From contig JASCQW010000061.1 in assembly GCA_030264375.1 (NCBI GenBank), positions 84,627,343 to 84,691,342 of the forward strand: a stretch of DNA of 64,000 nucleotides, read 5' to 3'. Positions within the stretch are counted from its first letter, which is position 1. Every line of letters starts with the position of its first letter. The notes under the pieces are model-generated. The model searched no databases. It was not told the origin of the DNA and saw only the letters and a program-made list of their open reading frames with translations. The stretch is from Carcharhinus longimanus (taxonomy: Eukaryota). The position numbers and the translations under genes are program-made. Shown here piece after piece: positions 1 to 64,000 of this stretch.

Positions 1-176
1 AAAAATCTGATGGCAGCAGTGAAGAAGCTGTTCTTGAGTCAGTTGGTACGTTACCTCAGACTTTTGTATCATTTTCCCGATGGAAGAAGGTGGAAGAGAG
101 AATGTCCAGGTTGCGTGGGGTCCTTAATTATGCTGGCTGCTTTTTCGAGGCAGCAGGAACTTTAGACTGAGTCAAT
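1..176 (-). mobile_element. Rex1/Babar-type LINE fragment (window edge)
   Basis: Matches the longer copy at 63186-63835 (GAAGAAGCTGTTCTTGAG...GGTCCTTAATTATGCTGGCTGC). Confidence 0.75.
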
Positions 177-564
177 TTTTAAAAAGTTAAGACATTGGTT
201 GCTTAACAAATTGCACTCATACATCCAGGGAATGGAGTATCTGTAGGTTGCAAAGAGGTAGGCAGCTACTGGTGAAGTTCTGCAACTCTGATAGCTGAAA
301 GCATTGTTCCATGGGCTGTGGAATGTATTAATGCTATGGTTGGCGGGGTCATGCCAACCTTCACATTTTGGAGTGAGCCACATTGCTCACTGTGTTGTTC
401 AACTGACTGTGCTGTTTGAGGAGCACCCAGTACCTATTATCTACCTAGGATCTCAAGCCTTTACTTATCAACTATCTGATGGCCAACTAACAACTCCTCT
501 TGTCGTGCGTGTCAATTTGTACCAAGTGAAGAGATAGAAACTTGGAATCAAGTCAACCCTTGTT

Positions 565-910
565 TACAGCAATAATATTTTGCACTTATATAGTGTCTTT
601 AATGTAATAACTCTGCCCCTGACCCCTCTCTCTCTTCCTCACAGGAGCATTTTCAAACAAAATTTGACACCAAGCCACCTTCACAATATTGGGGCAGGTG
701 ACCAAAAGCTTAGTCAAAGTGATAGGTTTTAAGGAGCATCTTAAAGAAAGAGTCAGAGATAGTGAGGCAGAGAGGATTAGGGAGGCAGTTCCCAAGCCTA
801 TCAGCCAGGCAGTTTAAGGCACAGCTGCCAATGGAGGAGTGGTGAAAATCAAGGATGTGTGAGAGACTGGAATTAGAGGATTGTGGAGATCACAGTGGAT
901 TGGAGGAGGT
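565..910 (-). mobile_element. L2-type LINE 3' fragment
   Basis: TTTGACACCAAGCCAC...GGTGACCAAAAGCTTAGTCAAAG...GGTTTTAAGGAGCATCTTAAAG; the same motif series recurs at 6475, 35720 and 62180. Confidence 0.65.
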
Positions 911-3299
911 AAACCAATAGCTGAATCCAGTGTATGTACAGTATTCCAAGGCAAACCTTGATGGATTGGTCAGTTAACCATCCTCATGAATGAAGAGACT
1001 AGAGCTGTTCACGAGGATTCTTCCCACTTGTCTGTGGAGGTCGCTGCATGCCAACACCAAACATATATCCTAATTTCTATTGGCCAAACAATCTCCCTTC
1101 CTAACCATAGCAGTAATTTCATTCATTTTAACTGAGAACAAGCGAACCTCAAAACTAGAACAGCATGATTACTGATAACTAACCACCTCCAAAACTGAGG
1201 ACTAAAAGGAAATCAGAGGTTTAGCAAATGGAAATGGAGGAAAGGTTTTCCTTTAACTTTCAAAAACTTCTGGATACTTAATAGCTATTTTTTGTGCAAA
1301 AGCTTTTTGTAGAAGCTGCTTTCTTTTTGAATTAAATACTTGTGGAGATTCAGGTTTCCAAAGAGAGATGATTTAATATATTGGGGCAGAATTTGTCCGC
1401 GCAATGGTGAAACCTATCCTGTATGCTATCTAAAGTCATTGCTTTAATTCAAACTTCTCACTTTGAGTGGCCATAACCAGTGTGATACTGATTTGATATG
1501 TTAACTGAGCCATGAAAAAGCCATACTGAAAGTGTGTAAGAAATATTTGCAGCCTGGATTAATAGCTCAACAAAGATGATGAGTGCCTCTGCTGTACTTT
1601 CCGTTCTAATGATTTATAATAGAAATTCTCATGATACATTTTTTGTATTTTTCTTAAAAGATAAGTGGCTTGTGCATATTGGAAAGTTGACAATTGGAAA
1701 ACGGTCTTTTGTTTCCTTAGAGTGTGGCTGCTGCAGGACAGAATGTAGAATGGCAATCCACTAATTTATTACAAGTTGCATGCTGTGCGGGACATTTCAA
1801 AGATAACAATGACTTCTGCTAGCCACAGCTATTTTCATTTTTCTTTAGCAAGGGGAGCATGTCCCTTCAGGTCTACTATCCAAGCTTGCAAAGAATCAAA
1901 CCATCTTGGCCAATCAAAGATCTGCCTGATGACCTTTATCTCTTATCTCACTGTGATGCATTCTGAAGGCGAGAGCTGGTTAGAGTCAGGATCAGGGGGG
2001 CCCTACCGTGGTGTGATGGAAGATTTGAATCAAAGCAAATAGGGGCTCCTTGTACTTTTTTTCCACATGTCCTGCCAGCCTGCTGTATGGCTGCCACAAT
2101 GGTAACACAGGGAACAGCTTGATTTGCAGGGATTTACATGTGTGCTAATTAGAGTGGAATAAATGATTGGCTGCTTGCTGCATTGCCGTAAAGGGTGCCC
2201 AGATGTACACACTACGTGAACATAATGTGCACGGGCATGGCGCATCAAAGTTTGTCAGCTGCATTACCTCAGCAGGCTTAGGGCCTGTCGGAGAGGATTT
2301 GCTGATAATCATCCCTATGTTTCAGTACTTGACTTGGGGATGGGAGGGTGGGGGAGAATCAAATCCCCAAAGTCGTCATCCACTATCCCCAAAAAAACTC
2401 ACCCTTTTTATAAGTTATTACTAAACCTGAGCAAAATAACTGAGGAACGCAAACTATCAGTTAAGATACTCTGGCTGCAGGGAAAAGGGAAAATTAATTT
2501 GCTCATTGACTGTGCTGTGTTCAGTTTTTCAATGTGATATTTATCATCCCAAATCCCTTCTGTATTTGACTTACATTTTCGAAGAATGGATACACAATTT
2601 GTTGGCTTAAGTGTAAAACCTCTCAATAACTTGTTGGCTGTTGTTCGCGTAAGACTTCAAATATAACACCTTCAGACTGATCAGTGTATTGTGTACCCCT
2701 CAGTTTATACGTAGCTTTCTTTGAAGAGGAAGTGGTAATTGTTTCGGGTAAGTGTCAAATCACGTGCTGACTTTATTCAGAGACTAGTGATGTATCCCTG
2801 AGACTGTGATTGTCTCCTTTTTCAAATAATAATACCGAAAAATACATCATATGACCAGTAGAGAGGAAATTATTTTAAAAAGACGAATTATGATCACATT
2901 TTTGCACTATAAAATTGTTGGTTGGGCAAATATTTTCTGTTCAATTATTTCCTGCTTGCACATTCCTTGGTATTTTCATCCACAACAGTCGCCTAAAGCT
3001 GGTGAAAGTTTGTTTCTAGGGATGCCAAAGTGCCAGTTCCTGTTGAACTGGAAAAAGAGAGAGTTTAGTAGCTCTGTTAAAAAATTCTCGCTCAGGCTGC
3101 TTTGCTGACCTTTGCGCCTGTTCTAGTCGCTACGTTACGACAATGGCAACACTTCAAAAGTGCTTCATTAGTTATAAACTGATTTGGCATGTTCTGAAAC
3201 TCTGAAAAATGCCCCTCTGAAACTTCCTATCAATATTCCTTGGCACAAACCTTCATAAAATTTATTTTTTTCATTGTATTGTGTGTCAGCCATGGCTCA

Positions 3300-3570
3300 G
3301 GTGACATGGTGGCACAGTGGTTAGCACTGCTGCCTCAGAGCGCCGGAGACTCGGGTTCAATTCCCGGCACAGTCTGCATGGGTTTCCTCCGAGTGCTCCG
3401 ATTTCCTGCGAAAGACATGCTGGTTAGGTGCATTGGCCATGCTAAATTCTCCCCCAGTGTATCCGAACAGGCGCCGAAGTGTGGTGACCAGGGGATTTTC
3501 ACAGTAACTTCATTGTAGTGTTAATGTAAGCCTACTTGTAACACTAATAAATAAATGTAAAGCTTAAACT
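3300..3570 (+). mobile_element. tRNA-derived V-SINE (HE1-like head, alternative 3' tail)
   Basis: A-box TGGCACAGTGG, B-box GGTTCAATTCC, V-domain GGGTTTCCTCCGAGTGCTCCG, tail ...CCTACTTGTAACACTAATAAA. Confidence 0.85.
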
Positions 3571-3589
3571 TATGATGGCAGTTGGTTAG

Positions 3590-3965
3590 GAGGCTGTAGG
3601 TTCATGTCCTCGTCCAGGACTTGAGCACAACAATCCAAGTTGTGACTCCAGTGCAGTACTGAGGGACTGCTGCACCGGCGGAGATAAATTTCAGATGAGA
3701 TGTTAAATCGAGGCCTTGGGCTGCCCTCTAGGGTGGATGTGGAAGACTCAATTTCACTGTTCTGAAGAATCTGATTGGGAGTTATCCCCAGTGCCCTGGT
3801 CAGTTTTTTGGTCATGATCAGTTTGTGGGAGCTTGCTTTGTGAAGATTGGTTACCATATTTCCTACATTACAAAAGTGACCATTTCAAAATTAGTTAATT
3901 GGCTATAAAGCACTTTGTGGTGTCCAGTGGTTTTGAAAGAAGCTATATAACTGCAAGTTTGTTTT
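3590..3965 (+). mobile_element. DeuSINE (SacSINE1-like)
   Basis: CAGTGCAGTACTGAGGGACTGCTGCAC...GATGAGATGTTAAATCGAGGCC...GTGGGAGCTTGCT; shared with copies at 10652, 19563, 46450 and 60535. Confidence 0.75.
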
Positions 3966-4314
3966 AACTTGCTGTCAAAATTCAATGTTATGACATTGAA
4001 ATTATCCAAACAAACTTTTAATAGGCTTTTAACAAGCCTCTGCTCCTGACAGCATGAAAAAATGCAATAACCAAGTCCAGATTTGTTTTTGATGGAAATA
4101 TGACTTCTGTTATTTGCAACTATATTGACTATAAGCATTTCTTGTTCATCTCAATTTATTCCAAAGAAAATAGTTTGCATTTTAATTGAGAAACGTGCAA
4201 TAATTTTAAGTAGATGGATTTATGCTTTATACTGACATCAATTTGTATATAAAATTCTTGCTTGCTGCAATTTGGTCCATGGAAATAGTGTACAATGAAT
4301 AAATCTTCCTGTGT

Positions 4315-5100
4315 GATTTGCTTATGCTAACTGCCTCACTTTATTTGATGCTGAAATCCTCACCAGTGTACTTGTTACCTCTGGACTTGGCTATTCTAAT
4401 CCTTCCTCTGGCCATCCTCAGATCTCCCACTATACACAAACTTGTGCCCATCAAAGACACCACCACCATTCATCACTGGATGTGGCAGGACTGCAGAGCT
4501 TAGATATGACCCTTCCATTGTGGAATTGCTTAGCTTTGTCTATTGCATGCTGCTTATGTTGTAGCTTCACCAGGTTGACACCTCATTTTTGGGTGTGCTT
4601 GCTGCTGCACTTAGCATGCCCTCCTGCGCTCTTCACTGAATTCACACTAAATCCTGTTCACCCATCATCCCTGTACTTGCTGACCTGCAGTGGCTCCCAA
4701 TCCAGCAATGCCTGGGTTTTAAAATTCTTACTCTTGGCTCTTAAATCTTTCCATGGCCTCTCCCGTCTCTAACTGTGTAACCACATCTACCCTTTCAAAC
4801 CTTTGACATCGCTCTGGTCCTACATTTCTAATCTCTTGCACATCCTGAGTTTTAATCTCTCCATCATTATGGCTGTATCTTCAACTGCTATGCTCTAAGC
4901 ACTGGAATTTCCTCTCAAAACTTCTCCATCTCTACTTTGCCTCTTTTACAATACTCCTTAAAACCAACATCTTTGACCAAACTTTTCTTCTTCTGACCTA
5001 ATACCTCCTTTGGTGGACAGAGGGTCAAATTTTGTTAGATAATATTCATGTGAATTGCTGTGGAATGTTTTAATATGTTCTTGGTGCTGTGTAAATGCAT
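4315..5100 (+). mobile_element. L2-type LINE 3' fragment
   Basis: CCTGTTCACCCATCATCCCTGTACTTGCTGACC...CTCCTTAAAACCAACATCTTTGACCAAAC; similar to 52150-52735. Confidence 0.65.
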
Positions 5101-5169
5101 GTTTTAATTTGATTTATTATTGTCACATGTATTAGTATACAGTAAAAAGTATTGTTCTTGCGTGCTATA
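5101..5169 (-). mobile_element. Rex1/Babar LINE 3' terminus (left part of a split copy)
   Basis: TTTGATTTATTATTGTCACATGTATTAGTATACAG, as at 20657, 40278 and 63196; the element resumes at 6002. Confidence 0.8.
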
Positions 5170-5530
5170 GGGAGGAAGTGATAGCCTAATGGCATTATAG
5201 CTAGATTATTAATCCAGAAACTTAGCTAATGTTCTGGGACCCGGGTTCAAATCTCACCAAGGCAGCTGGTGGAAATTGAATTCAATAAAAAATATCTGGA
5301 ATTAAGAATCTGCTGATGACCATGAAACCACTGTTGATTGTCGAAAAACCCATCTGGTCCGCTAATGCCCTTTAGGGAAGGAAATCTGCCATCCTTACCT
5401 AGTCTGGCCTACATGTGACTCCAGAATCACAGTAATGTGGTTGACTCTCAACTGCCCTTGACTAACTAGGGATGGGCAAAAAACGCTGGCCAGCCAGAGA
5501 CATTCATGTTTCATGAATGAATTAAAAAAA
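5170..5530 (+). mobile_element. tRNA-derived SINE, family B (GGAAGGAAATCTGCC core, LINE-derived tail)
   Basis: B-box GGGTTCAAATCTC, core AGGGAAGGAAATCTGCCATCCTTACC...GTGACTCCAG, tail ATGAATGAATTAAAAAAA; other copies at 40820 and 45846. Confidence 0.8.
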
Positions 5531-5539
5531 ATACACTTC

Positions 5540-5577
5540 AACTCTGACGGAGAGTCATCCAGACTTGAAATTTTGGT
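5540..5577 (+). ncRNA. Degenerate Penelope-type hammerhead ribozyme remnant
   Basis: CTGACGG-A-GAGTC/ATCCA/GACTT-GAAA; same stem II as the Penelope ends at 26520 and 48960-49020; core A9 mutated. Confidence 0.5.
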
Positions 5578-5660
5578 ATCAGGATGGCCGAGGGGTCTAA
5601 GGCACTGTGTTCAGGTTATAGTTTCCTCTGGAGGCGTGAGTTCGAGTCCCACTCCTGATA
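5578..5660 (+). pseudogene. tRNA-Leu(CAG) copy, probably a pseudogene
   Basis: 83-nt type II cloverleaf: acceptor ATCAGGA/TCCTGAT, anticodon CAG at 5612-5614, long variable arm, T-loop TTCGAGT. About 12 mostly transition differences from the recalled vertebrate tRNA-Leu-CAG, including an A-C mismatch in the T-stem. Confidence 0.85.
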
Positions 5661-5668
5661 TTGATTTG

Positions 5669-6001
5669 GGGCGGCATGGTGGCACAGTGGTTAGCATTGC
5701 TGCCTCATAGTGCCAGGGACCCGGGTTCGATTCCCAGCTTGGGTCACTGTCCGTGCGGAGTTTGCACATTCTCCCTGTACCTGCGTGGGTTTTCTCCGGG
5801 TGCTCCGGTTTCCTCCTACAGTCCTAAGATGTGCAGGCTAGGTGGATTGGCGATACTGAATTGCCCCTTAGTGTCAGGGGAACTAGCTAGGGTAAATTCA
5901 TGGGGTTATGGGGATTCTGTCTGGGTGGGAATGTGGTCGGTGCAGACTCGATGGGCCAAATGGCCTCCTTCTGCACCGTAGGGATTCTAATATATTCTAT
6001 A
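5669..6001 (+). mobile_element. HE1 V-SINE, full length
   Basis: tRNA head (TGGCACAGTGG, GGTTCGATTCC), V-domain GGGTGCTCCGGTTTCCTCC, CR1-like tail GATGGGCCAAATGGCCTCCTTCTGCACCGTAGGGATTCTA. Confidence 0.9.
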
Positions 6002-6210
6002 TAGGCAAAGTATACTATTCATAGAGAAGGAAAGGAGAGGATGCAGAATGTAGTGTTTCAATCATTGCTACGGTGTAGAGAAAGATCAACTTAATGCAAG
6101 GAAGATCCATTCAAAAGTCTGATAGCAGCAGGAAAGAAGCTGTTCTTGAGCTGTTTGGGATGTGTCATCAGACTTTTGCATCCTTTTCCCGATGGAAGAG
6201 GGTAGAAGAG
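6002..6210 (-). mobile_element. Rex1/Babar LINE (right part of the split copy)
   Basis: Continues the 63186 copy from the point where 5101-5169 stops (...GCAAAGTATACTATTCATAGAGAAGG). Confidence 0.8.
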
Positions 6211-6474
6211 TTGTTGTTGTTAGATGACACTGCTACCAGACCCCAGCAGCAGACAAACAGGGGTAAGTCCCTGTACTTACCCCTTTCATTCTTATCACAG
6301 CATCTTTGACCATGCCCTCCGAGCCCTACAGCACGGCTCCCTGCTCCTTCTTGGTTCCAGTTTCTGGCTGCCAGGCCCTCCTGCAGCTTCTGCGCTGCCC
6401 ATCATTCCCTTGGGCTAAAATTGACACTCACCCAACGGCCTCACCCTAAAGGACAATATATCATTTCTGTGGCT

Positions 6475-6810
6475 ACTAACAACAGCATCTATTTTCATTT
6501 TTATTTGACTTGTAATGTAGTAAACATCCTAACCACTTGATTGGAGTGTTATCAGACAAAACCTGACACCAAACCACAGAAGGCGATTTTGGGACATGTG
6601 ACCATAAGCTTGGTTGAAGGGGTAGATATTAAGAATTGTTAAAGAATGGGAAGTAGGGAGGTGGAGAAGTTAATGAGGGAATTCCAGCACGTAGGGTCAA
6701 TGCAGCCAAAGTAATGCCCACCAATGGAGTGATTGGAATTGGTGATGTGTAGGGCCAGAACTGGAGGAGCATAAAGATCTTTCAGGATTGTGAGATGGGA
6801 GGAGTGTCCA
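6475..6810 (-). mobile_element. L2-type LINE 3' fragment
   Basis: CCTGACACCAAACCACAG...GTGACCATAAGCTTGGTTGAAG, as at 565-910. Confidence 0.6.
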
Positions 6811-9581
6811 AACTGGGATTGGCTTCCAGTAGACTGAACAACGTTTGGGAAAAAGGAGAATGTGAGATGCAGAATTTACAGTTACACAAACCTGACCTTC
6901 AGAAATGGCCACCCACTGGTAAGATTTTTGGTCTGGTGGGAGGGCTGGATTCAACACTGGTGTGGGCGACCTTGGAAGAAATGGGGAAGATCCCAGGTGC
7001 AGATGCCAAGTCAGCCAGGGGGGCTTTGGGGATCCAGATATTTGTGAAAAATTTAAAAATAGAGAGTAAATCATGAAATGTCTCACCACCTTCCACCTCC
7101 CTCCAACCCTGACCCAGTCCCCATGTTCTAACCCTGCCACCTCATCCCCCTGCTCCTCCATCCTCTCTCGCCCATAAGCCCTGTTACCATCCAAGTCAAC
7201 CTATGCCCCCCATCCACCCCCTAAACAATTATACTGTCCTTGCCAACTGATCAGTCCAACCCACCCCATAACTCCTTTATTCCCTCCATGCATCCACCCA
7301 TCCCTTTTGCCCCTGCATTAATTCCTATTGCTTTTCCATTCCCTGTGCCAACCTATTCTTCTCTATACATTCCCCTCATATCACTCCTACACCAATTTAG
7401 TGCCAACTCGTGTCAGCCCATGTCCCCTTTCCACACCGTTTGTCCTTATATCTACCATGCTGATTCACCAGTATCCACCATGGGTTGACTGCAGGACCCA
7501 TGCAGAGATGAAATAAAATAGAGTTCAAATTGTCTGTTGCAGACTTTGCTTTATTGGACAAAATCACTTTCATTTTTAAAAAAACACTTATTACATCTAC
7601 ATTCCTTAAACTTGATAAAGCTTTATAACAATAAGCACTCCACTGAAGTGCAAAATTCTTTAAAACAAGAAGCATTAGAATTCATAGTCCCATATCGAAG
7701 AATCAATAACCATTTGCAGCTATTGATCAAACTGTGAAATGACAGGCACTCCGCTGCGCTACTGGATGATTGTAGATCGTGCAGCAATAACCCAGTCAAG
7801 AAAGTCCTCAGTCTTATGTCAACAGACAGAATGAAATTTCAAGTAATCGTTCTTTTTAACAAATTGGACATTTTATTTTCAAAGATTTAACGGACAGGAT
7901 TTTTAAATGCCTTGACAGTTCCCCTTTGATAGCTCCCTTTGATGGTGTTTCTGGCCGTTATGACAGTTAATTTTGACAGCTCTATTGACTGTTCCAATGA
8001 GTTTGACAGTAATGGGTTTATGCACCTTTTATGCAATTTATGCCTACTTTCAACAATTCCAAAAAGGGCACCGCATCTTTCCCAAGCATGTCCCAGGACC
8101 AGATCCAAAGGGATGACTTATCTCTCCAAAAGGGTACCCTGGCTATCCAAACAAATCCACAAAGTTCAGCCCTGCTCTTGGTCTAATCTACACACTCCGG
8201 GTTTCACACCCCTTCAGTGGAGGCAGCAGATGATTGAAATGGTTAGCTGCCTCCAAATGTGTGAAATTCCCTCACAAAAATGGGAATTGCAATGTTCAGG
8301 AGTAGAATTGTGGATCTTCAAACATTTCTGCAGTTTCCACAGAGAGCTATTCTGTCATGCCAAAGATCTGGGCTGAAGACAGAGACACATACAATGAAAT
8401 AGTGAGAAACTTTGAGAGGCACAGTTGGTAGGGAACACTTGGAATAGGAGTGAAATGTAGAGGAAGTACATACAGGACAAACAAAGAAATGAAGAGACAG
8501 GGAAGAAAAGCATTTAAGAATGGGATTAAGAAAAGATTTGGATACTGCTACAGAAATGAAATTGAAAGTGCATGGGAGACAAAGAAAAAAAGGAAAGGCC
8601 AGATAAAATGCAATATAAATAGAAAAGAGAACATCACAGAGTAGATGATCAAAATAGAGAGCCACTGGGAGAGGTTTTAACTCCCTTAAAGCTCATCCAT
8701 TCGCACTGTTAAAATTGAACCCAATTTACTTTTTACATTTGTCTGTCAGCAGTGCCAGGAAAATTAACTGGTTGTATTAAAAGTGGTTGATCAAATATGG
8801 GTTATAATCATTAAGAATTTTTTTCCCCATTTCATAATTAAACTCTTAGTGAGACTTACTTAACAATGTTTTAATTTTATTTTTATTGATCATTTGCATT
8901 TTTTAGCCTTCTATATTCAATTATGCTTAGCATTTGTTACTATTTTGTTTTTTGAATATAATAACACAGCCTTGCTTAAGAATACAATTAGTTTTATTAT
9001 ATGTTATCTGTTCACACCGTGTACAATACTCATGTCAGTTTTATGGTCATCGAGTTATTTGGGCTATTATTTGCAATCTAATACCTTGATTGTCTGGCCA
9101 TCGCCATGATGACTTAAAACTAGATTTGGGAATCAATTAAAACTGTTTCATAAAATTATTTAATTTTCTATTATACTGCACAATTTCTTTTTCCCTTTTC
9201 TGATAATTAGACTTAATTATGTTACCACCACAAGTGGTTAAGATATTTTCTATGGATAAGTTTACATCAATTTAATTGTCTTTGTCATATATCATTCAGT
9301 TTTATGTTTAACCCGTGCTAAAAGCACATAAATGAATTGCACTTTAGTTGAGCACAAGGTAATAAAATTTTAAATGAAGTGAATATGTTTGTGAAAACTG
9401 TAGACTCTATTATCAACTGCATCCGTACAGCAATATTTTGAATAAAAGAATAATTAGTTTGAAGATAATGCAGCATTAAACTTAAATACAGCATGCAAAG
9501 TACTAAAGATACCATATTGAATCACACTATTTCAGAGGCTGTGTGAGAATCTTCTGACGTTTCTTTGTAAAAGAATTTGGA

Positions 9582-9775
9582 AATGGAAAAAGAATACTCA
9601 ATGATTTTTTGTGGTAATAATATTTAAATGGAAAGAAAAACTCAATTCTGTTGTAATATTTCAATGAAAAAAACTCTTTTTTTGTGGTAATTATATTTAG
9701 ATGGAAAAACAACTCTGGTAATACTTCAATGGGGAAAAATATACTCAGAATATATTTTGTGGCAATAATATTTAG
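9582..9775 (+). repeat. Degenerate minisatellite, about 5 units of 29-47 bp
   Basis: Repeated AATGGAAAAA..ACTC..GTGGTAATAATATTT. Confidence 0.7.
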
Positions 9776-10314
9776 TGTGGGGACAAGATCTGCTACAGAT
9801 TCGTGCTGTTTCTTCCTTATTGGTTGTAACCTTAAAACCCAACTATTCCACGTCAGTAACTCTTTCGTTGCTGTGTATTTAACAAGATTGAACGGGGCCT
9901 TGCTGATTTGTAAAATATAAGTTCTTTAACCCCAGAGTTATGAGGGGGTAGGAACAAGAAATAGCCTTCCAGGGTAAAGTCAGTAATCCCCCATACCCAT
10001 CACACAAGCTGCATCAAAGAAACCTCTAGGAAGAGTTGTCACCCAGATTTTCTGCCTTTGAACGGCAGTCCTCAGTGGGAAAGTGTGATGGCTGAATTTA
10101 CTTACAGATTCTTTGTCTGCATTCTGAACAACATGGTGCGAATCAGAATTTTTACCATTCAATGTTCTCGTTCTTAAACCTTTCGACTGAAAACAGCAAG
10201 ATTTTTGAGCTTCTGCTAAGCAATAGGAACTGGCACATTTTACGACTGAAGCCCATTTTTGAAGTTCCCTTGTGTACAAATCTTTGTAAAGAGTTCTTGA
10301 TATTTTCCTGTTGT

Positions 10315-10649
10315 GAATCATAGAATCCCTACAGTACAAAGAGAGGCCATTCGGCTCATCGAGTCTGCACCGAACACAATCCCACCCAGGAATTACCCCC
10401 ATATCCCTACATATTTACCCACTAATTCTTCTAACCTATGCATTTCAGGACACTAAGGGCAATTTTAGCATGGCCAGTCAACGTAACTCGCACATCTTTG
10501 GACTGTGGGAGGAAACCGGAGCACCCGAAGGAAACCCACATGAGGAGAATGTGCAAACTCCACATGGACAGTGACCCGAGCTGGGAATCGAACCCAGGTC
10601 CCTGGAGCTGTAAAACAGCAGTGCTAACCACTGTGCTACCGTGCCACCC
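10315..10649 (-). mobile_element. HE1 V-SINE
   Basis: Reverse complement of the 5669-6001 family (GTGGGAGGAAACCGGAGCACCCG...GCAGTGCTAACCACTGTGCTACCGTGCC). Confidence 0.9.
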
Positions 10650-10651
10650 CT

Positions 10652-11095
10652 TTGGCTCAGTGGGGTAGCATTGTTGCTGTTGAGTCAAAGGGTTGTGAAT
10701 ACAAATCCAGTGATAGAATATAAAATTCAGACTGACATACCGGGGAAATACTGAGGGAGTGCTGTACTTTCTGAAGTGCTTTCTTTCAGCTGAGAGGTTA
10801 AACCAGGGTTCTATCTGCCCTGTCAGATGAATGTTAATGTTCACTTCTCACTATTTTACAGAAGAGCAGGGAGTTATCCCTACTCTCCTGGGCAATATTA
10901 ATCCCTGAAAATCAGCATCACTAACTCAGATTATCTGGTATTATCATATTGCAATTTGTGGGAGCTTGCTGTTCCCAATTTGGTTGCCATGTTTCCTACG
11001 TGAGAACATGGTTCAAAAGTGCGTCATTGACTGTAGAAGGCTTGGAGATGTCCTGTGGCTGTGAGTATGATGTAAGTATAAGTCTTTCTTTCTTT
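10652..11095 (+). mobile_element. DeuSINE (SacSINE1-like), near full length
   Basis: Head TGGCTCAGTGGGGTAGC, core TACTGAGGGAGTGCTG...GAAGAGCAGGGAGTTATCCC, tail ending TCTTTCTTT. Confidence 0.8.
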
Positions 11096-11586
11096 ACAAT
11101 ACATAATGCATCCGTAGCCTACCTACAGTGCCAAAGGAGGCCATTCATCCCATCGAGTCTGCACTGCCTGTCTGAAAGAGCATCACCTGATTTGCATTTT
11201 TCAGTATCTCCCAGTGACTGTTCATAACTGAATGGGGCAAAGGCCTCTTACTGTGACATGTAGACAATGCCTATACAGGATAGTGGATCAAAATCAGATG
11301 TTAGATTGTACTGTAAGGGCCAATCCAATGCAAAATGGCAAGTACTGTCTTTAGGCTGTGTAAGTCTCTGTTGCATCCACATTGTATTACTAATGCTGGT
11401 CCTCTCACATGATGAAAGATGTTGAGATTCTGGAGGAAATGTAAAGGAAGGCAAGTCACTAGATTAATAGCTAAGCTCATGGCTACCAGTTATGAGAATG
11501 GGCTCCTAGCGTTCTGATACTTACTTTAGAGAAACATGAGTTTAGATATGTAAATAGTGTAGATGGAAGCATTAAATTATACGTTG

Positions 11587-12112
11587 AGTCATAGAGGTTT
11601 ACAGCATGGAAGCAGGCCCTTTGGCCCAATTTGTCCATGCTGCCCAGTTTTTACCATTAAGCTAATTGCCCATATTTGGCCCATATCCCTCTGTACCCAT
11701 TTTATCCATGTAACTGTCTAAATGTTTTTAAAAAGGCTAAATAGTACCCGCCTCTACTACTACTTCTGGCAGCTTGTTCCAGACACTCACCACCCTCTGT
11801 GTGAAAGAATTGCCCCTCTAGATACTTTTGTATCTCTCCCCTCTCAACTTAAACCTATGCCCTCTGGCTGTTGACTCTCCTACTGTTGGGAAAAGATATT
11901 GACTATCTAACTGATCTATGCCCCTCATTATTTTATAGACCTCTATATGATCACCCCTAAGCTCCGATGCTCCAGAGAAAAAAGTCCTGGTCTATCCAGC
12001 CTCTCCTTATAACTCAATCCATCAAGTTCCGGTAGCATCCTAGTAAATCTTTCCTGCACGCTCTCTAGTTTAATAATATCCTTTCCATAATATGGTGACT
12101 AGAAGTGTAACA
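11587..12112 (-). mobile_element. CR1 LINE 3' fragment
   Basis: CAGACACTCACCACCCTCTGTGTGAAAG...ATCCTAGTAAATCTTTCCTGCAC, typical of the reverse CR1 ORF2 C-terminus and 3' UTR. Confidence 0.75.
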
Positions 12113-12119
12113 CAATAAA

Positions 12120-12900
12120 AGATGAGATTAATAAATTGAATGATTAAAATCATGTAGGAAATGGATTCAGTATAGGCAAATGTGAGGTCAGCCACCTTGG
12201 ACCTAAAAGGATAGAACAGGATGCTTTCTAAAGGCAGCTTCAAAGAGACTTGGGGATCTATGTTCCCAAATCAGTAAAATGTATGAACATGTATAAACAA
12301 AAATCAAAAAGGCTAATAGAATTCTGTCCTTTATATGTAGGCGACTAGAATAAAAGGGGTTTAGAAGACTTGCTTCAGCTATGCAAAACCTTGGTTAGGC
12401 CACACTTGGAGTTACTATGAACATTTTTGGGTATCACACCTTGGGAAAGACTTGGATCGAGTGCAGCTTAGATTTACCATTGATTGTTGGATTCCAATGC
12501 TTACATTACGAGGAGAGATTACAAAAAATATGTTTGGAATTTTGAAGATTAAGAGGTGATTTAATCAAGGTTTTCAAGATATTAAGGAGAATTGACAGGA
12601 TCGATTGAGAGAAACTGTTTTTCTACTGATTGGAGAGTCTAGGACCCAAGAATCAGGTTAGAGCCGGACCTTTCAGGAATGAAGTTAGACAAAAAACTAC
12701 TGCAAACTCAGGATGGTAGAAGTTTGGAAGTCCCTTATGCAAAAGGAAATTGATGCTGGGTCAATTGTTAATTTTAAATCTGAGATAGATTTCCGATAAA
12801 CAAAGGTACCAAACCATGTGGGGCAAAGACAGATCACAGGTCAGCCATGATCTGTTGAATGGCAGAACCATTTCAAGGGGCCAAATGACCTGCTCCTTTA
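12120..12900 (+). mobile_element. CR1 LINE fragment (decayed ORF2 end and 3' UTR)
   Basis: TTGGTTAGGCCACACTTGGAG (LVRPHLE), AGATTAAGAGGTGATTTAATC (RLRGDLI), tail CAGCCATGATCTGTTGAATGGCAG. Confidence 0.75.
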
Positions 12901-13359
12901 GAAATACCATTATGTTTTCTTTTAAATACAGTGACTGGATCCAATTGAATTAAATAAATTATTTTAGATTGATCAGGATGGTAGGACAACAAGGCATGCC
13001 TACAAAATCCTTAGGCAATGAGTCAGATTAGATGCCAGGAAACATTTATTTCTGTTGAAATCTGTGTTCTCTTTGGAACAGGGCAGCCAAATATGCATGG
13101 GTATGAATTTGCTGCAGTCCATTTAGAAGGGAATTATGGAGATGAGGAGACTTCTAGTTTTAAAGGGTAAATTACTAGTTAGCTGGGAAGGTAAGGAATT
13201 AATTATGGGCTACTCTGGAATCCTGGAGCCTTGATTTTTTTGAACTGGGAATTGTCAGAGCATTTCTCAGATTTATTCCTGAATTGCAGGTTTTATTAAT
13301 CCATGTTCTCTTGCCTCTCCCAGCGTAGTTAAAGGATGGGAGAACAGTGTACAAGATTT

Positions 13360-14160
13360 TTTTATGAGATATGAACATCACTGGGAAGGTCAGTATTTAT
13401 TGCCTGTCCTTAACTGCCCTTCAAAGGTGGTGAGCCTCCTTGAACTGCTGCAATCTGTGTTGTGGTAGGTACACTCACCATGCTATTAGTGAGCTAATTC
13501 CAGGATTTAGACCCAGTGATGATTAGGAACGGCAATATGGTTCCAAGTCAGGATGGCATGTAACTTGCAGAAGAACCTGCAAGAGGTGGTGCTCCATACA
13601 TTTATTGCCCTTGTCCTTCTAGGCGACAGGTTTGGAAGGCTCTGTTGTAGAAATTTTGTCAAGTTGCTTCAGTATGTCTTGTGGATAAGGCACACTGGGC
13701 ACCACTGTGTGCTGGTGGTGTTGGAATGAATGTTCAAAGTGGCAGATGATACCAATTAAGCGGGTTGTTTTGTCTAGTACAGATTTTAAGTGATTTGCAA
13801 AGAAGCAAATATGACGTGAGAAAAGGTTTTTTTCTCACAGTATATGGTTGGGTCTGCAATGCACTTCCTGGAAATGTGGTAGAGGCAGGTTCAATTGAAG
13901 CATTCCAGGAGGCATTAGATGAATGAATAGAAACAATGTGTAGGCTTTTGGGGAAAAACAAGAGAATGCCATGAATGTTCATTTGGAGAGCCAGTGCAGT
14001 CAAGACTGAATAGCCTCCTTCTGAACTGTAGCAATTCTGTGACTGTCTTGACTGGTGGTGAGTTTCTTGAATGTGTTGGAGCTGCACGCATCATAGCAAG
14101 TGGGGAGTAATCCATCACACTCCTGGCTTGTTCCTTGTAGATGGTGGACAGGCTTGCAAA
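13360..14160 (-). mobile_element. LINE 3' fragment sharing the SINE-B tail, interrupted by a + strand CR1 3' piece (about 13775-14045)
   Basis: TTTATTGCCTGTCCTTAACTGCCCTT...TTGAACTGCTGCA is the reverse of the tail at 29455 and 51555. Confidence 0.6.
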
Positions 14161-14814
14161 TCAACAATAAGTCAAAGTAAATCTGAAGAAATTTACAGTT
14201 TTCTTCAGTCTTTTCCCTCACTTGAGTTAGAAATACACTTTGCTTAAGAGTGTTATTTAAACATTGTTGTAAACATACATGATGTTTCATAAAATATCTA
14301 TATCGGCGATCTTAATTTTGCAAGTAGAAATTTAAAATAATTACAGTTTGTTGTTTATTTGAGGAGAAAGTATTTTTGTAATTTTCATTCATTTTCTCTT
14401 GTATCTTCCTCAGCCATTATAAACTAGATTCAATCTTATTCACAATCTTTCTTCTATTCTAAGGCTGTCAGATGTTTTGGAAGTGCAGAACGTACTTTCC
14501 CTTGCCCAGTCCACGTATGATAGAAACTTTGACCAAGCCCATTAAGTTCTTCCGGTGAGAAGGTCATGTGGAAATGGTAGATAAGATGGGGATTTGGAGT
14601 TGAGTCTCCAGCCTTACTTCAGCAGTAGAACTGTCATGCTGTATTATTCAACAACAATAACAATGTGCATTTATAAAGCTGGGGGAATGGGAGCCAACAT
14701 AGGGCGGTGGGGGTGATGGAGGTTAGTGGCTAGATGTGAGGCAACACAAGGGTAATAGTGTTTTGAATGAACTCGAATTTATGAAGATCTAAAGTGGGAG
14801 GCCAGCTAGGAGAG

Positions 14815-15105
14815 CATTGTTTAAAGTTTATTTGTTTATTAGACACAAGTAAGGCTTACCTTGACACTGCAATGAAGTTACTGTGAAATTCTCTAGTCAC
14901 CACACTCTGGCACCTGTTCAGGTCAATGTACCTAACCAGCANNNNNNNNNNNNNNNNNNNNNNNNNNNNNNNNNNNNNNNNNNNNNNNNNNNNNNNNNNN
15001 NNNNNNNNNNNNNNNNNNNNNNNNNNNNNNNNNNNNNNGGGAATCAAACCTGGGTTTCTGGCGCTTTGAGGCAGCAGTGCTAACCACTGTGCCACTGTGC
15101 TGCCT
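14815..15105 (-). mobile_element. V-SINE, alternative-tail subfamily (contains assembly gap)
   Basis: TTTATTAGACACAAGTAAGGCTTAC...GCAATGAAGTTACTGTGAAA...GCAGTGCTAACCACTGTGCCAC. Confidence 0.8.
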
Positions 15106-18100
15106 CATAAGTATAGTGAAATCTAGAGGTAACAAAGACAATGCAGAGAGTTTGAGCAGCAGATGAGCTGAAGGAGGTGGGTATTCTGCTTAATGTAAAA
15201 ATGTGAGGACCTATGCCTAATATTTGTAGTTCCTTAAGTGCAATAAATCTTCACAAATAACTTTATTTAATTCTGGTGAAGAAAACTTAGTATTGGTGTA
15301 CAATCTTAATTTTATTCTGGAAGAAGCACGATTACAATATATTAACTTGTCAAATTCTCCACTCTAGAAAGCTAACTGGAGTACAAGTCTATGGTCATAG
15401 TGTGTTGATTTTTCTATTTGGCAGCAGGCACTGTGGGAAACTGATAGCTTCTATGAAGAAAAGTACTGCAGTGAGCAATTATATGCAAAATGACAGAATG
15501 AAATTATTACAGTTGTTCAGAAAGAGCATTTGAGCTTTTGCAGATGACTGTCATTTGATCTGTTAGTATTTTTCATTTGCTTTGTTAACTTAAGTTTGAT
15601 TTCTGTGAGATAAAATAGAAAACTGACTTCATTCCTTTAACATTCTTTGTACACTCCTTATGTATTAGTGTGACTGTATTAGCTTCAATGGATGAAATGC
15701 AAGTTTAACATAATTGGAGGCTAAGAAATCTTTTATTGCAGCCAGAACAAAACTTGGAAATCGGTTATGGAGTAAACATTTAGTCTAGTGAAATAATGGA
15801 AACTGAAGCATTCTCTTTTTTAAAGTATGAAAAGTTAGTGAATTGATAAATTAGAAATATTTTACTGAAAAAATATGTTTTGTAATTTTTTTGAAGTTTT
15901 GGATTTTCTGATCTAATAGTGAGTGTGTCCAAAACATTTTTTAAATATCCAAATTCGATTTTTCAACAAACCAGAATTTCCCATGAATACACATGTATAC
16001 ACATAAATTGCTGAAATTATCAAGAATATATAGGATTTTTTTAAACATAAAAAAAATTAAAATACTCTTCAAGGCTTAGCGTTATTTTAAAACGCTTGCA
16101 GTTTTTTTTTGCAAATTCCCCAATGGAAAAAGTTGGGAGCACTATACGCGTTTCAGTGTCTGAGTTGATTCTCCACTGGGCGTCAAGAAGGTTTGCAAAA
16201 GGATTGCTTTGCCATGAGGAGCACCCAAACACGATAAATAAAACATGAAGCTGGGAATGATACTAACCCATTGATTCTCATCAGTGAATGAGCTCCAATT
16301 TCAAGCAGGTTGTGTTGTCAGCGTAAAGATTATTCTGTAATTATCTGGCCTCCTCTCTCTGTGCCACCTTTCTGTGGCACTTTGGGCTTGGTTAAGCTGG
16401 CAGATTGCAGTACTTATTTTGAGTGTGTGGAGTGCTTTGATGCCAGATGAGAGGAAGCCTGGCATTGATTAAGCAACTAGTCTTTTGAGTTCTATTTACC
16501 ATGATTAATTCAAGCTCTCGCTGGGTATGTTTGCTTTGAGTCGGAATGTTTAACAGGAAAATAATTCACTTATTGCTCATAATGATGATTATCCATACTT
16601 TTGTTGTCTGTCAGGTCCTCTGGTTTTTTTTCTTAAAAGTAGGAGATAAATAAAGCAAACAAAAAATTGAATAGTGATATATTTCTATATAATACCAAAT
16701 TAAGGTCTGTTAAGCAGGAGTGACGAAGGAATATTTTGCAGAACACCAACAGTTTAACGGAATTTGATATCATTAAAAAAAGTAAGAAATTTTGCAAGTG
16801 TTTGTCTTTAAAATACTTAAAATGTACCTGGCATATTAAATTGCTTGCTTTATGTAATTTTGTTTTATAGCTATGACTAGTTTCAGGTTACTGTCTTTTA
16901 CAATATATTGTAATGTTTTAATGGGGATCCTATAGGTATCTAGTTTTATATCTTTCTAGAGTGTATTTACCATGTCTCCCATTAATGACTCCACTAGTCT
17001 GTGTCCTGTGCAAAATGATAGAATTACTTTAGAAATCAATATTAGAATGCCTGCATTGCCCACCTTTTTTCTAAAGGACAGATAAAATGACAAATGGTTT
17101 ACCCCACAAAGTTTGACACTTGCAGTCTGTTGTTAAGAGGCGAACAGTGGTTGCTATTATGTGTACTGTTATCCACACAGAGAGAAAGAGGACCAGCCTT
17201 TTGCAGCCTGAGATTTCCTTTTTAATTCTATTTTTTTAACCTCATTTGTGACCGAGTTAGCTCATACCTCCCCTTTCCACTACCACTGGTAATGGACCTT
17301 TTTTTGTGTCCTATAATGCTGTACTAGCCCAACATTGATTATATGTAATAGAGTGTAACCATTATTTTGGTTTTCAAGCTGTATTATTCTCAAGTGGCCA
17401 CTGCCCGCTGTGACCTTTGACTTGAAATTATTATTAGGCTGTAAGACCATTATAAATTCATTCACTTTTTTCCCCCCACATACAAAGTGTCCTTCAGGAA
17501 TAGCACAGAATGATATATGGGACCAAGAGTTTGTACAACAAAGACACATTTTGAGCAGAAGGTTTAATTGAAGGTTGGTAGCCATTTGTCATTAAAGGAA
17601 CATGGTAGACAAATACAGTACCTTGAATTTCCCTAGAGATTCTGTGGTGCATGTTGGCTGTAGACCCTTATATCTTTTGCTCTTACTGAACCTTACAAAG
17701 CATGTAGCACATGCTAAAACACTTAACAGCGTGGGGCACAGCAAACAGCTTTCATAAAACCCTCCCTCTTACAAACTTGATGGCTGGTGATATTAATCTT
17801 GTTTCATTTTGCAAAATTTGCATACCATTACCTCATGAGTAATGACCATACTTATTGCCTGTTTAAATGGAATAGAAATAGTTTTAATACTTATTAATGT
17901 CACTCTTTGTATAGAACAGACCCAAAATGGTTAATTTTTCGTTCAGTTCTATTTAGACATTTTCTTTTAAGCCTGGCGCAATTGTACCAGTGGCACATCA
18001 CTTGTATTACTGCATCATGTTACAATGCGGAAAGTAATGTCACAAATCTTAAAAGATGGTTGATGCATGGATGTCTTCTGTCACAAGCAATCATGCTTCC

Positions 18101-19562
18101 ACTCGAGAGCCAGGCCTATCGAAACTGAACTCTGCTGCTTTGCTGCAGGTCACCTTTCATGCACAATTAGTGTTGTAACAGCACTTCGGTCACAAGTTGT
18201 CGTGAATGTTTATCATAAGAGCATCATTCCGTGGAAGTGCAGCAGTGATTAGTCCGGCTTCTACTTCTTTCAGCTTGTCGGCGGGAGATGGCACTTGGAT
18301 CGGAGTCAGAAAAACTGTTCCATAAGGCCCTGTCCATTGATTCTCTGCGGCTTAACTGCGAGGAGCCTTGGGGTTTTGGAATGTACTTGCAAGGACTTTA
18401 TTCCATTGCCCACCACTACCCCTGACATCACATGCTCATGTTGTTTCATGTCTCTTTCCTCTCCGTAACTGTCACTGACTCCTGTCATAGCACACTTTGA
18501 CAAGAATGAAAAGAGCTATCTTCCTGCTGTTTTGGCCCCATGTCAGTATCAACATGTGACACTGCATTCGCTAGCTCATTCCAACACTACTCAGAAAAGC
18601 CAGTGATAAATTCACCATGTCACTAAAGTTGCATTTCCCTGATCACATAATGAATTTGATGCCACGTATCTAGTAAAAAAAAAGTCTTAGTTTCGCTTAG
18701 TTTAATAAATGCCCGTTAAAATAAATGCAACCACTCTGAACTTAAACATAATTTTTTTGAAGCATTAGTGGGATTCAAAGTTGATGAATGATCATTTTAT
18801 GTTGCTATTTGTAAGAATTTATTTTGTAAAAGTAATGTTTCTGGTAAGCACACACAAAATTCAGCAGGAAGAAATGCAAATGTTTCTGCAGTATTGCCAG
18901 AAAGTAACAACTAAAATTGATCTAGTCATGGCTTTGGACCTGTTAGCTCCCTTGGTAGCAAAGGTTGCTATTCATTAATCCAGTGAGCATGGAACATCAA
19001 GTTTCTTAGACCATGGTAGCTTAGGCTTTGATGCTATATGGACTGTGAATTATTATTCTTTGGGAAATTGCTACAGTTTTTTTTTGATGGTTGGCAGCAG
19101 GGACATTTAACTTCTGTGTAGAATTAAGTTGCTGAATTATGGTAAAATTTAGTAGTTTGGTAGAACCATACACTGCCGAAGAAGGCTATTTGACCGATCC
19201 TGCCTGTGCTGGCTCCATGAAATTCATCCCACTCTCTTCCCCTTTCCCCATAGCGCTTCAAAATTCTCATTATCAAGTAAATAATTCTCTTTTGAAAGTT
19301 GTTATTGAATCTCTGCCTTTTCAGGCGGAACATTCCAGAGCATCATACTCAAAAAATCATCCTCACTTCCCCCCTTGGATTTTCTTCACGGAGAATTTGT
19401 TGCAACATAATAATTTTTAAGTAAACAATCGAGAGCATAATCAGGTACAATGCGAGTAAAAGTGCCAGTTTTGAAAATGCAAACCTGTAGTCTACAAGGT
19501 GCAATATGCAGCAGATTCTTTTGAGCCCTTGGTTTTGTGTTCATTAAATGCTTCCCACAGTT

Positions 19563-20285
19563 TCAGCTATTGGCTCAGTGGTAGAATCATTGTTGCAGAA
19601 ACTTGTGGGTTCAAATCCAATTAGATGAACTTCAGCCAGTTTAGAACTAAGGGAGTGCTGCACTGTCGGAAACAAAGCTTTTTGGATGAGCCATTAAACC
19701 AAGACTCAATCTACTCTCTCAGGTGGATGGAAGTGATTACTATTTTGAAGAAGAACAGGGAAGCATCCTTTCCTGAGTGCTGTTTATTAATAGAAACATA
19801 GAATCCCTGCAGTGCAGAAGAAAGCCATTTGGTCCATCGAACATGCACCGATAACAATCTCACCCAGGCCCTATCCCTGTAACCCCATGTATTTATGCCG
19901 CTAATCCCCTGACACTAAGGGGTAATTTGGTAAGCCCAATCCACCTAGCCCGCACAACTTTGGACTGTGGGAGGAAACCAGAGCACCAAGAGGAAACCCA
20001 TACAGACAAAAGGAGAATGAGTAAACTCCACACAGACAGTGACCCGAGCCGTAATTCACCCTCAGTCCCTGGTGCTGTGAGGCAGCAGTGCTAACCACTG
20101 TGCCACCGTGCCACCCCATTTCCTTAGCCAACACTAAAATAATTGATCTTGATGCTCTTTTGGGGACCTTGCGCTCTGTCTCTTACATTGCAGCAATGAC
20201 TACACGTCAAAAGTACCTTCTTGGTTGTAAAGTGCATTGGAATATCCTGAGATGGTGGAAGGTATTGGAGAAATGTAATCCCTTA
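19563..20285 (+). mobile_element. DeuSINE split by an HE1 insertion
   Basis: Head TGGCTCAGTGGTAG and core GGGAGTGCTGCACTGTCGG up to about 19790; the tail resumes at about 20117. Confidence 0.65.
19793..20116 (-). mobile_element. HE1 V-SINE
   Basis: ATAGAATCCCTGCAGTGCAGAAG...GGCAGCAGTGCTAACCACTGTGCCACCGTGCC. Confidence 0.9.
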
Positions 20286-20644
20286 AAAAATCAGGACTAT
20301 CCTGTTTGTTTTAAATAGCTATTTTATCTATGAAATTTTCCTTAACTTTACTGATTCTAATACCTCCCACTTGTCCAGGAACCTTGCAGCCAGCAATGTT
20401 CTCAGACGCAACAGATATCGCTTTCTTTGACCTGTCCCTTTCTCTTTTGTGTTGCTGTTTCTGGAGTGTTGAGTTTTAGAATTCAAGTGCACAGATTTCC
20501 TGACTTGTTTTAACCCTTATTCTGAAGTAGCTGGAGGGGGTGGTGATATTTGCTCAGAAATATCACCTGAAAAGGAAAAAACAATGCAGCACTAGTAAGG
20601 AAAGAAATCACAAGAGTAAAGTAACTCGCACAAGAAGAGGACAG

Positions 20645-20790
20645 AATTTGATTCGATTTGATTTATTATTGTCACATGTATTAGTATACAGTGAAAAGTA
20701 TTGTTTCTTGCGTGCTATATAGACAAAGCATACAGCTCATATTAGAACAAAAGGAGAGAGTGCAAAATGTAATGAGAGTAAAAGATAGAG
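20645..20790 (-). mobile_element. Rex1/Babar LINE 3' end
   Basis: (TTTGA)n tail followed by TTATTATTGTCACATGTATTAG. Confidence 0.75.
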
Positions 20791-20957
20791 TTAGAAGATA
20801 TGCTGGGCACAGCTTGCAAGAAGTTGCCTCGTTCAGGTGCCATCTTGCGAAGCAGAACAAAAGCAAAGTACTGCCTATGCTAGGAATCTGAATTTAAAAC
20901 AGGAAGTGCTGCAAAAACTTAATAGACAGATTGCATCTGTCATTAACAATTGTTAAT

Positions 20958-21695
20958 GGGTGGAATTTTAATGGAGCTCATGGCAGAGTGGGCATGATGG
21001 TAGAGGAGTAGGGAGTGGTGTGGCGAAGTGGGCGTATCCATGTCTGATTCCTTGAATGAGGAATAGAAACTGTCTGGAATTTAGTGGGGAACCAGAAGAC
21101 TGAGGCAGGAGGTTGGATGTCAATTAGGTGCGTTAATGACCCACTTACAGCCAATTATCCCCACTAGGATTTAATGGTGGCTCAGGGAGTTAACCAAACT
21201 TGCACAGCTCTTTCATGTCTCCCAAAGGCTATGCAGTAAGGCCTGTCAGATCTCCTAGTGGCCTATCAAAGGATCTTCTCCAACAGGCACTCAGTGGCTG
21301 ATTGGAGGACTCAGTGATGCACTGAAAGCCACCCATCATCAGCAGCTGCCTCCCTGTGGTCTTCATCCTACCCTATTCACCTAAATTGAGGGATCCAATG
21401 ATGACCCTGGGTGAAGGCCTCTGAGCATTGCCGGCTGTAGCCGTGACTCCCAGTGACACGGCTGCAAATGGAGAGCAGCCACTCGTCTGATTGGCTGGCA
21501 GCAGTCACAGGCAGGTATTCTGTCCTCCTGGGGCCTTTATTGTGTGTGAGGTTAGACACTGACCAGTTGAGTGCCCAATTGCACTTAAATAGTTTTGGTC
21601 TCCCAGATGGAAGTAACACAGCATTCTCACTGGTTCTGCTTTTGGTGGGGAAGGGGTGGAGGGACCTCCCCATTGCAGGAATTTAAATTCTATCC
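20958..21695. mobile_element. Non-autonomous PIF/Harbinger-like DNA transposon
   Basis: Imperfect TIRs GGGTGGAATTTTA / TAAATTCTATCC; 3-bp flanks AAT/AAC; GC-richer interior. Confidence 0.5.
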
Positions 21696-22754
21696 AACAT
21701 TTCAGGTCAGTCTTTATGTAGCATCAGATTCTGATGAATCTCCTCCTTAGAAAGATTCCACTCCTGCTGGCATTGCTCGAAACACTGTATCCAAACATCC
21801 CTTTGATTTATTTTGGTACATCGCCCTATGTGGCACTGAAAATCAAGAGTAATGAAACAGGAAAAGAAGGAAACACCCCAAAATTCAGTGCTAATTAATT
21901 GAAAAGTAGAAATACGTAAGAGAAGAACTTTCATTTCTAAGGCTCCTTGTATGACCCCAAGACATCACAAGGCACTTTACAGCCAATGAATTACTTTTGA
22001 AATTAGTCACTTGCGATAGAGGAATATCTAGTTCATTATAAGGGGAGGCCATTAAAAGGTGAAGGGTAGGGATGCTGTTCTGTAGTTTGTTGGGGCAGGA
22101 AATTTAGAAGTACTGTATCAGTCTGCAGAAACTCATTAGAAACATGTACTGTGACTTGGTAGTGTGGTATGCTATTAATACAGAGAGGGTAAATGTTCCA
22201 TTTCCTCACGCAATTACATTGCGGAAACATAAGAAATACCAGGAATAGAAAAAGACTGTTCAGACATCGAAGTACATTAACTCATGCATCATAGCATCTG
22301 AATTGTATTCTGAATCAACTCAATGATTCCTTTCTTCTAAAACCTTGCTACGTCCATCATTAAAAAAAATGACAAATATCTGAAATGAATAAGTTTTTCC
22401 TGATATCAACTCTAAATGTGTTTTCCACTTATCTCCATCCACATCACCATGGCCCTCATTTCTTGGTGCACTTGCAATAACCATCAGGATCCCTCACTTT
22501 GTGCACAAAACACTCATACACAGCTAAAGCATTACAATTTTGTCTTGCTACTGCCTCGTTAAGATGAGCGAACTGCATGAGCACTGACAAAATTAATCTT
22601 CCCTGTGGATTATAGATTTATATAATTCTAGACCAATATAGTAACTACTGTGCTACAAATCAGAAAATACGTTTGCAAATCAATATAAAGAAAGGAGCAC
22701 GTTTTCTGAAGTACATCAAGTTGAGTCGAAGAAAAAGGTGTGTTTTCCACCTTC

Positions 22755-23085
22755 TGAGTAAGGATATACATGCATGGGGAGCAACGCAGAGAAGATTCAC
22801 TAAGTTGATCCCTTGGATGAAGGGATTGTCTTACAAGGAAAGGTTGAGCAGGTTGGGCCTGTACTCACTGAAGTTTAGAAAGATGCAAGATGACCTTATT
22901 GAAATATGTAAGATTCTGTGAGGGCTGGATTTGGTAGAAGCTGAGGGTATGCTTTCTCTCGTGGGGAAATCTGAAGCCAGGGACTGCAGCTTCAGAATAA
23001 AGAATCGCCTGTTTAAGATGGGATAAGGAGGAATCTCTTCTCTCAGCAGTGGGTGAATCTTTGGAATTCTCCACCCTAGTAAGCT
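22755..23085 (+). mobile_element. CR1 LINE ORF2 fragment
   Basis: Translates as ATQRRFTKLIPWMKGLSYKERLSRLGLYSLKFRKMQDDLIE. Confidence 0.85.
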
Positions 23086-23619
23086 GCAGAGGCTTAGTCT
23101 TGTCTGTCTCAGCCTTGAATGCATTCAGATTTTTGAACTTTGAAGCTTCTATTGACTCTTCCACCAAGTTTCGCAAACATTCTGCAGGATTTTATGATTT
23201 GAGTGTTCAAGGGTTCCTTAGCCGGGGGCTCTCTGGCAGAGTTTGGGTCAGTGCTAGTACTGTAATTTAATGCAAGGAGTAATTTCGATACTATTTTAAG
23301 GCTTGATTTGAGGAGAGTAAAATGTAGTCAGAAAGGAACATGAGAACTATTGGTGCTGAATTGAGAACAATTAATTCTCTACTTTACCTAAAATCTCAAC
23401 CCCAGCATGCACAGCAGGGGATTTGAGAATTGTGCATTAATTCTGCTAAATTATTAAATAGATACTTTAAGTACTCCTATCTAGTACTTTTCTTTTTATA
23501 ACTGAATTTAGAATTCATTCCTTTTAAATTGCTTATTCCACTAATTTGAAATGGTCGGATCAATTTCAGTTGTGATTGTTTTAATTTTCCTGGAGGTCAT
23601 CCCTGGGTCATTTTGCTTT

Positions 23620-24245
23620 AACATAGGAACATAAAATGAAAGAACAAAGAAAATTACAGTATAGGAACAGGCCCTTCGGCCCTCCAAGCCTGCACCGACC
23701 ATGCTACCCGACTGAACTAAAGCCCCCTACTGTTCCAGGGACCATATCCCTCTATCCCCAACCTATTCATAATATATGAGCCATAAGCCATACAGTCCCT
23801 CAAGTCTGCTGCGCCACACCGTAACATTGTGGCTGATCTGAACTTGGCCTCAACTCCATTTTCCTGCATGTTCCCCATAACTACACTCCCATGTGGCTCA
23901 ATAATCTGCCTGCCTCAGCTTTGAATATTGTGGTAATGTGGCCCCTTTAAAGGGGTGATCCTTTGAGGCCATGTGATGGGGTTGGATCCTACAGAGAGGC
24001 TGCGTGGGAAGACAAACCAATCGGGAACAAGGGCACATATCCTGTGATGGAGAGCTGGGGAGGAGTAGAGAGTAGACTTGTGCATTAATTCTGTTGGACC
24101 CTTATCCTGTATATATTTTTTATTAATAATAAATTGTTCATTGTTGAAGCCGCACCGAGTCGATTTTACTACAGATATGTTCAATGACCCATCCTCTAAT
24201 GCTCTTTTGAACAGAGAAGAAATTCCTTCTCATCTACATCTTAAA
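23620..24245 (-). mobile_element. Stacked CR1 3' ends, one interrupted by a solo LTR
   Basis: GGAACAGGCCCTTCGGCCC...; CTCAGCTTTGAATAT|LTR|GATATGTTCAATGACCC. Confidence 0.65.
23929..24173 (+). mobile_element. Solo LTR (245 bp)
   Basis: TGTGGTAA...TTACTACA termini, TSD AATAT/GATAT, CCAAT at about 24017, AATAAA at 24128. Confidence 0.75.
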
Positions 24246-24524
24246 TATCACCTTTAATCGAATTCATTTTTTAAAAAAAGGAAGAAAAGTTTAACATCCT
24301 CATGGCTTAAATATAGAAAGGCTACAAAATGCTGTGAGATAGAGGGCGCGCTTGTACATTAAACACAAAGTTAGCATGCAGGTACAGCAAGTAATCAGGA
24401 ACTGATGTTGGTTTTTATGGCAATGGAATGGAGTAGGCAAGTCTTACTACAACAGTGTTGAGTTTATTCTGGAGCTGTGCCCTGTAGCTCTGGATTCCCC
24501 ACGAGCTGTGCAGATACATGGATT

Positions 24525-24765
24525 TGGGCCTGTGTCTGTGGGAGTTTGCGCATTCTCCCTGTGGTTGCGTGGGTTTCCTCNNNNNNNNNNNNNNNNNNNN
24601 NNNNNNNNNNNNNNNNNNNNNNNNNNNNNNNNNNNNNNNNNNNNNNNNNNNNNNNNNNNNNNNNNNNNNNNNNNNNNNNNTAGGAGGATGCGGCGGCGCG
24701 GGCTCGTTGGGCCGAAGGGCCTGTTTCCCATGCTGGGTTGTTCTTTGTTCTTTGTTGTTTGTTCT
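24525..24765 (+). mobile_element. HE1-type V-SINE, partial, with gap
   Basis: GGAGTTTGCGCATTCTCCCTGTGGTTGCGTGGGTTTCCTC...GGGCCGAAGGGCCTGTTTCC. Confidence 0.7.
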
Positions 24766-24774
24766 TGTTGAGAG

Positions 24775-25150
24775 CCTCTACCCTGTAAAGACCCCTGAGA
24801 ATCTTGCACGTTTCAAAAAGAAGACCTCTCTTTCTTTTGAACTCAGATGGGTATCGGCCCAAATTGCCAAATCTTTCTTTATAAACCAGCCTCTTTGCCC
24901 CAGAAAATTAACTTTGTGAACTTCTCTGAACAGCTTTCCATGCATTTGCATCCCTTAAGGATGGAGACTAAAACTCTGCAGCCTCACCAAAACCCAACAC
25001 TGTTGTTGTAAGACTTGTCTGCTCCATCCCCCTCAACATAAAAACCAACATCAGTTCCTGATTTCTTCTTGTACCTGTATGCTAACTTTTTGTGTTTCAT
25101 ATACAAGCATGCCCTCTGTCCCGCAGCATTTTGTAGCCTCTCTATATTTA
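24775..25150 (-). mobile_element. CR1 LINE fragment
   Basis: Minus strand translates KRKRGLLFETCKILRGLYRVE. Confidence 0.65.
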
Positions 25151-26417
25151 AGCCATGAGGATATTAAACTTCTTTTCCTTTTTTTAAAAAATATGAATTG
25201 GATCAGAGGTGACATTTAATTCAGTAGGAAATAGGTAAACATTTGAGGCATTTTTTTGCTGCAGAAAAAGTGTCAGGACACAGTGCCAGAGAAAAATAAA
25301 ATTAATGAAACCGAAATGAGAGGAAAAAAAGATGAATTTCTGTTCCACGGGGTATTAAGCAAAGGTTTTCACTAAGTGTATAATTCATTCCAGGTTGGGC
25401 TGAAGACTGAGTTGGTGATAAATGGTTTCTCTCTAAGAAAAATCCCCATCCAAGCGACAGTATTAGTTTTACTTTAATTACCAGCTCTAGTAATGTTTCC
25501 TATCCATTACTGTCTGTAACATAGACTGTTAGCGAGCAGAGGGTATGGCCTGTTTACTCATCCATTGTAAAGTGCACCTAAGTTTTGCTTCATCTTGCTG
25601 ATATTCACCACTTTCTCTGGGGAGAAATTCAGGCATTTGAATACTTAAATATTAATGTTTCACTTTACAGTTGGAACAGCTCAAGAGCCACGACAAGAAA
25701 GTGCACTGTCTTTTTGTTTTGAGTATTGATATAAGCGTACGCTAAATCTCGAATTTGTGGCAGTCAGGTGGACACCATAATAGCTGCCATTTTGAAAGAA
25801 TTGATGGGCGCTAGAGTTGTGCTTTTTCTGTTCACAGTCCGATGAAAGATAAGCTATCTGGACTGGCTCTCTTCAAAATGGTTCAGTGACATTAGCTGCA
25901 AATGAGCAGAGAGACACTAACTACTAATTGATTACAGTAATTATGCAGTCTTTGGCTAGTTTGTATTGGCAAACTATATATACTCCTTGCATAAATTTGA
26001 ACTTGCAGAATGCAGAGAAAAGGTCAGTCTAATTTGCATGATAGGCTTCATTAGAATATGCTAAGGACAGGACCTAGTGGTTTATGATTCCAGGTGATGA
26101 ATAGCTACAATAATACAGCAATAGCTGAAAGCATGTTTCAGTCTCCTTAATTTGCATGCTGTTTTTCTTTAATATTAAGGAAAATTTGTTGGCTGTTAGG
26201 AGATCAACAGATGACATTGCAAGGTAATTTTAGACTTTTGCATTTTGGGAATGAAAGCGATAGACTTTACAGCAGCAGAAAAAATCTTATCATTGAACCT
26301 TGGTATCACCTTCCCAAATCCAAGTCCTAATAGTTCAACACATGGGCATGAAAGGCAGATGACAGTTCAGTTCTGAGTGTTATACTTAGACATAATTCAG
26401 CGTTTAAATTAAAAGGT

Positions 26418-26545
26418 TAAAAGCAAAATACTGTGGATGCTGGAATGAAAACAGAAAATACTGGAAAATCTCAGAAGGTCTGACAGCATCTGTGGAGAAA
26501 GAATAGAGCCAACCTTTTGAGTCAGGATGACTGCTCGTCAGAAGC
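26418..26545 (-). mobile_element. Penelope-like element end with a degenerate hammerhead
   Basis: Minus strand CTGACGA-GCAGTCATCCTGACTC-AAAA...CACAGATGCTGTCAGACC. Confidence 0.6.
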
Positions 26546-27045
26546 GGGGATTAGATGTCGTAGTGGGCAACTTGGGAAGAAGAGAGGAAGCTTTCGGGTG
26601 CTGAGGTGGGCTGGATAGAAGCACTATGTCCAAAATTTAAAAAAAAAATGAACCGTCTCTCCAGCGTTCACCCACCTCCCCACATACACCCCATGCCCCA
26701 TCCATGCCACCCTCACACCCCCACCTATTTTCTATAATTCCTCATACCCTCCATGCCAGCGTATGAGTATTGAACAGATATTGAATTCGATGATCAATCA
26801 TGACCAAAATGAATGGTGGAGCAGGCTCGAAGGGATGTATGGCCTACTTCTGCTTCTAGTTTCTATGGATGTCTCTCTACCCATTCTCATGTCCCTTTAT
26901 AGTCTCTATGGCAACTTAAGACCACGATGCCCATTTTAATCATTACACTCAGGTTTTACACTACTGGCCTACCAAAATTTCCATTCAGTGGAGGCAGTTG
27001 AAACTACAATGCATGAAATGCCAACCCTGCGTCTGTGAGAAAGTC

Positions 27046-27340
27046 ATGATGTGGAGATGCCGGTGTTGGACTGGGGTAAACACAGTAAGAAGTCTGACTT
27101 CGCCTGACGAAGGGGCAAACCCCAAAAGCTTGCGAGTTTACTATCAAATAAATCGGTTGGACTTAAANNNNNNNNNNNNNNNNNNNNNNNNNNNNNNNNN
27201 NNNNNNNNNNNNNNNNNNNNNNNNNNNNNNNNNNNNNNNNNNNNNNNNNNNNNNNNNNNNNNNNNNNGCAAACCCCAAAAGCTTGCGAGTTTACTATCAA
27301 ATAAATCGGTTGGACTTAAACCTGGTGTTGTCAGACTTCT
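27046..27340 (+). mobile_element. Penelope-like element terminus with a hammerhead motif (gap inside)
   Basis: TTCGC-CTGACGA-A-GGGG/CAAA/CCCC-AAAA-GCTT-GCGAG followed by CAAATAAATCGGTTGGAC..CCTGGTGTTGTCAGAC. Confidence 0.7.
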
Positions 27341-30300
27341 TTCTTTGAGAAAGGGAATTGCCATGTTTGGAGGCAGGACGTGTTTTTGGCTTTTCTGGCT
27401 ACTTTGCCATGCAGCGAACCTCTCTTTTGTAGCAAAAATCTGGGCCATGGTGTCATAACAATCCATTATCAGACATGTTGAGCAAGTATCAGAAGTGACC
27501 TCTGAAGCATGGAACTTCTGTTCCTCTTTGAAGATGGCCAATTTATAATCAAGCTATAACCAAACTGTGATATATTGTAGGAGTTTTCAATCTATCATGG
27601 TGTGTGAACAAGCAAAAGTTAATACCTGGCTAGTGGAGTGACTCTTATTTCCCTTTCAGTCAAAAGTTTTTGGATATAAATGTATCATAATTAGGTGTGT
27701 GTAGACTATCAAAATAAGTTACCAACAATTGCTAGTGATTTGAGGGTTTTTTATGATTCCACTTATGTTTTAGAGGAGACTGGTGTTGGCCTTTGGAAAG
27801 GTTGCAGTCACTAACTGCAAGGAGGATGGTGTCACTGCTTGAAGCAACTTTCTAATGGCTAGAGGGAATGGCATTGTGAGGATGGGATTGGACATGAGAG
27901 GATGTGTTAGAGGATGCTACAGTCTGATTCAATTATACTCAAATTTTCTCCTAGTTCTTTTTAGGAACGTTTTGTCCTATCATAACAGTTCCATTTGGGA
28001 TTCTGAACGAAACTGGTGACCTTAGTGATTCACCTTCAATAATAGATGAGTATAATTTTTCTTATATTTTTTCTGAAGCAACAGATCATCGTTCAGGTCA
28101 ACATGTTCTCTGTTCCTTTGTATTTTCCTGAGATCAATTTGGCACCATTCTGCATCTTTCCAATGTTGCTTAAAAAAATCTCCAAATTACAAAGCAGTAA
28201 TTCCATCTTGAACATTGCTGAAATGAGAGACACGTTACCAAAACATTCAGGACTGCTGATTGGTTTGTAAGTTGACTCCAATTGGCCAAGGCATTGTGGT
28301 TTCTAAGTAATTCAGAATGCAGCAAGACTTGAACATAGAACACTACAGCACAAACAGGCCCTTCGGCCCACGAGTTGCGCCGATCACATCAACACCTACC
28401 AATCTNNNNNNNNNNNNNNNNNNNNNNNNNNNNNNNNNNNNNNNNNNNNNNNNNNNNNNNNNNNNNNNNNNNNNNNNNNNNNNNNNNNNNNNNNNNNNNN
28501 NNNNNNNNNNNNNNNNNNNNNNNNNNNNNNNNNNNNNNNNNNNNNNNNNNNNNNNNNNNNNNNNNNNNNNNNNNNNNNNNNNNNNNNNNNNNNNNNNNNN
28601 NNNNNNNNNNNNNNNNNNNNNNNNNNNNNNNNNNNNNNNNNNNNNNNNNNNNNNNNNNNNNNNNNNNNNNNNNNNNNNNNNNNNNNNNNNNNNNNNNNNN
28701 NNNNNNNNNNNNNNNNNNNNNNNNNNNNNNNNNNNNNNNNNNNNNNNNNNNNNNNNNNNNNNNNNNNNNNNNNNNNNNNNNNNNNNNNNNNNNNNNNNNN
28801 NNNNNNNNNNNNNNNNNNNNNNNNNNNNNNNNNNNNNNNNNNNNNNNNNNNNNNNNNNNNNNNNNNNNNNNNNNNNNNNNNNNNNNNNNNNNNNNNNNNN
28901 NNNNNNNNNNNNNNNNNNNNNNNNNNNNNNNNNNNNNNNNNNNNNNNNNNNNNNNNNNNNNNNNNNNNNNNNNNNNNNNNNNNNNNNNNNNNNNNNNNNN
29001 NNNNNNTGGCGGGGCAGGCTCGAAGGGCTAGATGGCCTACTCCTGCTCCTATTTCTTATGTTCTTATGTTCTTAAAATCATGAAACTCTACTCTCTGCAG
29101 AATGTATCTGGATGTACCTACACCACAAGAACTGTAGTGGTTCTACAAAGCAGCTTACCGTTACTTCCTCATGGACAGGGCAATACATGCTGGTCTAGCA
29201 AGTGATGCCCAAATCCCATGAATGAATCACATTTGTTAGACAATTTTGTTTTGGGCTTTGCAAGTGCAGGCTGGTTGAGTACAGTCTGTACTTTGTCTAT
29301 TATGAACAGCCAGAGGAACACATTGTTTGATCAGCCTATGTACTTGGGTATTGCAGTGGCATTGGAATTTATACACTAGGTTGCTCAATTGTGTAGTTGA
29401 TAGAACATCAATGGTTAGATGTAATTCTGTAATTTTACAGCATAGGAAAAGGCCATTCCACCACATGGACTGAAGCAGTTCAAGAAGGCAGCTCACCAAC
29501 ACCTTCTCAAGGGCAGTTAGGGATGGGCAATAAGTGCTAGCCTAGCCAGCGACACCCACATCCCATGAACGAATAAAAATAATTACTCCTTGGATAAAGA
29601 AATTTCTCCTGATTACCCTATTGGATTTATTATTGTAATCTAAAATACTCTAAGTATTTTAATTATGTCTCCTGGTTTGTCTCTGCACAAGTGAAAACAT
29701 CTTCTAACTCATCAAACCCTTTCATAATCTTAAAGTTCATTATCAGCTAATCCCAAAGCCTCAGTCTTCAGATTTTTCTGATTGGTCTTTTAAAAGACTG
29801 AGAGATTGTAACTAGCAACACAAACATTGAACTGAATATCATCAGCATTGCATATCATTGGGAGAAGCAGGAAGGATCTAATGACTAACTGCACTACAGA
29901 ACAAAACTACAGCAAAAGAGTAAAGTCTTACAAGAATCTGTAATGTGCAACAGACTGTCGTGATGAACAACAACAGTGTGATCATGATCCTATAAAGAAC
30001 AAGAGTGATGAAATAGAGTGAAGAAGAATATTGAATCAAGTAAAGAAAAAAGTATGTCAATGAACCACTTCAAGAAAAGGCAAAGTACAAACAAGCATTT
30101 AGACAACCCCTTTCATGATCTGAGCACATTTCAAGGTGCTTTACAGTCAATGCAATACTTTCTGAAGTATAGCCTCTGTTGTAATATGGGGAAACTAGAA
30201 TGTCATTAGCATGTGGAGAATTAATGATGTGGAAAAGCTTTTAAATCTTTGAAAGTGAGTTATTTTGAAGAGAAATTATAAGCTAAAGAAACATCAAGTT

Positions 30301-32603
30301 AAGCATTACACACGGAATAACTAGTTACCGCTTAAAATTTATTTAAAGGATAAGCTGCTATCTAACCTAATAAATGTGGATTTGAAGCCTTCAGCAGAAA
30401 GAAGTAGGCCAAATCCTAATTCAAGGTTTAGGGAAGGGGTATGAGGCAGCACCAAGGACAGAGGGCTTTGACTTGTTCTGAGCAAGCTCCATGTATCGAT
30501 TTAAAACACTTAGAGCAACCCGAGGGGGCATAAGTAGCCTTTCTTTCAGTTTCCTAGTTTTTTTTTGTCTTGATAAATTGAATGTTTTGTTTTGAGACTC
30601 GATGGCTGCAAGTGTCAAACAGAGTCACAGGCAAAAAGAGTCTTGTGACCATCATTGTAATGCATTGTGAAAAATATACCATTGAACACCCGCAAGACAA
30701 CAACCAAAGTGTCACAGTGAGACATGAAAGCATTGTGGCAAATTGCTGCCTTTTTAAATGAGAGTGTGTTATTTTTATAAGCTGCTAATGATTCGCTGAA
30801 GATTGGACATTACCTTTCTTCGTCTTGTGTGGACAAATGTGTTGAATACATCAGAATTGAGGAATAGCTTATTCTGTGTTTGCAGTAGCATTTACATTTT
30901 ATTTTGTTCTCTGCATGTCAGAAAAGTCATGGCTTTTCATTGACTTTCAGAATCTTCTCGATCAAGCATTGCTCACGTTTCTAGTTTAACATTTGCTTTT
31001 TTTTTCTGTAAAGGGCAGTGATGTCCAGCTGACATGATCTGTTTTAACAGCACAATGCTTTCAGGTTTATATTTCTGGACTTACAAGTTCTAGTCAGCCT
31101 TGCAGGCTGCAAAACAATTCACACAACATTTGGTTCTTTAATCCTTCAATTTTTACTTACTTGGTTTGAGGTAGTTTTGGCATGCTCGGCTCTTGTTTGT
31201 TTTTAGTCAATGCCAACCAGCAAAAATAGGCAAATTGTAAACTTTATCAGGCAAACTAAACTTCTAAAGGGATGGAAATTTTGAATCTGTATTGAGGCCT
31301 TGAAATCAATCGTGTTTGGTCCTTTTTAAGAATTTGGTATTTAATTTGTTTTGTTTGATGGTACGGTGTTTCTGTCAAAAGTAGTGTCACTTCATTTAAA
31401 GTTTAAAAACAGTCTTCACTGACTTGATCAAAATTATATATGTCTGACTGATTTGAAACAATGGACACTGTTCTAAATTTGATCTCTTGAAACATCAGGC
31501 TGGCAGATCACAACTCTGTGTAACTTTATGAACTGAAATTCCTTAGTGGATTACAGCCAAATGTAATAATTGCCAGCTTTTCAACAGTTCCTTCATATAA
31601 AAAGGATACAGATGGCACCATTCACCTGCCCCTGATTGTACATTTGGAAGTCGAGATGCATCAATTGAAACACTTTAAAATGCATTTAAAAAATGAGATT
31701 TTCACTGAAGCATTCCCCATCAGTTTCCTGGATATCTTTCAGAAATGGCTATGTTCAGGATCATTAGTGTATTCAAATTGTAGCCTCCAATTTGTGGCAG
31801 AATGGCAAATGTTAATGTAGTAAGTTTAAAGAGGGAGTCAAATCATCAGGCCATTGCTCCGAACACCAAACCATGTCAAACCATTCTGTTTTACCTTTAA
31901 TATGGATTTGTTGGTCCTGTCCACTTCAGTTATTTCTTTTTTATTTCCTTTTCTTTATTTAAACAGTGAATTTGATGATGTCTTCAGAAGATGACTTGAA
32001 GGGATTACTCCAAGTATAACGTGTGCACAGCTGTTATCAACTGATGTTAATGCAGCTCGCTTTCACTGTCAGAATCAACAAATCTTTAAAGCCAGTATTT
32101 CAGAGAATGTCACCAGAATCACAAAAAAAAGAATAATGACTGGCTTCCATGATGGTTAGCTGATGAACATGGTGTAGCACCAAGGCATAGAGACATATAA
32201 GATACTGGAATCTGTGGTGCTTTAACTGATCCCAGCCTGACTATGTTACATCTGGCCTTGATGTTAGTATGGGCCAGAGCACCCATTGCTCACTGCTGTC
32301 TATTGATTTTCAAGTTGGTTGTAATTCTTTTTGATGTCTTTTTTTCATATATCTGAAAAAACAACCTTAGGGTTGAAATTCCATCATTATGAGGTTTCAC
32401 TGGATGTTAGAGCAAGATTTTTGTCACCAAGAATTTGGGAAGCGAAAAATACTTGCATGTTAAGTGCTGACTGTACCATGGAGAGCACATTAATTGCCAC
32501 AGTCAGTACTATGGTGAAGGAAAGCTGGAGAGGAATTTAAATTCTAGACCCTAAAAATCCTAGACTGAGGAAAATGAGGAAGCCCAAGATCAGCCATGGT
32601 ATC

Positions 32604-32692
32604 CACTCACCTGATGAAGGAGCAGCACTCCGAAAGCTCATGATTCCAAATAAGCCTGTTGGACTTTAACCTGGTGTTGTGAGACTTCTTAT
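32604..32692 (+). mobile_element. Penelope-like element terminus with a minimal hammerhead core
   Basis: CTGATGA (32611-17), stem GGAG/CTCC, GAAA (32632-35), GC-TC, then CAAATAAGCCTGTTGGACTTTAACCTGGTGTTGTGAGAC. Confidence 0.75.
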
Positions 32693-32789
32693 TATGATCA
32701 TATTGAATAGTGGATCATGCTTAATGGGCCGTGTGGTCCACTCCTGCACTTATTTCTCATGTTCTCGTGTTTCAAAAAGGAAAAACAAT

Positions 32790-32916
32790 GGATGGGATTT
32801 TCCAGCCGCATTCGCTCCAAAACCAGGAAATCCCGCCCAAGGTCCGTAGACGTTTCCATGATCCACTTCTTTCCCGCTACGATTCCCGTGGTGAGTGGAG
32901 TGGGAAAATTTGACCT
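32790..32916 (-). mobile_element. PIF/Harbinger-type MITE (127 bp)
   Basis: TIRs GGATGGGATTTTCC / GGAAAATTTGACCT, TSD AAT/AAT; reverse copy of 35281-35407. Confidence 0.75.
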
Positions 32917-35280
32917 AATGTGCTTTTGAGTTCTCGGCTTTGTGGAGTAAGTCTGAATGTAATTGTGGGCATCCTGCTCCAGCTCCAAACAACTTATTCA
33001 TTAATTCTATCAATGGCCAGTTCTCAGTATGTTGAGCTGCGTTGTCATCCTTTCTGACCCAGCATCAATTATACATAAAGGTTCAATACCTGTGTCAAAG
33101 GGCAATGCTGAATTTTGTTGACCTTTGCTAATTTTCTCTTCCAGTTTTTCTTTACTCTTTTCTAAAAGGCTGTCAACCATTCAATGGTTTGTTTTCATGG
33201 AAATCCTCCAAAATCTCACCCGAGGGCCTGCTATTAAGCCAGACCGGTAAATGGCATTGAGGGGCAATGGTCTAAATGAAACTTGGAACTGGCTCCAGAG
33301 TTCTGCATGATCTACTCCTTTATTAATGTTTTTACTCTTCACCTGCAAGGTTTGCCTTGAATACAGGTTGACCACAGGGGCACTGAGTTGAATCCTCTCC
33401 TCTCTGGCTACTGCAAGCACATCATCACAGTTAGGATCGAGAACCTGGATTGATTTTGTTCTCTCTGATTCAGGGTTCCAATCGTTGCCCAGTTGAGCTC
33501 AGTCAACTCAGTGCAAAGTGGGAATGTAGTCAAGGACATGCCTGAACCATTAGAGAAGGCAATAGTGAACTTTTCATGAGTATTGGAGTGACTTAAGTAT
33601 TCCTAGAATGCTTGTGATTCGCATGATGAGGACCACACCTTTCAATGGAGAGGGGACATTTGTAACAATCAAGCAGACTTCCTGTGAATCTGAACATGAG
33701 AGCCTCTTTGGAAATGATACAACTCAGATTGTTGTTAGCAGTTGGAAACCTAGAAATCCAATATCTGAAGTAGGCTGATCTGCAACACTCCAAGGCATTA
33801 TTGAGGATTGACCAGTCGGTTTGGCTCACTGAATGGAACCTAGAGGGGTAGACCTTGGAACTTGGGATTCTTTCAAGGAAGTGCTCCTACTAGTAAGGTA
33901 GTCTGGGGTAGACTTTTAATGTGAAACTTGGAAATGCTTTGTGCTGATGAGCAGGATAGTTTCAGCTGCTAAATCTCCAGCAGAGTGCCATGGAGATCTC
34001 TGTACCTTGGCTTCTTGGGTTAGTAGTGAGTATTCCATCTGTGTGCACTATGTATTGGCTAAGGAGGAGATCTATCTGTTTGTATTACTTGGTAGCTTGT
34101 TTTGGAGATGGGAGGATGAGTCTTCATGAATGTCAGATAACTTGCTTAACCCAAAAATTCCCAGAGGTTGGAAAAATTGAAAGCAGTACTTTATTATGTT
34201 TATAGGTGACACACTTTAAACTGAGTTCTTTCCCCCACAGTTTCCTGCACTTCTAAAGACTTGTAGATTTTAACAAAAATATGATAGCTACTTCCTCTTG
34301 CCCTAACCCAGGTTAGGTCTCAGACATGCCTGGAAGCTTTTTATTTGTCTGATCACTCGTTTGACTTCATGTATTGCAGGAAATTTGTGACGTGCCACAA
34401 ATTGCCAAACAATTACATCTACTAAAAAGTGAGCATCTTACAAAGTGCCCAGGTCTGAAAACAGTAGAAATGTCTCGCTGTAAAACTAATTTATATTGGT
34501 TCGGTTGCGTTGAACATCAGTCTGTTTTAGTTTAGCCTGACATTTTCATGACTGTACGCACTTTCTTTTCATGATATTTTGACTGCTTTTGAATGATGCC
34601 CGCAGCCTTCTCGATCACATTTCCCCAAGGAGATATTTGTGAGCGTTGCTCACATTGCATGTTTGCCAGGATGTACATACGGTATATTACATTAATGTCC
34701 ATAAAGCACAGCTTGAGAACAAAAATATGCAATCCACTTTCGCAAAATATCATTGCTGACAATGCACAACACTATAATTTATTTATTTTTGCTCCTAGAG
34801 CCCTTTTAATTTGAAGAAGTTTTGTTAGCCAAACTAATGAAGGTAGAATATGTCACATAAAACATTTAATCAGTTCATCTTATTAAAAAAAGCATTTTCT
34901 TCCAACAGAAATCAAGATCAACCTTATATATTTAACATTGCACTGAAGAAACAGTGCTTTTAATAGTTGCAGCATAAACCCTTTTTGAAAATAATGGCAG
35001 TTTTGGCAAAGTATAAATAGTGGTATGATTTGAAGCTTGAGTTATACATGTTTGTTTTCTTTCTTGGGATGACGGCATCACTTTCAAGACTGGAATTTGT
35101 TGCCCATCTCTAACTGCCCTTGAGAAGGTGGTGATGAGCTATCTCCTTGAACCACTGCAACTTATGTGGTATATGTGAAATCACCGCGCTGTTATGGTGG
35201 AAACTCTAGGATTTTGATCCAGTGACAGTGAAGGCATGGCGATATAGTGCTGAATTATAAAAGAATGGCTGGGATACAGA

Positions 35281-35407
35281 GGGCAGAATTTTCCTGTCCC
35301 GCCTGCCACGGGAATTATAGCAGGTGGGACACAGACCATGCAAAGGTCCATTGACTTCGGGTGGGATTTTCCGGGATTGGGGCGAGCATGGCCAGAAAAT
35401 CCCGCCC
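35281..35407 (+). mobile_element. PIF/Harbinger-type MITE (127 bp)
   Basis: TIRs GGGCAGAATTTTC / GAAAATCCCGCCC, TSD AGA/AGA. Confidence 0.8.
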
Positions 35408-35719
35408 AGAAAGTCTTGTCGAGTGTGAAAGAAAAGGTTTGTTTTAGGGTTGGTGTGACAGGTTTAAAGACACTGTAGAGGTCTGTTCTGGGTATATAGG
35501 AAGAGGGTATGATTTGCCTTATAAAAAAAGTGCTGATAACACAATGGCATTCAGCGAATTTGGGCAAGTTGAATGGTTGGATGAAGGTGGATTTTCTCGT
35601 AGATATAGAAGTGTGATGGTGTACATTTGAACTTGAAACATGAATGGATGGATGTTTACTTGGAAAGATAAAATAATCAAGATGCAGGTGTTATATAAAA
35701 AAAAGACACCAAACTGCAA

Positions 35720-36130
35720 GGCATGTTAAGGTGGATGACCAAAAGTTTGTTCAAAGAGGTCAGTTTTAAGGAGTAGCTGATAGGAATGTAGTGTCGTGGG
35801 GAAATTCAGGGAGTGAATTCCAGAAATTAGATACTTAGCAGCTAATGATACAGCAGCCATTGGGGAACAATTTAAATATGGGTTATTCATGAGGTCAGTA
35901 TTAGATTGGTGCTGGTATCTCATAGATTTGTGGGTTTAGTCGGAAATCATAGATATGGAAAAGGTGAGAATTTGGAAGCAAGGGTGAGAAATACAAAATT
36001 GAGGTTTTTGGTGGTCTCAGGTTTGCAAAAGATGCAAGGTGGATGGCCAGCCAGGAGTTCTTTGGAACAGTCAAGTCTACAAGTAGCAAAGGCATGGATG
36101 AAGGTTTCAGCAGCTGAGGAGCCGAGGCAA
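35720..36130 (-). mobile_element. L2-type LINE fragment
   Basis: GATGACCAAAAGTTTGTTCAAAGAGG; minus translation AETFIHAFATCRLDCSKELLAG resembles L2 ORF2 LIHAFVTSRLDYCN. Confidence 0.7.
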
Positions 36131-37375
36131 CCTTGTACGTCCTTGATTTCCTTCGCAGCACCATTGGTGGCTGAGCCCTTGGTTGTCAAAGCTCCTGAGT
36201 TCTGGAATTTTCTTGCTAAACCTTTCTACCTTTCCACCTCTTTTTCTACTTTCNNNNNNAGACACTTCCTTAAAATTTTCTTTAAAACTGTCTAATATCT
36301 CCGTGTGTGGTTTGGTGTCACATATTGGTTGATAATGTTCCTGTGAAGTGCCTTGCAATGTCTAATCATGTTAGAGGTGCTACATGAATACAAGTGTATT
36401 TCAAATTTGCTTCAAGCACTTCTGCCGCTGTGTTGGATAGCAAAGCGCATGTTACAAGTCACAAGCGTATTTGCTCCTAATTATTTGTTTATTTTATGTG
36501 AAACTTTGATTACTGATGTTTTGCCAGCAGTAAGTTACAGAAATCTTTAAAATGTATCATACTAGCAATGGCATATTGTGTCTGTTTCTTCACAACTGCA
36601 AAAGACCTGTAAGTTTAAACTAAAAGCATGCCTAACACTTATTGGTCTAGGTACCACATTCGAGGAAGCAATAGTTATGTTCTTGATTCTATTCTGATCT
36701 ATCTTTGCTTTTTGATGATCCTTTCACACTGTTAGGAATGATGAAAGTAATCAAACTCCTATCCAATGGCAAAGTTCTCGGAGTTGCTGCGATGTCAGCT
36801 GAAGTCGATAAAGTCTCAAACTCACTGCATTCTTTTAGATAATGTGGGAGTGACAAACCAGCCTCCAGGAATGCAAAGATGTCTCTACTGTCAACCTGCA
36901 CAAGTAGAAAGGAACTTGTCAATCTTACAATCACAGAAGAAGCTCACTCCTCTCCATCACCAGAAAAATCTTTGCCAGAATCATTCTACCTATAGCATAC
37001 TTTGAACATCAGTCTGGGAACGAAGAGGAGTAAGTCTGCCTACCAAACAGAAAGTGTGCTCCTACAAATACAAGCTTTGGATTGCCATCCCAAGAATTTT
37101 ACTGCTTTCACTTGAGCTGCCTTTGGAAGCTTCAGAAGATCAGATACCAGGCACTGAGGTGCTTACCTGAGCTGGGATTGCCAAGCATCCAGACCTTATT
37201 GAGATAATCACAGCTGAGTCATGTAACCTGAATGCCTGATATTTGCTTAGCAAAGTAAATCTTCCAATGAGAGTTTGAGCCTGGGGCATATTCACATGGT
37301 GGTCAAAGGAAGCACTAGAAGTACACGCTAGGACTTCCCTTTGGAGTGTTAATATCAGCTTCGAATCCTGGGAGG

Positions 37376-38088
37376 TATTATAGTTCACGTCAGAAACTCC
37401 AAAGTGCTTTATGAAGCTCACCTGAATCATAAGTTTTGCATCTTGAATTTGGCTAGGATAAGCATGAGGTGCTTCACTTCAGATATAATTTATGTGATCC
37501 AATAGGGAGCTTTTATCAAACAAAGTTTATTTAAGAATACAGTTAACATGTATAATAAGAAAATTAGCAAGAACTTTTATCAATTACAAACAAGAAACAA
37601 AACAACCACTATAATGTATAACTCTTGATGAATATCTCTAATGTGTTCCAGTTAAAACGAAAACCCACAGACAACAAAAACACTTTTCACAGGTTTAACA
37701 CAGCACAGACTACTGCTCACATGATAATGGAAATTTGGGTCTCTTGGTTGAAATCTGCAGTTGTCTGGATTCACTCCAAACCATTTGAAGAGAGACTCTG
37801 GTCCAGCCTCCAACAACAGCAAACTTTCATCCTTCAGGGAAACAAGATCTTGTTTTCAGCTAGCCACCAGAATTTTCAAAACAACCTGGAGAAAGGGAAA
37901 ACATTTCTTCTTAGCTTGCTGCCCCTTCTAAAACTCCAACTCTAACTTGCAGTTTCAAACTGAAATGGAAAACCAATCCTTCTCATTTGATCTGTCCACA
38001 GTTTTTTTTCTTCCTCCCAACAATGATGTCACCTAAGGCTGTGAGCATGATTTTTAAAAAAAATTCTTAAAGGTATTCTAACATCACA
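37376..38088 (-). mobile_element. Solo LTR (about 710 bp)
   Basis: Minus strand starts TGTGATGTTAGAATACCTTTAAG, has AATAAA at 37531-37526 and ends ...GAACTATAATA (CA decayed); flanks GAGG/GAGA. Confidence 0.6.
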
Positions 38089-38094
38089 GAGAAG

Positions 38095-38345
38095 CTCATC
38101 TAGGATTGCTGTACCTGGTGCAACCAAATACAAAATGGAGGGGCTTTCTTCAAAAGGAAGCATATTCCAGAGGCGGAGAGGAAACCCGGAGCCAGCGACT
38201 TGTCCAAAACTCAATCAAATGTGATATCCTGTCCTATTTGCGGCAGAACCTTCCAGGTGGAGATCGGCAATGGCCATACGTAGTCACCTACGTATTTATC
38301 TGAACCCGACAGAAACAGCCCTGATGATGAAGATGGTCACCTTCA
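38095..38345 (+). mobile_element. RTE-clade LINE 3' fragment
   Basis: Translates VISCPICGRTFQVEIG...SHLR, matching the C-terminal zinc-finger motif of RTE ORFs. Confidence 0.6.
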
Positions 38346-40271
38346 CCTCAAAGGACAATGTGAGGAGAATTTAAAATTGGGTTGTGGGTGGTCAGTGGAA
38401 TGATTTAAAATCATCCAAAAACACATCATCTTATAGAGCCTTAAGGCTCCTATCACACAAAGACATTGATTTCATGTGTTTTTTTAATTATCACCTGTCT
38501 AGTTTTATAGCCTGAGAATGACTGGGAAAGAATATCTAATCTGAATCNNNNNNNNNNNNNNNNNNNNNNNNNNNNNNNNNNNNNNNNNNNNNNNNNCTTC
38601 CTATAACACTACTTGTAAATCGTTTTTTATCTTAGATGTTTCCCTGATAGTTACGCTCCATATTTAAATAATCTTTAGACAGTATTTCTGCACTGCTTTG
38701 AGATTCCTTGCACCTGCAGTTAGTTTCAGTTTGGTCGTACTATACTAAAGGGATTATCATACAATTACGTTACACAGTGTTTATAAAACTCTAACAAGCC
38801 ATTCAACTCGACTGGTCCATGTTCATGCTCCATACGCATCTTCCCCATTGAATCCTATCAACAAATCTTTCTTCCTCATACGTTTATCTATAGCCTTACC
38901 TATTCACCTCAATAACTCCTTGTGATGCCAAGTTCCACATTCTAACTGCACTGATCATATGTCACCTCTATCAAGCCCTAGAATCTCTCTCTTGCCCCAG
39001 CGAACATTTCTCTCATCCTGCACGTAACCACATATTACCTTACAGCATGTTTTCCAATAGCTCGGCAAACGTTATTCAAAGAGCTGGTATGCGCAGGATG
39101 GGCCAAATGGCTGCCTTCTCTGCTGCCTCATTCTATGATTATACAGCCTCCATCCAACCTCCTCCTCCATTTCCCAGGCTATGCAAATCACACCAATAAT
39201 ATCCGCTGTAAGAAAAATGGATTTTGAACTCTCCCTACGTTTGACCAATAATGAAGCATTTCTTCGTACATTCTATGAATTTGTGGCAATGTGATCTATG
39301 GAGCGAAACGGTGGTCAAAGATCATCAGTTCACTGTTTTTAATTAATCTTCATGAAACACGATCCAAATGAATATAAAATATATTTGCAATCTGTCATTA
39401 TTTATCTAGGATTAGTCCTTCCCGTTAACCAGATTCAATCACCAGATTTACTTGTAGTACATTTTGCCTCATGTTACACTGATTTACATTTTGACATTTT
39501 TACTTTTTTTAGTAGTTGTTTTGATACTAGGAAGCAATTAGCAATATCAAATGGAAGTGCTGAAAGCAAAGCCATCATTTTAACAAAACAAATTGATGCT
39601 GAATAATCGACTACCTGATTATACCACTCGAAGTGTACACTAAATGCAAATTTATAACTTTTTTTTAAGTGAAGCAGCGTTCTGTAATGACAGGAACTTG
39701 GGCTATATCATGTCAAGCGTGGGCAGTCGGTTAACTACACAATGAATATTGAAAATATTCCACCATGTTGTACACTCATGACAGACACCAGCAGATCCAA
39801 ATGTTATTTATAGGTTCTCAAGTGGGGATGGAATTATTATTAATGACATTCATTTATTCCAACCCCACTTGTAAGCAACATCAAAAAAAGTTTGCAGGAA
39901 AAGTTATGGAAGAGAAAAATATTTTGTTGTCCAGTGTGCTATATGACATCTGTACAACAGAGGTACTTCCTTCCAAGTTATTGGGTACAATCTCTTTTTA
40001 CTTAACGCTAAATGGATGAATTGTCATTTACAAAGGCTACCTTGCCTTCATTTCAGAACAAAAGATGCACGCAGAATCTGTACTTACAAACCATACTTTT
40101 TAAATATCTTGCAAGGGAATTGAGATAAAATTATTTTAAATGTTCTCAAATTGTTAGGAGTAGTCAGATTATATTTTGAATATTAAAGCTCAAGTATTGC
40201 TAATGACCCAATGATATAATTTTGGCTGCATAATTCTTGGTCACTTAAATATAAGAGATTTTAATTTCATT

Positions 40272-40795
40272 CTTTGATTTGATTTATTATTGTCAAATGT
40301 ATTCGTATACAGTGAAAAGTATTGTTTCTTGCACACTATACAGACAGCGTACTGTTCATAGAGCTGGAAAGGAGAGGGGAGAATAGTGTTACAGTCATAG
40401 CTAGGGTGTAGAGAAAGATCAACTTAATGTAGATGTGGGAGGAAGCTGTTCTTGAATCAGTTGTACGTGACTTCATACTTTTGCATCATTTTTCCATTGG
40501 AAGAAGGTGGAAGAGAGAATGTCCGGGGTGCATGGAATCCTTGATTATGCTGGCTGCTTTTCCGAAGTGGGAAGTATAGACAAAGTCAATGGATGGGAGG
40601 TTGGTGGATTGAGTTCATTCATCACCCTTTGTAATTTCATGCGGTCTTGGGCAGAGCAGGAGCCATACCAAGCCATACAATCAGAAAGAATGCTTGCTAT
40701 GTACATTTGTAAAAGTTGTTGAGAGTCGTAGCTGGCATACCAGATTTCCTCAGTCTTCTGAGAAAGTTGAAGCGTTGGTGGGCTTTCTTAAAATG
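40272..40795 (-). mobile_element. Rex1/Babar LINE 3' fragment
   Basis: Colinear with 63186-63835, with internal deletions. Confidence 0.8.
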
Positions 40796-40819
40796 GTGTC
40801 AGAAATTGGTGGGGGGGGG

Positions 40820-41245
40820 TGCGGTGCTCAAATTATGCTATTGGTAGTATAGTGGATTGGTAATCCAAAGGCCTGGGCAAATGATCCAAAGATTCAACTT
40901 CAAATCCCACCACAGCATCAGGGGAATTTAAATTCAGTTAATGTCCTTTATGGAAGGAAATCGGCCATGCTTACCTGGTCTAGTCTACATGTGACTCCAG
41001 GCCCACAGCAATGCAGTTGCCTCTTAACTGCCCTCTAAAATGGCCTTCAGCTCAATTCAAGGGCAATTAGGGATGAGCAATAAATGCTGGTCTAGCCAAC
41101 AACGTCCACATCTCGGGAAAGAATATAAATAATTAAATAAATCTGGAATGAAAAGCTACGATGATCATGTAACTTTCAAATTGTTTAAAACCCATCTAGA
41201 ATGGGATATCATAATGTTCTTTACCTGGCCTGGATTACATGTGAT
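40820..41245 (+). mobile_element. SINE family B with a second B copy nested inside
   Basis: Head, then core plus tail (40941-41130), then the middle and core again (41140-41245). Confidence 0.6.
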
Positions 41246-41921
41246 GCTCAACCCAAACATCTGATGGTGCAGGAAATAAATGGCCATTGTTTAATTGCCT
41301 TAACAGCCCATCTTGACTGCTAAAGTTCTCACTCTTATGGGACCAAACCGTATGTTCAATTTAAAAAAAACTTGCGTGCCCCCAAGAAACGTTAATATAT
41401 ATGCACAGATTCAGGCTGGAATTTACTTGGGGACACCACACTTTGTTATTTGTATGATCCTTGGCCACATTTTCTGGCCAGCTGGCAACATTTTGGTGAC
41501 CTCTAGGCTCCGGTTCCTTTAAAGAAAGAGAGCCTGGAGCCCAATTTCAAGAGGTGCAGGCCTGTCAGAGGAATGGCAAGCTCAGCGGTCTCAGTAGCAC
41601 CACCAGGAGATGTGGCCACTTCTGGGACTGATGCAACTGCAAGGAAGACTTGGGAGGATGTTGCTCTCTGAACAGGTAGATGAGGTTTGGGAATGCTGGG
41701 GCCAGTGAAGCAGGCATGCGGTACGATGGGCATGGTTGATGAGGGTAGTGGTGACCATTGCCACCAGGGGTTCCTCATGTTTCCGATAAGGAGGCCTTCC
41801 CCCAAGCCTAAAGGGCGGTCGTCATTGGTTCACTCTACTCTCTCTCCCTTTGTGGATCAATTGGCCTCTCAGTGAAAGGGGCATCTTTCAATTCCCCACC
41901 ACTGGTAAAATGTTATGGCAG

Positions 41922-42160
41922 TAAAAAGTCTGACAACACCAGGTTTTAGTCCAACCGATTTATTTGATAGTAAACGCACAAGCTTNNNNNNNNNNNNNNN
42001 NNNNNNNNNNNNNNNNNNNNNNNNNNNNNNNNNNNNNNNNNNNNNNNNNNNNNNNNNNNNNNNNNNNNNNNNNNNNNNNNNNNNNAAATCGGTTGGACTA
42101 AAACCTGGTGTTGTCAGACTTTTTACTGTGTTTACCCCAGTCCAACGCCGGCACATCCAC
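41922..42160. mobile_element. Penelope-like palindromic insertion (gap in the centre)
   Basis: Perfect ~43-bp inverted arms; flanking 15-bp direct repeat AAAATGTTATGGCAG (41907-41921, 42161-42175). Confidence 0.75.
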
Positions 42161-43532
42161 AAAATGTTATGGCAGCAGGAAAGTGATGGGTATTTCACTA
42201 TCTCTCTTTTACCAATTTTACCCTCAGCATCCAGCACATCCCTAAATGTGCTGAATCTGTAGCTTATTGGCAATGTAAGTTTGTCCTTTTAAGTGAGTGG
42301 AGCCACATTGCAGATGGATGCTGTTAAAATAGCCAAATGGGATGGGAATAATCACCATAATTCCCAATCATTTGAGCTATGATTCTAATCAGCATGTTCA
42401 AAGAATGGGCACAGGTTGGATTGGCTGAATGGCTGTCTCTTGTGCCATAGAATTCCATGAATTCTTCCATCATGTAACTGCATTGTGGAAACCAAGGCAT
42501 TTCAAATTCTGTGAAGTCAATATAAAGCACTCACTAGAAAGAGGTGTTTTTTTTCTAAATTTTTTTCCTTATAAAAATTGCCATGTGTGCGGCGGCAGAT
42601 GGGAGGTAAATCATCATTTTTTTTCATAGTCTTGGCACCAGTTCACCCACAATAAATAAATTATTAATATTACAAACAGTATTCACTTCTCATTACATTC
42701 AATTTTTTTTAACATTAATTGCAAAATTATACAAGAAAACCTGGCTATTGCGTAGATTAGATTTCGTATACCTCACATTCTGATACTGTCCCTGAAATAG
42801 TCAATTCCCATATTGTCATGAAGATGAAATTGTACATTTTTATTACTGAGGACTATTTTCTTCCTTTTAGAAATTAATTTCAAATCGATATTTCCAAAAA
42901 TTAAATGTTTGAAGCTAAACAGCATGAAAAAATATTTGAATTATTTCATTGAGGCCACTCTGCTTCGGAGTAGCCATAACTACAGCTGATTAAAATACAA
43001 TTAAGCTCTTCAATTTTATTTCAGTGCAGGATAGAAATGGAAATGTTGGGAGACTGAACCTTAGTCATTAGGTTATAAGCTCATAATATGCTGGCTTTGT
43101 TGGAGGGGGGAATGTGGTTTGGGGTGGCAGTGGAGGATAGGCTTGTATTCATTCAATACTGCTCATAATTGAGGTTTAAAAATTTATGCAAGCTACCTTT
43201 CTAAGCATGTTTGCTGTCTGTCGGCATAAATGGGTCACTGTCATAAAGCGCAGTACATGCTGGGCTTTGTGACCCATCATATCATTTTGCTGCTCTTTAC
43301 GTTACACATGCCTGTGCACCTGTTGGAACATTCATAGCTCTTTTTTTCAATCTTCCACCAAAAGAAGGCAGGTTGAGTGGCATATTGTGACTTCGCAAAG
43401 ATTGCATTTTTTGAATTAAAGACTGGAGTTGCAAAAAAAACTGATGGAATAAACTAAAGGGATTATTGTACTCGAAGCTGTTGTATGGATAGTGAACTTT
43501 TCATGGAGAAAGACATATTGATCAATGGTAAG

Positions 43533-43830
43533 CAGGGCAGCACTGCTGCCTCACTGCATCAGAGAGCCTGGTTCAATTCCTGGCTCGGGTCCCTGTCTGT
43601 TGTGAGCCTGCACATTCTCCCTGTGTCTGCATGGGTTTCCTCTGGATTTACTGGTTTCCCCTCTCAGTCTAAAAGATGTGCTAGTTAGGTGCATTGCCAT
43701 GCTAAATTCTCCCTCAGCGTACTTGAACATGCACCAAGTGTGATGACTAGGGGATTTTCACAGTAACTTCATTGCAGTGTAAATATTAGCCTACTTGTGA
43801 CACTAATAAATAGACTTTTTAAAACTAAAA
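43533..43830 (+). mobile_element. V-SINE, alternative-tail subfamily
   Basis: GCACTGCTGCCTCAC, V-domain, tail GGGATTTTCACAGTAACTTCATTGCAG...CTACTTGTGACACTAATAAA. Confidence 0.85.
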
Positions 43831-43904
43831 ACTATTCCATGGAACTTACAGTGATGAAAGACTTATTTAAAACTTGCATNNNNNNNNNNNNNNTCTGATG
43901 TCTC

Positions 43905-45100
43905 ATAATGTTTGAGGAGGTAACAAGGAAGTTGGATAATGGAGAACCAGTGGATGTGATTTATTTAGATTTCTAGAAGGCCTTTGACAAGGTGCTGCAA
44001 AGGAGATTGTTAAATAAGTTAGGTGCCCATGATGTTAAGGGTAAGATCTTGGCATGGATAGAGGATTGGCTGATTGGCAGAAGGCAGAGAGTGGCGAGAA
44101 AGGGGTCTTTCTCAGGATGGCAGGCAGTGATGAGTGGTGTGCCTCAGGGGTTGGTGCTGGGACCACAACTTTTCACACTATACATTAAGGATTTGGAGGA
44201 AGGAACTAAAGGCATTGTTGCTAAGTCTGCAGATGATACAAAAATATGTAGAGGGACAGGTAGTGTTGAGGAAGTGGGGGGGTTGCAGTAATACTTGAAC
44301 AGGTTAGGAGATTGGGCAAAAATATGGCAGATGGAAAACAATGTGGAAAAGTGTGACTTAGGAATGGAGGCATAGACTATTTTCTAAATGGAAAAATGCT
44401 TACGAAATCAGAAACACAAAGGGACTTGGGAGTCATTGTTCAAGATTTTCTTAAGGTTAACGTACAGGTTCAGTCGGCAGTTAGGACAGCAAATGTACTG
44501 TTAGCATTCATGTCAAGAAGGCTAGAAGACAAGAGCAGGGATGTACTTCTGAGGCTGTAAAAGGATCTGGTCAGTCCCCATTTGGAGTATTGCGAGATGT
44601 TTTGGGCCCCATATCTAAGGAAGGGTGTACTGGGCTTGGAAAGAGTCCAGAGGAGGTTCACAAGAATGATCCCTGGAATGAAGAGCGTGTTGTATAAGGA
44701 ATGGTTGAGGACTCTGGGTCTGTACTTGTTGGAGTTTAGAAGGATGAGGGGGGATCTTTTTGAAACTTGTAGGATACAGCAAGGCTTAGATAAAGTGGAC
44801 GTGGAGAGGATGTTTCCACTGGTAGGAAAAACTAGAACCAGAGGGCACAACCTCAGGCTAAAGGGACAATCCTTTAAAACAGATGAGGAATTTCTTCAGC
44901 CAGAGGGTGGTGAATCTATGGAACTCTTTGTTGCAGAAGAGGCCAGGTCATTGAGTGTCTTTAAGACAGTGATGGATAGGTTCCTGATTAATAAGGGGAT
45001 CAGGGATTATGGGGATGAGAAAAATATCAGCCATGATTGAATGGCGGAGCAGACTCGATGGGCCATGTGGCCTAACTTTGCTCCATGTTTTATGGTCTGT
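43905..45100 (+). pseudogene. CR1 LINE, 5'-truncated; decayed reverse transcriptase ORF2 plus 3' UTR
   Basis: DVIYLDF*KAFDKV, SGVPQGLVLGP, KSADDTK (FADD motif altered), LERVQRRFTRMIPGMK; contains stops and frameshifts. Confidence 0.92.
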
Positions 45101-45209
45101 GTACCAAGTGACTGGCATATTTGCTCACGTAGCAATTGCCACGGGATGTTAGAGTAATTTGTTGCATGTTATGCATTTTATAACATCCCTGAGACTTGAT
45201 AGAGCACTA

Positions 45210-45560
45210 TAGAAACATAAAACATTACAGCACAGTGCAGGCCCTTCAGCCCTCAGTGTTGTGCCGAGCTATGTCCAATCCCAATATCAAGCTATCCCCT
45301 CCCTATAATTCTGGTGTGCTCCATGTGCCTATCCAATAACCACTTGAAAGTTCCGAAAGTGTCCGATTCCACTATCATAGCAGACAGTCTATTCCACACC
45401 CCAACCACTCTGAGTAAAGAATCTATCTCGGACATCCCTCCTATATCTCCTACCACGAACCTTATAGTTATCCCCCTAGTAATAGCTCCATCCACCCGAG
45501 GAAATAGTCTCTGCACGTCCATTCTATCTGTCCCTCTCATCATCTTATAAACCTCTATTA
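45210..45560 (-). mobile_element. CR1 LINE 3' fragment
   Basis: Minus translation LIEVYKMMRGTDRMDVQRLFP...RVVGVWNRL...TFKWLLDRHM. Confidence 0.85.
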
Positions 45561-45845
45561 GAAATGTGAAACATAGAAATCTGTTCATTCTCTGTGGGCC
45601 ACAACTCAAACTGACCAGACTTATCTGTACAATGTAAGAAAACTACATTGGCTATAAAGCATTTTGGAATATCTGACATTGTGCGGGGTGTATATTAATG
45701 CAAGACTTTCTTTGTTTTTGAGCGTGATTTCTGCAAATCTTCTATTAATGATTCTGTGAGGATCAACGTTCTTTTGGCTCTAGGGTTTTCATGGTTTGAG
45801 AAGGATATTTTATTTATTTAGTGTGCCTATAGTCACGTAATCAAG

Positions 45846-46105
45846 GGGAGGTGATGGCCTAGTGGTATTATTCTTAGACTATTAATCAAGCAACTCAGCT
45901 AATGTTCTGGGGGACCTCGGTCCGAATCCTGGCACAGCAGATGGTGGAATTTGAATTCAATAAAAAATACCTGGAATTAAGAATCTACTGATGACCCATT
46001 GTGAGCAAAACCCATCTGGTTCCCTTTAGGGAAGGAAATCTGCCGTCCTTACCCTGGTCTGGCCTACGTGTGACTCCAGAGCCACAACAATGTGGTTGAC
46101 TCTCA
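45846..46105 (+). mobile_element. SINE family B (cut by a gap)
   Basis: Colinear with 5170-5450. Confidence 0.85.
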
Positions 46106-46206
46106 ANNNNNNNNNNNNNNNNNNNNNNNNNNNNNNNNNNNNNNNNNNNNNNNNNNNNNNNNNNNNNNNNNNNNNNNNNNNNNNNNNNNNNNNNNNNNNN
46201 NNNNNN

Positions 46207-46446
46207 GGAATTTCTTCAGCCAGAGAGTGGTGCATCTGTGAAACTCTTTGCTGCAGAAGGCTGTGGGGACCAGGTCATTGAGTGTCTTTAAGACGGAGAT
46301 AGATAGGTTCTTGATTAATAAGGGGATCAAGGGTAATGGGGAGAAGGCTGGAGAATGGGGATGAGAATCATATCAGCCATGATTGAATGGCAGAGCAGAC
46401 TGGAAAGGGCTGAGTGGCCTCATTCTGCTCCTATGTCTTATGGTTT
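46207..46446 (+). mobile_element. CR1 LINE 3' end
   Basis: Closely similar to 44887-45100. Confidence 0.85.
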
Positions 46447-46449
46447 ATA

Positions 46450-46730
46450 ACCAGTGAGGTACTTTTGAAGTGTAGTCACTTTGTTATGTAGGATCTGGCA
46501 ACCAATTTGCACACACCACACTCCCACAAACAGCACCATGATAATGGCCAGATAATTTGTTTCTGTGGTGTTGATTGATTAAACAATAAACATTCGCCAG
46601 GAAAAAGGAATGGAGGAATGGGGGAGGGATAACTCCCATGGTTGTCATCAAAATAGTGCCATGGGATCATTTGACGTCTCCATCTGAGAAAGCAGAAGAG
46701 GTCTTGGTTTTACATCTTATGTGAGAGATA
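46450..46730 (-). mobile_element. DeuSINE fragment
   Basis: ACTTTTGAAGTGTAGTCAC...CTCCCACAAACAGCA...AAAATAGTGCCATGGGATC. Confidence 0.7.
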
Positions 46731-48624
46731 GGTTATAATGTAATGGAGATTTGCACTGTTTGAATTTAATTCAATTTTATCCAGTGCAAACCATTTTTAG
46801 CTTAAAATTAATTAGTACCGTGTAAGTTTAATGTAACTAATNNNNNNNNNNNNNNNNNNNNNNNNNNNNNNNNNNATACAAGAGCTGTGAAAGCTGGTTT
46901 CTAATTAGCCAAATTTATTTTTTTAAATTGTCTCAAACCCGTTTCTATTGACATGTTGCTTTTCAAGGTGTAATGAAGTTGGGAATTATCATATTGGTTT
47001 ATTAATTAATTCTAAGTTTGGATACACTGGGGCTAATTTCAACTTTAAGTGAAAGTATAAAACGGGTGACTTTGGTTTAGTTGCCCACTATGCATCGCTC
47101 AGTATTTTAATTTATATTGACTTCAGATGACTTTGATAAGAAAATTAGTAACACTGATTTACACTAAACACATTTTCTTTAAAGGATAAGCATTCACTCA
47201 TTCTCATGTCACTGGCATGGTAAGCAAGGTGAAAAACTCTGTTACTGACCAATTAGCGCCTCATTTGAAATACTAAAAATTAGTATATAACCGTTTATCA
47301 GCCATTTCATTTAAGTTCCAGAAGAAAGTGTAAAATGTTAATATATTTATAAAATGTACTGTTGAATTTTCATGCTGTTTTATAGCTTTCACTGAGTGAA
47401 GTCTGCTATAAATGTGGAAAATTCCATTCTGTTTGAGACTGATCATCTAGTTATATTTTTAGCGCACATAATAAGGACTTCAATCCAAACAGAAAGGAGA
47501 CTGCAATAGACTTTGATATTGCTCTGACAACAATCAGCTGCTGGATTAGTGTACGTAGCCTTAATAATTAATCAAATGTTGTAATATATAATGTATTTGT
47601 AATATATAATGGGAAGTTCTTTTTTAACATAGGCAATAGGAGCAAAAGGAAACCATTTGACCTTTCGAGCCTGCTCCACCATTCATCACGATCATGGCTG
47701 ATCGTCCAACTCAATAGCGTAATCCTGCTTTCTTCCCATAACCTTTGATCCCATTCGCCCCAAGTGCTATATCTAGCCCCTTCTTGAATACATTACACAG
47801 TATCTGGCAACTGTTTGCCATGATTGGATGCTTTGTTTTCATAAAAAGTTGCAGATATATTCTACGCTTGTACCTTTATCTAGGACCTAACAGTATTTGG
47901 AAACCAAAGGGCAAGTCATTTTTCAATTTGAAGTTGCTGAGAAGGCAGCACATAGTGCCGACTTGAATGAGGGATTGATGAAGCATATACTGAGATGATG
48001 ATCTGTGAATTTCCTGAAGACTTGCGCTGAGGCGAGAGCTTCATGTTTATTTTATTTTGTGCAGACAATCAAGGAAATTTGTACCTCTTTTCATGTTGTG
48101 CCTGAATTTCCTTTGTTTTTTTAATGCTGATTCTGCGAAACCTTTGCTGGAGTCCTCTGCCTCTCGTTAACTCCCCCTCCCACCCCATGCAAAAGTGCAG
48201 AATTCCTGACTTTGCATCAGTTCTGAGCATGAATCCAAGCCTCAATATTGTGCTGAGGGAATTTCGGAATAAATTGCGAGTGTGAGATTTGACTGTTTCA
48301 GGAAATTCCGTCATAGCTCTGAAATTTTCTTCTTATTTCCGTAGAGTTGCCACTCCTCCCCTTGTAGTTGCCAATGGCTTACAAGTGCGGAGGTGTTGGG
48401 CCACAAAATTTGTCTTGAATGTTTTCATTGCCACTTAGTTATAGAAAGATAGAACCTGCATTTCTACAGCACCTTTGTTCAGAGCATCCCAAGGCTCTTT
48501 AGTGGACAAGAAGAGATGAAACCTGCCCCTAATAGAGGCAAGCCAGTGTGATTTTCAGGTAGTGTTACTACTTGTGGAACTCGCTATTTTCATTTTTTTT
48601 TACAAATAGTCAAAATATTGATAA

Positions 48625-48717
48625 TTAAAAGGAAAACACTGTGGATATGAAAAACAGAAAAGACTAGAAATAATCAGCAGGTCAGGCAGCATCTCCAGAG
48701 TGAGAAACAGAGGCTAA
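48625..48717 (-). mobile_element. Penelope-like end, interrupted; resumes at 49926-49955
   Basis: CAGCAGGTCAGGCAGCATCT...GAAACAGAGGCTAA | AACATTTCAAGTCGATGGCCCTT. Confidence 0.55.
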
Positions 48718-49925
48718 GTTATGAATTTTGCCAGGTGGGTTGAAATCCTGGCGTTGGCCTCAATTTCAGATTGGGAACCCAGAAGTGACTATGGGGGGTA
48801 CATCCCTTTTCCTGGAAGTGGCTAAGTACAGACCCTGTCCCATTCAGAATGGTGTACAGGTTCCAACAAGGGCTGCTGGAATCTGAAACAAAAACAGAGC
48901 AATGCTGGGAAATCTCCCCAGGTCTGACAGCATCTGCGGAGAGAGAATAGAGCCAATGTTTCGAGTCAGGATGACCCTCTGTTAGCTCAGAGCTGATCAA
49001 AGGTCATCTAGACTTGAAACATTTGCTCTACTCTATCTCTGCAGATGCTGTCAGACCTGCTGAGGTTTTCCAGCATTTTTCTCCAACGAGGCGAGGTTCT
49101 GTTCAAGGCATCCCTATCCATGGGTAGGGATGCTGGTCTCTTTCACAGAATGGACTCTATTGAGGAGTCAGTAGCAGGACAGTCAGTGACATCATGGAGA
49201 GGTGCCTTTAGTAGGAGGGCAGTAAAGGCTATTGCAGCATGACCTAGATTAGTGGAGGCATCAGCTCCTAAATTGCTGGATTGGCATGCCCTTCTGCTTT
49301 GGGAGACTAGGAGCAGTGATTTAATGCTGGTAACTGAATATTACGCTGCATGTGGTTCATGGCTTGGACCTCCTGGTATGAAAGCACCTGCACTACGTTT
49401 CTGGGCTCCTGACACAGTGGGGGCCTGTATGCCATTGGAAATATTACAATACAATTCCACAGTAAAGTGTCCTNNNNNNNNNNNNNNNNNNNNNNNNNNN
49501 NNNNNNNNNNNNNNNNNNNNNNNNNNNNNNNNNNNNNNNNNNNNNNNNNNNNNNNNNNNNNNNNNNNNNNNNNCACAGTAAAGTGTCCTAATTGGCTATC
49601 TACTGCAGCTAGGTTTCTGCTTCTGGGAAAAACCCATGGAATGGGAACATGTTGCAGAGCCAACCTGCCTCATTGATCGTACATTCTTTGTCAGTGTCTT
49701 ATTAATCACAATGTTGAAGTTCGATGGCAATCACATTGTTAAACAGGTGATGGGTATTTGTACTATGAATGGGGATAACTGGGACACTGTGGTGTTGGAG
49801 TTGTGCTGACTGTGAACTAAGTCAGGAAACAGCTGTGTCTTTGTTTTAACTTCATCAGCCGGCATGGATTGACTAACATTCCTCACCTACAAAACTGTGA
49901 CCCCGGGGCTGGGAAAATTCAGCCC
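48718..49925. mobile_element. Non-autonomous PIF/Harbinger-like element (about 1.2 kb)
   Basis: TIRs GTTATGAATTTTGCCAG / CTGGGAAAATTCAGCCC, inserted at a TAA. Confidence 0.5.
48875..49085. mobile_element. Penelope-like palindromic element with two divergent hammerhead remnants
   Basis: Arms CAGGTCTGACAGCATCTGC..TTTCGAGTCAGGATGACCC / GGTCATCTAGACTTGAAAC..GCAGATGCTGTCAGACCTG. Confidence 0.7.
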
Positions 49926-51554
49926 AACATTTCAAGTCGATGGCCCTTTGTTGGAATAATTATTAACAACTGGTTATTTACATGCAATGTGATTTGGCTG
50001 TGTCATATTGAAATCTAAACCATGTAGCGATGGTTTTGCCTGTCTATAAAATTGATGTTTGACAGAACAATACTGATATACAATATTAAAACAGAACTTG
50101 AAGCAAAATTATAATTATTGTAAAGATTGAAAATGATGTCCAGCAAATATAGAGGCATCATTTTTTTCATTTGATCTTAATGATAGCTGCATTCATTAAT
50201 AAATTAACACCAGGGATAAAATAGATTGAGTGAAATTATACCTGTTGAGGGAGGTTTGTGCAGTCAGAGATTGCTGTTGTACTGATGGCTTTCCCTCGTA
50301 ATTGTCACATAGCAACTGCCTAAGTACCAGTTTATATCATCACCTCAGCACAGCTCCTAAGAACTCCCCTGAAGCTAGTAGAGGTTGTACAGTCCTAGAT
50401 GAAGTCTTCATGGGTGCTGACCATAAAAAGTTCATCAAAGTAATGAGCCGAGGAGAGAGATTGCTGCTTGTGGGCAGAACTCGGCACTGGGAAGTGTGAA
50501 CCTGCTCCAGCTGCGACAATAAAACAGCAGGTGGCTGCAGTCATGAGGGGTGGCAGATGAGGTAGGGGACTGACTTCCAGCCTCCAGAACTCTCATTTGT
50601 TAGCCATAGTCATTGTTCCATGCAAAATAGCTTCCATCTCAGTCAATTTACGTTCTGCAAAATAATGCATAATGAAAGAGAGCAATAAATTCTGGGGTGT
50701 GAGGTTCCAAAGCTTTCAGGTTATTGGATGATTACATTTTACAGTGAATGTGACTCATTTATGTCTCTTTTCTGCCTTGATTTTTAATGTTATTGTCGAA
50801 GATGTTTACTCTGCTCCTTTTGAAATTCTGGCACAGATTTGTTTCTTGCTATCTCTTCCTGCTCTTTCCCTCTGTGTGCATACACACGTAAAGTCCCTTT
50901 TCCTAATTTCATGAGGGAAGTTCTAAGCATAATAGTATTTGAAGGAAATGAAACAAATAGGAATGTCAGTCTATAAATCTGTGGAAATATACATGGAATT
51001 TAGTTTGTTATTTTCTGTTATAATTTTGTATTTTTACATTTTGCATTTCTTTGGTAACACAAACACGGTGGGAAGGGAAAAAACAGTATCTGGTGACTGT
51101 TCAAAAGCATTAATTAGGTGAGCAGGTGGGTGACTGGTTGTTGAGTTTTAAGATTTTAAACCCTCTAAATGGGGATATGACTTTAAACAGTTACTGGAAA
51201 GATATAAACATTGCATTAAATTTATAGCTTAATTACTTAATCTCCTTATTGTAACTTCAAATAACAGTTGAGTGATATTTCTAAAGTTGAAATTTAATTA
51301 GTTAAGTAAAACATAATAAAGATGACAGGGCAGGTGATGTGTTGTAGCTGTAGCATGTGGGACTGGTGAAGACTGATATGATCCATTGCAACTACATCTG
51401 CAGTGTTTGCAGCTCCAGAGCTTGGGGGGTGGGGTGGGGATTTCCTGGACAGTTTGTTCTAGGAGACAGTTACACCCGTTTGGTTGGGTACTTCTGACTT
51501 GGTCCATGGTCAGGGACTGAAGGGTACGAGTCTGAGTGAGGCAAATATGGAGAT

Positions 51555-51728
51555 CCTTCACTGTCACTGGGTCAAAATCCTGGAACTCCCTGGGTACACC
51601 TACACAATATGGTCCACAGTGGTTCAAGATGGTGTCTCACCACTGCCTTCTCAAGGGTAATTAAGAATTGGCAACATTTGCTGGTCTAGCCAGTGACACC
51701 CACATCCCATGAACAAATGAATAAAAAA
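51555..51728 (+). mobile_element. LINE 3' end sharing its tail with SINE family B
   Basis: CTGGGTCAAAATCCTGGAACTCCC...CTTCTCAAGGG...CCCACATCCCATGAAC. Confidence 0.65.
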
Positions 51729-52149
51729 GGAAGTAGCAGTAGAGGAGCCTCAGCCCCTGAATTGCTGAACAGCTTCTTACATCTTGTGTGGACAAGAGCA
51801 AAGACTACATGGTGGATGAGTAAACTGACCACAGCAACATGAAGCAGAGAGCCATTCAAGTTGGTGAGAGTAAAAATGAATGTAGTTGCTATAGGAATCA
51901 AGGGACATGAGAAATGGACTGGAAAGTGGAATGAATCCCAAGCTCAGCCATGATCAAAGTGAATGGCAAACCAGGTGCTCAACAGGCCGTGTGGTCTGCT
52001 CCTCCTATTTCTGATGTTTTTATGCCCATTAAGCCTGTCCCATATTTATTATACCAATGTCATCGTAACTAGATATTTCCAAACTATCTCTCAATTCTAG
52101 CAGCTAGAAAGACACCATTGTCAACATATTCTGGAATACTGGATTTTGT

Positions 52150-52735
52150 CCCTGGCTCAGCTCATCTGCTGATATCATAATTTATGACTTGATTACCTCA
52201 AGAATTGATTATTCTAATGCATCTATGCCCAGCCCCTTCTGCAAACTTGAGAATGTACAAAACTCTGCTGATCAAGTCCTATCCACACCATGTCCCGCTC
52301 ATCCATCATCCCTGTGCTCGCTGATCTTAGTGGATCCTGGCCAAGTAATGCCTCAATTTTTAAAATTCCCATTCTTTTTTTTAAAAACACTTCAAGCTTG
52401 GCCCTTCCCTATTTCTCCATCCTCTTCCAGCTCCACAATCCTCTGAAATATTGTGCTCATCTAATTCTGGACTCTTGAACAACGCTAGTTTTAATCACTT
52501 TGCCATTAGTGGCTGTAGCTTCAGCTGCCTTGGCCCCAAGCTCTGGAATTTTCTTCTGCCTCTTGCATTGTTTAAAACACTTCTTAAAACATACTTCTTT
52601 GACCAAGTGTTTGGCCATCTGTCCTAATAGCACCTGACGGGATTCAGTTGTCTAATGTTGGGTTTTAACCTTCCTGTGAAGCACCTTAGGATGTTTTATT
52701 ACACTACAGATGCTATATAAATAATAGTTGTTGTT
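52150..52735 (+). mobile_element. L2-type LINE 3' fragment
   Basis: ITSRIDYSNA...KLENVQNSA; SIIPVLADL; tail ending GTTGTTGTTG. Confidence 0.75.
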
Positions 52736-53924
52736 GAATATGTTATGTGTAGCCACATGATCCCATCACATTTGGTAGGCAGATGAATGTCAGTTCAAAT
52801 GTCAGGATGGCAACCTCTAGACTGGTTTACTGCACATTAGCAGGTAAATCAGCACAACCAGTACCAAGCTCAATTTGTTCCTCTCTCAGAAAACCTAACC
52901 ACCCAGGGCACTTTTCCAGCGCTTACTCAGGAATAACAGTCAGCCTTAGAAACTTGTCTTCTTTACTGTTTATGTGGCTGTACCACATTACAAAGTTGCT
53001 CAGCTGTCTCCAATACTGGTTGGTCTAACAGTTAACTGACAGTAATATTTTTGTAATGTAGCTGAGGTGGAACTCCAGGTTCCTTGAAGTTGTCCCGGAA
53101 TAAAAGGGGATTGAAAATTGTATCACCGTTTCCACTACTTACTGTGGGCATGTTGCTGCAAACATGATTTGCCTGATGTTCAGTGCCCAGTACAACATGG
53201 CAGTGTTAATAACATTATAACAAAACAGCACCAGCAGTGACAAAACCACATTTTATATGTCATGCAGCACTGGTTAGGCAGCAATGAGTTAGTGGCAGTA
53301 ACCAAATCTGAATGTTGAGCCACTACTGTCACGGCTTATAATACTATCACTTGAGTGCAGTTGCTGTACTGTCAGTCACTTCTCTACTATCTCCTGTGTT
53401 GTGAATGTGGCTTTGGAAGATTGTTCTGTGACAGTAAATCTGCATCTTAATTGTAGAGGAAATGGAAGCCAAAAGGTAAGTGAAATCTATGAGCTAGTGA
53501 ATGTAGACATCTGTTTCTGCTAAAATAGACAGAGCATTTAAGGTCCTATAAGTGGCAACTTTGGAGTTGACATTAATACAGATGGTTCACTTTTTGGCCA
53601 ATGTAACGGTTGTCCATATTCAATGTGACCATGTTAACGTGGTAACTGAATCTCACCTTTACACCTAGACAGATTCCCATTCACACAATACTTGAAGTTG
53701 AATGAAACTCTTTCTGATCTGTCCTCACTGCTATGCATATCCTGTTATTGTAGGAAATTAATACATATCCAGGTGACTTGGACAGAATCATGCTTAGGCC
53801 CTGCTGTCAGCAGTCACTGGCACATTACATCACCGCTCCACAAGAACACCCCAGTAATGCATATTAATGTTTGAGAAGTGATCTGTATTAACTGCATTAT
53901 GATGAAGTAAATAGAGTGGGAATG

Positions 53925-54020
53925 GGAAATAAAAGCAGAAGATGCTGGAAAAACACAGCAGGTCCTGCAGCAACTGTGAAGAGAGAAAGTTTTGAGTCCA
54001 TATGACCCTTGTACAGAAGT
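53925..54020 (-). mobile_element. Penelope-like end remnant
   Basis: GATGCTGGAAAAACACAGCAGGTC...TTTTGAGTCCATATGACCCTT. Confidence 0.5.
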
Positions 54021-55239
54021 AGAGCATATATGCCAGCACAGATTTGATGGACCAAATGGCCGATTTCTGTGTTGTAATTTATAATATTTTATATGAAATC
54101 TGGTGCAAAAAAGTATACTGCCTGTTAAAATGACTTACATCTATTGGGTAAAATTCTGATGGGAGACATTTTTTTTTGATATGAGCTGGAGTGAAAATTC
54201 ATAGTATTTAAACGGTTATCCGATAGTCGAAAGTTTTAAATTGGTCAGTGGAAATGTCTCCCCTTGCTTTATCAATACCTTTTTTCAATTCTTTCTTGGG
54301 GGAAAGGCAATAGTTTATTTCTCCCTGATCATTTCTGTAGCCCATTTCTTTCCTTGCCTTTCTGATTTATGGAACTACTGTCTGACATCACATTATGTTG
54401 CATGTATGTTTTATGTTGTGCCCGAGACATTTTATCTTGTCGTGTCAGACATGATCAACGCAACCAGCTTGTGGCTGATTGGCTTACTTTTTGTATTCAT
54501 AAAACAGCAAGAAATTGCCACTTAGTAGGTTGTAAGGGAATGCAATCAAATGCAAGGGAAGCTGGTAGATAAGATCCTAGTGATGAACTATTGGCAAAGT
54601 ATGAAGAAAGCTAATCAAGCAGGAGCAGTTAGCAAAGTTCAGCAACTAAAAGTGAATTAATCAAATTGTTTCAAATATTTTGTAGGAAATCCATCAGCCA
54701 CAAACTTGGTTTCTCATTAATCTGCCTTACTATCACGAATAAGATTTGCAGCACAATCCTCACAGAAATTTGCAAGTAAATCATTAAAATGGACAATAGC
54801 ATTTAATGTTTCCTATGTGACGTCAGAGCTTTATGTTAACAAATTGCTATGATGAGACTCATCCAGCTAAACCTGGCAACATAACACCAGTGGTTTCACT
54901 TGTGGAGATTTTAATTATTGACAGTAAAACCTGCCAACCATAGAACATACCAGGGCTTCCTGAGTTCTACCAATCCAGTAGAAAATTTCTGGAAATGTAA
55001 CCCCCTCACCCTTACCAAGACACAATGTTGAAAGGAGCCAGAAATTATTTTTCTTGAAAATGCCAGAGTAAGGTTAAGTTTTTCAAGTTTGAGTTCACGT
55101 TATTCAGGTTCACCGGGGTTGCTTTAAAAGCAGACGTGTGCATTGCAAAATAGCTGATCTCTGGAAATATAGTTCACACGAACCATAAGCACCAAAGCAC
55201 AGATATATCTGACTGTTATGCCTGTGAATGTTCACCTTT

Positions 55240-55630
55240 GCAACATTGCCCAGCTGCACCTCTGCCTCAACTCATCCGCTGTTGAAACCTTCATTCGTGC
55301 CTTTGTGATCTCCAGATCTGAGTTCTCCAGTGCATGTCTTGTTGGCTTCACATATTCTAACCTTTCTGGTCATCTAAAACTGCCTACGGTTTAGTTGACA
55401 TCATATCCTGTTCACCCATCTCCTCAGTGCATACCGACTTACATTGGCTCCTGCCTCGATTTTAAAATTCTAAACCTCCCTCCCCAAACACCTCCCTCTG
55501 CTCCTTTTAAGATTCTTTAGAACCAACCTCTTCAACAAAACAACTGCTCTAATGGCTCGCCATGTCACTCGATGTCAACAAATCACTTTGGCATAATTTG
55601 TTATGTTAAAGGGCCGGAATTGCATCAAGT
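55240..55630 (+). mobile_element. L2-type LINE fragment
   Basis: GAAACCTTCATTCGTGCCTTTGTGATCTCCAGA (ETFIRAFVISR); CCTGTTCACCCATC. Confidence 0.65.
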
Positions 55631-56267
55631 TGATATTGAGAAATCTGACAAACAGAGGAATGGAATAATTTAGAGATTTTCCTTGTATGTAGTTACATAT
55701 TCTAAATGTGCCTTTTTAAAACACATTTTTCCAATAATTCTGGAACTATTGCACTATTTTTCAAATTTGGAGGCAGATTCTGAAATAACAGTCCTGAATT
55801 TAAACATTTATTTAACTTCACTTTGGTTAATGCTACACTCTGCTGCAGAGCTAAAGAAAGACTTTTGCAAATTAGCTTAATATTTGTATAACATTTATAC
55901 ATTGTTTGGGGTATTTATACTCATAATGAACATCAAACAATTGAGAAATTAAGATTAAGGGCCACTTTGCCATATTGTGTAAGGTTGGTGTATGAGGTAA
56001 CAGTTTTATTTATCTGTCTGCGGTAGATACAGAATTTACTTTTCATCCAGTAACGATTAAAAAAGCACTTCAAGGTCTCCAGTTAACATTTTTCTAAAAT
56101 GTTTCAGTGCAAATATACAGCCCAACATTCACTGTCACTCCCCAAGAACTCACCTCCCACTCCACTGCTTTCACCCAGCAATGTGGTGCTTCATAAGCAA
56201 TGTCTTGGTAAATGCATATGCATCATATAGGCATGTGCATGCACACCTGCTAAATTGTCCCTTAGTG

Positions 56268-56366
56268 TCAGGGGGCTAGCTAGGGTAAATGCATGGAGTT
56301 ATGGGGATTGTGGTCGGTGCAAACTCAAAGGACCAAATGGCCTCCTTCTGCACAGTACGATTCTAT
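56268..56366 (+). mobile_element. HE1 3' half
   Basis: GCTAAATTGTCCCTTAGTGTCAGGGG...CCAAATGGCCTCCTTCTGCAC. Confidence 0.75.
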
Positions 56367-56452
56367 TACTTCAGGAGTCTTTGTGCAAATTCTGCTCCCT
56401 TTGTTTTCATCCTTAATTGATCTGTGCATCTTTTAAAGTCATGTGTTGAGGT

Positions 56453-57720
56453 TGTTATGATCCAGTTGGGGAACAATAATTTTATTGCTAAAATAGATAA
56501 AGTTTGAAACCTTGGCTACTTAATAAGGGAATAAAGCCATATGATTCCATGGTTTTAAACAATCAAAATAAGCTTGACTGTACAAAGTCAGAGAAGTGAA
56601 ACAATCTATATCTAAATATCTATCTTATGTTAAACTTTTAAATTTAACATGCAGTAAATATGAATTGACCATGCTAACTGTGGCTGAATACACCACATTG
56701 AAAATTAACTGGCTGATGCGATCAAGACACATTGCTTGAATTTCTCATCAAGCCACTCAGATGTCAGTGACCACTGTGAGTCACAATATCTTGTTAAAAT
56801 TCTGTCTCCCTCACGAGGGATTTCAACTCTTCACTTTCAAAGATCTCACCTCTGAATTCCCTCAAAGGCCACCCAAATTTGGGCTCCCACAATCATTGTT
56901 CACCTTGCAATGGTTCAGTCTTTTCTGAGGCTGCATTCTATGGGATTAACAAACAGTACTCCTGTCACTAATTACTGACACGTGTCCAACTCTCTTACAG
57001 GCTGTTAGCTTCACTAGGCTGGCATTACCCCTGGGGTTTCTCCAAACTCAAGTCTCCCAGCTGCACTGAGCTTTAAATGGCTCCCCAATCTTCTGAGCTT
57101 TAACTCTCTCAAGTATGGAACTAGTGACCTTCTGCTATCTTTGCAGCTCCCCAGGACTTCTCCTGAGCCCTAACTGTACTGAATTGATCCCAGGGTTCTG
57201 CTGTAAGCTGCAGAACACACAGGTCCAAATTGCAACTTTGAGCTGCATAGAACGGCTCAAAGGATTTTTCTGAGCTCTGCTACCTGGAGCCTGCCAACGG
57301 CAGCACCTTTTGGTATCCGGCCTTTTCCGCTGAGGCGAACACTCAGACAAATGGAAATCAGAGAAACTTTTTAAGCCTCACTCATCTCCATGACAATATA
57401 GCATTTCAAGGTTCATTGAATCTTTTTAAACTAATTTCGCTGTAATTCCCAAAACTCTCTGAACTGCATTTCTTTGAAAGCAGTGTAGACATTACATTGC
57501 CAGCTCTCCAGCGAAGTAAGCCGACTTTTATGCTATTTCATGGCTCCATTTCTTCTGTTTTGATTCAATTACATGGGTAAGCTTCTGAACTGCTATTTCT
57601 TTTTAGGTTATTTCTAAAGCCTAGCATTTTAGTTACCTTTCCTTCACAACAACAATATTCCCAGAACTAAATATTATCTCTCAAATGTCAACATGAACCA
57701 TGATCTAGATATTTATCGTA
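56453..57720 (-). mobile_element. Possible long solo LTR
   Basis: Starts TGTTATGATCC with LTR-like composition; the right end and TSD were not identified. Confidence 0.3.
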
Positions 57721-60388
57721 GGTGAAATAAGGCTCAATGTAGGAGGCTCATGCGGAGTTAAACAGCATAGACCTTGCTATTAATTCTGTATAATTGATTG
57801 GAGATGTACATAAAATAACTTCTTATTGATTCCAGGATCTCTATTTTATGTGGGGAAGGACTGGAAAGTCTTACCTGCCCTTTAATTAATCTGCTAAGGC
57901 CAATCGGGATCTGATTCACCTGTGCAAAGCACAACAATTACACTTTGTTGCCTTAAGTGGAGAGAGTTGTTCAGCAGCAGAGTTTAGAAATTCAGCACTC
58001 CAACACTCTGGACCTCAGCATTTGCCCTTTCATATTCCACAGCAAAATATAGTGTACCTGTCTGACAAAGATCATCATGCGCACATACCTTATTAACACT
58101 CATTTAAGTGCAGCAGTGTACCTTATAACTGCAACTCTCTGCTCAATACGCCACCCTGGCTTCCTTTCCTTGCTAACATCACTCTCCCCACAGGTTCAGG
58201 ATTAGCTGATGTCCCTTTGCAACCAGCCTNNNNNNNNNNNNNNNNNGTACAACGGCCCTTAGGCGCTATGGAGAAAAACACACGACGGTGCACATTACCA
58301 AGGAGTGTCCTCTCTACAGACTGAGTAGTAAACTAATCATCTTAAGCTCAGCAAAGGAGGCTCTCATTGGGCTTCAGGGATTTGCGTTTGCTAAGTAAAT
58401 AAAATAGCTAACTATATGCTGTTTATTACACAGCGTAATACTCTTCTTTTTCAAAAATAACAGCATAACCTACAACCTACTGCAACCAGTGCCACACAGC
58501 ATTCCCTTTTCAAGACTTCTGTCCATGACACATATGTCACACTCCAAACATCAGTATTTTGTAACAGATGTAAAATAATCTTTTTTTTGTGACAGATGCA
58601 TTATTGGAGATACTCCTAACCTGAACCATTTGTGGCCCTCTAACCGACCCCAGCAATTTTCATGCAACTGTAATTACCTGGATTCCCAGAACACTTAGAA
58701 AGGACAAGGCTAGGTTTGTGGCAAAGCATCACAATTGCTCTAGATCCAGACTACTTGTGATTACCCCTGCAGGAGATACTGTTCAAACTATGTCTATTGT
58801 GGGTTACATTATGGTTGAAGAGTGTAAAATTTAGTTTCAGTTTAAGGTGAGTTGGCGTTTCCATTAGGTTTGGTTCAGTATACCCGAAGGTGTTTACAAG
58901 CTATGCTAGAACTTTGACCCAGCTGAGGGGCTTTTAGAAACAAGAAAGCCCTGCAGTTGCAATGGAGAGAATGGGTGGAGTTGTGTTGAAAGGAAAACTG
59001 GTGGGGTTTTTTTTGGCACGGTGGGGGGGGGTGTGAAAGTAATAGCAAGGGAGGAAACTGACTGCAGAATGCAGACTTTTAACCTCTTGTGTTTCACCAG
59101 AGAACCCAGAGCTATACCTTTAGAAAGGTAGAGAGTGAGTGCTATTGAATTGGGTAGGACCAAGAAACAGAGGCAAAATCCAACTGTGGAATAGATGCCA
59201 TGAGATATCTATTTGTGAATGGTGAACTGTGTCCTGTACAATCAGCGATGCCTATACTTGGGCCAGGAGTTCATTTTGGAAGGAAGATGCCACATTCCTG
59301 TGCTTTGACCTGTGCAGCCAAACCCAGAAGGACAAGGAACTGCCTTTCAAAGTATGTTTAAAGGCCTATCACAGTGAAAGCCACAGTAAAAAGTTTAAGC
59401 AGGATCAAAGCTGTTGTTGAACTCAAATGTTGAGCCCAGAAGACTAGAAAAATAAGGGGCTATTCCTATGGATTTTCAGTTCCTTCCAAACGCATGTAAC
59501 ATTTAGATGCACATGTACAGATGATTTTCTCTCTTCCAGTGTAATATTCAGTCTGCCTCTTTGATATTGAAGGTGGCGTACAATGCATCTTCCCTCCCTG
59601 AAAGATATGGGTTTCTCAGTGTTGCTCACCATGTCATGTTATCTGAAGTTATTTTGTTCTGCAGTCAGTTACAATAACCTATCTTTTCCTGCAACAAGGA
59701 ATTGATTTGTAAATGCATAGTATTTAGATTCTTGGTGTTGGGGCAGTTGTAGAAATGGGTATCCATTTGACGTGCAGGATTTATTGTCCAGGGAAGGTCT
59801 GTGGCCAAGGATTCCCAGAAATGTTGTGCATGTTCCAGCATCTTACAGCAGACTATTTATAAATATCTAATTGTGATGTGTACACTACTTTTCACAAGGG
59901 AATATGTCCCACTGCATTTGACAGAAAATTAATGTTGAATCATGCACATTCTGGTAATGTTAACAAAGTAATCTGCTTCTGCCTTGATTCTTGCTTGTGA
60001 TTGTCTCTTGCTACATCCCTTTATTGAGTTTAGAAATTATTTTTGGTAATAGTAATAAACAAATTCTCATTGTATTTGATAATTTGTCCACTGTTTTAAT
60101 ATGACCATTTTCTATTTATTTTAAATGGGGGTAAAGTCTCAGTTACAGCACCAGAGATAGCAATGTCATATGAATCCATTAAATATACAGCAATATCACT
60201 CATTTTAATAATGAACGTGGGCATGTGCCCAGGAAAACAAAGCTGTAAATGTTAGGTTGTATTGGCCGAGAGGAAAATAATAAGGGTCAGAGAAGAAGGT
60301 TCAAAGACAGTTTGAAAGCAGGGTGAAGGAAACCGCAGTAGGTTAAATGAACCATTTCCAAAGGTGGAGTGGAGAGATAGGAGACAAA

Positions 60389-60512
60389 GGATAGAATTTT
60401 CCTGTCCCGCTTGCCTGCCACAGGAATCGTAGCAGGTGGGACACGGACCATGCAAAGGACCTTGGATGGGATTTTCTGGCATTAGGCTGAGCATGGCTGG
60501 AAAATCCCATCC
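60389..60512 (+). mobile_element. PIF/Harbinger-type MITE (124 bp)
   Basis: Same family as 35281; TIRs GGATAGAATTTTCC / GGAAAATCCCATCC, TSD AAA/AAA. Confidence 0.8.
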
Positions 60513-60534
60513 AAAGACTAACTCCATGTGTTAG

Positions 60535-60810
60535 AAGGAAAGACTTGCATTTATAAAGCATTTTTTATGACCTCGGCGCCAATGAAGTAGTTTTGAAATG
60601 TAGTTAGTTGTCAGGGAATGTGGCAGTTTACTCACAGCACTCTCCCACAAACAACAATATGATATTGATGGAGGGATAATTTTTGACCAGCACACTGGGG
60701 AGAATTCCCCTGCTCTCCTTCGAAATGGTGTCATGCATATTTTATGTTCACCTCAAGGAGCAGATGGGGCTTTGCTGTCATCTGAAATGTGCCACCTCCG
60801 CCAATGCTTT
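60535..60810 (-). mobile_element. DeuSINE fragment
   Basis: AAGACTTGCATTTATA...CTCCCACAAAC...GGGGAGAATTCCCCTGCTCTCCTTCGAAAT. Confidence 0.7.
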
Positions 60811-61805
60811 TTTGTGACTGGAAGGCTGTCTCTCCAGGGGTTGGTATATGGTCCCATGCACATGAGCAGCACATAAAACTATCTTTATTGTGACGATGCA
60901 CTTCTTAATTTTATACTGTTACTCCCTGAGCTGACCCATGAGATACATTCACACTGTACGAGGTTGTTGAGAATCGTGCAGTGGACTCCCTGACTTTGCA
61001 CAATCTCTCTGCTGACTTCAGACCAATCAATGGGCGATCTGGTTTAGACCAGCTAAAGCGCCACACTAAAAATATACCACCACATCAAAAGATGACAGCC
61101 TTTCACTGATCCTGCCCTTTCTCACGGGTCTCAGCTAGAACTGTCATTCACAAGTTGGTGCAATCTGTTAACCTGTGCCAGAAAACCTGAACTGCTTGAT
61201 CGTTGTGCAATTCATACATTGTCCCACCAGCTATCAAAGGCATTGATTGACAAACATTCACACAGCGTTAGCACTTAAAATCTCCTTTCTTCAATTATAA
61301 GTCTGCTTATTGCTCTGCTCAATCACAATCTATATTCCTGCACCTTGGCAAAACTGTCAGCAGTTAATCCTGTTGAGAAAAATAAACTAATGCAGCCAAA
61401 AATACCTCTCATCATTGATGGTTTTTGTTTTGGTAATATTGAGCTCTTGACCGCAAAACTGAATTGTTGACCATGTAAATAGCATTATAAATTAATTCTT
61501 CATTGCAGTAACTGCTGCAGAAACTTACGGTCTTAAGGAAACGCTGCTTTATGTATCCATTGATGTGGGAGAATTGCTTTTGGAGTCAGGATCTGATGTG
61601 TACATCTTTGAATCCCATGAGGGGAGGGATGATCTATTCACGTTAACAAGATGAGACTTGCTGTGTTCAAGCTGATAAGCTCAGATTTTCTCCTATGTTA
61701 CTTTAGCTTTAGTGATACGTTTCAGATTGGTTACTGTGCAAGCGAAGTATCATCATTCAGAAAACCTAGGGTTAGGAGTGTTGCTAAACTGATCTGATTA
61801 TGTGG

Positions 61806-62120
61806 TCATAGAATCATAGAATCCCTACAGTGCAGAAGGAGGCCATCTGGCCCATTGGGTCTGCATCGACCACAATCCCACCCAGGCCCTATACCTATAA
61901 CCCACATATTTACCTAGCTAGTTCCCCTGACACAATTTAGCATGGCCAGTCAACCAAACCCGCACATCTTCGGATTGTGGGATGAAACCGGAGCACCCAG
62001 AGAAAACCCACACAGACACGGGGAAAATGTGCAAACTCCGCACAGTCACTTGAGGCCGGAATTGAACCTGGGTTCCTGGTGCTTTGAGGCAGCAGTGCTA
62101 ACCGCTGTGCCACCATGCCG
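61806..62120 (-). mobile_element. HE1 V-SINE
   Basis: (CATAGAAT)2 tail...GAAACCGGAGCACCC...GCAGTGCTAACCGCTGTGCCACCATGCCGC. Confidence 0.9.
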
Positions 62121-62179
62121 CGATAAAGCAGTGATCAGTGTTGAGCACGAGAGCCAACAGTGCGACTCTTCAACCATTC

Positions 62180-62430
62180 GATAACAATAACAACTTGGAC
62201 TTTAGTATAGTGCCTTTATTTAATGTAGTTAAAGCACTCGCAGATTCTCCATAGGATCATCTTCAAATAAGAATTGACACTGAGCCACTTAAGGAGATAT
62301 TGAAGCTTGGTCAAAGAGGAAGCCTTTAAAGGGGTATCTTAAATGAGGAAATGGAAGTAGAGAGGTGGAGTGGTTTAAGGAGGGATTTCTAGAGCTTAGG
62401 GGGAGCACAGCCAACAATGCTGGAGCCATG
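62180..62430 (-). mobile_element. L2-type LINE 3' fragment
   Basis: (AAC)n tail, TTGACACTGAGCCAC, AAGCTTGGTCAAAGAGG. Confidence 0.65.
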
Positions 62431-62559
62431 CTGTCTTTAAAAAAGCCTCCCAACATCTGAATGCACCAGCCTTAATTTCTCTTGGGCACTTAGTAGGTAA
62501 CTGTTGGGATTTTAAGATGCTGCATGTATTCCGGTGCTGATTCTACTGGCGAGATATTG

Positions 62560-63185
62560 TTGTAGTAGAGCCAGTGGAGGAGGGGGGAAACTCCATGGTG
62601 ATTTCCTTGTTCATCTGAGTATAAGTGGACCCGGAAGTTGCTGTTCAATTTTACTCCATAATAACACTGAGTGATGATAGCCTTACTATTGATAGGGTGA
62701 TATAGAGAAAATGCTTTTAGAACTAGTACAGGAAAAGGGTAGTTTTAATAATAGAGTATAAGGAAGCGTAGTTTGGAAAAAAACTATAGAAAATGCTGGA
62801 GATAATAGTTTTAAAAAAAATGAGGCTGTGGTTTCTTAGAGAAAAGTTTCTCTCCTGTCCCTGGTTTCGGAGATAACAAAGGCAAAACAGTCAATTGTGC
62901 TTTGTTCTCAAGAAGGGTGTTACCTAATCACAGGCCTTCATGCAGACGTTCCTGGACCTGATATGATAGAACCTTATGTTCACTAAATGGATGAGATGTT
63001 CTTACAGAAGATGAATTTCAATTAACTATTCTAAGTTTCTTTCGGATTAAAGGTAATGAGGAGAAATATTTTACAGGTCAAGAAGCTAAAAACTTCTTAA
63101 AAATTAAAAGCGAATTAAATAAAAGAGGGATGGAAGGCCAAGTGATATGTTGTATCCGCATGCAGTGGGAGCTGATGGACTCCAT
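62560..63185 (+). mobile_element. Possible CR1 5' UTR plus ORF1 start
   Basis: ATG at 63130 gives MEGQVICCIRMQWELMD, resembling the CR1 ORF1 N-terminal VxCxxCxMWE motif; CCGGAAGT at 62631. Confidence 0.4.
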
Positions 63186-63835
63186 TTTGATTTAATTTGA
63201 TTTATTATTGTCACATGTATTAGTATACATTGAAAAGTATTGCTTCTTGCATGCTATACAGACGAAACATACCGCTCATAAAGAAGGAAATGAGAGAATG
63301 CAGAATGTAGTGTTACAGTCATAGCTAGTGTGTAGAGAAAGATCAACTTAATGCAAGGTAACTCCATTCAAAAGTCTGACAGCAACGGGGAAGAAGCTTT
63401 TCTTGAGGCGGATGCACCATGACTTCAGACTTGTGTCTTTCCTGAAGGAAGAAGGTGAAAGAGAGAATGTCCGGAGTGTGTGAGGTCCTTAATTAGCTGG
63501 CATCTTTGCCGAGGCAATGGGAAGTGTAGACAGAGTCAGTGGATTGGAGGCTGGTTTGCGTGATGGATTGGGTTACGTTAACGACCTTTTGTAGTTCCTT
63601 GCAGTCTTGGACAGAGCAGGAGCCATTTCAAGCTGTGATACAACTGGAAAGAATGCTTTCTATAGTACATCTGTAAAGGTTGATGAGAGTTGTAGCTGAC
63701 ATGCCAAATTTCCTTAGTCTTCTGAGAAAGTAGAGGCGTTGGTGTGCTTTCTTAAGTATAGTGTCAGCATGGGGGGTACCGGGACAGGCTGTTGGTGATC
63801 TGGACATCTAAATACTTGAAGCTCTCAACCCTTTC
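63186..63835 (-). mobile_element. Rex1/Babar LINE 3' fragment
   Basis: Minus translation KKAHQRLYFLRRLRKFGM..TFYRCTIESILS; (TCAAA)n 3' tail. Confidence 0.85.
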
Positions 63836-64000
63836 TATGGTTCCTAGTGGTTCTGAGTGAACACATCTGTAGTAAGTGATTTTTGGATGCTCTTAGCACC
63901 ATTCTCAGTCTTTATCATTACAATTTACATTCCCTTTATCTTTTTGTCTGTGCTATTCCTCCATACAGCTCACCCCTCTGCCCCAACCTGCCCCATCCTC

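Follow-up and report, generated by a model that had tools for sequence, protein, structure and literature searches.

In the 64,000-nucleotide stretch of the Carcharhinus longimanus genome analysed here (the window), the 3' end of a Rex1-like LINE is broken at one point by an insert of about 830 bases, which lies on the plus strand, opposite to its minus-strand host, and joins a SINE, a hammerhead-bearing repeat fragment, a tRNA copy and a second SINE end to end. We interpret this block as the product, with a probability of roughly 0.7, of serial end-to-end template jumps onto three separately made nascent Pol III RNAs during one insertion. A CR1-type reverse transcriptase would have primed on the tail of the second SINE (HE1), copied it as far as its first base, and then switched to an unprocessed pre-tRNA-Leu(CAG), landing on the U-ended 3' end of that RNA. 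A second jump would have carried it to the 3' end, likewise U-ended, of a SINE read-through RNA from a donor locus, L048, with joining to the host as the last step. HE1 is likely to have been the primary template that primed the insertion. We infer the order of copying, jumping rather than ligation, termination at a T run and the identity of the enzyme. The block itself is a dead, inert one-off, one of dozens of such RNA chains in this genome; the contribution made here lies in the traced donor and the multi-RNA chains, the locus being of value as one case, with two jumps and a traced origin, of a process that recurs.

Table 1. Features of the composite block and its host, in window positions.
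Feature	Position	Strand	Evidence
Left part of the split host, the extreme 3' end of a Rex1-like LINE	5100..5169	-	matches three other window copies
5-base target duplication, left copy	5165..5169	.	host gap -5 and sequence
Full-length tRNA-headed SINE (SINE-B), first part of the read-through RNA	5170..5530	+	80% to donor copy L048
Transduced right-hand copy of the donor SINE's 9-base target duplication	5531..5539	+	8/9 bases match
Penelope-like minimal-hammerhead repeat, front; core mutated	5536..5574	+	junction and core change also at L048
Junction bases, likely pre-tRNA 5' leader (or three more repeat bases)	5575..5578	+	comparable 4-base leaders in several chimeras and in genes L011, L176 and L206; inferred
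Decayed tRNA-Leu(CAG) copy without CCA	5578..5660	+	ARAGORN and Rfam
Pre-tRNA 3' trailer ending in a T run	5661..5667	+	27 copies carry this trailer type, before various partners
Full-length V-SINE (HE1) with LINE-like 3' tail	5668..6001	+	many window copies
5-base target duplication, right copy, overlapping the SINE tail repeat	5997..6001	.	host gap -5
Right part of the split Rex1-like host, with a 5' truncation near 6210	5997..6210	-	host-pairing comparison

Comparison with uninterrupted host copies reveals that the two host halves, together spanning about 5100–6210, are contiguous there, and that the halves on either side of the block overlap by 5 bases (best gap −5 among 17 host pairings), indicating at the level of sequence an interruption at one point. 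A first-pass annotation, made from the letters alone, had placed the split of a Rex1 3' end between 5169 and 6002 and had noted a 5-base repeat on both sides, the right copy overlapping the HE1 tail; both observations agree with the host gap, and the end of the HE1 tail does overlap the target. Two longer copies of the host family carry PF09004 after the reverse transcriptase (E 7e-13 and 6e-8), a domain typical of Rex1/Babar, in line with a placement of the family there. The four modules of that annotation, all on the plus strand, are likewise confirmed in the sequence at their coordinates. Its inventory was incomplete, in that the 7-base trailer (5661–5667) and the 9-base donor flank (5531–5539) form separate modules.

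These results support a single insertion event ending in the HE1 tail, and the same test extends to other chimeras. Among 52 chimeras examined, 14 are testable, having a left flank within a repeat with local copies, and in 7 of these 14 the host resumes beyond the whole chimera, as it does at gap −5 in the window. Overlaps of 5–6 bases are present in four of the seven, one of them L168, where another Leu chimera sits within a Rex1-like end. Host continuity is not confirmed for L102, L139, L183 and L039, which have no suitable host copy locally, and a bulk test for target duplications is negative, with at least 7 bases in 3 of 30 chimeras against 7% by chance.

The first RNA of the block comprises SINE-B and the hammerhead piece. 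SINE-B, a name taken from the first-pass annotation for an element that we take to be SacSINE1/Deu-like, lies 12% from a local consensus of 13 copies and contains no run of four T (5170–5530); the sole four-T run of 5170–5577 is 5571–5574, at the end of the hammerhead piece, which also coincides with the predicted ribozyme cut position. The annotation had described a hammerhead remnant at 5544–5570. Such a piece is present, and it proves to be the front (about 5536–5574) of a common dispersed repeat, presumably Penelope-like, with no Rfam match and no significant fold (z 0.15). It holds a single motif with a changed core, and so lacks the features expected of an active ribozyme or retrozyme (intact core, helix III or tandem partner).

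Outside the window, the SINE/hammerhead junction was found at a single locus, L048 (a search in which 8 of 8 candidates were scored); exact junction patterns gave 3 and 9 matches, the others among them being unrelated. The core change of the hammerhead is common to the window and L048 and is found in 3 of 22 repeat copies. At L048 the SINE is bounded on both sides by a 9-base target duplication, the left 9 bases of which match window 5531–5539 at 8 positions, and to the left of the window SINE there is no copy of this duplication, only the right-hand one being retained. Since the window holds the right-hand duplication alone, it is the window that was copied from L048, or from a near duplicate of that locus; and since the window piece also begins at SINE base 1 and stops at the four-T run, it derives from a read-through RNA of the donor. 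By its sequence, the SINE plus hammerhead piece is a Pol III read-through (3') transduction from L048, with donor and direction both specified. The two SINE bodies are weakly sisters (support 0.76; 10 shared changes versus 3–9 among 13 copies). L048 today carries just three T at this putative terminator; the fourth T, which 3 of 22 repeat copies have, may therefore be a later change. Termination at the T run appears preferable to ribozyme cleavage as the origin of the 3' end, because the core is changed, no stable fold is found and single minimal hammerheads show no cleavage in vitro (PMC4209133).

Directly after the hammerhead, L048 contains a run of 100 N, the usual gap length here (5 of 12 gaps in the window and 22 of 40 in the loci), and contigs from four runs that match the left side of the donor do not reveal its content; one of them, from organism B, covers the donor SINE/hammerhead junction and extends 20 letters beyond the hammerhead. 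On the far side of the gap, the HE1 belongs to another subtype than the window HE1. Within L048 587–1921 (G000:C146, about 741,070–742,410), two HE1 copies bracket the donor segment; their first 50 bases are identical and a single uninterrupted L2-like host surrounds both, so a misjoin or recombination at this locus is probable. A short motif after SINE-B tails (103 matches versus 11 in the control) was also considered as a family extension and rejected, the downstream sequence being heterogeneous in all loci inspected; we take it as chance behind a very common tail, and L027 and L146 are therefore not counted as donor copies. Elsewhere in the window (48896–49082), the hammerhead-bearing repeat forms an inverted pair with 93-base arms 1 base apart.

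The tRNA-Leu(CAG) copy at 5578–5660 scores 38.3 bits in Rfam and is the only gathering-level Rfam match and the only ARAGORN gene in the window, both programs agreeing with the earlier description of a tRNA without CCA or poly-A. It has 88% identity to intact genes and an unpaired anticodon arm, which mark it as a pseudogene; an intact cloverleaf with terminator is absent, the trailer offering a three-T run only. The trailer type recurs in 27 copies with many partners, namely 8 HE1-tail SINEs, 6 V-SINEs with another tail, 5 SINEs that are truncated or unassigned, a second tRNA in one case and non-SINE sequence in 7, the last being mostly LINE 3' pieces (labelled by eye) with differing breakpoints. 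The trailer is retained across these different partners. No SINE adjoins the genes L011, L176 and L206, which are intact or nearly so and have related trailers, and the exact source gene of the window trailer was not found among 21 distinct exact gene-end matches and 42 DNA matches.

Several other Leu(CAG) arrangements are present in the genome. At L010/L086 (G000:C554:2516–2950), a perfect tRNA-Leu(CAG) directly precedes a four-T trailer and then an HE1 that is heavily decayed (71%); L009 has the same trailer as L010. This locus is either a tRNA gene that arose by retroposition and was maintained by selection, or a gene that received a SINE at the terminator. L190 (1404–1588) contains a decayed Leu(CAG) pair, head to head and inverted, with a long T trailer on each. 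At L195 (1505–1680), a Leu(CAG) copy and an unassigned piece lie within a duplication of roughly 20 bases, unlike the short overlaps of the SINE chimeras, and this block was possibly made by another enzyme.

The third module, which we take to be HE1, following the first-pass annotation, has a tail resembling the end of a reverse transcriptase-bearing LINE at window 43977–45095. A pairing of HE1 with HER1 is given in a table row of PMC3747384. The junctions of the block recur only in part. In addition to the SINE/hammerhead joint at L048, the tRNA/HE1 joint is spanned by 12 other loci among the 30 examined, none with an upstream SINE or hammerhead (DNA search with 5470–5720, 40 of 1538 candidates scored). 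The hammerhead/tRNA joint, by exact pattern, is found only in the window (2 matches, the second unrelated), and exact patterns, which can miss decayed copies, reveal no second copy of the whole block.

The HE1 3' parts of chimeras with the window trailer type do not cluster (7 changes versus a shuffled mean of 6.8 in a tree of 85 with 7 labelled rows), a comparison of low power because the tree is star-like and, among the labelled rows, L069 is falsely included and L185 missed. Descent of the tRNA-HE1 copies from one master is not seen, one trailer occurring with two tail types and with LINE partners.

A genome-wide survey indicates that the window block belongs to a recurrent class. The V-SINE/HE1 start motif has 51,344 matches in the genome, and an exact-match pattern placing a T-arm motif shortly upstream of these starts gives 72 sense matches and none for the reversed-pattern control. 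The Rfam tRNA threshold is reached by 19 of the 72 sense matches versus 0 of 30 antisense controls (p 7e-4), 18 of them adjacent to the SINE and the other being L102, through its second tRNA; three further sense matches score 26–28 bits, the best antisense control reaching 22.5. Rfam replaced ARAGORN for this purpose because the latter made many spurious calls at a lowered threshold. Inspection by eye recognises about 40 tRNAs among the 72 matches, which we assign, in part tentatively, to the isotypes Leu, Pro, Ser, Lys, Arg, Thr, Cys and Asn. None of 17 tRNA/SINE spacers opens with CCA, and a three-T run is present in 11 of the 17 versus 10 of 48 other SINE starts (p 0.002).

In these chimeras the small RNA lies 5' of the retroelement 3' end on the same strand, and the pieces run from the transcription start to the U tail, not into the gene flank. 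For example, four chimeras of the Leu(CAA) gene family L075/L088 retain its leader of 5–7 bases, its intron and its trailer, with the outer flanks lost; their trailer is that of L075, their intron is closer to that of L088, and they carry two different SINE tails, the L075/L088 genes themselves adjoining no SINE. Intron-bearing Pro genes are also present in the genome, and their introns persist in chimeras. Leader and intron are thus retained in sister chimeras, whose ends are those of primary Pol III transcripts.

Multi-tRNA chains are also present among the loci. L102 joins three tRNAs (Leu, Arg and Lys) through T-rich spacers of 11–16 bases to a V-SINE, and L139 and L183 contain two tRNAs each, both L183 trailers being found also in single chimeras.

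Some features accompany this set. Intact-looking tRNA-Pro genes with introns of 13–15 bases occur at L272, L273, L278 and L281–L283. In L157, L162, L163, L166, L167 and L169, just the last 12 or so tRNA bases and the trailer precede the SINE; a cut near the T-arm fits stalling of the reverse transcriptase after a jump. U2-like 5' pieces lie near or within chimeric blocks at L105 (1–46; Rfam, 40.7 bits) and, by eye, upstream of the Lys copy in L103.

The main rival to serial jumping, which we regard as unlikely, requires RNA ends that these RNAs should lack, nascent pre-tRNA and full-length SINE RNA being expected with 3'-OH and 5'-triphosphate ends. In it, an RtcB-type activity would first ligate the RNAs into one molecule, which would afterwards be retrotransposed by way of the HE1 tail; the cyclic phosphate could have come from a hammerhead cut. 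U6/L1 chimeras do arise by such ligation, with the same DNA end product (PMC6789731); jump and ligation are indistinguishable in DNA, and the hammerhead piece stops at the predicted cut position. However, the reaction needs a cyclic phosphate and a 5'-OH, and is strongly lowered by a 3'-OH or a 5'-triphosphate (PMC6789731). Moreover, window and donor alike carry a changed ribozyme core, single minimal hammerheads are inactive in vitro (PMC4209133), and hammerhead-to-SINE joints are rare, two of the three matches being nested insertions.

The remaining alternatives differ in where the modules were brought together. The first-pass annotation had proposed a single read-through transcript carrying all modules, and its single insertion ending in HE1, as well as read-through for SINE and hammerhead, survive. 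A donor with SINE, hammerhead, tRNA gene and HE1 already in a row is nevertheless quite improbable: a donor for the SINE/hammerhead joint exists with an HE1 beyond its 100-N gap, but that HE1 is of another subtype in a probable misjoin, and at L010, where an intact Leu(CAG) gene stands immediately ahead of a decayed HE1, the trailer differs. In the window, the modules are also separated by a run of four T, the hammerhead/tRNA joint was found by exact pattern nowhere else, and the one trailer has many partners, with related genes lacking an adjacent SINE. Successive insertions at one spot, the SINE-hammerhead first and a tRNA-HE1 chimera later right behind it, have very little to commend them. 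The genome is repeat-dense, the 5-base duplication is short and overlaps the tail, and at L069 an HE1 has inserted into the hammerhead-bearing repeat with a 6-base duplication; yet no host bases or second duplication lie between the modules, the SINE-hammerhead RNA would have had no priming tail at its end, and the module divergences, a comparison that the annotation had suggested, are similar (about 10–12%). Its other proposal, a multi-module Pol III retroelement amplifying as a unit, is barely tenable despite the 12 further tRNA/HE1 loci among the 30 examined, given that exact patterns, able to miss decayed copies, yield no second whole block, and that partners and junction bases vary among copies without clustering.

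Serial jumping places the shark chimeras beside several known systems. Template-switch chimeras of U6 with LINEs and SINEs (L1, L2, RTE and AnolisSINE2; PMC4476161) likewise set a whole U-tailed Pol III RNA, in sense, before a retroelement 3' part, with many partners and non-L1 clades. Unlike them, the shark set captures unprocessed pre-tRNAs of many isotypes and SINE read-through RNA, its partner is often a full-length SINE, and its chains reach four RNAs. Primate tRNA/LINE-1 chimeras (bioRxiv 10.1101/2025.02.02.635956) also join tRNA and retroelement in one event, but the 21 loci described there are mostly antisense tRNA halves, whereas the shark copies are whole sense precursors with leader, intron and trailer. 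Human pre-tRNA retropseudogenes (Schmitz 2004, cited in PMC4476161) share the precursor template, implying nuclear recruitment, but are described as L1-made, and SINE chains do not figure in the account given there. Serial end-to-end jumps have been described for the non-LTR reverse transcriptase of Bombyx R2 (PMC8594491), in vitro and with an engineered enzyme, in contrast to the genomic fossils and presumed CR1-type enzymes here. Template switching has also been invoked for SINE origin (PMC5499810). A literature search, with subscription journals mostly outside its coverage, returned no published description of precursor-tRNA chains on shark SINEs.

A broader reading, which we advance tentatively and at slightly under even odds, is that shark CR1-type reverse transcriptases routinely relay from the SINE 5' end through the local pool of U-ended nascent Pol III RNAs, comprising pre-tRNAs with leader and intron as well as SINE read-throughs, in chains of up to four RNAs. 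The chimeras might then be in vivo serial-jump fossils beside Pol III sites, and the process could directly give rise to new SINE heads and, from time to time, to functional new tRNA genes (L010). If so, the serial jumping known from R2 in vitro, and used in sequencing methods, would have left many dated examples in a vertebrate genome, made by another enzyme clade. Retained leaders, introns and trailers would imply capture in the nucleus before tRNA processing and would record old Pol III start and stop sites, SINE head exchange would gain a concrete first step, and the choice between jump and ligation would become testable on substrates that RtcB should not accept. In practical terms, chimeric tRNA copies inflate tRNA gene counts.

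Additional variation is seen among the V-SINEs themselves. A second tail type, present in L004, L005, L106, L168 and the window at about 3300–3560, ends, by eye, like the 3' end of the Rex1-like host, which suggests a different partner LINE. In L091, L092, L097, L099, L040, L114, L136 and L143, 3'-truncated SINE-B heads lie directly before V-SINE starts, and these could be nested insertions or captures.
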